DNA of 63,283 nt, filler included, from Basidiobolus ranarum (lineage: Eukaryota): assembly GCA_040143965.1 (NCBI GenBank). It is 48 parts of 48 records of this genome, joined end to end, with 100 filler letters (N's around TTAATTAATTAA, not from the genome) between each part and the next. Parts side by side here need not be neighbours in the genome. Positions count along the whole stretch, not along the records: positions 48,914 to 50,130 come from JASJQH010005956.1; 47 more parts are not named here. One strand, written 5' to 3'. Positions within the stretch are counted from its first letter, which is position 1; each line of letters opens with the position of its first letter. The translations under genes were made by a program, and so were the position numbers. A model generated the notes under the pieces. The model searched no databases. It saw only the letters and a program-made list of their open reading frames with translations, and was not told the DNA's origin. Shown piece after piece: positions 1 to 63,283 of this stretch.

Positions 1-212
1 ATAGTAGAAAAGTTAATCAATTGTTTGAGATATTCAGGAGTTTGTGTAATAAGATATCATAGATAAGTGGGGGTAATAGGACATACTTGTTATATAGGTA
101 TAGAGATATTCCTATTTAGAATATAGGGGCTATAGAAACATTGCTTTCTGCTTCTGATATATTTATCATAACTAAAGTTAACTATGATGTTGAATAAAGA
201 TTATGATCCAAC
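1..212 (-). mobile_element. Partial LTR, family D (begins TGTTGGAT on the minus strand)
   Basis: Ends ...GATCCAACA at 212; related sequence at ~61575-61700 and a TGTTGGATAAT start near 59637. Confidence 0.5.
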
Positions 213-276
213 AATATGATGTAGAGTTAGACAGACTTCTAGTAAAACGCCTATTCTTCAGATATACAGCTGTAGC

Positions 277-622
277 TGTTAGAGTATTTGGAAGCTTGTT
301 GCAAGTGGTTTGGAGAATTAGAGGAATTGAAGGTTTTCACTTATTGATTTATTGATTAGAAGGTTGACATTTATAGTTTTGTCAAGATGTAAACACACTA
401 ACATGCAGAATATGTTAAGTGAGGTCCCAGGAACATGTATGCAAAGTTTGGGGCTTCTAGCACAAGGTTGAACAATCTGTAAATGAGAACTTCTGAGTTG
501 TTAAAAATATTCCGAGTGAATTCCTTATGAGAATAATGGATAATATCTTAGTGAACTATAAGATAACTAAGTACTAAGTTATATATGACTATATAGGTGT
601 TTAGGCAATGCTAATTTCAACA
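277..622 (-). mobile_element. Copia family-A LTR, ~346 bp
   Basis: Reverse complement of the LTR at 27996-28343; termini TGTTGAA...CTAACA. Confidence 0.85.
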
Positions 623-857
623 ATATTGACACCAACTTGGAAGTTCTCAGATATATGGATTTTTCAAACTTGTGCTAGAAGCCCCAAACTCTGCTCACAT
701 GTTCCTGGGACCTTCCTTAACATATTCTACATGTTAGTTTGCTTACATCATGACAAAAGTATAAATGTTAACTCTCTGCTCAATAAATCAATAAGTCAAA
801 ACCACCATTTCTCTAATTCTCCAAATCACTTCCAACAAGCTCCCAAATACTTTAACA
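623..857 (+). mobile_element. 5'-truncated Copia family-A LTR
   Basis: Matches the 3' two thirds of 27996-28343 and ends CCCAAATACTTTAACA. Confidence 0.85.
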
Positions 858-1198
858 ACTACTTCCAACAGGCTTTCAAGGTACTTCAACACCTATTCCT
901 TCTACTTAGACTACTCTAAAGTACTGCACTTTGCTGATTACTTAGTTTGGTTAAGTTCAAGACTTTTGGCACCTTTCTTGCAGATTCAGCATTATTTAAA
1001 AATTACATTGCATGTTCTTACAATTTTTGGAGTTGACCAAATATATCTGCTAATCACATTTTCTTATATCCAATTTTTTATTTTATTATCTGCATGTGTA
1101 TTAATATAAGCAGTCGTATATTATTGAGTCAAAATCAGAGTATGTATTAAGAGGTATCTGAATTATCTAAGAGTTAGTAAGGTTAAGATGGAAGTATC

Positions 1199-1227
1199 AA
1201 AGGGGGAATGATGTCGGTACATTACCT
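1199..1227 (+). mobile_element. Possible polypurine tract followed by a TG-starting 3' LTR
   Basis: AAAGGGGGAATGA|TGTCGG at the contig end. Confidence 0.35.
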
Positions 1228-1327
1228 NNNNNNNNNNNNNNNNNNNNNNNNNNNNNNNNNNNNNNNNNNNNTTAATTAATTAANNNNNNNNNNNNNNNNN
1301 NNNNNNNNNNNNNNNNNNNNNNNNNNN
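1228..1327. other. Artificial scaffold linker (first of 47): N44-TTAATTAATTAA-N44
   Basis: The same 100-nt spacer with six-frame stops recurs every ~1.32 kb; flanking contig lengths decrease steadily from 1227 to 1214 bp. Confidence 0.98.
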
Positions 1328-2554
1328 ATGAGCAGTGGACATGAGTGTCATAAAGGTTGTCTCATGTGTCACAGCACCTGATGATAGCAGCCTTCCATCA
1401 ATTACTTCTACAAGGACTGGACTAGATTTTTTGATTGTGGGGAAAGAGTGGATTTTACAAAGGCAGAGTCAATAAAACAGGAGGAAGCACCTGAGTCAAG
1501 TAGTGCCGTTATTTTATTGACTTGGAATTTGGTAGCAGGAGTGTAATGGGCAGCTTTAATGATTTGTATGACTGCAGAGATTGCAATGTAGGGTGAAGAA
1601 ACATTTTTGAACATGGCTTGCCCAAATGCATGCCTATTACTGCAGCTGGGCATTGAAGTTTTCCAAGGGTTGGGAAGAGTTCTCTTCTACTTGGATATTC
1701 TTGATCTTAAATCCAGGATTCTTTTTTGGACAGGTTCTTGCTACATGCCCAGGAGCTCCACATTAGAGGCATAGATTCTCTTGTTGGCGTTGATATTTCT
1801 CCACAAGGCTAAGCTTTCTGAAGCAAGTTCCATCAATTTGCATTGGGTCATCAGCTTGATCTGTATTTTGTGTTTGATGGAAGGGAGGTCTGAAAGTAGA
1901 TGATGAAGTAGAGAAGAAAGAAGCCATATTTCTTTGTTGTTGTCTTTCAAACAACTGGTTGTCACATTTAACCTCCCGGTTGACAGCATCAGTCAAGGTC
2001 ACTGGGTCAGCCATAGTGAGTAAAAGATCCTTCACATTTTCTTGGAGTCCATATTGGAATTGGTTGATCAGGGCAGATTCTCCCCAATTGAGATCACAGG
2101 CAAGAAGGCGGATTTCTGCAGCATAAATTGATGCAGGCTTTGACCCTTGTTTAAGTGCACGGATTTGGTGGCTGAAGTTTTTTCCTCATCTGCATTTTCT
2201 AATGTGGCTTCCAGTTCAGCAAGAAAGGCAAGGAAGTTTGAAAGAAGTGGAGATTGACTATCCATCAAAGGAGCAAACCAAGATAGAGCTGTCCCTGATA
2301 AAATTGTCCCTACTAAGCCTACTTTTGTTGGTCAGAGGGGTAGCAATGGGGATGTAACTGGATGATGAGCTTTACTTGGTTAATAAATCCACAATAGTTT
2401 TGGCAAGTGCCATCAAACTTATTTGGTAAGGAGATTTTGGGTGCAGGAGTTGGATTTGCAGTATAGTTGGGTGGAGCTGGATTCTGTACTTGAGCAATAG
2501 AAGTACAAAGTTCTTGATTTTCTTGCTGAAGCTGAGTAAGAGCTTGCATAATAT
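1328..2554 (-). mobile_element. Ty3/Gypsy gag-protease, degenerate (PEG10/RTL-like gag)
   Basis: ORF pieces PKISLPNKFDG...FINQVKL, QFQYGL, DDPMQID, zinc-knuckle remnant and protease ALLDSGASSCFID; broken by stops and frameshifts. Confidence 0.92.
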
Positions 2555-2654
2555 NNNNNNNNNNNNNNNNNNNNNNNNNNNNNNNNNNNNNNNNNNNNTT
2601 AATTAATTAANNNNNNNNNNNNNNNNNNNNNNNNNNNNNNNNNNNNNNNNNNNN

Positions 2655-3881
2655 GATTAGCATTCCTAGAGAAACTTGTGGTTTTTAAAACTTCCCCCTC
2701 CCAACATAGTAAGTATTATGTCTACACCAGCCCTCACAATGGAAGATATCTTGTGGGCTCAAGTACAGAATCCAGCTCCAACCAACTATCCTGCAAATCA
2801 AACTCCTGAGCCCAAGAGCTCCTTACTAAATAAGTTTGATGGCAGTTGCCAAAACTATTGTGGTTTTGTTAACCAAGTAAAGCTTATCATCCTGTTATAT
2901 CCCCATTGCTACCCCTATGACCAAACAAAAGCAGGCTTAGTGGGAACACTATTATCAGGAACATCTCTATCTTTGTTTGCTCCTGTGATGGATTATCAAT
3001 CTTCACTTCTTTCAATCTTCCTTGCCTTTATTACTGAACTGGAAGCCACCTTTGGAAATGCAGAGAAGGAAAGAACTTCAGCTGCCAAGCTCTGTGCACT
3101 TAAACAACAGTCAAAGCCTGGATTAACTTATGCTGCAGAATTCCACCCTCTTGCCTGTGATCTTGACTGGGGAGAATCTGCCCTGTTTAACCAATTTCAA
3201 TATGGACTCCAAGAGAATATTAAGGATCTTTTACTCACTGTGGCTGACCCAGTGACCTTTACTGATGCTATCCATCAGGCAGTAAAATGTAACAACAGGT
3301 TGTTGCAAAGACAACAACAAAGAAACATGGCTCCTTTCTTCTCTCCTTCCTCATCTACTTTCAGACTTTGCTTGTATCAAACACAAAATAGGGCTCAAGC
3401 AGAAGACCCAATGCAAATTGATGGAACTGGATTCAGAAAGCTTAGCCCTGAGGAGAAACATTGATGCCAATAAGATAATCTTTGCCTCAATTGTGGAGCT
3501 CTGGGACTTGTAGCAAGAACCTGTTCAAAAAAGAATCCTGGATTTAAGATCAACAATATGCAAGTAGAAGAGAATTCTTCCTGCCCCTCAGAAAACTTCA
3601 ACACCCAACTGCAATAATGGGCATGCAGTTTGGCCAACCATCTTCAAAAATGTTTCTTCACCATACATTACAATCTCTGCAGTCATAGCAATCATTAAAG
3701 CTGCCCATTGCACTCCTGCTACCAAATTGCAAGTCAATAAAGATAACTGCACTTCTTGATTCAGATGCTTCCTCCTGTTTTATTGACCCTGCCCTTGTCA
3801 AATCTCACTCTATCCCAAAAACCAAGAAATCTAGTCCAGTCCTTGTGGAAGTAATTGATGGAAGCCTGCTATCATTAGGTG
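2655..3881 (+). mobile_element. Ty3/Gypsy gag-protease, degenerate second copy
   Basis: 262-aa gag ORF (likely ATG 2718) with QFQYGL and EDPMQID; the protease ITALLDSDAS follows in the -1 frame; homologous to 1328-2554. Confidence 0.92.
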
Positions 3882-3981
3882 NNNNNNNNNNNNNNNNNNN
3901 NNNNNNNNNNNNNNNNNNNNNNNNNTTAATTAATTAANNNNNNNNNNNNNNNNNNNNNNNNNNNNNNNNNNNNNNNNNNNN

Positions 3982-5175
<1,194 letters not shown>

Positions 5176-5308
5176 CTAAATATTAGGAATGTTATTTGAT
5201 ATCCTAAANNNNNNNNNNNNNNNNNNNNNNNNNNNNNNNNNNNNNNNNNNNNTTAATTAATTAANNNNNNNNNNNNNNNNNNNNNNNNNNNNNNNNNNNN
5301 NNNNNNNN

Positions 5309-6078
5309 TGGTATGTAAGCCAAATATGAACAATATTTACCTGATTCAGTGATTGCCAATAGTGTGCAAACAGTACATGACTACAGGTTTTTCAGATCAC
5401 TGGTGAAAGCCAAACAACCATTTGGACATGAAGGTAGTTTAATTACTGAAGGATCATAAGTTATACAATTGACAAGTGTTTTCCACTTGTACCAGGTCTG
5501 TGGTAAGCAACAGTTGCCAATTAACTGGGGTAAAATGTAAGAAAACCAATAAGCACCTGGTTGCTTAGATTGGATTGAACTCTCCACTCCTCAATAATCA
5601 AAGCTGCTTCCTTTACTGTAAGTGTTATGCATAGATTAATGCTTGCCAATAACAAAGAGTCTGTAACAAAACCTTCATCTTCTTCTTCAACTTCTGATAT
5701 ACTACCATCAGTACTGGAATAACCAAGATCAACATATAGCAGCATGTCTTCAAAGTTGTCTGGACTTACTAATTAGACCAAAGATGCATTTTTATCTACA
5801 TCATTCTGGTTATATAACTGTGGTAACTCCATGGTATCTTGACTTTTGGTAGTGTTACCAAAACTTTGGGGCAAAGTACAGTCAGTGCACTCAGTAGGCA
5901 AAATTAATGTTGATTTTGTGCACTTAATACTCTTGATATACACCAGGCTTTGTGCAGCTGGTGGCTTTGTACAGTGACAATGCTTGTGATTATATTTTCT
6001 ACAAAGCCTCTGGCTTTCATAGCACAAGAATATGTGACAATAATACCAGGGCTGCTATAAATGTTTGTGTTGTGGCAT
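5309..6078 (-). mobile_element. CMC/CACTA (Tnp2-type) transposase N-terminus, degenerate
   Basis: Starts MPQHK..CYYCH and runs to SCPNGCLAF; overlaps the transposase core at 29130-30350. Confidence 0.8.
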
Positions 6079-6290
6079 GAGAAGGATATTGTAGAAAAAA
6101 GAACACCTCCTACATAAGGGTGGTTTTTTAGGTATAGCCCATCAATATCATCAGCTGAATCTGAGATGGTGTCACAGATGAGTCATCAGGGGATTTACAA
6201 GATATTTCTGGTAATGGATGGCAATTTTGGCTTATTATAAGCTGTTTCTAAGCAATTTCATTACACCAAGTTTACCATCTGAAAATTTCA

Positions 6291-6534
6291 ATGCCATTCA
6301 AATTCTAAGTTAAAATTGGCTTCCAAGCCAAAGCCTGCTGGTACAAAAGGAAAAAGAACCAGCAAGAACAGAGGACTTAATTGATGAGCAGTCTGGCAAT
6401 CCACTCTCCACTTTGGAAGGCATTAACATGCCGGAAACTAACTCAAGTAATGATGAAGCATTAATCAATTCACCAGATGTGTTCCTTTCCAGTGATAGTG
6501 CAAGTGAAGAGATTGTAATCCCCCAATTACATAG
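6291..6534 (+). mobile_element. CACTA-element second gene (ORF2) 5' part, divergent from the transposase
   Basis: Homologous to 38792-39588, 42327-43010, 47815-47910 and 53130-54078. Confidence 0.7.
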
Positions 6535-6634
6535 NNNNNNNNNNNNNNNNNNNNNNNNNNNNNNNNNNNNNNNNNNNNTTAATTAATTAANNNNNNNNNN
6601 NNNNNNNNNNNNNNNNNNNNNNNNNNNNNNNNNN

Positions 6635-7859
6635 CAAATTACTGGGTTTACTGCTGTAGGAATTTGAATTAATATGCATGCCTTTATTTAGATATTTTAG
6701 GCTTTGTATTCCAGCCATAATGAGAATCAAAAAAAACAAGAATCTCGTTGTGTTTAGTCTCTACATATGCACATATTTGACTGATTAGATTTAACAACAT
6801 CAATAAGCTTTACCAGCAAAGTAATGGTGGAAAAATTGCTAAACATCTGAAATTTTGAATAGCACTGACACTTGGCAAATAGCTGACTCTTGTTACTGTT
6901 CACAATGAGAATAAGCTCTTTGATTTTAGCAAATTTCTGTAAAGAATTCAGCCAATATATCCCCAACTTGCAGTCAACAAATGTGCTCCCTCAAGTAGAT
7001 GTGTCATTGCTTGAATAGATTACCCCATGGCTAAAACAATAATACTGCGTATCTCCATCTATCTCACCGAGAAGTCTGTCTTGCAGCTTTCCTAAAGATA
7101 CCGTCAGAATATCACACAAGCAAATTAGTCCAATTATAAAGGTACTTACTCTATGTCCATGGATTGGGCTTTGCTGCTGTAATTGTACTCAAGCAATGCA
7201 AAAACCCATGAGCACATTGAAAAGAGCATTTTGTTGGCAGGTTAATATACTCTTGAGTCTCCTTAACCCATTGCATTACATCCATCACTGATTTTGCTGA
7301 TACATTATTAATCAGATTAGCATATGGTAATAATGACAATTTCACATGGAGCATCATTTCACCGCACGTGCACTCCATTGGGAACTCCCAGAATGTATAG
7401 CAAGGGCCTATAATCTCTAAGCATTGTGAAAGATGCAGCATGGAATGTATTGAATACCGGCATAGATTCAGTCTATCTTCTTGAAACCTGTAATAGAGTT
7501 TTTCATATCCAAATACAAAATCTTTGCACAGTCACTGTATCTGCCTGAGATCTGCCAATGTGAATTGATTACGTAAGAAAATATTAACAATATCAACAAA
7601 CAACTCCCAATGTTGCCAATACTTATCAGGCAGAAATCTTTTCAAATTTCACTTGAATATATACAGATCCAATACTTCCAGTCTTTGCATTTGAATAAAC
7701 ACCTGGATGAGTGTATATTGATGGGAGTTCTGGTAAAATATGATGGTATCTTGATGTTTTCAAGCATTTTCCCAATCAATTCAAGCTTTGATCCTATCTC
7801 AAATGGCTCATTCACATTGAATTTTCGACTCTATAGCTGAGTAAGTAGTAGCAGAAGGT
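6635..7859 (-). mobile_element. CACTA transposase C-terminal part and 3' subterminal region
   Basis: HSMLHLSQCLEIIGPCYTFWEFPMEC (catalytic E region); continues into the end-A subterminal repeat. Confidence 0.85.
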
Positions 7860-7959
7860 NNNNNNNNNNNNNNNNNNNNNNNNNNNNNNNNNNNNNNNNN
7901 NNNTTAATTAATTAANNNNNNNNNNNNNNNNNNNNNNNNNNNNNNNNNNNNNNNNNNNN

Positions 7960-8265
7960 TGCATTGTTTTCTTCTCCTACAGCAGTATCCCAAAGTCCTT
8001 TTTCTTACAGCAGCATTTTCATTTTAATTTTCCAAACTTCATAATTGGTTCCATCCAATTTTTCAGAAGAGGGAAAAGTTCCATAAATTTGAGAAGTAGG
8101 CATTACAGAGAGTGCAAGCTTGGGGCTCATAACCTGTTAAAGTATTTAGGAGCCTGTTGGAAGTGGTTTGGAGAATTAGAGAAATTGATGGTTTTCACTC
8201 ATTGATTTATTGAGTAGAAAGTTGACATTTATAGTTTTGTCAAGATGTAAACGAACTAACATGTA
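7960..8265 (-). mobile_element. Copia family-A partial LTR, PBS and gag start
   Basis: Minus strand reads TTTAACA|GGTTATGAGCCC, then SEKLDGTNYEVWKIKMK. Confidence 0.9.
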
Positions 8266-8998
8266 ACTTTTAAACATCTTTGTCAATATTTCGTATTCCG
8301 TTAATCCAAGTTAACCATATTTCTGCCTCAATTTAGGGAGAAATCTATATTACGCTTATCCATAATTCTGGAGATAACCATGCCGAGGATGATATCATCG
8401 ATCAAGATGATGGATGGGCGCTATCTAAATGTGGAAGTTCCTCCGAACTTGATTTTGCCATAAATGAATGGCCCAGTGATAATTTAAGCGGATTTTTCAA
8501 TGAACATGGATCGACCACTATCATGATATGACGTAGACAAAGCAAAACTCTAATTCCTATATATATACGATGATTTAATTTTGCTTTTAAATATTAGTGT
8601 TTGGTTATTTATTTGGAGCAGTGGAAGGGGTAGGTTACCAAGCACACGTTACTTCATATGTCCCACGAATTGTCCCAATGAAATCACATGGTTGACTGGG
8701 ATATTCAGTAACAATATGTTCATTACAAATAAACAAGTACAATAACCACCAATTTGTTCATCAATGACGATTTCATTATCAATATGAGCGTTTTCAACTG
8801 GTCTTAGTTACCTATGAATACGATATCGGTGAATCTTATTTAGGGGTAGGGGATGGGAGTAAGGGAAAGTAAAGAAGGGAAATAATTTGCAACTACTATA
8901 AATATTCAAAGGTGAAGACTAATAATTATCATTTTAAATTGGTTACTTTTGTACCAGAAATTCTTGAAAATAAGAAAACTTATTCGTACTTTTACATC

Positions 8999-9184
8999 AT
9001 GAATCCACAAAATCTCACTATCACTGAAGTCGCTAAACAAGCCCGAGAGGCTTCTAAATCCCTTCAGGGTATCACCGCGGCTCATAAAACCGCTGCCTTG
9101 ACTCGTATTCAAGAATATATCCGGAACGCCAAAGATGAAATTCTTAAGGCTAATGCTTTGGACCGTGCTAATGCTGAGAAAGAG
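8999..9184 (+). CDS. PRO2: Gamma-glutamyl phosphate reductase, N-terminus (cut by contig end)
   Basis: MNPQNLTITEVAKQAREASKSLQGITAAHKTAALTRIQEYIRNAKDEILKANALD matches the ProA/Pro2 N-terminal pattern (A..AR.AS..L...K...L..I......IL.AN..D). Confidence 0.8.
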
Positions 9185-9284
9185 NNNNNNNNNNNNNNNN
9201 NNNNNNNNNNNNNNNNNNNNNNNNNNNNTTAATTAATTAANNNNNNNNNNNNNNNNNNNNNNNNNNNNNNNNNNNNNNNNNNNN

Positions 9285-10509
9285 CAATATTTTAACATGT
9301 ATGAATACTGTTAAGATACCATCAAGAAACCACTGTCACACCATCAAAATCCCTGGCAGAATGCAAGCCAGTAATATTCTGATGGTTCTCTGACAGTTTT
9401 GCTATTTTGGAGGGTGGATCCAATCCGGATCAAATCGATTTAATTTTTGTTAGGGGCTTCAGCTGATCCCCTTTAGCAATATAATCTTGGGCTTATGGCT
9501 AATCCCAAGTTTGATGTTTGACTGACTATTAGGTGAATAGATATCAGTGAGCATGTTGAAATCTGACTGGGCTCTTGATGGTAAAATCATAGAGCTTAGT
9601 GTTGTATTTCAATAGTCATAATGTGTATTCATGGCAAAGTAAACTCCATAGATTTGACAAAAGCTTCAGCTAGATAGGGCAATATGCCTGCAAAAACATC
9701 CAAGTTTACTGATGGAAGGAGTGTGACCAATACATACAACAATATTTGCCTTAAAAAGATTATCACCCATATAAACACCATTAGATAACCATTCAAGTCC
9801 TTCAATTAAAGGCTCCAAGAAGCAATAAAAAAGCACCAGTGATTTAGGGCCAGATATGAAGGATAGTATCAAAATATTATACCTCTTAAACCTTTGAGAA
9901 GGAGGAAGTTTGGGTTAATTAAAGTTATTGGTCAGCAAGCCTTTCCAATGGTTTATTTTGTTTAGTGAGAAACTGTCATGAATCTGATCTTGGTATACTC
10001 ATCCACTGCAAATAGAACTCTTCTATCATTAGATTATGACATCATAACTGCTGTGCTATCCCTTCTGGCAATCTTGTGTTAGTTCATCCCGGTTACCTTA
10101 TATGGAAATTTTGTTCTTTGTAACATTCCACAAAACATTACAAATCAGGTTATCCCACCCATAGTGTATTTCCATCAAGACTTTCCATGGAAGGTCACCT
10201 GAGCATCCTTATATCATCCCTCTTTACCCTAACCAAAATTTGGGATTGTTATTGTAGGAAAACCATCACAATTTTAATCCATTTGGGATTGACCATTTAC
10301 TTACCATTATAAAATTGTCAATTTAGATTTGATTTTAATCAGTTTTTCAGTTTCAGAAGTGAAATTTCAAGATCTTGCAAAATAGTTGCGCATGATTGGC
10401 TACAATCCCAGAGAACTATGAATCAACACATGTGCAAAAAACATAACTCAAATTTTACACATTTACCACTTGAATGCTAATTTATCACCTTTGAAATCCC
10501 TAGTCTGTT
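9285..10509. mobile_element. Nested composite: CACTA end A (to 9455), CACTA transposase fragment, LTR-C fragment (~9981-10226), CACTA end B (from 10227)
   Basis: TIRs ...TTTGTTAGGG at 9455 and CCCTAAC... at 10227; ORF ISGPKS...CIGHTPSISKLGCFC; the middle matches 21860-22090. Confidence 0.8.
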
Positions 10510-10609
10510 NNNNNNNNNNNNNNNNNNNNNNNNNNNNNNNNNNNNNNNNNNNNTTAATTAATTAANNNNNNNNNNNNNNNNNNNNNNNNNNNNNNNNNNN
10601 NNNNNNNNN

Positions 10610-10975
10610 GAGGACTGCGTCCCCCAGACCCCCTCTTTTCATCCTTACCCTCCCTTACCCTTACCAGAACATCTATATCCTATTCTTCAAACTTTAATTA
10701 CAAAACTACGGATGTAGTTTTAGCTTCTTTCTTTTTCTTGAAATAAAGGTTTCATATGTTGGTGACTCTCTCCCCTCTAACCCCATTCTGGAACTTTCTA
10801 TTACTAGCTCTATCTGTCTGGAATATTCTTAGGTCTAGCTTACAAGGATACCCAGCTTTGTAAATATATTGACTTTATCTTTGAACTTAATATTCAAACA
10901 CGGCTTATTTACATATTAACTTTTTTTAACTTGATAAATAAGTATTTCACCTTTTGGTGCTATTCATTCCCCTAA
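10610..10975 (+). mobile_element. Two head-to-tail non-LTR element 3' ends with hairpin and CCCTAA-like tails
   Basis: AATAAA...GGTGACTCTCTCCCCTCTAACCCC (ends ~10784) and AATAAG..CACCTTTTGGTG..CCCCTAA (ends 10975). Confidence 0.65.
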
Positions 10976-11318
10976 TATTCTACAATAAATCCTTAACTTA
11001 GCAAGTAATTTATTAGCTTAAACATGTATATAATAAATATTTGTACAATATGAGCCTGTCGACGAGTGTGCATTAAACATACCAGTTGACAATCATGCAA
11101 TTTTCAAAACAAAAGGTTAATAAAGAGAAGCGACCATACATGACATGAACTACTTCAGCAGGACATACACCATATATACATAACTAAACGCCGTCGATGT
11201 TTGGCCATTCTCTGTGCTTTAAACGAAAATGTAATAATTTTGTTCAAAAAAGAAAATTTGCTCAGCAGTGAAAATGTAGAACCCATGACGAAGAAACTAC
11301 CATCGGAAATCAGATATC

Positions 11319-11833
11319 TTAACCCAAATGTTGGAAAATTGGGAGTCGTTTACCAGTACAATCTTTACTCGAAACCTCAGCAATGCTTGAACTTGGCCCT
11401 GCCACCATATCAGCGGAATTTCGTCGAATTCGTGAATTGGGCTGAAAGGAGAACTCCTGCCAAATAGCCGGATTCTCATCACGTTTGGATGGTTGACCAT
11501 TACTCGATCTGGCATGGTGGATGAAACAGCACCTTTTACCATAGGGGCATGTGCCTTGCTCCCAAAAGGTTTTACATATGACAGTTTTGTATTTTGGAGG
11601 TCGATCAATAACTCTCAGCTCAGATGTGATATGAGCAAACTGGCATTTGGACCCATACCTAGCCAGCATGTTTAGGATTAAAGCGGATCTCATAAAGCCA
11701 AGTGTTATACAAATGAACCATGTACTTACCTGCAAAAGCCCGTTTCTTCATAACTTCTGCAAAATTCGGTTTTGTATAAATTACTTTTTCTGAGATCTCT
11801 ATCTAGGACAGCTGGTATATCCGACTTCTTGAT
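11319..11833 (-). CDS. TIS11/ZFP36 (Cth1/Zfs1-like) tandem CCCH zinc-finger mRNA-decay protein, 3' part; intron 11659-11729
   Basis: LYKTEFCRSYEETGFCR|YGSKCQFAH...PKYKTVICKTFWEQGTCPYGKRCCFIH; C-terminal KRLPIFQHL NOT1-binding-type motif. Confidence 0.93.
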
Positions 11834-11933
11834 NNNNNNNNNNNNNNNNNNNNNNNNNNNNNNNNNNNNNNNNNNNNTTAATTAATTAANNNNNNNNNNN
11901 NNNNNNNNNNNNNNNNNNNNNNNNNNNNNNNNN

Positions 11934-12155
11934 TCTTCCACCGTTGCCACTGGATCTACCAGTACTGCTTCCGTGACTCCTACTTCAGTTCCCGGTATTT
12001 GCAATGGAGTTGCCGACTGGGTTCCTGCCACTGCTTACAACGGCGCCCAGAAGGTTACCTACAAGGGACATTTATGGCAAGCCAAATGGTGGACTCAGAA
12101 TGATACCCCAGGAAGTAACAGTCAGTCTGTCTGGAATGATATCGGTGCTTGCTAA
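11934..12155 (+). CDS. Chitinase C-terminus: S/T-rich linker plus CBM5/12 chitin-binding domain
   Basis: CNGVADWVPATAYNGAQKVTYKGHLWQAKWWTQNDTPG..VWNDIGAC* (AKWWT motif). Confidence 0.88.
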   Translation, partial: SSTVATGSTSTASVTPTSVPGICNGVADWVPATAYNGAQKVTYKGHLWQAKWWTQNDTPGSNSQSVWNDIGAC

Positions 12156-12774
12156 AAGTCGACATGGATTAAATCTAAGCAGCTTTTTAAATAAAATTTT
12201 AAAGATATGATTTTCAAATAGTAGTAAAGCGTTTTGATACACTGGCTGTAATTAATATCAGCTTATCGTACTTAAGCTTCAGTTAGAAAGGGATTAATTG
12301 ATCGGCTGTGTTTAGCTTTATTTGGGAGGTACAAATTTTCAGCGATTAGAATAAATCAAGTAAAGTAATTCAAGGAGCTTACCTTTGCTTGGTCACTTGA
12401 TCCTTCGATGTGAACCAACAATGGAACAGAGCAGAGTTATTAGATGCAATAGTTGAATCGTTTGGGTATTCACTCAGTCACAGCAGTCAACCAGTCATAT
12501 ACTCAATAATAGCAATGGTCGCACGAACCGAATAGCATACGAGTCGTGATGTGGAAAGATATAACTAATGATCTCACACAAACCTGCTTAGGATGTTACA
12601 ACAGCCATATACCTTATCCTTATCAGGAAATATTCCCTAGCATCTATATTCTCCAAATGGTGATAATAAGTCTAAAAGCGGTGAAAGCAGAATATACTTT
12701 TCTCGACAGTTATCTATAAGAACCTTCATAAGCTTGATAGAAGACACACACCTAGATACTTGAACCGTCTTACA

Positions 12775-13157
12775 ATGAAGTTCAACATCTTCCTGATCTC
12801 TACCCTCTCCACTACTCTACTCTTTGCTCCTTTGGGTAGCTTAGCAGCAGATGACAAGGTAGTTGTCGGCTACTATGTCCCATGGGGCAAAGTTGAGCCT
12901 GAGCAGTTAAGCCTGGATAAGGTCACTCACATTAATTACGGTAAGTTCTGGTCTTCACTTACTATTGGAAATACGTTCATTTAGCTGATAGTAACCTCTG
13001 CATTGTAGGATTCGGAGTACTAACCAAGAAAACTGCTGACCCTGCTGAAATCACTATCGACAGATACTATGATGGCAACAGAATTCGTAAACTCAAACAA
13101 GTAGCCAGTGCAAAGGGTGTAAAGACTCTGATCTCGTTGGGTGGCTGGACTGGTAGT
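12775..13157 (+). CDS. Secreted GH18 chitinase, N-terminus; intron 12941-13008
   Basis: Signal peptide, KVVVGYYVPW, KVTHINYG|F and GVKTLISLGGWTGS (GH18 SxGG motif). Confidence 0.93.
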
Positions 13158-13257
13158 NNNNNNNNNNNNNNNNNNNNNNNNNNNNNNNNNNNNNNNNNNN
13201 NTTAATTAATTAANNNNNNNNNNNNNNNNNNNNNNNNNNNNNNNNNNNNNNNNNNNN

Positions 13258-14481
13258 GCTCAGGATCCACAAAACCATCTGGTCAATCTATGAATATATC
13301 CTCTTCCAAGTCCCCATTCAAAAAAGCAGTTTTAACATCCATTTAATGGATTTTTAAGCTGTATTTTACTGCTACTGCTAGTATGGTTCTGATTGAATTA
13401 AACTATGCTACAGGAGCAAGAGCTTCATTGTAATCCACCCCTTCCATTTGAGAGTATACTTTAGCCACAAGTCTGGCTTTATATCTCTCTTCAGATCCAT
13501 CAGCTTTCTGCTCAACTTTAAACGCCAATTTGTGTCTAATTGATTTTTGGTCATCAGGTAGCTCAACTAAAGTCCATGTTTGTTTATCTATGAGTGACTG
13601 TTACTCCTCTGCCATTGTAGCACTCCAAAACTTTGTGTTGAGACTCTCTGTAGCCTCCTGTACAGATTTGAGTTCATCAGAAAAGGCTAAATTAGCACTA
13701 GGCTCCTTTTGGCTAGTATGAGAGTAGTAATCAGGTGGAGATCTCATCAGATTCAATCTCCTAAGATGGGAAATTGGCACTACAACTTCTGGTACCAATT
13801 TAGGCAATGAATCACCTCAGGTTTGGCTGAGGACACTGCAGGTGAGAGATTTTCAATGTTTTTCTCACTGATCAGGATCTGGTGAGAAAAAGAAGAATTT
13901 TCATCAATTTTTGGTTGTTTTTCTTGATCCTGGATTGTTTTGATTGAAAATTTTTCTTCTTCCGCAAATTCCACATCCCTTGACTTGATTAGCTTCTTAT
14001 TTTTAGTGTCATACAGTCTGTACCCTTTTGTCCCATCACAATATCCCAAAAAAAGACATTTCTGGCTTTTTTGGTCTAATTTTGATCTCTTCTGGTCTGG
14101 AATCATTGCATATGCAGTACTTCCAAAAACTCTGAGATTAGCCACATCAGGTTTACTTCCAAACCAAGCTTGATAAGGTGTCATAGCCAATAGAGACCTA
14201 GAAGGACATCTATTCCTAATATATACTGCAGTTGCAACCGATTCAGCCCAGAACTGTTTTGGTAAATCTTGATCATGAAGCATTGATCTTGCCTTTTCCA
14301 TTATTGATCTGTTTGCACGTTCTGCTACTCCATTCTGCTGTGGAGAATATGGCACTGTAGTCTGCTGTTTTATCCCATGTGTTGAGCAGAAGTTAGAGAA
14401 GAGTTTTGAGGTATATTCCCCTCCATTATCAGTATGGATAATCTTAATCTTTAGACCTGTTTCAGTCTGAACCATTGCTTT
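13258..14481 (-). mobile_element. Ty1/Copia integrase and start of RT
   Basis: TDNGGEY, TTVPYSPQQNGVAERANR, SKLDQKSQKCLFLGY; RT YKARLVAK and MDVKTAFLNG with stops. Confidence 0.95.
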
Positions 14482-14581
14482 NNNNNNNNNNNNNNNNNNN
14501 NNNNNNNNNNNNNNNNNNNNNNNNNTTAATTAATTAANNNNNNNNNNNNNNNNNNNNNNNNNNNNNNNNNNNNNNNNNNNN

Positions 14582-15805
14582 ATCTGCATTTCCAGAGTCA
14601 GATATACTGGCAAAAAAGCGTAATTTCACCATGGAACTGGGTACACCAGTTGGAAGAGTGCTAAATTTGGAAGTTTATCCAACACCTGGCACTGCTCAGC
14701 AAGCCAAACACAAGCAAATAAAACTCATGGCTCTCTAACCTCAACTGGTCCATTTCAAAGTGTTGAAATTAGCCACAAAGATAAAGGCAAGCAAAGAGCC
14801 ACACAAACACCACAAAGCACCCTCAGTAGTGTCGTGCTACAAGGATGTTCAAAAATAGTCAAAGTGGTTGAGGAGTATTTTTAAAAGTATGAAGGGAAAA
14901 ACACAGTGCAAGTATGCAGAAAGTGGCTTCAGAAGAACATTCAACCTGACATTCAGTCTGGTATTGACCATGCTGATATCTGGGAAGAACTTAATACAGA
15001 GTGGCTTAATATTGCAGGATATCTGCCAGATAGCTGGAAGAATGTTGATTCAGCAATGTTAATACAATGTTGAGCTTTGATGGAGATATTGATACAAACT
15101 TGTGTTGGGTATGAAGAACTCTATAAAATATTCTGGAGAATATGTCAAAGAGACTAGGGATTTTGAAGGTGACAAATTAGCATTCTTGTGGTAATTGTGT
15201 AAAATTTGAGTCATGTTTTTTGTACATATGTTGATCCATAGTTCTCTGAGATTGTAGCCAATCATGCACAACGGTTTTGCAAGATCTTGAAATTTCACTC
15301 CTGAAACTGAAAAAATTGATTAAAATCAAATCTAACTTGACAATTTTATGATGGTAAGTGAACAGTCAATCCCATATGGATTAAAATTGTGACAGTTTGC
15401 CTACAATAACAATCCTCAACTTTCTGTTAGGGCAACATTGAGAGTTGTTTGTTGATATTCTTAATATATTCTTATGGTATCAACTCACATTGGCAGATCT
15501 CAGGCAGATACAGCAACTATGCAAACCCTAACAAAAATAAAATTGATTTGATCCGGATTGGATCCATCCTCCAAAATAGCAAAACCATCAGAGAACCATC
15601 ACAATATCATTGGCTTGCATTCTGCCAGGGATTTTGATGGTGTGATGGTGGTTTCTTGATGGTATCTTAACAGTATTCATACATGTTAAAATACTGATCC
15701 TCAAATTTGGCATGTGTTATTCAATATCCAGCAATTTTTGCAAAAATATAATTTTCAAATGGCAAATTACTGGGTTTACTGCTGTAGGAATTCGAATTAA
15801 TATGC
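14582..15805. mobile_element. CACTA end B (to 15432), 93 bp transposase remnant, CACTA end A (from 15526)
   Basis: TTTCTGTTAGGG and CCCTAACAAAAATAAAAT termini; the spacer encodes a fragment ...QLTLADLRQIQQLC. Confidence 0.85.
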
Positions 15806-15905
15806 NNNNNNNNNNNNNNNNNNNNNNNNNNNNNNNNNNNNNNNNNNNNTTAATTAATTAANNNNNNNNNNNNNNNNNNNNNNNNNNNNNNNNNNNNNNN
15901 NNNNN

Positions 15906-16015
15906 CACCAAAATGTATAAATGCTTAATTTCTGGTCAATAAATAATTATCTCACAAAGCTATTCACAACTCCACTTTTCTAAAGTTCCTCCAAACAGCC
16001 CATATTTTCCCAATA
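15906..16015 (+). mobile_element. 3' end of Copia family-B LTR
   Basis: Matches 25735-25841 and ends TTTTCCCAATA. Confidence 0.8.
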
Positions 16016-16390
16016 CAGATATGGTATTAAGAATACCTTTGTCAACTACCCTGCTTCTTGCTCATTGGAAAATCTGTATTTTTATATATAAAACAATAGT
16101 GGCTATCTACTTGACCTTGCGTCAATATATCTGACAGACCCTGTAGCAAAAAGGAAAACTGAAACTAGACTTGATAAGAATATCTTTAAATGATTGTACT
16201 CTTATGCAAACTATTAGTACCCCATTCTATCAACCTCATCAGTAGGAAAGAATATCACATGCTGTATTACTATCTCCTTCAAATTCCTTTCAGTATAAAG
16301 CAAGCTTTGGGGGCTGGTGAATGTTAAGTTTTTCAGGCATAAAGAAAGAAAGGTGAAGTGCTAATTGAAAATATCTGACAACTGACGGTC

Positions 16391-17129
16391 TGTTGAAATT
16401 AGCATTGCCAAAACACCTACATAGTCATATATAGCATAGTATTTAGCTGCTCTGTATTTCACCAAGTTATCACCCACTATTCTCAAGAGGAATTTACCTA
16501 GAAGTTCTCCAATATATAGATTTTTCAAACTTGTGCTAGAAGCCCCGAACTTTGCACACATGTTCTTGGGATCTTCTGTAACGCATTCTACACGTTTGTT
16601 TGCTTAAATCCTGACAGAACTATATATGTCAACTCTCTACTCAATGAATCAATAGGTGAAAGCCATCAATTTTTCTAGTTCTCCAAACCACTTTCAACAA
16701 ACTCCCAAAACACTTCAACAACTAGCAGATATAGATAGTAGCAGAGAGCCTTGACCATGTTTAAGTGTTTTAAATCTATATATCTGAGACTTCCAAATAA
16801 GTTTTGGATTTTAGTGATATTTTAGTTCAATATGAGATAACTGAGTACTAAGCTATATGTGACTATATATATGCTTAGGCAATGCTAATTTCAACATTAG
16901 TGGGATATTTGAAAGTGTATCTTGCTAATTACTGTTGAAATTAGCATTGCCTAAACACCTATATAGTCATATATAGCTTGGTACTTAGTTATCTTATAAC
17001 TCACTAAGACATTATCAATTATTCTCAATTGCAATTTACTTAGAATATTTTTACCAACTTAGAAGTTCTCAGATATGTAGATTTTTCAAACTTGTGCTAG
17101 AAGCCCCACAATTTGCACCCATGTTCCTG
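16391..17129. mobile_element. Cluster of Copia family-A LTRs (+16391-16720, partial - ~16830-16896, partial +16933-17129)
   Basis: TGTTGAAATTAGCATTGCC starts and similarity to 27996-28343. Confidence 0.85.
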
Positions 17130-19428
17130 NNNNNNNNNNNNNNNNNNNNNNNNNNNNNNNNNNNNNNNNNNNNTTAATTAATTAANNNNNNNNNNNNNNN
17201 NNNNNNNNNNNNNNNNNNNNNNNNNNNNNAGGATCGTGAATATTAATCATTATGCTGGGACCGCTGATAAGTTAGTAGAACTCTTCAAAAATAGTAATCA
17301 TAATCTACACTCGAGAAGCTGATGAGAAGAAACACTACTCGTAGAGGCTCGTGGGGTGATTAGCTATGAAAATCGGGTAAGAAGCATCAGTATTCCTGTA
17401 GCTCTCAAAAAGACATCCCAGTAAGGCGTAGTAAGAACTAGACAAGGGAATAAGGAGAAAACTATTGGGGAGCTGTTAAATAGGTTCCCCGAGAATAGAG
17501 AGAAATAAATGCTCGGGTAGTTAATTAGTCCACAATTTGTTATCCAACCTGCCACTTTGAACTTTAAAAACAAATTATTCGTTTGTCAGTATGAGCATCT
17601 GTGCGGTAGACTCATAATGCCGTAATAACTTGCCAATTGTTCTACCTTATCGAACCAGTTAGTTATGTGCATGGGGTTTAGATATGATAATCCATGATAT
17701 AGGTCAATGTCACTTTGTCGAGGAAGATTATCACAACTGAGCCCTATTTTACTACGAGTCGAGTTAGGAAGAATTTGTCTTTTTGACTTGGTAGCTCAAG
17801 TTCTCTCTGCTGTGAAGGAGATTATATCTTATATCTATCAATATGAGCATGCTTAGTGTACAAATCGAAGCAATGGGGTTTAAATTATGCAAATAGTTAT
17901 GACAGCAGTGCACACCATATACTGGAACTATAAGCATAAGCATGAGGTCTGCTTCACCTGCTTATTTACTGCATACAAAAGGGCAACTAGTTAGGAGCAA
18001 CCATGTGAACAGTAGCTTAAAAACTCGAACTACACATGGCAAATTGAAAGTTTAGCAGCAAGATGTTCGCTGCGAGCTATTAGCAAGCAATTTTTTTAGC
18101 AGTATGCCCTTCAGCACACAGGCAAGTTAATTTCAGAATATTGTTTTCAAATATTTACCAAGTAGCAATGATAGGTTCTCAGGGCAGGCTGTACAGCACA
18201 CACAACGTATTGTGCATTTAAAATTATTGGTGATCTCAGGTCTTGTTTGCAGAGGTCAAACTGAAATTCGGAATTACTAGTCATTGCAGGAATGTGACAT
18301 TTGTGTTTCGCAGGAGCCTAATATAGAATTTGAAGTTTATGTTGAAGTGCCTTGAGCTCCTATTACTGGGATTGCTGATAATAGGTTAGTTATTACCGTT
18401 GCACCCCAGAAACTCATTGTACCCCATACTAGAGTATAACCTAAGAAAGCAGNNNNNNNNNNNNNNNNNNNNNNNNNNNNNNNNNNNNNNNNNNNNTTAA
18501 TTAATTAANNNNNNNNNNNNNNNNNNNNNNNNNNNNNNNNNNNNNNNNNNNNAGCTCAGTTAGTTGACCAGACTGTTTATCAACCAGCTCAGCCACCTCA
18601 ACCCCAGATCATCATTCCTCAGTGGCCAATGCACCGACCCAGAAAAGCCTACAAGAAGTACAAGAAATTTGCTCACCGTTCTTTCAAGATCAGATATTTC
18701 AGCGGTAACAGACACTAAACTCTCACCCTTTTTCACTGGCTTTTCTCATAACGACTTGCAATTATGGATATAAAGCTGAATCCTCAATAAAGTATTCCGA
18801 ATGCTAATAACAGCAAGTTGTGGTCAAATTTTGGTAGTGTGGGGGAGGGCTAATGAGTGATTTACTAGAAATAGCAGTTACTATTCTCAATTTAAGTGAT
18901 CTTGACAAGTACCCACTATAAACAGAAAAGATACTTCACTACCATCGCTGTATTAAAAAATATGCACAGTACAATACTCTAGAGAATAATCTTAATCACA
19001 TGAAGAGTACAAATTACTGCTTGTTGTAGATGTCAGACTCGTAAAGGTAAGTAGAATATTCGTCCAGTATGGATATACTTACAGTGAAAACAAACTGTTG
19101 GTTGAGCCGGGTAACAATTCTAAAGACTGCTAATATACGTTGGTATACAAGTCAATCATAGTTTTTAGATTATTACGGTTGTCCTGGTGAACTGTTTTAT
19201 GCTCGTCAAGAAACTGATACATACTTTAGACCGTGAAGTAAAGATAGTCCAATTTAGTAAACTCCTTGATAGCTTAATATGTACGTATTAGAAAAAGTTC
19301 GTTAGGCAGATTATGAGGCTCTTCAAATAGCACTTCTTGAGTTGGCATCACTAATATATATATGCCTAGTTTCCGTCAGTTGATACTCATTCAGTTCCTA
19401 GCTTATCAGCATTAACCATTCAGTAAGC

Positions 19429-19775
19429 ATGCAAACTATTCTCCTCACTTTGATTTCATCTTGCATCGTGATTCAAGGAGCATTGGCAGCTCCACTCCAT
19501 CATCTTCCAGGCTCTACAAATGCAGTTGCGCAAACCACTTACAAAGACAGATCTTGTGGACAACAGACTGGGCCTTGCGATATACAACCTCAATACCAGG
19601 TAACTCCTCAAGTGAGAGAGTACAGTTATGCCCAACCACAAGCAATGCCAGTGTATCAACAGAGTGAAGAACAGCCAGCAGACGAGGAGTCTACTCTTGA
19701 TCAAGGCCAAATGAAACAGGCTCCAGCTGAAGATGATCAAAGTTCAGAACAACCAACAGAGGATGAGTCCACTCC
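19429..19775 (+). CDS. Putative secreted Q/E/D-rich repeat protein, 5' part, unknown function
   Basis: Signal-peptide-like MQTILLTLISSCIVIQGALA-AP; acidic repeats SEEQPADEEST / SSEQPTEDEST; TATATA ~70 bp upstream; open to the contig end. Confidence 0.7.
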
Positions 19776-19875
19776 NNNNNNNNNNNNNNNNNNNNNNNNN
19801 NNNNNNNNNNNNNNNNNNNTTAATTAATTAANNNNNNNNNNNNNNNNNNNNNNNNNNNNNNNNNNNNNNNNNNNN

Positions 19876-20770
19876 GCAACTAATCTTGCTTAGTACCGTT
19901 ATAGGGTGCTATCTGCCTGGTTTTTGACTTTGTAGACCCATTTGCAACCTATTGGCTTTCTGCCTGATGGTAGAGGACCTTCAATCCATGTTTTATAGTC
20001 CTGATGTGAAGTAAACTCATCAGACTATGCTTTTTCCCATAATTTTGATTCTGGACACTAACAAGCTTGATCTATAGTGTGTGGCTTATCATAAAATTCT
20101 GCATAAGATTATACATCATCATTGGCAGTGTTCCGCCAATTTCCTGGTTTATTTTTTGTTTGGGACAATCTTCTGGGTTTTGAATCATACTATGATGTAA
20201 TTGGGACTGGAATTTGGGTGGAATAGGGCTTAGATACAGCTGGAATCTTGTTATACACTTTCTAATTAGTGCTTATTGTGTTCTGGATCAAGAATTGTGA
20301 TTTGAGGTGAAACATTTGCTTTTTTCATAAAATAATACATGTCCGCACCTAATTAACTTCAGATTTTGGGTATTATGCAGTCTGTAGGCCTTAGATCCAT
20401 GACAGCAACCAAGAAATATGCATTTTCTACTTTTGGATTCCAATTAAGAGTGTTTTTGAGCTGGAATCAAGCAAAATGCTCTGCAACTAAAGATCCTGAG
20501 ATGCTTTGCACTAGGTTTTGATCCATATAGGGTGTCCAATGGAGTAGAATTTTGTAGCAATCTTGTGGGGCATCTGTATTTGATATGGATTGTGGTGGAG
20601 ACAGATTCAGCCAAATATTGGTAATCTAACTTTAGAGAATGTAAAATTGCTGTTACCATCTACACTATGGTCCTATTAGCACATTGTGCAACTCCATTTT
20701 GCTGTGGGATATAAGGTACAGTAGTTTGTTGCTTAATTCCATGTTTTGTACAAAAGTGCTGAAAATAGAT
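19876..20770 (-). mobile_element. Degenerate Copia integrase region
   Basis: QTTVPYIPQQNGVAQ, YLAESVSTTIHIKYRCPT, HLRIFSCRAFCLIP. Confidence 0.85.
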
Positions 20771-21199
20771 AAATAGCAATTCATTGTTTAGTAGTTTGTT
20801 TATTCATATTCTGATTATTTAGCACTCAAGTCTGTCATTCAAAAACATGTATTTATTGCTCTAATTGATATAAATATCAATTAGATCACTTTTACCAACT
20901 TTCACTTTTTGTCTCAAATCTCCTCCAAATCACCTCAAATTTTCACCCATGCTCAACAGGCATGTTTGTTATGATCTAAGTGCATCCAATAGTCTTATTT
21001 CATAGTAAACTCTAAATAGGACATACTTAATTCAATAAAACTTAAGTGTCTATTTCACAAATCCAAATCTTGTCCAAAACACTTCCAGATCCCCTAAANN
21101 NNNNNNNNNNNNNNNNNNNNNNNNNNNNNNNNNNNNNNNNNNTTAATTAATTAANNNNNNNNNNNNNNNNNNNNNNNNNNNNNNNNNNNNNNNNNNNNA

Positions 21200-21310
21200 T
21201 TAAATCCTTGGGAAGTTCCTTTATTAAATACAGTAATTCTTTTATCATCAGGAGCTACTGTTACTTGGGCTCATCATAGCTTATTAGGTGAATCTAGAAA
21301 AGGTACAATA
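21200..21310 (+). pseudogene. cox3: Mitochondrial cox3 fragment in nuclear context (NUMT)
   Basis: Translates [37 protein letters not shown], a conserved COX3 segment, with TTA-rich mitochondrial codon usage; abuts a retrotransposon LTR. Confidence 0.9.
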
Positions 21311-22295
21311 TGTGAATATGTACATATATTTTATTCAAAGGAAAACATATTAATGAATATCTCTGTTTGGCTGCTTGTTTACTCACCATGTACTAAGATT
21401 GATTCATCAGACTCAAGACCATTGAGATTTTGACTTGAAGTGATTGGCCATTTAGTATCAATCAGAGTGTGAGGGAGATCCTTAGTATGTAATGCTGAAG
21501 TTTGTTATGTAATAGGCTGGTTGCTATTGAAATTAGTGAGCTGTTTTATACTATTTTAGTGCTTCACATTAGCCTTTATTGCCATTCATAGATTGTTATT
21601 AAGCCTATGTCATATGCATAGGTATATAATGTCAATATGGAAGTTTGCAAATATATTTAAAGTAGATCTATTTGGAATATGGCTATTGCTGTTTTGGCAG
21701 CATCTGGTTCAATATTATGCCACTGCTTACTACCTCCACCCTTCTCATTGGTTCTCATTTCTGTTACATATATTCAGCATCCAAAACAATCTACAAGAGG
21801 ATTGGAAATATATTGCATATGGGATCTCTGGCTTTGGATCTCCAGAAGCCAAGATTATTCATCCACTGCAAATAGAACTCTTCTATTATTAGATTATTAT
21901 ATCATATCATCTGTATCATCCTTTCTTGGCAATCTTGTGTTAGTTCATCCAGGTTACTTGATATGAAAGTCATGCTCTTTGGTACATTCCATGAAACCTA
22001 ACCATCATGTCATCCCACACATAGTGTATTTCTCCCAAGACCTTCCATGGAAGGTCACCTGATCATCCTTACATCATCCCTCTTTAAATTGGTTCTTGTA
22101 GTCCCCAACACCCCAACACTTGAACTTGCCATAGTATATGCCCTATTCTGTATATTATGTTTCACCCTGCAATATCTATATAGGCTCCATGTTTTCCTTG
22201 ATCAGACCACAGTCGGATCAATGCCAGTTATCAATAAAGATTCTTGCCAAAGTATCTTCCCTGTCTAGTCTTGTCTTGTCTTGTCTTGCCTTGTC
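21311..22295 (+). mobile_element. Long LTR, family C (~1.05 kb, probably Gypsy)
   Basis: Starts TGTGA; has TATATA, AATAAA and (CTTGT)n; the missing terminus ...TTGTGACA is seen inverted at 43368; fragments at ~9981-10226 and ~34694-34942. Confidence 0.65.
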
Positions 22296-22421
22296 TATTG
22301 GGAAAATATTGGCTGTTTGGAGGAACTTTAGAAAAGTGGAGTTGTGAATAGCTTTGTGAGATTTGACTAAGTAATGTTAACTAACTTATATGTGATATAT
22401 GAAATAGTTAGGTGTATAAAG
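22296..22421 (-). mobile_element. Internally deleted Copia family-B LTR inserted in LTR-C
   Basis: TATTGGGAAAATA is the reverse complement of the LTR-B 3' end. Confidence 0.75.
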
Positions 22422-22521
22422 NNNNNNNNNNNNNNNNNNNNNNNNNNNNNNNNNNNNNNNNNNNNTTAATTAATTAANNNNNNNNNNNNNNNNNNNNNNN
22501 NNNNNNNNNNNNNNNNNNNNN

Positions 22522-23743
22522 GGAATTAGGAAGTTGGCCTCAGAAACAAGGCATTAATTTTCTGGCCAATCATATACCTAAGAAAAATCCTACTCTCAAT
22601 TTGGCTGATATTGGATACAATCAATTATTGGAATTATAGAATCAATCACAACAAGTATTCAATCACTCACAAAATTCAGGCAATTTGGTCTCAGAAATCC
22701 TACCAAGTAGAAATCAGAAACATCCTGTAAGTGAAACAACTGACCATTCTACCAAGGACTTTGGATGTCTCAAGTCAAAGCATGAAATCAACAGTTTCAA
22801 TTCAGAAAAAGGGTGGAATTTATCAGCATATATAATATCTTCTGAACCAGAAAATAAGATACAAGCAATGAAGTCTGATGAAGCAACAGAATGGAGAAAA
22901 GCTACCAATGATGAAATTCCCTCCCTAATCAAGAATAACACATGGATCCTTGTGGACTTATCTACTCAAAAGAAAACTATTGGTAATACATGGGTGATGA
23001 AACTAGCAAAGCTGATCACTGCATATACTTCAAGCCTATCTAAGCCACCAAAGTCATAATTACTCTCTATGTTCATGACAATATAAAAGTTAGTAATTGT
23101 TCAAATATGATGAAACAAATTAAGACCTGGCTATTCACCAAGTTTGAAATGCAAGATCTTGGTTCACTAGCATACTGTCTTGGAGTGCAGATACATCATA
23201 TTCCACTATTATAACACTCTGTATTATACCAGAAAAATATATTGCAGATGTCTTAAACCAATTCAATATATCAGAATGTAAAACAGCTTCAAATCCACTA
23301 CATATGCTGAAACTCACTATGGATATCAAACCACAGACTTCTGAAAATATTGAAATCACAAAACATATTCCTTACCATGGTGCAGTTGGAAGTCTCATAT
23401 ATGCAACAACTGGTACTGGGCCTGATATTGCTAAAGCAGTAAGCAAAGTAAGCAAAATATATGGAGAATCCTGCAATAGATCATTGGATAGCTGTGAAAC
23501 AGATAATATGCTATCTGAAAGGAACAATACATCATGGAATTCAATTTAGTAAGCAGTACAACATGTCACTTATTTTGGAAGGATATGCTGAAGCAGACTG
23601 GGCTAACAATGCCAAAGATGGTAAGTCCAGAACTGCATATGTGTTTAAGCTAGCAAGTTGGCCAATAAGCTGGATTAGCAAGAAACAACAAACTGTCACA
23701 TAATCAACTACAGAAGCAGAATATATGGCAAGCTATATGGCTG
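22522..23743 (+). mobile_element. Degenerate Copia RT-RNase H with internal deletion
   Basis: SLIKNNTWILV, IPYHGAVGSLIY, EGYAEADWA, ISWISKKQQTVT*STTEAEY. Confidence 0.92.
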
Positions 23744-23843
23744 NNNNNNNNNNNNNNNNNNNNNNNNNNNNNNNNNNNNNNNNNNNNTTAATTAATTAAN
23801 NNNNNNNNNNNNNNNNNNNNNNNNNNNNNNNNNNNNNNNNNNN

Positions 23844-23991
23844 TGGTGTTGCCGCATTATACTTATCCCAAGGCGGCTTGAGCACACCTGCGCAGGTATA
23901 CGCTGCACTTGTCTCCAAGGCCACCAAGAATGTGATTACAGGATTGAAGGGAACCACTCCCAATCTTTTGGTCTTTAACTCGAACCAATAA
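23844..23991 (+). CDS. Subtilisin-like (S8, proteinase K type) protease, C-terminus
   Basis: GVAALYLSQGGLSTPAQVYAALVSKATKNVITGLKGTTPNLLVFN*. Confidence 0.88.
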
Positions 23992-24702
23992 GCTGTGTTT
24001 AATAAAAGATGCTATGTTGCAAATAAAAACAATAGGCTTCTATATTTCGGTTGTATTGTATTCATACAATGAATTTCATGAAGAAACGTCACTCTACTGC
24101 TGATTTTTATCTCACTCGAATGGGATGTATAATTAATCGAATTTGCCATGTTTAAGAGATTTGTAGATATTGATGCATCTTATTTGAAACTAATAAGTGA
24201 TTTCTATAATTTCCTCGTGACCTAGAAAATGGTATGTTGCGATTTTAACTCCTGCGTAGTACCTGTCAGTATCCATAGTCACTAGTCTGATACAAACTGT
24301 TTGAGTAAATCGGTGCCCAGTAACTTATGCGCAGGTTTTTTGAACCAGTTTAGTGGTAACACCAGTTCTATACACTGTTAATCTCCAGCACGAAATTTTC
24401 TCATTGTTTCACATCACTCTGGTAGAGTGCGTAAATGATAATTGATCGACCTTGCTTACAGTCCCTATACGCCTTGAATGAGATAACCACATTAAGTTTG
24501 GAGTAAATTATTGAAGATGAAATATTATATTTGTATACTGAACATCAAACAAGAATGCGTGTGAAGATTGGCAAAGAAATATTTCTATTAGATTACGGAG
24601 GCGTTCCCGAGTAATACGTTGGTTTTCTGCATATAAATTGAAGTAGAGTTACTCAGTTTGCAAACCATCAGTTCCATTTTCAAAAACATCGTTTAATACA
24701 TC

Positions 24703-25065
24703 ATGGTGAATATTCGTTACTTTGCTTTGGGATCCATAGTTGCTGTCATTTTAGCCGTATCAGCAACTGATGCTCAGATTGTGGATGTTTCTAACCGCTA
24801 TATTGTCAAGATCAAAGAAGGGGCTGACTCTAACAAAGGTAAGATTATACTAGCATGCTAATGGCAGTATGGGATACAGTATTAATAGGTAAATGCTTTC
24901 CGTTTAGTCGACCAATTCTTAAAGACAAAACTTGACCAATATAACCGTGGCCGCAGTGGTAACAACTCCCTTAAAAATGAGCTAAAGAACAAGTTCGCCT
25001 TGGAGAACTTCAATGCTTATGCTGGTACACTCAGCCAAGCCCTTGTCAGTGAACTCAAGACCAAT
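24703..25065 (+). CDS. Secreted subtilisin-like protease, signal peptide and I9 propeptide; intron 24839-24907
   Basis: Hydrophobic leader, NRYIVKIKEG, FNAYAGTLSQALVSELK; tandem with the upstream S8 C-terminus. Confidence 0.82.
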
Positions 25066-25165
25066 NNNNNNNNNNNNNNNNNNNNNNNNNNNNNNNNNNN
25101 NNNNNNNNNTTAATTAATTAANNNNNNNNNNNNNNNNNNNNNNNNNNNNNNNNNNNNNNNNNNNN

Positions 25166-26387
25166 CCCCCTGTTTTAACATTTACAGCATGACAGAAACC
25201 ACTACTACCACTTCTATTAACTCAAGTGTTGAACAGCTTGATGGAGAAAATTACAAATTCTGGAAGTTCAAGATACAAATCATGCTGGAAGACAGGGAGC
25301 TTTGGGATGTAGTCTCTGGAGATGAAAAGGAACCTTCTGACCCTTTTTTATTGGAAGCTTACAAGAAAAGAAACACGAAGGCCTTTAATGTCATTTATCA
25401 AAGTTTGAAGGATTCACAACTTATGAATATTCAATTTGCAAAGACTTCCCATCAAGCTTGGACTGGTAGAGGTTTATTGTCTTCATCATATTTGTTATCT
25501 CTACATTTATACACCTAATTACTTCATATATCACATATAGGTAAGTTAACATTACTTATTCAAATAGCACTTAACTGAGAACCGGAACACATATTATATA
25601 TATATGTCAATAGTGTGAGAATTAGCAATTCCATATTGGAAATTTCAAACTTGTCCAAATTGCCCCAAACATAGCTCATTTACTCCTACAGATGTTCTGA
25701 ACACAACCGCAGTGTTAGTTTTCTCTATTTCTGCCAAAATATATAAATGCTTTATTTCTGGACAATAAATTATTATCTCATAAAGCTAGTCACAACTCCA
25801 CTTTTCTAAAGTTTCTCCAAACAGCTCATATTTTCCCAATAGGCTATGAGCTCCCTGTTTTAACCTTTACAGCATGACAGAAACCACTACTACCACTTCT
25901 ATTAACTCAAGTGTTGAACAGCTTGATGGAGAAAATTACAATTTCTGGAAGTTCAAGATGCAAATCATGCTGGCAGACAGGGAGCTTTGGGATGTAGTCT
26001 CCGGAGATGAACAGGAACCTTCTGACCCTTCTTTATTTGAAGCTTACAAGAAAAGAGAGAAGAAGGCCTTTAATGTCATTTGTCAAAGTTTGAAGGATTC
26101 ACAACTTATGAATATTCAATTTGCAAAGACATCCCATCAAGCTTGGACTTGTTGAAGTTTATTGTCTTTATCATATTTGTTATCTCTATCTTTAAACACC
26201 TAACTATTTCATATATCACATATAAGTTGGTTAATATTACTTAGTCAAATATCACTTAACAGAGAATTGGAACACATATTCTATATAAATATGAATAATG
26301 TGAGAATTAGCAATTCCATATTGGAAATTTCAAACTTGTACAAATTACCCCAAAAATAGCTCATTTTACTCCCACAGATGTTCTTAA
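25166..26387 (+). mobile_element. Tandem 685-bp units of Copia family B: truncated gag, LTR (25465-25841), PBS, truncated gag, LTR (from 26150)
   Basis: Two near-identical gag ORFs (25189, 25874; LDGENY.FWKFK) break at the same codon; PBS GGCTATGAGCTC at 25842. Confidence 0.92.
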
Positions 26388-26487
26388 NNNNNNNNNNNNN
26401 NNNNNNNNNNNNNNNNNNNNNNNNNNNNNNNTTAATTAATTAANNNNNNNNNNNNNNNNNNNNNNNNNNNNNNNNNNNNNNNNNNNN

Positions 26488-26900
26488 AAATTATCAACGA
26501 TGAGTTTGCTGGTAGAGCATATTGATGTTGTTAAGTTATGTCTGAACAGTCAAGTATGTTCATATGAGGCGACTATACACAGCAAGATTCTTGTATTTTT
26601 GATTCTCATTATAGCTGGAATATGAAGCCTAAAGTATTTAAGTAAAGGAACTCTGATAGCAATAAACCAGCAATTTGCCATTTGAAAATGGTTTTTTCCT
26701 CTAATTGTGGGAAATTAAACAAAGCAGGCCCAATGTGAGGACCAATATTTCACCATGTATGATTACCATTATGATGCCATTAATAAGCTGCTGTTTACCA
26801 TCAAAATCTCTGGAAGAATGCTTGCCTCTAATGTATTGATGGCCCTCCAATGGTTTGTGCTTCAGAAGGGTAGATCTAAGTTGATTTTATTTTGTTAGGG
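26488..26900 (+). mobile_element. Diverged CACTA subfamily, end A
   Basis: Ends TTTTATTTTGTTAGGG; alignable to but clearly diverged from 54650-55080. Confidence 0.75.
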
Positions 26901-27328
26901 AAAGGCTAAACCAATGTTGGAACTTTGGTCACTGGATAAGTAAGCTCAGACATTGCAGGCATGTAAAGCTTGATTTGCTGTGATAAACACCTTCTACATA
27001 ATCAGCTACTTTTGAGTCAGGTACTGGTAGCTTGTCAAAAAAAGGTTCCATACTCTTGTTAATATTTTTTGTGAAGTCTGTGCCCTTCATTGCTTGACAA
27101 CTTGTGACAGAAGGTGCAAGACTTCTTTGCTCAACACTGTTTGTATCATGAAAGTCTATTGCTTATCAAGAAAAGGCTCAGATTATCTTTTCCTCAAGGG
27201 TGAAAATATATATGATGCTGTGTGCAGATATGCCATCTGTGACTGCATTAGACTTGTACCACCCTGGCATAATTAACCACCCAATATTATGGTGATAAAT
27301 GATGGGAAATTTTATTAATACATTGTGC

Positions 27329-27708
27329 CCCTAACAAAAATAAAATCAATTTGATCTGCATTGGATCCACCCTCCAAAACAGCAAAACTGTCTGACAACT
27401 GTCACAATATTGGTGGCTTGCATTCTGCCAGGGATTTTGATGGTTTCTTGATGGTATTTTGATGGAATTCATACATGTTAAAATATTGAACCTCAAATTT
27501 GGCATGCATTATTCAATATTCAGCAATTTTTGCAAAAAAATAATTTTTGAATGGCAAATAACTGGGTTTACTGCTGCAGGAAATTGAATTAATATGCATG
27601 CCTTTATTTAGATATTTTAGGCTTTGTATTCCAGCCATAATGAGAATCAAAAAATACAAGAATCTCATTGTGTTTAGTCTCTACATATGCACATACTTGA
27701 CTGATTAG
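27329..27708 (-). mobile_element. CACTA end A
   Basis: CCCTAACAAAAATAAAATC terminus plus subterminal region. Confidence 0.85.
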
Positions 27709-27808
27709 NNNNNNNNNNNNNNNNNNNNNNNNNNNNNNNNNNNNNNNNNNNNTTAATTAATTAANNNNNNNNNNNNNNNNNNNNNNNNNNNNNNNNNNNN
27801 NNNNNNNN

Positions 27809-27995
27809 ATACTTAACCTGATGACCAATGTAATCAAGCTCAGAGGATGTAAATATAGTGATAAGGGGCAAAGGTGATAAGCAGAAAGGAAGGTACTAAG
27901 TACAAACCAGATGGACAATAGGACAAAAACCTGGAATAATGGGAATTAAGAAAGGTGTCTTGGAGGCAAGGTATGGCTTCCAAAGGTCTAGCTTG
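27809..27995 (-). mobile_element. LINE ORF2 C-terminal fragment, interrupted by a Copia-A insertion
   Basis: Reverse strand encodes LDLWKPYL..TPFLIPIIPGFCPIVHLVC...SSELDYIGHQVK, homologous to 49796-49980. Confidence 0.75.
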
Positions 27996-28978
27996 TGTTG
28001 AAATTAGCATTGCCTAAACACTTATATACTCATATATAGCTTAGTACTTAGTTATCTTATAATTCACTAAGATATTATCAATTATCCTCAATTGGAATTT
28101 ACTTAAAATATTTTTACCAACTTGGAAGTTCTCAGATATATAGATTTTTCAAACTTGTGCTAGAAGCCCCAAACTTTGCACACATGTTCCTGGGACCTTC
28201 CTTAACATATTCTACATGTTAGTTTGTTTACATCTTGACAAAACTATAAATGTCAACTTTCTACTCAATAAATCAATAAGTGAAAACCACCAATTCCTCT
28301 AATTCTCCAAACCACTTCCAACAGGCTCCCAAATACTTTAACAGGTTATGAGCCCCAAGCTTGCACTCTCTGTAATGTCTACTTCTCAAATTTATGGAAC
28401 TTTTCCTTCTTCTGAAAAATTGGATGGAACCAATTATCAAGTTTGGAAAATTAAAATGAAAATGCTGCTGCAAGAAAAAGGACTTTGGGACACTGTTGTA
28501 GGAGAAGAAAACAATGCAAAACTATCTGAAACCAAAGTTTTACTCCAGGTCAAAAAAGAACAAAGTGCCTTTAACACAATTTGTCTTAATGTCAAAGACA
28601 AATTGCTAATTCAATGTTCAAGAGCTAAAACTGCCAAGAAGGTATGGAAAGCCTTGGAAGACACCTACCAAACAAGTTCTGCTGCCAACAAGATGTTTCT
28701 AAGAAGACAATTCTTTAACTTAAAGATGAAGCCAGGAGAAGACATTAAATCACTAATTAATAGAGTCACTATTTTAGTGGATGAAATGGAATGCATTGGA
28801 GTACCTTTCACTGATCAAGATATTATAGTTACAGTCCTAAATAGCCTGCCACATGAGTTTCAGAGCCTAGTAATGTCTCTAGAATCAAGAACTGAAATTT
28901 GATCTTAAATTATGTATTTGGCAGACTTCTGGATGAAGATTTATGCAAATCAGGACTCAACCACAAGAATGAACAAAA
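27996..28978 (+). mobile_element. Copia family-A 5' LTR (27996-28343, 348 bp), PBS (28344-28355) and gag
   Basis: TGTTGAA...TTTAACA; GGTTATGAGCCC; 184-aa gag with KLDGTNYQVWKIKM and VLNSLP. An LTR-B start (28979) and a LINE tail follow. Confidence 0.95.
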
Positions 28979-29003
28979 TGTTGAAGTTTATTGTCTTTCT
29001 CAT

Positions 29004-29029
29004 TTAGGGTTCGGGTAAGGGGGATGATA
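29004..29029 (-). mobile_element. LINE 3' tail with variant telomere-like repeats
   Basis: Minus strand reads TCATCCCCCTTACCCGAACCCTAA, joined to a broken LTR-B. Confidence 0.55.
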
Positions 29030-29129
29030 NNNNNNNNNNNNNNNNNNNNNNNNNNNNNNNNNNNNNNNNNNNNTTAATTAATTAANNNNNNNNNNNNNNN
29101 NNNNNNNNNNNNNNNNNNNNNNNNNNNNN

Positions 29130-30350
29130 AATAAAGTTTTTCATATCCAATTACAAAATCTTCACACAGTTGCTGTATCTGCCTGAGATCTGCCAATGTG
29201 AGTTGATGCCATAAGAATATATTAACAATATCCACAACCAACTCCCAATGTTGCAAATACTTATCAGGCAAAAATCTTTTCAAAATTCCACTGGAATATA
29301 TACAAATCCCATACTTCCAGACTTTGCATTTGATTAAATGCCTAGATGAGTGGATATTGATGTAAGTCCTGGTAAAGTATGATGGTATCTTGAGGTTTTC
29401 AAGCATTTTCCTAATGATTCACACTTTAATCCTATCACAAATGGCTCATTCATATCAGATTATCCACTCTATAGCTGAGTAAGAATTATTGCAATGTTGT
29501 TGAATAATAAGTGAATAGTACCTAATGGGAAGCTCTGGCTCCAGCTGATCCCCTTTAGCAATATAATCTTAGGCTTACAGCTAATCCCAAGTTTGATGTT
29601 AGACTGACTATTTGGTGAATTGATATCAGTGATTATATTGAAATCTGACCAGATTCTTGATGATGAAATCATGAAGTTTAGTGTTGTATTTGGATAATAG
29701 TGATACATATACCTGTTAGAGTAAACTTCATTGATTTAACAAAATCTACAGCAAGATAGTGCATTTTCCTGCAAAAACCTCCAAGCTTACTGATGGCAGG
29801 AGTGTCACCAATACATACAATGTTACTAGGTTTAATAAAATATTCACCCATCTGAACCCCATTGGTTAACCATTCAAATTCTGCAATCAAAGGCACCAAG
29901 AAGGTATCTGTAAGCACTGGTGATTTAGGTCCAGATATGATAGATGGTATCAGAATGTCATGACTCTTATACTGTTCAGAAGGAGGAAGATTTAAGTTGA
30001 TTAAAATTATTGGCCAGCAAGCCTTTCTAATGACATATTTGTTTAGTGAGAAACCATCCAGAGCCAATGCAAATGCATGATCATACATGTTCTCAAAAAT
30101 ACCTTGACTTTTCAGATTTTGGTAGTGATGTCCATCACATATATTGGTAAAACCATCAGCTTTATGGTGAGTACTTTGATATTGGATCAATGATCTATAT
30201 TTAGGTGATTTCATCAAAATTTTCAGATTGGGAATCAATAGTATGTAAGCCAAATATGAACAATATTTACCTGATTCAGTGATTGCCAATAGTGTGCCAA
30301 CAGTACATAACTTCAGGTTTTTCAGCTCACCGGTGTGAGCCAAACGTCCA
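29130..30350 (-). mobile_element. CMC/CACTA Tnp2-type (Transposase_21-like) DDE transposase core, degenerate
   Basis: ALALDGF, WPIILINLNLPP, IISGPKSP, CIGDTPAISKLGGF, LGTIHLLFNNI, KCKVWK, FVIGYEKLY. Confidence 0.92.
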
Positions 30351-30450
30351 NNNNNNNNNNNNNNNNNNNNNNNNNNNNNNNNNNNNNNNNNNNNTTAATT
30401 AATTAANNNNNNNNNNNNNNNNNNNNNNNNNNNNNNNNNNNNNNNNNNNN

Positions 30451-30900
30451 TTTTGCTTTGGTTTGGTTGAGGGTGTCCCATCACAGGACGATATTGAGCA
30501 GGCTGCTCGTGATGCTAATATCCATGACTTCATCGTTGGGCTACCACAGGGTTACGATACTCCTTTAGGTGGTAAGGGCTCCCAACTGTCAGGTGGACAG
30601 AAGCAACGTATTGCTATTGCCCGTGCATTGATTCGTAAACCAAAGATCTTATTGTTGGATGAGGCTACCTCAGCACTAGACGCTGCTTCTGAGAAAGTGG
30701 TGCAAACTGCTCTCGACAATGCAGCAAAGGGGCGTACTACCATTGCTGTGGCTCATCGTTTGTCAACAATCCAGAAAGCAGATATCATATATGTGTTCAA
30801 AAATGGCGTTGTTAATGAGCAGGGAACACACGATGAATTAATGGCGCTCAAGGGTCAATACTACGCACTTGTAATCCAACAAGATTTAAGTAGTAACTAA
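30451..30900 (+). CDS. ABCB (MDR/P-glycoprotein-like) transporter, C-terminal NBD
   Basis: [43 protein letters not shown]; stop at 30900. Confidence 0.95.
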
Positions 30901-31560
30901 GTCGCATTTAATATCCCATTCCACTATCAATAATTTCGATTCATTCATTAATTAGCATTGCAAATTCTTGCTTTCCCTTTTTCTCACCTTAACTCATGAC
31001 ATCAGTTGTCAAATTCTTCATCAACATTTCCATTAAGCATTTAGTTAGTATATTTTCATCCAATCTTGGTAATTGAAACATAGTTGTATTCGTGTCAAAA
31101 ATGAAATCCGATTTTCAAAACGTGTTTTTGGTACCACTGAACCCCTTTATGATAATAGTGGCCAATTGCTGTGTCTGTGTGCATGTGTTACAGAGATATT
31201 CTCAGTAACCAACTCCATTATTTACTGGCAGAGGACAGAACTTATATGATAACTCCTCAGGGTTAGAAGTAAGGATCAAGGGAGAAGAGGCTGTAATTTG
31301 CGACAGCCTAATGACCATCTACAAGGGAAAATAATGCAATTGTTTGGACATAGCTAAATAATAACCACAATACCTACAAAGGCTTGTTGTATTTCAAAAC
31401 ACTTGTAGCAGTCACACTAATACTAATTCAAATATTACATAAGAAACTGGAGTAGAAGAAATGTTTGCTACCACTACTAACTAACATCTATATTTTCTCC
31501 ACACCAAGTAATACGCTTTTCACCACAGATGCTGCATTTGCACACTAATTGCTACTCCAG

Positions 31561-31671
31561 AGGGTTAGGGGGGATGAAAAGCACCAGATGGTGTAGACTT
31601 TATTTAGCTTAAATACTAATCTAAACAAAGTGACAATCAAGACATCAATCTTTTGAGATATTGTGACAATA
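31561..31671 (-). mobile_element. LINE 3' end with hairpin and CCCTAACCCT tail
   Basis: Reverse complement is near-identical to 49170-49274 (CACCATCTGGTG...CCCCCCTAACCCT). Confidence 0.8.
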
Positions 31672-32551
31672 NNNNNNNNNNNNNNNNNNNNNNNNNNNNN
31701 NNNNNNNNNNNNNNNTTAATTAATTAANNNNNNNNNNNNNNNNNNNNNNNNNNNNNNNNNNNNNNNNNNNNACAAGAACTTCAGAATGCTGTGCTTGAGC
31801 TACAGCATCATGCTGGTCTGTAGCACTCCCCAAGATTATCAAGGAATCATGTACATTTCTATACTACATGGTAGCCATAGTGGGTTGAAATACATATAAA
31901 GGCCTTATCTGTTGACATATGAATAGCGGGTCAGAGATTTGTTTTATGCTAATAGTCCTCTATAAGTCATTACTTTGCAAATGGTTGCATTCAAAGGATC
32001 CTGATATACACTGGATTATGCTTAATGCTGACACAGAAGTTTACTCACTCTTTGGAGTCATTCATGCATTTCCCATCAGCAAACAAGTAGTGGAGCACAC
32101 TACTCTACTGTTTTCATCTTCCCATAGCCAAACTTAAACCAACTACCTAGAGAACCTTGGGACACTGAGGCAAGGATGATGCTCCTGAATTGCCCCAATG
32201 GATCTGTCTAATACACCATATATGGAAGCAACTCAGGATTATGTACCAAGTTTGGTGGAGCATCACTAACTGAACTTGAAACACTCACTGAGTGCAGAAG
32301 CATCATCAAAGAAGATCCTCAATTCAAAACACATTCTAGATTTTACTCAAGCTTAGCTTAAGAAGCTACTTTAGGACCAAAAAAACATGAAGCCATGTTT
32401 AGGGCAAAGCACAAGACTGTGGCTATCAAAGTCATATCCTCCCTTTAACCACTGGCCAAAGGAACCAATGCAGCAAACCTGGAAACAGTGCCACCAGACA
32501 TCTACTCTACTATCTGACTGACTCCACAGAGACTAGCTAACATTCAACTCT

Positions 32552-32991
32552 TGTATGCCTGAGGATTCAGATATTATGACATATGTAAATCATGTCAAGA
32601 GACTTGCCCAACAACTGGAATCAGTGAACTATGAAGTACCTGAAATGTATATAATTCTGACCATAATCAATGGTCTCCCTGAATCATATTCAGCCCTTGT
32701 ACTCACTTTGGAAGCAATTGGGGATAAGCTTACTCAGCATTATCTGATCACTTATCTATGTCCAGTAGAATTTGAAAGGAAAGATAAAAGTCAGCTTGCA
32801 GATGAAACAAAAACTACACAAGCATTTTATTCTCAAAATAGCCAATCAGAAAGGAGCACTGTGAAATGTTACAGATGTGGAAACCTGGCGCATACAGCAT
32901 GTTACTCCAGATCAAAGAAAAAATGGGTTTCAAAGAAAAAGGAAGCATATAACACCACTAAAAGAGGAAATGAACACTATGTACTTATGGC
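32552..32991 (+). mobile_element. Copia gag (family C) with zinc knuckle
   Basis: IINGLPESYSALV, CYRCGNLAHTACY; homologous to 36555-36950. A short CACTA ORF2 piece lies at 31772-31815. Confidence 0.88.
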
Positions 32992-33091
32992 NNNNNNNNN
33001 NNNNNNNNNNNNNNNNNNNNNNNNNNNNNNNNNNNTTAATTAATTAANNNNNNNNNNNNNNNNNNNNNNNNNNNNNNNNNNNNNNNNNNNN

Positions 33092-34114
33092 TAGGATATA
33101 CTTAGACTGGTTTAAAGTTATTGTTTTGGTAGTTCTATCTATCTTAATTTGGATTCCAAGATAGTATGTCAGTTCACCAAGATCAGTCATTTTGAATTTG
33201 GCAGATAAGCTGGATTTGGTATTCTCCAGAGTCTTCAAGTGATTGGTTGCAATAATAAGGTCATCTACATTTAAGGCTAAAATAACTGGGTTTGTCTTAT
33301 CTGGCCTGAAGTAGATATTATAGTCAGCATTACTCTTTTGGAATTTGAGTATTTCCAAAAAAGCATCCATCTTGCTATTCCAAGCTCTTGGAGATTGTTT
33401 TAAGCCATAGAGTGCTTTCTGGAGTCTGCAAACTTTTTTAGGGTTTTCTGGATCCACAAATCCATCTGGCTGATTCATATAGATCTCCTCAGCATTCTCA
33501 CCATTCAAAAAAGCAGCTATAACATCCATTTGATTTATAATAAACTGATATTTAGCTGAAAATGCTAAAATCAATCTAATTGAATTAAACTTTGCTACAG
33601 GAGCAAAGGTTTTGGTATAATCTATTCCTGGTGTTTGGGAATAGCCTTGGGCTACTAGTCCAGAGCTGTACCTTTCTATATTGCCATCAGAGTTGTATTT
33701 AACTGTAAACACCCATTGGCTGCCAATTGATTTTCTATCTTCAGATAAGTTGGTTAAAAATCCAAGTTTGATTATCAATCAAAGCCTGGTACTCATCAAC
33801 CATTGCAGATCTCCAAAATTTTGTATGAGGGACATTCAGGGCCTCTTTTACAGTCTGGGGTTCATGTATTTGACCTGTGCAGGAATAGGCCCAATTTGGG
33901 GACTCATTGATATAGTAATTAGGGCTATTTCTGATCTGATTTGATCTCCAGGTTTGGCACAAAGGTACTACAACCTCTGGCATTGTATTGTGCATTTGAG
34001 TAGGCAAAATTTTGGTTGAAGGGCCACAGAAATGCTATTTTCTACATTGTTTTGGTTTGAATCAACTTGAATGACCGGATCAGGAGAAAAATGATTTTCA
34101 TCATCATCTGAGAT
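33092..34114 (-). mobile_element. Copia reverse transcriptase, degenerate
   Basis: LVAQGYSQTPGIDY, QMDVIAAFLNG, LQKALYGLKQSPRAW, LNVDDL. Confidence 0.95.
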
Positions 34115-34311
34115 CCCGTAACAAAAATAAAATTGATTTGATCTGGATTGGATCCACCCTCCAAAAGAGCAAAACCATCAGAGAACTGTCACAATATCAG
34201 TGGCTTGCATTCTGCCAGGGATTTTGATGGTGTGATGGCGGTTTCTTGACGGTATCTTGGCGGTATTCATACATGTTAAAATATTGATCCTCAAATTTGG
34301 CATGCATTATT
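34115..34311 (-). mobile_element. CACTA end A inserted in Copia
   Basis: CCCGTAACAAAAATAAAAT variant terminus. Confidence 0.8.
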
Positions 34312-34411
34312 NNNNNNNNNNNNNNNNNNNNNNNNNNNNNNNNNNNNNNNNNNNNTTAATTAATTAANNNNNNNNNNNNNNNNNNNNNNNNNNNNNNNNN
34401 NNNNNNNNNNN

Positions 34412-35631
34412 AGACTAGGGATTTCAAAGGTGACAAATTAGCATTCAAGTGGTAATTGTGTAAAATTTGAGTTATGTTTTTTGCACATGTGTTGATTCAT
34501 AGTTCTCTGAGATTGTAGCCAACCATGCACAACTATTTTGCAGGATCTTGAAATTTCACTGCTGAAACTGAAAATATTGATTAAAATCACATCTAACTTG
34601 ACAATGTTAAGAAGGTAAGTAAATGGTCAATCCCAAATGGATTAAAATTGTGATGGTTTTCCTACAATAACAATCCTCAAATTTCTGTTGGGGTAAAGAG
34701 GAATGATATAAGGATGATCAGGTGACCTTTGGTGGAAAGTCTTGATGGAAGTACACTATGTGTGGGATGACCTGATTTGTAATGTTTCATTGAATGTTCC
34801 AAAGAACATGACTTCCATATAAGGTAACCTTGATGAACTAACACAAGATTGCCAGAAGGGATAGCACAGCAGATAGGATGTCCTAATCTAATGATACAAG
34901 AGTTCTCTTTGCAGTGGATGAGTATACCATGATCAGAATCATGACTGTTTCTCACTAAAAAAATATACCATTGGAAAGGCTTGCTGGCCAATAACTTTAA
35001 TTAACCTGATCTTCCTCCTTCTCAAGGGTTTAAGAGGTATAATATTTTGATACTATCCATCATATCTGGCCCTAAATCACTGGTGCTTATATATTGCTTC
35101 TAGGAGACTTTAATTGAAGAACTTGAATGGTAATTTATTGGGGTTCATATGGGTGATACTCTTTTTAAGGCAAATATTACTGTATGTATTGGTCGCACTC
35201 CTGCCATCAAAATATTTGGATGTTTTTGCAAGCATATTGCCCTATCTTTCTGTAGCTTTTGTCCAATCTATGTAGTTTACTCCGCCAGGAATACTCATCA
35301 CAACTATCCAAATACAACACTAAACTCTGTGATTTTACCATCAAGCACCCAGTCAGATTTCAACATGCTCACTGATATCAATTCACCTAATAGTGGGTTT
35401 AACATCAAACTTTGGATCAGCGATAAGCCTAAGATTATATTGCTAAAGGGGTTCAGCAGAAGCCAGAGCTTCCTATTAGGTACTATGAGCTTACTATTTA
35501 ACAATCTTCCAACACTACTTACTAAGCCAAATAGTGGAAAATTCAATCTGAATAAGCCATTTGAGATAGAATCAAAGCTTGAATCAATTGGGAAAATGTT
35601 TGAAAATGTCAAGATACCATCATATTTTACA
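34412..35631. mobile_element. CACTA end B (to 34693), LTR-C fragment, transposase fragment; duplicate of the composite at 9456-10509
   Basis: Same two junctions as the 9285-10509 contig, in reverse complement. Confidence 0.8.
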
Positions 35632-35731
35632 NNNNNNNNNNNNNNNNNNNNNNNNNNNNNNNNNNNNNNNNNNNNTTAATTAATTAANNNNNNNNNNNNN
35701 NNNNNNNNNNNNNNNNNNNNNNNNNNNNNNN

Positions 35732-35948
35732 TGTTTACCTCTTGACAAAACTATAAATGTCAACTTTCTACTCAATAAATCAATAAGTGAAAACCACCAA
35801 TTCCTCTAGTTCTCCAAACCACTTCCAACAGGCTCCCAAATATGGTAACAGGTTATGAACTCCAAGCTTGCTCTCTCTGTAATGTCTACCTCTCAAATTT
35901 ATGGAACTTTTCCTTCTTCTGAAAAAATGGATGGAACTAATTATCAAT
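35732..35948 (+). mobile_element. Copia-A partial LTR (to 35850), degenerate PBS and gag start
   Basis: AACA|GGTTATGAACTCC; SEKMDGTNYQ. Confidence 0.85.
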
Positions 35949-36950
35949 CTATGTGTCTATTGCTTCATATATCTAGAGGTATTGAAACATTTCTCCATTG
36001 CTTGACAGAAGATATGATACTATGAAGTGAGATTTATCATCAATAAAGATGAGTAAATATTGTTGCTTACTTGGTGTCAGAGTTTGCATTAGGCATGTAA
36101 GTCTGTATGAATAAGATCCAATAAATCTTTGGCTTTGCTAGCTCCTTCTTTTGGAAACGGTTTTCTTGTGATTTTTGCTTGAATATAGCGTTCACATTTA
36201 GTAATATCTGAGGGCTTAAGATCCATTCCAGCACATAGGCTACTTTTATATAATAGTTTCAGACTATTATAGTTTAGATGACCCAAACACTGATGCCAAG
36301 TCAACAAGTTTCCAGAAGTAATTGTTACAAAGTTAGAAACATTCTCAGTTATTGGTGCAATATCCAAGTGATATAGATTCCCAATTCTTGTTCCAGTTAT
36401 TACTATCAAGTCCTTTGATTTGTATATGGTTGCTTTTCCTTGGCTGATTTTGGCATCATAATGTTTCTTTTCAATTGCTCCAATTGAAAACAGGTTTGTT
36501 GTAAATGATGAAATATATATGATATCTTCCAAGGTTACTGTTACACTTTTGGTTTTACTTATTTGTAAGTGTGACCTTTCCCATTCCATATGCAACCAGT
36601 TTGTTTCTTCCAGCTACCATGATCTCCAGAGGTTCTATTTCCTTATATTCATGCACTATGTTTCTACTATGACACATATGATCACTTGCACCAGAATCTA
36701 GAATCCATACATCAGCAGAGTCATTTCCTGATTTAGAGATCACCATAAGTACATAGTGTTCATTTCCTCTTTTTGTGGTGTTATATGCTTCCTTTTTCTT
36801 TAAAACCCATTTCTTCTTTGATCTGCAATAATGTGCTATATGTCCCAGTTTTCCACATTTGTAACATTTCACAGTGCTCCTTCCTGGTTGGCTATTTTGA
36901 GAATAAAATGCTTGTGTAGTTTTTGTTTCATCAGCAAGCTGACTCTTGTC
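35949..36950 (-). mobile_element. Copia family-C zinc knuckle, protease, GAG-pre-integrase and integrase start
   Basis: CYKCGKLGHIAHYC, WILDSGASDHM, WHQCLGH, LDLIHTDL. Confidence 0.93.
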
Positions 36951-37050
36951 NNNNNNNNNNNNNNNNNNNNNNNNNNNNNNNNNNNNNNNNNNNNTTAATT
37001 AATTAANNNNNNNNNNNNNNNNNNNNNNNNNNNNNNNNNNNNNNNNNNNN

Positions 37051-38269
37051 GTCATATTACGGCCTTCAACACCGAAGAAATACCAGGGAATTGAGGCTAT
37101 CAGAGCAAGTCCAAAGAAACTAGTTAACAAACCAATAGCTCCACCGACATTGGCATGTTTACCAGTGGTAGGATCTAAAGGCCCGGTCTGTTCGAAAATT
37201 GTAATCATCACTACCGGGGCAATGGCACCTGCGATACGCCCAGCAGCAACAGCAATACCAATACCACTGGAACGAAGATGTGTGGGAAATACTTCAGTAA
37301 GAGCGGGGTACGCTGTGGTCCAAGCCATTGTATAAGCAAACATGTAGGCACAATAAGCTAGCTGCAAACTGATAGTGACACCAGTACTAGCTGCGGTATT
37401 GGCTGCGGGTAAGAGGCAGCCTGCAGTAACAATGGCAAGAATGTAGTTGATTGGGACAAGCTTCTTACGGTCGACCTTCACCATGAGCCATGAGTTCAAA
37501 AGGCCTGCTGGCACTGTAGCCACGTTACCCCACAAGTAGAAAGCAGGCATATTCTCATTGGGAATCTTAGCTAAAGGAAGAATGGCCAAGGACATGAATC
37601 CAGCAACACCATAATCTCCGAAGGCTTGAGATCCATTGAGGATCATAGCATACACTGTACGACCAGGGTATTCGATAAATAGAGTGTACAAGTGGCCAAA
37701 GAAGTTCTCGCTCTTTGGTACTTCATATACCATTTTTTCAACACTATCTGGATTTTGTAAAGGCTGGCCAGCAAGTGCCTCTATCTCAGCAACCACTGCT
37801 TCAGCCTCCTCGAAGCGACCCTGGCTAAGATACCAACGTGGTGACTCTGGAAGGGCTCTACGAAACCAGAATACGCAAAGAGCAGCGACTGCACCACTGC
37901 CCATACCAATACGCCAACACAGATCTGGATCGACATATTTAATCAAAGGGATCTACATGAAGGTAAACAAGTTAGCAATGCTAACAATCCACTGAGAGAG
38001 GAGAAGAGAAGAGAGGAGAGGAGAGAAGTGAAGTGGAGTGGAGTGGAGAGATAGAGTGAGCGATCTCATGGATATGACTCAGCACGACATCTTACCTCAA
38101 TCAAGTTGGCACAGAGTGCACCGATAGCCCAGGTAGACATGACAAGAGTATTCACACCTCCACGATAATTTGCGGGGATGAATTCAGCAATTGTAGCATT
38201 GACAGCAGTGTATTCAGCACCTACTCCGATAGCAGTAAGAGCACGGAAAACCAAAAACATTGGGTAGTT
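37051..38269 (-). CDS. MFS transporter (sugar porter/SV2/aromatic-acid-symporter-like), internal fragment; intron 37953-38095
   Basis: FRALTAIGVGAEY, EFIPANYRG, LPESPRWY, EVFPTHLRSSGIG; multiple hydrophobic helices; GT-AG intron. Confidence 0.92.
37993..38060. repeat. Intronic purine-rich compound microsatellite (GAGAG/GAAGA/GAGTG)n
   Basis: Directly visible pentamer runs. Confidence 0.85.
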
Positions 38270-38369
38270 NNNNNNNNNNNNNNNNNNNNNNNNNNNNNNN
38301 NNNNNNNNNNNNNTTAATTAATTAANNNNNNNNNNNNNNNNNNNNNNNNNNNNNNNNNNNNNNNNNNNN

Positions 38370-39588
38370 CATCATTCTGGTCATATAACTGTGGTAACTC
38401 CATGGTATCTTGACTTTTGCCAGTGTCACCAAACTTTGAGGCAAACTACAGTCAGTGGACTCAATGGGCAAAACTAAAGTCAATTTAGTGCACTTTTTAC
38501 TGTTGTTATACACCAGGCTTTGTGCAGCTGGTGGCTTTGTATAGTGACTGTGCTTGTGATTATTTTTTCTAAGAAGCCTCTGGCTTTTATAGCACAAGAA
38601 TTTGTGACAATAATAGCAGGGCTTCTTTAAAAATTTGTGTTGTGGCATGAGAAGGATATTGTAGAAAAAAGAACACCTCCCATGTAAGGGTAGTATTTTA
38701 GGTATAGGCCATTAATATCATCTGCTGATTCTGAGATGGTGTCACAGATGAGTCATCAGGGGATTTACAAGATATTTCCGGTAATGCTGGCATGAGAGGA
38801 AAAAAACCAGCAAGAACAGAGGACTCAATTGATGAGCAGTCTAGCAATCTACTATCCACTTTGGAGGGCATTAACATTCCGGAAACTAACTCAAGTAATG
38901 ATGAAGCATTAATCAATTTACCGGATGTGTTCCTTTCCAGCAATAGTGCAAGTGAAGAGATTGTAATCCCCCAATTATATAGTAAATCAATAGTTGAGCA
39001 AAGTTCAACCAAAACACTGTCAAGACCATCAACTTCCAAAATGGTTACTATGCCCACTATTGAACAACCCTCAGTAGAAAATTTGGATCGAATTATTACA
39101 ATAAGGGAATCACAAGTAGAACACCATAATGATTTGTATGCAACCATAAGTAAAAACTATAAAGTTGCTATACAGGCCATGACAAGCAATGATGCCACAA
39201 TATTGCAATTAATGTGGCATTTGGAAGCAACTAGTCAACAGTTAGAGAGTCACTCAACAATATTACAAGACCTTCATAATGCTGTTCTTGTGCTACAGTA
39301 ACATGCTGCTCCCTCCATCCATTCTGATACAGGATTTCAGTCAATATTACACCATATATATGAATGTCGCCATGACAATCTAGCAGAGTATAATATGTGT
39401 CGGACCATTAAGCCTACACAACAACCCAAAATTGCTTGGGTGCACAATAGTAGAAATCTCATAGGAAAACCAGCAAGCCAAAAGACTCTGAATGTCAGAG
39501 CTGCCATCACTTGCTCTGATGAAGAGTGGTTTAACATTTTGGAAACTATGCAGAATCATGCCCAAAAGCACCTGGATTTGAGTCAATT
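38370..39588. mobile_element. CACTA centre: transposase start (-, ATG 38648) and divergent ORF2 (+)
   Basis: ORFs 38322..38648(-), 38792..39301(+) and 39395..(+); a deletion removes the ORF2 start. Confidence 0.82.
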
Positions 39589-39688
39589 NNNNNNNNNNNN
39601 NNNNNNNNNNNNNNNNNNNNNNNNNNNNNNNNTTAATTAATTAANNNNNNNNNNNNNNNNNNNNNNNNNNNNNNNNNNNNNNNNNNNN

Positions 39689-40444
39689 TCCACTAATTTC
39701 CATTATTGACAAACCATTTTTACCTTTGTTACTCCCTCCCACTCCACTTAACAGTGTCTTAGATTCTACTGACTTAACTTTTCTGCTTTGCAACATTCAT
39801 ACAAATACTCCAGATCTCCTTACATTAGTTAAGAAACTACAAAAGTAGTTATGGCTTCTTTGTTTTGTTTGAAATAAAGATTTCACCTTTTGGTGACTGT
39901 CTCCCCCCTAACCCTTCTAGCACAAGTTTGAAAAATCCATATATCTGAGAACTTCTAAGTTGGTAAAATATTCCAAGTAAATTCTGGTTGAGAATAATGG
40001 ATAGTATCTTAGTGAATTATAAGATAACTAGGTACTATGCTATATATGACTATATAGGTGTTTAGGCAAAGCTAATTTCAACACTAACTTGGCTAATTTA
40101 TTTATTGACTGTGTTTAAATTGGTAAATAAATATTACACCTTCTGGTGCTTACCATTTCCTTAACCTTTTAAAAAATGTATATATCAGTGAACTTCCAAG
40201 TTGGTAAAAATATTCCAAGTAAATTTCAATTGAGAATAATGGGTAATATCTTAGTTTAATATCAAATAACTAAATACTAAGCTATATTTGACTATATAGG
40301 TGCTTAGCCAATGCTAATTTCAACCACTACAACCTATATTGTTGGCATTTTATGCTAAATTAACTTATTTATTAAATGATTGTTAATCAACTTATTAAAT
40401 AAGTATGACCCCCTCTGGTGTTTTTCATCCTCTAAGCCTAGCCC
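39689..40444. mobile_element. Alternating LINE 3' tails (+; ending ~39915, 40166, 40444) and Copia-A LTR fragments (-; ~39916-40083, ~40170-40324)
   Basis: Three hairpin+CCTAA tails; each LTR piece retains the TTCAAC(A) terminus. Confidence 0.75.
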
Positions 40445-41294
40445 ACTCTGACCAATCACGTCGCTCAGATTCTGCGCTCTTATCAAGAGAGCAGCCTGGC
40501 GTAAGTAGTAGGAAAAGTGCACTCTTATCAAAATAGCAGCCCAAAAAAAGTGGTGGGATTATGAATAGTATATTATAAATTAGTGCAAGTAATATATCGT
40601 ACTATCTGTAAACTAATATATTATGGACTACTCACAGAGTATAAATAGTATCATCAACTTGTATGCTAGCCGAGTAATCATTGGTGAATGAGGAGTCAAT
40701 TCAAGAGTGCATAGAAATCCAAATATAGATTAAACCTGAGCATAAGTGCGACTTGGTATATATGTTGGATTGCTTTGATTCTTTCCCTAAACCTCTTTAA
40801 GCTCAGACCCTTGCAGCAGACTAAAATAAATGGCAAAAAGAGAAAATAAAGCTATAAATGCTTTAAAAATATGGTAAATACACGACTGTTGTGATATATA
40901 TTTATAGNNNNNNNNNNNNNNNNNNNNNNNNNNNNNNNNNNNNNNNNNNNNTTAATTAATTAANNNNNNNNNNNNNNNNNNNNNNNNNNNNNNNNNNNNN
41001 NNNNNNNTCTCTGGAGCATCACATGTCGATCTTTACGATGTCCTCAAGTATGTTGACCCAGTGACTCAAAAGCTTGGACAATATTTCAGTCAATATTTGG
41101 TTGATTATTAGAGTGTAGTATATTAGAGTATAGTATATATAACTTGTATTAACAATAAAAATAATTAATGATATATATATATATGTGACCCGCTCAATGA
41201 ATTGGTAAACATCCACATTATCTGATACTTTCTTTAATGTCCATTTATTTCAAAATTCTACCATAAGCTATCTTTCACTAGGAGATGAACTTGC

Positions 41295-41575
41295 TGATGA
41301 AGTGTTTTGAGAGTTTGTTGGAAGCGGTTTGGAGAACTAGAAAAATTGGTGGTTTTCACCTATTGATTTATTGGGTTGAAAGTTAAGATTTATAGTTTTG
41401 TCAAGATGTAAACAAATAGACATCTGGAATGTGTTAAGGAAGGTCCCAGAAACATATATGCAAAGTTTGGGTCTTAAGGTATATATGTTCTGGTAAGGGT
41501 AAGAATGAAAAGAGGGGGTCTGGGGAATGTAGTCCTCCCAGTATAAAAAGAAGTCAGGGGGTTAGGGGTATGTAA
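41295..41575 (-). mobile_element. Partial Copia-A LTR (~41295-41471) joined to a repeat homologous to 10610-10680
   Basis: Direct similarity; the second piece contains GGTAAGGGTAAG and GGGGTTAGGGG. Confidence 0.65.
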
Positions 41576-42326
41576 TCTCATGTTCACTCTTTTCACACTA
41601 TATATACAACTTACTAGTATTTAGGAAGAATTGGGCTTGCCTAAATTTTCCAAAGGTTAGAGATCTGACCTTTAACTCAAGTAAGAAAGAGAAATTATTT
41701 ATAACATTGTTACCATGTACTTTCTTACTTTTATCAGCTTTATTAAATTTGTAACCTTTTGCAATTTTTAAATCTTTGCTGATTTTTTACTTTCATTTCA
41801 TTTCATATATGTTCTATTTGTTGTGACAAGTAAATATATATTGAGCAAGTCAAAATCAAGTTTTAAAATATACAGGCAATCAATATCTACATGCTTTCAG
41901 TTTGCCTTACAATACTTTTAAGATGTATATGGTTGAATGTATATTAATACTTAACTTCGATAACTAATTACTTAGCTTAATTTCTCTACCTGTCTATAGG
42001 TATTGAAATTTGCAAGTTAGTAAGCAAAATTATCCATTGGCCATCATGTTGCAGATGCTTGTATATTCTTACTTCTCAACAGTCAGTGTCCTCAACCATT
42101 TCCTCATTCATTCCATAACCCTGTAGCCCAGGCACAATTAGGAATAAGTCAACAAGCTCATGATCAATTCTTTACAAACACACATTTGGTTTATCTGATG
42201 TTCATGGGGATGGTGGCGACCTCACTNNNNNNNNNNNNNNNNNNNNNNNNNNNNNNNNNNNNNNNNNNNNTTAATTAATTAANNNNNNNNNNNNNNNNNN
42301 NNNNNNNNNNNNNNNNNNNNNNNNNN

Positions 42327-43367
42327 ATTTGGGCAAGATTCCACACAGTTTCCAAAATGTTAAACCACTCATCATCCAAGCAAGTGATGGCAGCTCTGAC
42401 ATTCAGAGTCATTTGGTTTGCCAGTTTTGCTATGAGATTTTACTTTTATGTGCCTAAGCAATTTTGGGTTGTTGTGTAGGCTCAATGGTCCAACACATAT
42501 TCTGCTCTGCTAGATTCCAAATGCTGCATTAATTGCAATATTGTAATGTTATTGCTTGCCATGGCCTGTACAACAACTTCATGGTTTTTACTTATGATTG
42601 CATACAAATCATTATGGTGTTCTGCCTGCAATTCCCTTGTTGTAATAATTCTATCCAAATTCTCTACAGAGGGTTGTTCAACAGTGGTCAAAGTAGCCAT
42701 TTAGGAAGTTGATGGTTTTGACAGTGTTTTGGTTGAACTTTGCTCAACTAATGATTTATTACCTAATTGGGGGATTCCAATCTCTTCTCTTGCACTTTTG
42801 TTAGAAAGGAACACATCTGGTAAATTGATTAATGCTTCATCATTACTTGAGTTAGTTTCTGGCATGTTAATGCCTTCCAAAGTGGATAGTGGATTGCTAG
42901 ACTGCTCATCAATCAAGTCCTCTGTTCTTGCTGGTTTTTTTCCTTTCATGCCAGCAGGCTTTGGCTTGGAAGCCAATTTGACTTAAATTTTGAATGCTTT
43001 TTGAATGGTATTAAAATTTTCAGATGGTAAACTTGGTGTAATGAAATTGCTTAGAAACAGCTTTTAATAAACCAAAATTGCCATCCATTACTAGAAATAT
43101 CTTGTAAATCCTCTGATGACTCATCTGTGACACTGTCTCAGAATCAGCTGATGATATTGGTGAGCTATACCTAAAATACCACCCTTACATAGGAGGTTGT
43201 CTTTTTTCTACAATGTCCTTCCCATGCTGCAACACAAACATTTAAAGAAGCCCTGCTATTATTGTCACATATTCTTGTGCTATGAAAGCCGGAGGCTTCA
43301 TAGAAAAGATAATCGCAAGCATGTTCACTCTACAAAGCCACCAGCTGCACAAAGCCTGGTGTATAAC
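42327..43367. mobile_element. CACTA ORF2 (-) and transposase start (+, ~43225)
   Basis: ASKPKPAGMKGKKPARTED... and MLQHKHLKKPCYYCH. Confidence 0.82.
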
Positions 43368-43544
43368 TGTCACAATAAGAAACTGGACAAGGACTGGGAA
43401 CAACAACAAGAGGCTAGAAGGCAGGAGAGTACCTGGGTGTAGACCACAAGACAAGACAAGACAAGACTGGACAAGGAAGATACTTTGGCAAGAATCTTTA
43501 TTGATAACTGGCGTTGATCAGACTGAGGTCTGATCAAGAAATAC
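43368..43544 (-). mobile_element. LTR-C 3' terminus inserted into the CACTA transposase
   Basis: Sharp junction at TGTCACAAT; (ACAAG)n; matches 22195-22295. Confidence 0.75.
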
Positions 43545-44647
43545 NNNNNNNNNNNNNNNNNNNNNNNNNNNNNNNNNNNNNNNNNNNNTTAATTAATTAA
43601 NNNNNNNNNNNNNNNNNNNNNNNNNNNNNNNNNNNNNNNNNNNNCCGATTTAGTATTGCCAAATTACAATTTTGGGTAACTGACAAAGTAAGTTCATCCC
43701 CTAGTTTGTAACTTACAAATTACTGAATGTGTAACAATAAACAATTTATACTGTACCTGGCCCAATTAAATGTATAACCAAGACATTCACATGTTTTTAG
43801 GCCAATCATTTGTCCGTCACTAACACCGTAACCTGATTTTCAATTGCGCATAACAGCTCCTGCATTACAAAACACCAGTAGTTTTGGCACACCGGCGACA
43901 AATCATGGCACTTGATAATGGATTGATCTGCAGTATGATAGTAGTGATCAATATTGCTTGATTCATCATTTTTAGATTAGCAAATTATTTGTTCAATCAT
44001 GTAAGCTTCTAATTGGGTGAAACTGTGAATGGATTGAGCCATATCAAGTCAATACGGCTGCGCAAGCTTTTTATTGACAGACATTTTTCATTTGATTGTA
44101 GTGAAATTGCTTGTATTAATAGGCTATCATTGATTTTTTTGATATATGACAACTTCATGCTATCAGTGTTTCATAAGCACATAGGCATTTGTGATCTAAC
44201 TAAAGCAATTTATGCTACATTTAACTGCCATCCATATTGACTTTGCATGAAGTGCTAAACAGTAGAGATGGGATAATGTAAGTAGTAACAAGAGGATTCA
44301 GCAGTTGCCTAGGTTTGAAGCAGTACATGCTGATTTGCTTCTGTTACTTTTGTTGTCTCCTTGATATCTCCAAAGAAGAAACTTTGCTTGAACCTCTGCA
44401 CTGAGTTGGTTGGTTTGATCCTGCTGTAGTTCCTCTACCTTGGCCAGCATGAGTTGTGGCTTGAGGTCAATGTGCTGTGGTATGTGTTGGCTTGTCCAGT
44501 CTAGTTTGTGGTTGGTTTGCATATACAATGTCTTCTGCAGATGTGGAGCCTTCACTTAATGGGCCAACCAACCATTGGTGCTGGTGTGCAGTTCTATGAA
44601 TTGACATCAAATGTTGCACTTAAGATTTGTGCTTGACAGTTATTGAT

Positions 44648-44848
44648 TCTTCAAACATGGCTGAAGCTTCATCTCTTTCAACTGGACATGGCAGCAATTG
44701 TATAGCAGTATGTGTTGGAGTAAGTTACCTACCTAGAGGCTTGAGCTTGGCAGTTTGTGCCTCTTCAACCATGATAGAAGCTTCTTCTCTTTCAACTGGC
44801 TGAGGCCAAGGTTGCATGGCAGTATATGTTGAAGCAAGTCATCTACCT
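44648..44848 (-). repeat. Degenerate 114-bp (38-codon) tandem duplication in a decayed ORF
   Basis: GAAGCTTC.TCTCTTTCAACTGG at 44663 and 44777. Confidence 0.6.
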
Positions 44849-44962
44849 TGTGATTCATATTTNNNNNNNNNNNNNNNNNNNNNNNNNNNNNNNNNNNNNN
44901 NNNNNNTTAATTAATTAANNNNNNNNNNNNNNNNNNNNNNNNNNNNNNNNNNNNNNNNNNNN

Positions 44963-46179
44963 ACAATACTTTAGCTTAAAGATGAAGCCAGGAGAAGACA
45001 TTAAATCACTAATTAATAGAGTCACTATTTTAGTGGATGAAATGGAATGCATTGGAGTACCTACTACTGATCAAGATATTGTAGTTACAGTCCTGAATAG
45101 CCTGCCACACAAGTTTCAGAGCCTAGTAATGGCTCTAGAATCAAGAACTGAAAATTTCACCTTAAATTATATATTTGGCAGACTTCTGGATGAAGATTTA
45201 CACAAATCAGGATCCAACCAAAAGAATGAAGAAAATGCTTTAATAGGCTATGGGAAACCTTCCTATAAAAGTTAAAAGCACTTTAAGAAGAAAAGTAATA
45301 CATTCTGTGATTATTGTAAAGAACTTGCCATTTAAGCAAAGATTGCTTTAAAAGAATTGCAAAAGAAAAATGTACTGAATATGGAAATGTGGTTACAGCA
45401 GAAGATCACTTATTCATATCTGCTCTATCTATGACTACCAACAAGGATTCTCAGATGTGGTCTATTGATTCTGGAGTTTCCCAACATTACACAAATGCAA
45501 AACATTGGTTTGTGGATTATGAAGAAATCCCAATTAGAAGGGTTTTCATGGGAGATTACTGCACATTGGATGCTCTTGGAATGGGAACCATTCAAATCAA
45601 TTTAACTGGAGCTTCTGAAGAGAAAGTACATACTTTTAAGGATGTACTACATGTTCCAGATATTGCCAAGAATTTAATATCTGTATGCAAGGCCACCTCA
45701 AAAGGGCTAAACTTCAAATCTGATAAGTCAGGATGCACCATCACTGATCAAAATGGGAATTATTTAGCTTCAGGAGAAAAGGATCAAAACTTATATGAAC
45801 TTACATATAATCCAAGAGGTTTATATGTAAATCTAAGTTATTCCAATTAAGAAACTACTTAATTATTTACATAAGAGATTTGGCCATATTGGAATTGATT
45901 ATTTGAGCAAAATGATCAAAAATTGCATAATTTCTGGAATTCAAATTAACCTCCCTACCAAAATGGGAATTTGTGAGGGTTGTATATATGGAAGACAAGC
46001 CAGGCAACCATTCAAGAGCTCTGATTTAATCAAATCTGGCAAAAAATTAGATCTAATTCATTCAGATTTGTGTGAACCTATGCAAAATTTATCTTTAGGC
46101 AGAAAAAGATAATTAATCACATTTTTTGATGATTATACAAGAAACACTTGGGTCTACTTTATGGAAAGAAAAGAAGAAG
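44963..46179 (+). mobile_element. Copia family-A gag-protease-integrase, degenerate
   Basis: MKPGEDIKSLINRV, WSIDSGVSQHY, HVPDIAKNLISV, CEGCIYG, LIHSDLC. Confidence 0.93.
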
Positions 46180-46279
46180 NNNNNNNNNNNNNNNNNNNNN
46201 NNNNNNNNNNNNNNNNNNNNNNNTTAATTAATTAANNNNNNNNNNNNNNNNNNNNNNNNNNNNNNNNNNNNNNNNNNNN

Positions 46280-47496
46280 TGTTGAGTTATGTCTAATCAG
46301 TCAAATATGTGCATATGTAGAGACTAAACACAACAAGATTCTTGTATTTTTTGATTCTCATTATGGCTAGAATACAAAGCCTAAAATATCCAAATAAAGG
46401 CATGCATATTAATTCAAATTCCTACAGCAGAAAACCCAGTAATTTGCCATTCAAAAATTATTTTTTTGCAAAAATTGCTGGATATTGAATAACACATGCC
46501 AAAATTGAGGATCAATATTTTAATATATATGAATATCATTAAGATACCATCAAGAAACCACCATCACACCATCAAAATCCCCGGCAGAATGCAAGCCAAC
46601 AATATTGTGACGGTTCTCTGATGGTTTTGCTATTTTGGAGGGTGGATCCAATCCGGATCAAATTGATTTAATTTTTGTCAGGGATATGGTCTTTCTTAGA
46701 TAGCTGAAGATTGGTTTTACTGCAGTTTTGTGCTCAGATTCTGAATTCCTGAGATATTCTTTGACAGTTCCCCCTGCCACAGGAATGTCTGGATATGTTC
46801 TAGTCATTGTATACATTAAGCTATCCACAATGGATTGAAAAGGGAACTCTTGGCTCTGTTTCAAGTCATTTTAGCCAAAACTGGATTAAATTTTGATTAA
46901 CTTCACACTGGGATCCTTTGGTGCTGCTGTAGGCTGGCTATTCTCCATGTGGAAGCCTTTCATGATGTCTAGGATGTATCTAGACTAATTTGGCATGAGT
47001 TTCTCCTTGTGTGTATCTCTCTTGATTTGGATTCTTAGGAAACTACTTAACCCACCCATATAAGCCTTCTGCAGCTGGTTTGATATGCTGCTTTTGTTGA
47101 AATTAGCATTGCCTAAACACCTATATAGTCATATATAGCTTAGTACTGAGTTATCTTATGATTCACCAAGATACTATCAATTATTCTCAATTGGAATTTA
47201 CTTAGAATATTTTTACCGACTTAGAAGTTCTCAGATATATAGATTTTTCAAACTTGTGCTCGATGCCCCAAACTTTGCACACATGTTCCTGGGACCTTCC
47301 TTAACATATTCTACATGTTAGTTTGTTTACATCTTGACAAAACTATAAATGTCAACTTTCTACTTAATAAATCAATAAGTGAAAACCACCAATTCCTCTA
47401 ATTCTCCAAACCACTTTCAACAGACTCCCAAATACTTTAACAGATTATGAGCCCCAAGCTTGCACTCTCTGTAATGTCTACTTCTCAAATTTATGG
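46280..47496. mobile_element. CACTA end A (to 46683), Copia RT remnant (-), Copia-A LTR 47095-47442, PBS and gag start
   Basis: TTTTGTCAGGG terminus; FPFQSIVDSLMY; TGTTGAA...TTTAACA|GATTATGAGCCC. Confidence 0.88.
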
Positions 47497-47602
47497 NNNN
47501 NNNNNNNNNNNNNNNNNNNNNNNNNNNNNNNNNNNNNNNNTTAATTAATTAANNNNNNNNNNNNNNNNNNNNNNNNNNNNNNNNNNNNNNNNNNNNTGGC
47601 AT

Positions 47603-47814
47603 GAGAAGGATATTGTAGAAAACAGAACACCTCTTGTGTAAGGGTGGTATTTTAGGTATAGCCCATTAATATCATCAGCTGATTCTGAGATGGTGTCACA
47701 GATGAGTTGTCAGAGGATTTATAAGATATTTCCAGTAGTGTCTGGTAATTTTGGTAAATCAAAAGCTGTTGCTAAGCAAGTTCACTACACTAAGTTTGCC
47801 ATCAGAAAATTTCA
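47603..47814. promoter_or_regulatory. Putative 212-bp bidirectional promoter of the CACTA element
   Basis: Lies between the transposase ATG (-, 47602) and the ORF2 ATG (+, 47815, MPFKKHSKLKSK); the same 212-bp spacing occurs at 6079-6290. Confidence 0.55.
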
Positions 47815-47910
47815 ATGCCATTCAAAAAGCATTCAAAATTAAAATCAAAAGCAGCTTCTAAGCAAAAGCCTGGTGGCATGATTGGAAAAAAACCAGCAAG
47901 AACAGAGGAT

Positions 47911-48813
47911 GGTTGAAGTTTATTGTCTTTATCATATTTGTTTTCTCTATCTTTATACACCTAGCTATTTGATATATCACATATAAGTTAGTTAACATTA
48001 GTTGGTCCAATATTACCTAACTGGAAATTTGAACATATATTATAAATATATATGTGAATAATGTGAAAATTAGCAATTTCATGTTGAAAGTTTCAAACTT
48101 GTTCAAATTGCCAAGGGAAAGGTTACAAAAGAAGGAAACCAGGTTTGTGTTATGGTTGTAACAAACCAGGAAACCAGTTAAAAGATTACAAATCAAGATA
48201 TTACAACAACAATGAGAAGTCAGAACAAGCAAATCAGGTTTCAACCAAAGAGGAAGTTCTATTCATTTCTGCCCTATCAGTGACCTCCAAACAAGACTGT
48301 AGGTCATGGTATATGGATTCTGGAGCCTCTCAACATTTCTCTAATCAAAAAATCTGGTTTAAGAAACTGAAAACTGACATAAACAGCCTAGCAGAAATTT
48401 GAGGATTGTCATCATAGGAAAACTATCACAATTTTAATCCATTTTGTATTGACTGTTTACTTACTGTAATAAAATCATCAAGTTGGATTTAAATTTAATC
48501 AATCTTTTCAGTTTCAGGAGTGAAGTTTCAAGATCTTGCAAAATAGTTGCGCATGATTGGCTATAATCTCAGAGAACTATGGATCAATACATGTGCAAAA
48601 AACATAAATCAAATTTTACACAATTACCACTTGAACGCTAATTTGTCACCTTCAAAATCCCTAGTCTCTTTGATACATTCTCCTGAATATTTTTATAGAG
48701 TGCTTCATACCCAAGGTTTAGCTCATACCCAACACAAGTTTGTGTCAATATCTCCATCAAAGCCCACCATTATATTAACGTTGCTGAATTAACATTCTTC
48801 CAGCTATCTGGCA
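47911..48813. mobile_element. LTR-B fragment, Copia zinc knuckle-protease, CACTA end B (from ~48386)
   Basis: GTTGAAGTTTATTGTC; CYGCNKPG and WYMDSGASQH; CCTAGCAGAAATTTGAGG. Confidence 0.8.
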
Positions 48814-48913
48814 NNNNNNNNNNNNNNNNNNNNNNNNNNNNNNNNNNNNNNNNNNNNTTAATTAATTAANNNNNNNNNNNNNNNNNNNNNNNNNNNNNNN
48901 NNNNNNNNNNNNN

Positions 48914-50097
48914 TAATCCTAGTCTCATTCCACTAATTTCCATTGTTGACAAACCATTTTTACCTTTGTTACTCCCTCCCACTCCACTTAACAGTGTCTT
49001 AGATTCTACTGACTTAACTTTTCTACTTTGCAACATTCATACAAATACTCCAGATCTCCTTATATTAGTTAAGAAACTACAAAATTAGTTATGGCTTCTT
49101 TGTTTTGTTTGAAATAAAGATGTCACCTTTTGGTGACTGTCTCCCCCCTAAGTATGGATATGATTCAGTATTGTCACAATATCTTCAAAGCTTGATGTCT
49201 TGATTGTCACTTTGTTTAGATTAGTATTTAAGCTATATAAAGTCTACACCATCTGGTGCTTTTCATCCCCCTAAGTGTTGATTGTCACTTTGTTTAGATT
49301 AGTATTTAAGCTAAATAAAGTCTACACCATCTGGTGCTTTTCATCCCCCCTAAGGCTTCTTTTCTTTTGTTTGAATCAAAGATTTCACCTGTTGGTGGCT
49401 GTTTCCCCCTAACCCTAACCCTAAGTTTGTGATACCAGTTCTGGAATATGGAGTACATATACTCCCACTCAACCAAAGAGACTACTCTAAGCTTGATACA
49501 TTCATAAGCTACTGCCTCAGGCTGCTGATGCCTGACTTATCTGAGACTCCCTATGATCATGCTCTGAATGGAACTTTTGGATTCTCCCCAATCATATTAG
49601 AGTAGTTTTACTCAGGGCAGGATTTCTACTCCAACTAAATTACTGCAGAAATCCACTGATTAAGAAGTGGCCAGCCATACCATCTTCAAATGCACCATCA
49701 TGCTGGAAATTGATACAAGATGATCCTCTGGTTTCTGAGTTAGCTTTACAGCTGCATGAAACAGAACAGCCTAAAATTGTTGCTATAGACTTCCAGCTAG
49801 ACTTTTGGAAGCAATACCTTACCTACTAGACACCTTTCTTGATTCCCATTATTCCAGGTTTTTGTCTTAATGTCCATCTGGTTTGTACTGAGTATCTTCC
49901 TTTCTGCTTACCACCATTGCCCCTTAACACTATATTTACATCCTCTGAACTTGATTACATAGGTCATCAGGTTAAGGATGGATATGATCCTGTATTGTCA
50001 CAATATCTTAAAAGCTTGATGTCTTGATTGTCACTTTGTTTAGATTAGTATTTAAGCTATATAAAGTCCACAACATCTGGTGCGTTTCATCCCCCTA
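48914..50097 (+). mobile_element. Head-to-tail array of five 5'-truncated LINE 3' ends from two families, each ending CCCCCTA(A)
   Basis: Units end at 49151, 49274, 49353, 49424 and 50097; the last encodes the LINE RT-thumb pattern KFVIPVLEYGVHILPL..YSKLDTFISYCLRLL. Confidence 0.82.
49407..49424 (+). repeat. (CCCTAA)3 telomere-type repeat at a LINE junction
   Basis: CCCTAACCCTAACCCTAA read directly. Confidence 0.9.
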
Positions 50098-50230
50098 GGC
50101 ATATAAGATCATGCATTTGCATTGGCTCTGNNNNNNNNNNNNNNNNNNNNNNNNNNNNNNNNNNNNNNNNNNNNTTAATTAATTAANNNNNNNNNNNNNN
50201 NNNNNNNNNNNNNNNNNNNNNNNNNNNNNN

Positions 50231-51446
50231 CCAAGTAAATTCCAATTGAGAATAATTGATAATATCTTAGTGAATTACAAGATAACTAAGTACTAAGCTA
50301 TATATGACTATATAGGTGCTTAGGCAATGCTAATTTCAACAAGAGCTTGCCATATATTCTGCTTCTGTAGTTGATAACGTGACAGTTTGTTGTTTCTTGC
50401 TAATCCAGCTATTAGCCCACCTGCTAGCTTAAACACATATCCAGTTCTGGACTTATGGTCTTCTGTATTGTTAGCCCAGTCTGCATCAGCATATCCTTCC
50501 AAAATAAGGGACATGTTGTACTGCTTACTAAATTGAATTTCATGATATATTGTTCCTTTCAGATAGCATATTAATTGTTTCACAGCTATCCAATGTTCCA
50601 TTGCAGGATTATCCATATATTTGCTTACTATGCTTACTGCTGTAGCAATATCAGGCCTAATACCAGTTGTTGCATATATGAGACTTCCAACTGCACCACA
50701 GTAAGGAGTATGTTTCATGATTTCAATATCTTCAGAGGTTTTTGGTTCCATATCCTTAGTAAGTTTCAGCATACATAGTGGATTAAAAGCTGTTTAACAT
50801 TCAAACATATTGAATCTGTTTAAACATCTCCAATATATTTTTCTTGTGTAATACAGAGGGTTCCAATAGTGGAATTTTGATATATCCGCATTCCAAGGAA
50901 ATGTGCTAGTGATCCAAGATCTTGCATTTCAAACTTGGTAGATAGCCAGGTCTCTGTTTGTTTTGTCAGATTCAAGCAATTACTAACTATTATGATATGA
51001 GCAATATAGAGAGCAATTATGACTTTGGTTGCTTTGATAGTCTTGAAGTATATGCAGTGATCAGCTTTGCTACAATAGAAAAGATGTTTCATGAAGATCT
51101 GATTGATTTTGATATTCCATGCACAAGGAGCCTGTTTCAGACCATATAGACTTCTCTGTAACTTGCATACTTGATGTTCTTTTCCTTTTGCAATATATCC
51201 CTCTGGCTGATCCATATATATATATTCATCAATTTCATCATTAAGAAATGCTGTTTTGACATCCATTTGTTCAATCAGCATTCCTTGGTGGGTAGCAATT
51301 GTTAAAATTAGCATTGCCTAAACATCTATATAGTCATGTATAGCTTAGTACTTAGTTATCTTATAATTCACTAAGATATTATCAATTATTCTCAATTGGA
51401 ATTTACTTAGAAGTTCTCAGATATATAGATTTTTCAAACTTGTGCT
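50231..51446. mobile_element. Copia RT-RNase H (-, 50342-51299) bounded by two oppositely oriented Copia-A LTR starts
   Basis: QMDVKTAFLN, LYGLKQAP, EGYADADWA; LTR termini at 50341 and 51300. Confidence 0.92.
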
Positions 51447-51546
51447 NNNNNNNNNNNNNNNNNNNNNNNNNNNNNNNNNNNNNNNNNNNNTTAATTAATT
51501 AANNNNNNNNNNNNNNNNNNNNNNNNNNNNNNNNNNNNNNNNNNNN

Positions 51547-52762
51547 CTAGGAATATAAAGGTGACAAAGCAGCATTCAAGTTGTAAATGTGTAAAATTTG
51601 AGTTACATTTTTTGCACATGTATTGATCCATAGTTCTCTGAGATTGTAGCCAATCATGTGCAACTATTTTGCAAGATTGTGAAATCTCACTCCCAAAACT
51701 GAAAAAATTGATTAAAATCAAATCTAACTGGACAATTTTATCATGGTAAGTAAATAGTCAATCCCATATGGATTAAATTGTGACAGTTTTCCTACAGTAA
51801 CAATCCTCAAACTTCTGTTAGGGCAGCTAGCTGATATACATATCCAGTTCTGGACTTACAGTCGTCTGGATTGTTATCCCAGTCTGCATCAGCATATCCT
51901 TCCAAGATAAGTGACATGTTGTACTGCCTATGGTGAATTGTTCCTTTCAGATAGTCAATTATCCATTTCACAGCTATCCAATGTTCCATTTCAAGATTTG
52001 CCATATATTTGCTTACTATGCATACTGCTGTAGCAATATCTGGCCTAGTACCCATTGTTACATATATGAGACTTCCAACTGCACTATGGTAAGGAATATG
52101 CTTCATGATTTCAATTTCTTCAGAGGTCTTTAGTTTCACATTGTTATTGAGTTGCAGCATACATAGTGGATTGGAAGCTGTTTTACATTCTGACAAATTG
52201 ATTCTGTGTAAAACCTCTCCAATAAATTATTCTTGTTTAATATAGAGTGTTCCAATATTGGAATTTTATTATATCTGCATTCCAAGGCATTAAGCCAGTG
52301 ATCCAAGTTCTTGCATTTGAAACTCAGTAGATAACCAAGTCTTAGTTTCTTTCATTAGATTTGAGCAATTACTAACTATTATGATATCATCAACATAGAG
52401 AGCAATTATGACTTTTGAGGCTTGGATAGTCTGGAAGTACATGCTGTATTCAGCTTTGCTATAATGGAAAAGATGTTTCATGTGGATCTGATTGATTTTG
52501 GTATTCCATGCACAAGGAGCCTATTTTAGACCATATAGACTTCTCTGTAGTTTACATACTCCTAACAAAAATAAAATCAATGTGATCCTGATTGGATCCA
52601 CTCTCCAAAATAGCAAAACCATTAAAGAACCATCACAATATTGTTGGCTTGCATTCTGCCAGGGATTTTGATGGTGTGACAGTGGTTTCTTGATGGTGAC
52701 TTAATGGTATTCATACATGTTAAAATACTGATCCTGAAATTTGGCATGCGTTATTCAATATC
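51547..52762. mobile_element. CACTA end B (to 51823), Copia RT-RNase H (-), CACTA end A (from 52560)
   Basis: TIRs; ALYVDDII, GTRPDIA, GYADADW. Confidence 0.9.
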
Positions 52763-52862
52763 NNNNNNNNNNNNNNNNNNNNNNNNNNNNNNNNNNNNNN
52801 NNNNNNTTAATTAATTAANNNNNNNNNNNNNNNNNNNNNNNNNNNNNNNNNNNNNNNNNNNN

Positions 52863-54078
52863 CAAGGTGACAAATTATCATTCAATTGGTAAATGTGTAA
52901 ACTTTGAGTTATGTTTTTTTCACATGTGTTGATCCATAGTTCTCTGAGATTGTAGTCAATCATGTGCAACTATTCTGCAAGATCCTGAAGTTTCACTCCT
53001 GCAACTGAAAAAATTGATTAAAAGCTAATCAAACTTGACAATTTTTTGACAGTCAGTAAATGGTGATCCCAAATGGATTAAAACTGTGACAGTTTTCCTA
53101 CAATAATAATCCTTATATTTCTGTTAGGGTGAATACATCTCTAGCTGGATTTCTTTCTTTTCCAAGTTGAAAATTACATATATTTTGAGATGTTTTATGA
53201 AGAGGCCTATAATGAGCCTATTGCCATTTACTTGCAAAAACACAGGGCAAGCCACAGGCAATAAGTCAAGAATCTTCTGAGTAAAGCCTGGTCTTTGGTT
53301 TTTCCACAATTGGCTCAAATCAAGGGGCTTTCTGGCAAGATTCCGCACAGTTTCCAAGATTTTATACCACTCATCATCAGAGCAAGTGATGGCAGCTCTG
53401 ACATTCCAAGTCTTTTGGTTTGCCACTATTCCAATGAGATTTCTACTTTGATGTGCCCAGACAATTTTGAGCTGTTGTGTTGGCTTAATGGTACAGCACA
53501 TATTCTGCTCTGCTGGAGTAGCATGTTGCTGTAGCTCAAGTACAGCATTCTGAAGGTCTTGTATCATTGTTGAGTGACTCTTTAACTGTTGACTAGTTGC
53601 TTCCAAATGCTGCATTAATTGCGATATTGCAGCATTATTGCTTGTCATGGCCTGTATAGCAACTTCATAGCTTTTACTTATGATAGCATACAAATTATTA
53701 CGGTGTTCTGCCTGCAATTCCCTTGTTGTAATAATTCTATCCAAATTTTCTATGGAGGGTTGCTCAATAGTGGGCAAAGTAGCCATTTTGGAAGTTGATG
53801 GTCTTGAGGGTGTTTTGATTGAACTTTGCTCACCTATTGATTTACTACATAATTGGGGGATTACAATCTCTTCACTTGCACTATTGCCGGAAAGGAACAC
53901 ATCTGGTAAATTGGTTAATGCTTCATCATTACTTGAGTTAGTTACCGGCATGTTAATGCCATCCAAAGTGGATAGTGGATCGCTACACTGCTCATCAATT
54001 AAGTCCTCTGTTCTTGCTGGTTTTTTCCTTTTGTGCTAACAGGCTTTGGCTTGGAAGTCAATTTTGACTTAGATTTTG
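52863..54078 (-). mobile_element. CACTA ORF2 (53130-54078), truncated by insertion of another copy's end B (terminus 53129)
   Basis: The 280-aa ORF stops at the TAA inside the incoming TIR CCCTAACAG. Confidence 0.82.
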
Positions 54079-54178
54079 NNNNNNNNNNNNNNNNNNNNNN
54101 NNNNNNNNNNNNNNNNNNNNNNTTAATTAATTAANNNNNNNNNNNNNNNNNNNNNNNNNNNNNNNNNNNNNNNNNNNN

Positions 54179-55080
54179 ACATATATATAAAATATATGTT
54201 CCGATTTGCAGCTAAGTGATATTTGACTAAATAATGATGACTAACTAATATGTGATATATGAAATAGTTAGGTGTATAAAGATAGGGATAACATATATGA
54301 TAAAGACAATAAACTTCAACAAGAGTAAGTACCTTTATAATTGGACTAATTTGCTTGTGTGATAATCCAATGGTATTTTTAGGAAAGCTGCAAGACAGAC
54401 TTCTTGGTGAGATAGATTGAGACACACAATATTATTGTTTTAGCCATGGGGTAATCTATTGAAGCAATGATACATCTACTTGTGGCAGGACATTTGTTGA
54501 CTGCAAGTTGGGGATATGTTGGCTAAATTTTTTATGGAAATTTGGCAAAATCCAAGAGCTTATTCTCATTGTGAATGGTAACAAGAGTCAGCTATTTGCC
54601 AAGTGTCAGTGCTATTCAAAATTTCAGATGTTTAGCAATTTTTGCACCATTAGTTTGCTGGTAATGCATATTGATGTTGTTGAGTTATGTCTAATCAGTC
54701 AAATATGTGCATATGTAGAGACTAAATATAACAAGATTCTTGTATTTTTTGATTCTCATTATGGCTGGAATACAAAGCCTAAAATATCTAAATAAAGGCA
54801 TGCATATTAATTCAAATTCCTACAACAGTAAACCCAGGAATTTGCCATTCAAAAATTATAATTTGCAAAAATTGCTAGATATTGAATAATGCATGCCAAA
54901 TTTGGGGTTCAATATTTTAACATATATGAATACTGTTAAGTTACCATCAAGAAACAACCATCACACCATCAAAATCCCTGGCAGAATGCAAGCCAACAAA
55001 ATTGTGATGGTTCTCTGACGGTATTGCTATTTTGGAGGGTGGATTGGATCCGGATCAAATTGATTTTATTTTTGTTAGGG
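54179..55080. mobile_element. LTR-B 5' part (-, to 54321) inserted in the CACTA 3' region, which runs to end A at 55080
   Basis: AAACTTCAACA junction; TTTTGTTAGGG terminus. Confidence 0.85.
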
Positions 55081-55394
55081 AAATCATATATGTTGGGATC
55101 CAGGGATTATTGATGGCCCAAAATGTTTGAATTTATCAAGACTTATGTTTCCACCTGTGATACTTGTGCTTGAGTGAAGACTCCAAGACATCAGCCCTAT
55201 GGCCTCCTACAGCCACTTCCAATTCCTGATCAGCAGTGGAAATCCATATCCCTGGATTTCATAACTGATCTACCCATGTCTGCCAAATATGATTCAATTC
55301 TGGTAATTGTTGACCATCTAACAAAGATGGCCCACTTTGTGCCCTGCAACAAGTCAATTGATGCAAAACAAACAGCAGAATTGGTAACTCAAAA
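55081..55394 (+). mobile_element. Ty3/Gypsy integrase fragment
   Basis: YVSTCDTC, PYGLLQPLPIP, WKSISLDFITDLP, ILVIVDHLTKMAHFVP. Confidence 0.93.
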
Positions 55395-55494
55395 NNNNNN
55401 NNNNNNNNNNNNNNNNNNNNNNNNNNNNNNNNNNNNNNTTAATTAATTAANNNNNNNNNNNNNNNNNNNNNNNNNNNNNNNNNNNNNNNNNNNN

Positions 55495-56709
55495 CTTGTT
55501 ACTGTTCACAATGACAATAAGCTCTTGGATTTTGGCAAATTTTGGTCAAACATTCAGCCAATATATCCCCAACTTGCAGTCAACAAATGTCCTGCCACAA
55601 AGAGACGTGTCATTGCTTGAATAGATTACCCCATGGCTAAAACAATAGTACTGCTTATCTCCATCTATCTCACCAACAAGTTTGTCTTGCAGCTTTCCCA
55701 AAAATTCCATGAGATTATCACACAAGCAAATTTGTCCAATTATAGAGGTACTTACTGTGTATCCATTGATTGGGCTTTGTTGCTGTTATTGTGCTCAAAC
55801 AATGCAAAAACCTGTGAGCACATTGAAAAGAGTCCTTTGTTGGCAGATTAATGTACTCTGGAGTCTCCTTAACCCATTCCACTACATCCATCACTGCTTT
55901 TGCTGATACATTGTTCATCAGATTAGCATATGGTAATACAAACAATTTCACACAGAGCATCATTTCACCACAGGTGAATCTCCATTGGGAACTCCTAGAA
56001 TGTATAGCAAGGGCCTATAATCTCTAAGCATTGTGAAAGATGCAGCAGGGAATGTATTGAATACTGGCATAGATTCAGTCTATCTTCTTTAAACCTGTAA
56101 TAAAGTTTTTCATATCCAATTACAAAATCTTTGCACAGTTGCTGTATCTGCCTGAGATCTGCCAATGTGAGTTGATGCCGTAAGAATATATTAACAATAT
56201 TGACAAACAACTCCCAATGTTGCCAATACTTATCAGGCAGAAATCTTTTCAAAATTCCACTTGAATATATACAAATCCAATACTTCCAGTCTTTTTATTT
56301 GAATAAATCACTAGATGAGTGGGTATTGATGGGAGTCCTGGTAAAACATGATGGTATCTTGAAGTTTTCAAGCATTTTCCCAATGGATTCAAACTTTGAT
56401 CCTATCTCAAATGGCTCATTCATATTGAATTTTTCACTATATAGATGAGTAAGTAGTATCAGAATGTTGTTGAGTAGTAATTGCATAGTGCCCAATGGGA
56501 AGCTCTGGCTTCAGCTGATCCCCTTTAGCAGAATAATCTTAGGCTTATGGCTAAAACCAAGTTTGATGTTAGACTGACTATTTGGTGAATTGCTATCAGT
56601 GATTATATAGAAATCTGACCGGGCTCTTGATGGTAAAATCATGAAGTTTAGTGTTGTATTCAGATAGTAGTAATGCGTATGCCTGTTAGAGTAAGCTCCA
56701 TTGATTTGA
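55495..56709 (-). mobile_element. CACTA transposase C-terminal half, degenerate
   Basis: GTMQLLLNN, FVIGYEKLYY, IHSLLHLSQCLEIIGPCY. Confidence 0.88.
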
Positions 56710-56809
56710 NNNNNNNNNNNNNNNNNNNNNNNNNNNNNNNNNNNNNNNNNNNNTTAATTAATTAANNNNNNNNNNNNNNNNNNNNNNNNNNNNNNNNNNN
56801 NNNNNNNNN

Positions 56810-58024
56810 CTTGGTGGCCAAGCAATAGTCAAGGATGTTGGTGGAACATGGAAAGATTTGACGGATAAAGTAAATATGATGGCTTCGAACCTTACCAATC
56901 AAGTTCGAGATATTGCGAACGTAAGTAAAGCAGTTGCTCGAGGTGACCTCTCCAAAAAGGTTACAGTCAATGTGAAAGGCGAGATGCTAGATCTCAAAAA
57001 TACCATCAATACAATGGTAGATCAGCTACAAACATTTGCGTCTGAGGTAACTCGAGTGGCTCGAGAAGTAGGAACAGAAGGAAAACTCGGTGGTCAAGCA
57101 GTAGTCAAAGATGTCGGTGGAACATGGAAGGATCTCACAGAGAATGTCAACTTAATGGCTTCTAATCTCACAGCACAGGTTCGAGATATAGCAAACGTGA
57201 GTAAAGCCATTTCAGTGGGAGATTTATCTAAAAAGGTTACAGTCGATGTCAAAGGAGAGATCAATGAGCTCAAGGTCACTATCAACACAATGGTGGATCA
57301 ACTGCAAACATTTGCCTCTGAGGTAACCAGAGTCGCACGAGAGGTTGGCACAGAAGGTAATCTGGGTGGCCAAGCAGTGGTTAAAGACGTGGGAGGAACC
57401 TGGAAAGATCTAACCGATAATGTAAACATGATGGCCTCGAACCTTACAAACCAAGTTCGAGATATTGCCAATGTGAGCAAAGCTGTTGCGCGAGGAGATC
57501 TGTCGAAAAAGGTCACAGTCGATGTCAAAGGAGAGATCAATGAGCTCAAAGTCACCATCAATACAATGGTGGATCAACTGCAGACGTTCGCCTCCGAAGT
57601 GACTAGGGTTGCACGAGAAGTAGGAACAGAAGGCAAGCTTGGTGGCCAAGCAGTAGTCAAGGATGTTGGAGGAACTTGGAAAGATCTGACTGATAATGTC
57701 AACCTAATGGCATCTAATCTAACCAACCAAGTCCGAGATATTGCTCACGTTAGCAAGGCTATATCCGTCGGAGATTTGTCAAAAAAAGTTACAGTTGATG
57801 TCAAAGGAGAAATCAATGAGCTCAAAGTCACCATCAATACAATGGTAGATCAACTGCAGACGTTCGCCTCCGAGGTGACCAGGGTCGCCCGAGAGGTAGG
57901 AACAGAAGGAAAACTTGGTGGCCAAGCAATAGTCAAGGATGTTGGTGGAACATGGAAAGATTTGACGGATAAAGTAAATATGATGGCTTCGAACCTTACC
58001 AATCAAGTTCGAGATATTGCGAAC
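56810..58024 (+). CDS. NIK1: Group III hybrid histidine kinase (NIK1/OS-1-like), poly-HAMP repeat region
   Basis: Uninterrupted 92-aa repeats: [73 protein letters not shown]. Confidence 0.9.
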
Positions 58025-58124
58025 NNNNNNNNNNNNNNNNNNNNNNNNNNNNNNNNNNNNNNNNNNNNTTAATTAATTAANNNNNNNNNNNNNNNNNNNN
58101 NNNNNNNNNNNNNNNNNNNNNNNN

Positions 58125-59339
58125 CACTTTTACCACAGTTGGTTGGCAGCTGTTGCTTGTCACTGACCTGGTACAAGTGGAAAACACTTGTCAACTGTAT
58201 GACTTATAATTGTTCAGTAATTAAACTTCCTTCATGTCCAAATGGTTGTTTGGCTTTCACCGGTGATTCAAAAAACCTTAAGTCATAAACTGCTTGCACA
58301 CAATTGGCAATCACTGAATCATGTAAATATTGTTCATATTTGGCTTACATACTGTTGATTCCCTGTCTTAAAGTTTTGATGAAATCACCCAAATATAGAT
58401 CATTGATCCAATACCAAAGTACTCACTGTAAAGATGATGGTATTACCAATATACTTGATGGATATCACTACCAGAATCTGAAAAGTCAAGGTTTTGTTGA
58501 GTACATATGATCATGCATTTGCACTGGCTCTGGATGGTTTCTCACCAAAAAAATACACCATTGGAAAGGCATGCTGGCCAATAATTTCAATCAACTTAAA
58601 TCTTCCTGCTTCTGAACGGTATAAGAGTCATAATACTTTGATACTATCCACCATATCTGGACCTAAATCAGCAGTACTTATCAATAGATTCTTGAAGCCA
58701 TTGATTGCGGAATTTGAACAGTTATCAAACTTGGTATTAGCCATAAGCCTAAGATTATATTGCTAAAGGGGATCAGCTGGAGCCAGAGCTTCCTATTAGG
58801 CACTATGCATTTACTATTCAACAACATTCATATACCACTTACTCAGCTATATAGTGGAAAATTCAATAAGAATGAGCCATTTGAGATAGGATAAAAGTAT
58901 GAATTGATTGGGAAAATGCTTGAAAACGTCAAGATACCATCATATTTTCCCAGGACTCCCATCAATATCCACTCATCTAGGCATTTATTCAAATGCAAAG
59001 ACTAGAAGTATTGGATTTGTATACATTCAAGTGGAATTTTGAAAAGTTTTCTGCCTGATAAGTATTGAAAACATTGGGAGTTATTTGTGGATATTGTTAA
59101 TGTATTCTTATGGCATCTGTTGAAATTAGCATCGCCCAAACACCTATATAGTCATATATAGCTTAGTACTTAGTTATCTTTTAATTCACTAAGACAGTAT
59201 TGATTTTTCTCAATTGGAATTTACTTAAAATATTTTTACCAACTTAGAAGTTCTCAGATATAGAGATTTTTCAAACTTGTGCTAGAAGCCCCAAACTTTG
59301 CACACATGTTCCTGGGACCTTCCTTAACATATTCTACAT
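58125..59339 (+). mobile_element. CACTA transposase with internal deletion (to 59117), interrupted by a Copia-A LTR (from 59118)
   Basis: ALALDGF, WPIISINLNLP; TGTTGAAATTAGCAT junction. Confidence 0.88.
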
Positions 59340-59439
59340 NNNNNNNNNNNNNNNNNNNNNNNNNNNNNNNNNNNNNNNNNNNNTTAATTAATTAANNNNN
59401 NNNNNNNNNNNNNNNNNNNNNNNNNNNNNNNNNNNNNNN

Positions 59440-60654
59440 TGGACTTTGCAGATATCTGGGAAGAACCAAATACAGAGTGGCACAATGTTGCAGGGTATCC
59501 ACCAGATAGCTGGAAGAATGTTGATTCAGCAATGTTACAACAATGGTGAGCTTTGATGGAAATAATGATACAAACTTTTGTTGGATATTAGTTAAACCTT
59601 GGGTATGAAGAACCCTATAAAACTATTTGAAAGAATTGTTGGATAATTAATGCTTATTCAACCCTAACAGAAATTGGAGGGTTGTTATTGTAGGAAAACC
59701 ATCACAATTTTAATCCATTTGGGATTGACCATTTACTTACCTTCATAGAATCTTCTAGTTAGATTTGACTTTAATCAATTTTTTCAGTTTCAGGAGTGAA
59801 ATTTCAATATTCCGCAAAATAGTTGTGCATGATTGGCTACAATCTCAGAGAACTATGGATCAACACATGTGCAAAATTGTAACACAAATTTTACACAATT
59901 ACCACTTGAACGCTAATTTGTCACCTTCAAAATCCCTACTCCCTTTGATACATTCTCCTGAATATTTTTTATAGAGTTCTTCATACCCAAGGTTTAGCTC
60001 ATACCCAACACAAGTTTTTATCACTATCTCCATCAGAGCCCATCATTGTATTAACATTGCTGAATCAACATTCTTCCAGCTATCTGGTGGATACCCTGCA
60101 ATACTGTGCCACTCTGTATTTGGTTCTTCCCAGATATCTGCATTGTCAACACCTGATTGAATGTCAAGTTGAAGGTTCTTCTTCTTTAGCCACTTTCTGC
60201 ATATTTGCACTGCATTTTCCCTTCATACTTTTGAAAATACTCCGCAAGCTCTCTTACTAGTTTTGTACATCCTTGTAGTTTGACACTACTCAGGGTGCTT
60301 TGCAGTGTTTGTGTGGGTTTTTGGTTGCCTTTAACTTTGGGCTTATTTCAGCACTTTGAAAAGTACCAATTGAGGTTGGAGAGCCATGAGTTTTATTTAC
60401 TGGTGTTTTATCCTGTTGAGAGGTGCCAGGTGTTGGATAAACTTCTGAATTTAGCACTCTTCCAACTGATATATCCGGTTTCATGGTGAAATTAGCTTTT
60501 TAGCCAGTATATCTGACTCGGGAATTGCAGATATTTGTGATGGTGCAAAGAATTTGGTAAGTAGGACAGTAGAGCCTAAACTCACTGGCTCCTTTGCTTT
60601 TCCCTTGGGTTTACTAACTTCCTGCTCCTTCAGTACTTCTTTAGCTGCTTTTCT
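59440..60654. mobile_element. Nested CACTA end-B regions; the copy starting at 59662 extends into the probable ORF2 3' part (-)
   Basis: CCCTAACAGAAATT at 59662; homologous to 14582-15432. Confidence 0.8.
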
Positions 60655-60754
60655 NNNNNNNNNNNNNNNNNNNNNNNNNNNNNNNNNNNNNNNNNNNNTT
60701 AATTAATTAANNNNNNNNNNNNNNNNNNNNNNNNNNNNNNNNNNNNNNNNNNNN

Positions 60755-61969
60755 GTATTTAGCTTAGGGAGAAAAGGATCAGAACTTATACAAACTTATG
60801 TATAGTTCTAGAGGTTAATGTGTAAATATAAGTTATTCCAATCAAGAAACTATTCAATTATGGCATAAGAGATTTGGCCATATTGGATTTGATTATTTAG
60901 GCAAAATGATCAAAAATTGCCTAATTTCTGGAGTTCAAATTGACCCCCCAGCCAAAATGGAAATTTGCAAGGGTTGGATAAGTGGAAAGCAAGTCAGTCA
61001 ACCATTCAAGACCTCTAGTTTAGTCAAATTGGTCAAAAAATTGGATCTAATTCATTCAGATTTGTTTAGTATATTTTTATCAACTTTAAAGTTTTATATA
61101 GATTTTTCAAACTGGTGCTAGAAGCCCCACACTTTGCACACATATTCCTGGGACCTTCCTTAGCATATTCTACATGTTAGTTTATTGACATCCTGACAGA
61201 AGCAGGTATGGCAACTTTATGCTCAATAAATCACTAATTTAAAACCACCAACTTCTCTATTTCTCCCAACCACTTCCAATAGGCTCCAAATACTTGAGCA
61301 ATTTTCACTAAATGATTTATTGAGTAGAGAGCTGACATTAATAGTTTTGTCAAGATACAAATAACTCAATGTATAGAATATGCTCAGAAAGGTTGCAGGA
61401 ACATGTGTGCAAAGTTTGGAGCTTCTAGCATAAGCTTGAAAATGTATATATCTTAGAACTTCTCAGTAAATTCCAATATTAAATAATGAGTAGTGTCTTA
61501 GTTCTATACAGCATAACTGAGTACTAAGCTATATATAGCTGTATAGATGTTTAGGCAATACTAATTTCAATAAATAAGACACACTGGTAATATTGATATA
61601 GGAATATTCCTAATTAGAATACAGGGACTACGGATAGATTGCTTTCTGTTTCTGATATCTGCATCATAATTAAAATTAACTAAGATGTTGAAAAGCAATT
61701 AGTTGTCCCAGAAAAAAAACTCCCAAAAAACTTCAACAGTAGGGATGTGTCAAGGAAGCTTGTTAGACTTTTGAAGTGATAGCAAAAGTCTGGAGTATTG
61801 ATATTATTTTCACAAGTCTCAAACTTCCAGATTTTCTGCAATATTCTAGAGGAGTCATCTCAGTGGCATTTATCAGGTTATATTGACAAAAATATCCAAG
61901 ATTATGTTAAAGTATTTGGGAGCCTGTTGGAAGTGGTTTGGAGAATTAGAGGAATTGGTGGTTTTCACT
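60755..61969. mobile_element. Copia-A pre-integrase fragment and several decayed LTR-A/LTR-D pieces
   Basis: LWHKRFGH, LDLIHSDL; LTR-A similarity at ~61090-61298(+), ~61305-61571(-) and 61905-61969(-). Confidence 0.8.
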
Positions 61970-62069
61970 NNNNNNNNNNNNNNNNNNNNNNNNNNNNNNN
62001 NNNNNNNNNNNNNTTAATTAATTAANNNNNNNNNNNNNNNNNNNNNNNNNNNNNNNNNNNNNNNNNNNN

Positions 62070-63166
62070 GCATGATTTTACTCATGGAATCTTCGGGGAT
62101 TTCTATCCTCGGAATTCGATTTTAGGATATTTATTTGAATTTGTATTAGATTGAACTCAAAACTACGGATCAAAATCAATAGAAGAAACTAAGCAATGAG
62201 TGTTTTGGATTATCTGACTAAACATGGAATCATTTGTTAGATTTAGTATTTTCTTGATCATGGAGGGCATGAGTCTAGCCTTGATAATATTGTTATCACA
62301 CTCTATCATCAAAGCAATTTTCCATGAACATTCTTCAGAGGTGATCGTAATGGCGGTATGCGTCATAATAGATAGTATCTAACTTTAACTTTACAAACAA
62401 CTGATCATTTGTTTTTAGATAATAATGACCGCACTAAATAGTTATCTTATATCAGTCAGGCAAAGGAGGGGTGGTAATCAATGATACTACCGCGGAAAGT
62501 ATACTAATGGATAGTATACTAAAAAAAAACCAGTGTCAAGAAATGCTTAAGAACACTATCTGAATCCAAATTTCAGCTCTGTTTAACTCAAGTCCAATCA
62601 CATATGGCGTGAGTGATTTCTAAATGCGACTAATTGAAGTGTGAGAAAAACAAGTTGAATGCTAATAAATGCGACTTTGTTGAACATTGAATAATTTTTT
62701 AAAGGTAAATATCCAAAATTATTCCTATTCGAAAATCTTCCTTCTATGATGCCAAATGGGGAATAGAAACTCCGATCACTTACTTTATCTAAGCTACATT
62801 GGAATTGAAGCTTGCCTAACTGAGAAATCAAACAGATTCTGTAGAAACTTTACTGGCTAGACTGCCTTCGCTGTAGCAACCTTACACAGTATAGACGATC
62901 GACAATAAACGCAGTGTAAAAATCTCGGTTCTGATGATTCTCGTCTCTTCTCTAGAACTAAAATAGTAATAAATATGTATTACCCCAATTCATGCCAGGA
63001 ACTTTTGAAATAATCTATGATAAGATTTATAAGTATTAATCATTGCATAACATTAAGATAATGGAGTTTGCGGGAACATGATTGGATTCTGCTTTCACTA
63101 AAAATCCAGAGTATGTTTGAATTCCAAGGATAGAAATCCCCGAAGATTCCATGAGTAAAATCATGC
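62070..63166. repeat. 48-bp inverted repeat pair (62070-62117 and 63119-63166, 1 mismatch) enclosing ~1 kb
   Basis: GCATGATTTTACTCATGGAATCTTCGGGGATTTCTATCCT(C/T)GGAATTC and its reverse complement. Confidence 0.85.
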
Positions 63167-63283
63167 TTCTCGTCGTTCCTGATCATTTACTATATATTCC
63201 CACTCTTGGTCACCTTTCAAAAAGTACCTGTGTTTACACATTCAATCATCTACTATACAAATATGCCTGCCAACAAAACTATC

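Follow-up and report, generated by a model that had tools for sequence, protein, structure and literature searches.

The window analysed here is a 63,283-nucleotide stretch of DNA of the fungus Basidiobolus ranarum (GCA_040143965.1), in which 48 contigs of about 1216–1227 bp each, ordered by falling length, are separated by 47 identical artificial linkers of 100 nt (N44-TTAATTAATTAA-N44); the real sequence amounts to 58.6 kb. Since the window consists of unplaced contigs joined by linkers, chromosomal position and distance to a telomere cannot be read from it, and the same warning applies to any linker-joined pseudo-chromosome of unplaced contigs, which holds no positional information. The remaining contigs hold pieces of copia and of tnp2 transposase, together with a four-HAMP ORF, a sugar transporter, and a fragment of an ABC transporter, a content that fits a transposon-rich fungus. 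One unplaced contig of 1217 bp (JASJQH010005956.1, positions 48914–50130, with 48914 as the first base past the linker) is filled by a stack of LINE 3′ units of two families, A and B, with the following features.

48814..48913, no strand: artificial linker (N44-TTAATTAATTAA-N44) at the left contig end.
48914..49151, + strand: unit A1, with the last 57 codons of the family-A ORF2, the stop codon at 49086–49088, a 63-nt 3′ UTR with two predicted stem-loops, and the tail CCCCCCTAA.
49152..49274, + strand: unit B1, the 3′-terminal 123 nt of family B, with the tail CCCCCTAA.
49275..49353, + strand: unit B2, the 3′-terminal 79 nt of family B, with the tail CCCCCCTAA.
49354..49424, + strand: unit A2, the 3′-terminal 59 nt of an A-like subfamily, with CCCCCTAA and two more CCCTAA.
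49425..50097, + strand: unit B3, 673 nt of family B, with the ORF2 C-terminal region, a 70-nt 3′ UTR, a mutated hairpin, and the tail CCCCCTAGG.
50098..50130, + strand: right flank of the stack, 33 nt of a tnp2/CACTA-type transposase gene piece with no telomere repeat.
50131..50230, no strand: artificial linker of the same type at the right contig end.

The five units lie in one orientation and end at 49151, 49274, 49353, 49424, and 50097, as the first-pass annotation had described; its statement that all five are truncated at the 5′ side agrees with this arrangement but is unsupported for A1, whose left side is cut off by the end of the contig. The interleaving of two families, also proposed at that stage, was recovered by repeat finding, BLAST, and alignment, which set A1 and A2 apart from B1, B2, and B3, the latter being 94–96% identical to each other. 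In particular, A1 is 97.8% identical to 39689–39911 by BLAST, and B2 is closer to a copy on another contig (98.7% identical to 31565–31643, within the copy called B4) than to its neighbor B1 (96%; BLAST and alignment). A2 is about 86% identical to A1, and its divergence, partly shared with a further family, G, is best read as a subfamily difference, a TGTT loop being common to A2 and family G (10722–10783). Private substitutions in the alignment are 1 of 106 in B1, 1 of 78 in B2, 3 of 105 in B3, and 2 of 106 in B4; an age gradient along the stack was considered and rejected on these counts and on the subfamily divergence of A2.

The microhomology at the 49151 junction comprises 3 nt (TAA), an earlier observation that the alignment with B3 bears out: the 5′ junction of B1 shares TAA(G) with the A1 tail, and B3 reads GGTTAAGGATGG where the junction reads CCCTAAGTATGG. 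The other junctions of the stack share 0–1 nt, and junction microhomology does not discriminate between the readings weighed below. A G follows TA(A) in 5/5 junctions of the stack at 48914–50097 (P ~1e-3), and this regularity is unexplained. Each of the internal units whose two ends can be seen is short (71, 79, 118, and 123 nt; n = 4, counting one from another stack), the lengths of the other units being 192, 673, at least 109, at least 227, and at least 238 nt; why internal units are shorter than those at the base or the top is likewise unexplained. The tail of B3 ends in CCCCCTAGG instead of TAA, and its reading frame is decayed, with one frameshift near 49575–49605 and one in-frame stop at 49827–49829, the natural stop lying at 50025–50027. 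The base of the stack lies within a fragment of a tnp2-type transposase gene: the flank at 50098–50130 matches 58505–58532(+) and 30059–30089(-), both within Transposase_21 ORFs.

The coding identity of the units emerges from their relatives. A 59-aa peptide of B3 (49426–49602) matches the 890-aa protein P0001 (phmmer E 4.9e-17, 66% identity), and a HMMER scan of 1.84 billion (1.84e9) representatives with this peptide gave seven hits at E ≤ 1e-3, among which P0006 and P0007 are spurious Ig-repeat proteins. By tblastn, residues 689–865 of P0001 align with 49423–49952 in two frames and the last 56 residues of P0004 (608–663) align with 48915–49082 at 84% identity. The proposal that the longest unit encodes the C-terminal region of a non-LTR ORF2 is upheld by the P0001 match and by tblastn, and homology identifies the coding parts of A and B as the C-termini of ORF2 in two related LINE families, with 63 nt from the ORF2 stop to the tail end in A1 and 70 nt in B3. 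RVT_1 is present in P0001, P0004, P0008, and P0009, and the best solved-structure matches of P0001 are L1 ORF2p (E 1e-11) and R2; the LINE-type RT ORF2 that belongs to an APE-type LINE is thereby found in both sequence and structure matches. The one close relative that carries a name is a hypothetical protein from Basidiobolus meristosporus, the remaining hits being at most 34% identical, and P0002, a Basidiobolus gene model on a 176-kb contig, spans two head-to-tail ORF2 pieces. Pfam gave nothing meaningful on the contig's own ORFs, a word-indexed protein search with the 59-aa peptide returned no match, and a metagenome scan with ORF2 peptide patterns produced 352 pattern matches, 0 of them confirmed.

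With regard to the nuclease, P0001 carries Exo_endo_phos_2 (E 3e-6) beside RVT_1, both above the Pfam cut-off, and P0008 and P0009 show weak APE matches at profile positions 121–225 and 141–225, which correspond to the C-terminal half of the domain; GD(L/F)N and SDH motifs align among these three relatives. The N-terminal half of the APE domain is absent from sight in 5/5 close relatives, and the copies in the window stop short of the region N-terminal of the RT. No C-terminal CCHC or REL domain was found in the five aligned relatives, whose ORF2 ends at the same point, and no hammerhead or other Rfam family reached the gathering score in the window. The first-pass remark that no CCHC or restriction-like nuclease is visible holds for the C-terminal side but is uninformative for an APE, because this domain sits N-terminal of the RT and the copy keeps the C-terminus of ORF2 only; the closest relatives keep an APE half. 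On its predicted domains the element is neither Penelope-like nor of the REL-endonuclease type, and the lineage is apparently one of APE-type LINEs harbored by an early-diverging fungus, with relatives that combine RVT_1 and the C-terminal half of an APE.

The 3′ ends of these families share a module, found in 11/11 aligned tails and in at least six families (A, B, C, D, E, G), that consists, in order, of a variable stem-loop with a 3′ arm of the AAATAAAG type, a CACC-N4-GGTG hairpin, and a C-rich strand of 12–14 nt, which ends in CCCC(C)TAA and is followed by 0–2 further CCCTAA-like units. The 5′ arm and the loop of the first stem-loop differ between families and its 3′ arm of the AAATAAAG type is kept; the AATAAAG previously taken for a polyA-like signal is instead part of this 3′ arm of the predicted stem-loop. 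Twelve tails (11 complete and one partial, F) occur on 4/48 contigs, and a profile built from the 11 complete tails detected no further copies in the window. Both stem-loops appear in 4/6 tails folded as single sequences, including those of the most diverged families C and D, with fold z values of -6.5 for A1, -2.4 for C, and -2.0 for D, those of A2, B1, and B3 being not significant. The fold of the alignment recovered the invariant CACC/GGTG stem alone, with 0 compensatory pairs, stem-loop 1 being drawn from the single-sequence folds. The hairpin that had been noticed before the tail is thus present as CACC/GGTG, but it is invariant in sequence, gains no support from covariation, and is broken in B3; a secondary structure of the module is plausible.

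The tail repeats vary with the family, being CCCTAA in A and B, CCTTAA-like in D, and CCCTTA-like in F, and, because other families carry such variants, the short repeats are encoded by the element or due to RT slippage rather than made by telomerase. The CCCCCTA(A) tails reported earlier are present, and the (CCCTAA)3 at one junction is that of A2 (49407–49424), the sole run of at least two telomere-type units in 58.6 kb. The tail is an exact copy of the telomere C-strand motif, in a polarity that could allow pairing with a TTAGGG 3′ end or a G-overhang, and the initial suggestion of such a pairing in principle stands on this exact motif. A metagenome scan with a DNA pattern of the module gave three matches, 0 of them in LINE-like sequence and two in G+C-rich DNA, and all three were judged to be due to chance. 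A literature search, which covered the main texts of openly available articles, turned up no APE-type LINE that was described as having a CCCTAA tail.

Further tails and fragments of these LINEs lie elsewhere in the window, as listed here.

39689..40440, + strand: second stack, with the A3 tail (to 39915), a reverse copia LTR piece, the D tail at 40088–40164, a reverse copia LTR piece, the E tail at 40330–40440, and other DNA.
10610..10975, + strand: third stack, with the partial F tail at 10610–10665, unit G (118 nt, the last 16 codons and the tail), unit C (192 nt), and a non-LINE flank.
31563..31671, - strand: B4, a tail of family B (CCCCCCTAACCC) that has non-repeat DNA after it and is cut at its 5′ side by the contig end.
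27809..27993, - strand: family-B ORF2 fragment, equivalent to 49795–49979, which abuts the 5′ terminus of a copia LTR.

In the second stack the LTR pieces stop exactly where the LTR terminates and are therefore ordinary copia integrations into LINE 3′ ends; the fragment at 27809–27993 is likewise a copia insertion into a LINE, the LTR being followed by gag in the contig (27809–29029). A SINE reading, with "heads" of about 170 nt at 39914–40087 and 40168–40329, was rejected, these heads being copia LTR pieces in reverse orientation that stop at the 5′ terminus of the LTR, and a search for the Pol III head of a SINE found neither a tRNA gene nor an Rfam family. An ABC-transporter fragment lies about 0.7 kb beyond the B4 tail.

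The neighbors of the tails were counted on their right side. The 12 tails are followed by 6 LINE 3′ fragments in the same orientation, 0 in the opposite one, 2 copia LTR interiors, 1 tnp2 gene piece, and 3 stretches of other DNA, and a telomere array was found beside 0/12. Of the real sequence, 3.9% consists of 3′ fragments from these LINE families, which gives an expected same-orientation adjacency of 1.9% per tail; the observed adjacency in 6/12 tails has P ~4e-8 under random placement. The two LINE insertions in copia LTR interiors occupy sites 13 nt apart, and no common target motif was seen by eye among the 6 non-LINE right flanks. Polar tail-to-internal stacking is a real property of the lineage, beyond a single contig, because there are three stacks, their polarity is non-random, and P0002 joins head-to-tail ORF2 pieces.

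All live readings of the stack have a core step in common, the extension of a DNA 3′ end on the tail of a module-bearing LINE RNA. The reading that we favor, at a probability of roughly one half, is that the stack was formed at an interior site by a LINE lineage of the stringent type, through repeated TPRT at the earlier copies or beside them. The LINE RT would recognize its own 3′ UTR module and cDNA synthesis would start inside the short tail repeat; the tail of a new LINE RNA would serve as template for the extension of a DNA 3′ end at or next to an earlier copy, and each of these repeated target-primed events would leave a complete tail joined to the 5′-shortened previous unit, the stack being a by-product at an ordinary interior site, here within a tnp2 transposon copy. 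We infer the recognition of the module by the RT, the initiation in the tail, and the serial order of events. The identity of ORF2, the domains of the relatives, the shared module, the tail variants, the census of neighbors, the tnp2 base, and the head-to-tail ORF2 pieces in P0002 all argue for serial TPRT, and tail-to-internal tandems of ordinary non-LTR elements, made by repeated insertion, are common in Drosophila according to the available text of PMC5932611. Against it stand the short internal units (71–123 nt versus the others), which independent serial insertions do not predict, the match of the tail to the telomere C-strand, which is left as coincidence or ancestry, and also the lack of a common target motif, the APE N-terminal half unseen in 5 relatives, and the G at 5/5 junctions.

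The short internal units would find a direct account in a single retrotransposition event with serial template jumps, a reading that is rather unlikely, in which synthesis would start at a nicked interior target and the RT, running off a broken or short RNA, would jump several times to the 3′ tails of other RNAs with the recognized module, giving a concatemer of short 3′ ends from the bound family RNAs. The complete tail of every unit, the internal lengths of 71–123 nt, the mixing of families, the junction microhomology of 0–3 nt (for example TAA at 49151), and the lack of a spacer or duplicated target between units all agree with such jumps; the long base unit of 673 nt is not predicted by them, and, between the tails of 39689–40440, the copia LTR pieces stop at the terminus of the LTR and mark integration junctions, not RNA 3′ ends. 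To our knowledge, template jumping in living cells is undocumented for the clade of these LINEs. A precedent comes from R2, whose proteins jump from a finished cDNA to further 3′ UTR RNAs with the formation of longer products, head-to-tail tandem transgene copies being also described in cells, in the available part of PMC11371274.

The first-pass annotation had proposed instead a telomere-end or break-healing system, in which RNAs ending in CCCUAA anneal to TTAGGG overhangs or TTA-ending breaks and, without any nuclease, units are added outwards. The exact match of the tail to the C-strand and its suitable polarity, the (CCCTAA)3 of the A2 junction, the strict polarity of 6/6 junctions, the absence of visible duplications between units, the unseen N-terminal half of the APE in close relatives, and the left (5′) sides of all three stacks, which run off the contig and are lost at its end in the window, are what such healing would produce or permit. 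This proposal has gained no positive support and is improbable: 0/12 tails abut a telomere array, there is no other run of (CCCTAA)2 or more in 58.6 kb, the tails lie on 4/48 random small contigs, far above the expectation for chromosome ends, and their right flanks are of interior type, being a transposase gene, the interior of LTRs, and a stretch close to a fragment of an ABC transporter. Moreover, the two insertions in copia LTRs 13 nt apart resemble the nicking of intact DNA, the relatives, with their APE half, keep the GD(L/F)N and SDH motifs, and the variant tails (CCTTAA, CCCTTA) are not products of telomerase. It is unlikely, too, that an APE-type LINE lineage of early-diverging fungi carries a CCCUAA RNA end that primes on any TTAGGG-like or TTA-ending 3′ end, in a nuclease-optional extension of G-overhangs or breaks with the generation of polar terminal arrays, and little probability is given to the corollary that this would be an end-addition system of the lineage, besides interior insertion, compatible with telomerase and convergent with Athena and Coprina but set in a LINE. 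As for the contig itself, an assembly chimera, in which a path through the repeat graph joins separate two-unit junctions from different loci, is doubtful: the 1217-bp contig is almost wholly made of repeats that share identical stretches of at least 36 nt, and neighboring contigs end within the same repeats, but each unit has its own substitutions, three contigs show stacks of different unit combinations, and each tail-to-internal junction must be present in reads even if the path is chimeric. Random nested insertions, unequal crossing-over, or tandem duplication of one unit would suit a transposon-dense genome in which copia-into-LINE and LINE-into-LTR nesting are both present; this origin is nevertheless highly improbable, in view of the 6/12 same-orientation and 0 opposite neighbors (P ~4e-8) for nesting and, for local duplication, of stack units that are no closer to each other than to dispersed copies (B2–B4 98.7% versus B2–B1 96%; A2–A1 about 86%).

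If the ordinary reading, repeated TPRT at an interior site, is true, the contig offers a clean small example of a stringent LINE lineage that builds tail-to-internal stacks. Stacks of this kind are a known seed for tandem repeats. An enrichment at chromosome ends of these LINEs, whose tail matches the telomere C-strand and whose relatives keep at least part of an APE, would bear on how often the RTs of retroelements adopted telomere-like priming.

Among the known systems, the fungal MoTeR, FoTeR, and Cnl1 are described in the available text of PMC12857005 as telomeric non-LTR elements of the CRE clade with a C-terminal REL endonuclease and 3–8 flanking telomere repeats at chromosome ends, and REL-endonuclease elements of the CRE clade are presented there as the known fungal telomeric non-LTR elements. 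The elements of B. ranarum resemble them in the fungal host, the non-LTR type, the telomere-motif junctions, and the many truncated copies; in contrast, their ORF2 ends about 200 aa past FVIPVLEYG without a REL domain, the relatives have an APE half, and the flanks are non-telomeric. Athena and Coprina are endonuclease-deficient Penelope-like elements that carry the telomere motif in reverse complement at their 3′ end and form polar arrays of 5′-truncated copies. The short telomere motif at the 3′ end and the polar arrays are common to them and to the units described here, which differ in having a LINE-type RT (RVT_1 and Exo_endo_phos_2 in relatives) and in that a hammerhead ribozyme was not found in the window.

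TRAS and SART (R1 clade, insects) are APE-type elements that lie inside telomere-repeat arrays and carry poly(A). The link between an APE-type LINE and a telomere motif is shared with them; unlike in TRAS and SART, a repeat array flanks 0/12 tails and the motif is part of the element. Zepp of Chlorella, GilM and GilT of Giardia, and HeT-A, TART, and TAHRE of Drosophila form terminal arrays with poly(A) tails, and all of them share with the present stacks the polar head-to-tail arrangement of 5′-truncated LINEs; compared with all of these, the flanks here are interior-type DNA and the tails are CCCTAA-like. The tandems of Drosophila, treated in the available text of PMC5932611, which also mentions the HeT-A/TART arrays, are mostly dimers, and their junctions often contain a duplication of the target. 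The present stacks join as many as five units from mixed families, with no visible duplication beyond a possible single G.

The stringent APE LINEs, as UnaL2 of eel and the L2-type elements of zebrafish, have a 3′ stem-loop and a tail of short tandem repeats. The present elements differ from them in the tail unit, which is the CCCTAA telomere C-strand, in the fungal host, and in the recognition by the RT, which we infer. They are like the stringent LINEs in the ORF2 with RT and a putative APE (seen in relatives), in the very short 3′ UTR with its conserved hairpin, in tails of 1–3 repeat units in place of poly(A), in the heavy 5′ truncation, and in a 3′ module common to several families.

Two LINE insertions of different families, in the same orientation, lie 13 nt apart in one region of the copia LTR. 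Seven other copies of the LTR are uninterrupted there; this LTR region may be a target hot spot for LINEs.

LINE insertion sites and an intact LTR used for comparison
39911-39916, LINE-in-LTR insertion site
40160-40168, LINE-in-LTR insertion site
28166-28230 (-), example of an intact LTR copy

The LTR itself, about 300 bp long, is an abundant repeat with at least 11 copies or pieces in 58 kb; its 5' terminus reads TGTTGAAA, and the LTR is followed by a gag ORF at 28342. Some copies form foldback-like inverted pairs (454-700 and 16814-17103).

Copies or pieces of the copia LTR (strand where signed)
16929-17103 (-)
27995-28166 (-)
47095-47263 (-)
59118-59288 (-)
51300-51446 (-)
16391-16542 (-)
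39914-40087
40168-40329
454-625
50231-50349
61422-61570

In the stack of five LINE 3' units in one orientation, a G stands directly 3' of TA(A) at every junction, and at none of the seven junctions on the other contigs of the window. The G could have arisen as a target duplication of 1 nt where a nick site was used again, or by chance.

Junctions of the five-unit stack with G
49151/2
49274/5
49353/4
49424/5
50096-50098

The right flank of this stack is one of several fragments of tnp2/CACTA-type transposase (Transposase_21) in the window.

Transposase fragments of tnp2/CACTA type
29681-30349 (-)
58482-58763 (+)
50098-50130, right flank of the LINE stack

The whole window is a pseudo-chromosome of 48 contigs, each of about 1.2 kb, ordered by falling size and joined by linkers of the form N44-TTAATTAATTAA-N44 (1228-1327, 2555-2654 ... 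61970-62069); features that cross or touch a linker are artefacts.

The contig at 56810-58024 (+), of higher G+C, is open throughout in a single frame of 405 aa that holds four HAMP repeats (Pfam E 3e-45); it appears to belong to a fungal group-III hybrid histidine kinase. One small contig carries a fragment of cytochrome oxidase subunit III at 21200-21430 (+) (Pfam COX3, E 1.6e-13); the contig either belongs to the mitochondrial genome or is mitochondrial DNA copied into the nucleus. An ABC-transporter ATP-binding fragment occurs at 30451-30897 (+) (Pfam ABC_tran, E 4e-13), with a family-B LINE tail at 31563-31671 (-), about 0.7 kb away.

Stacked LINEs also occur in a public gene model, P0002, a LINE ORF2 relative that NCBI lists as a hypothetical Basidiobolus meristosporus protein. 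Its residues 2-441 match residues 255-663 of P0004, another such relative, and its residues 443-655 match P0004 319-592; the model reads through two LINE ORF2 fragments lying head to tail, and what is annotated as a gene is a transposon stack.
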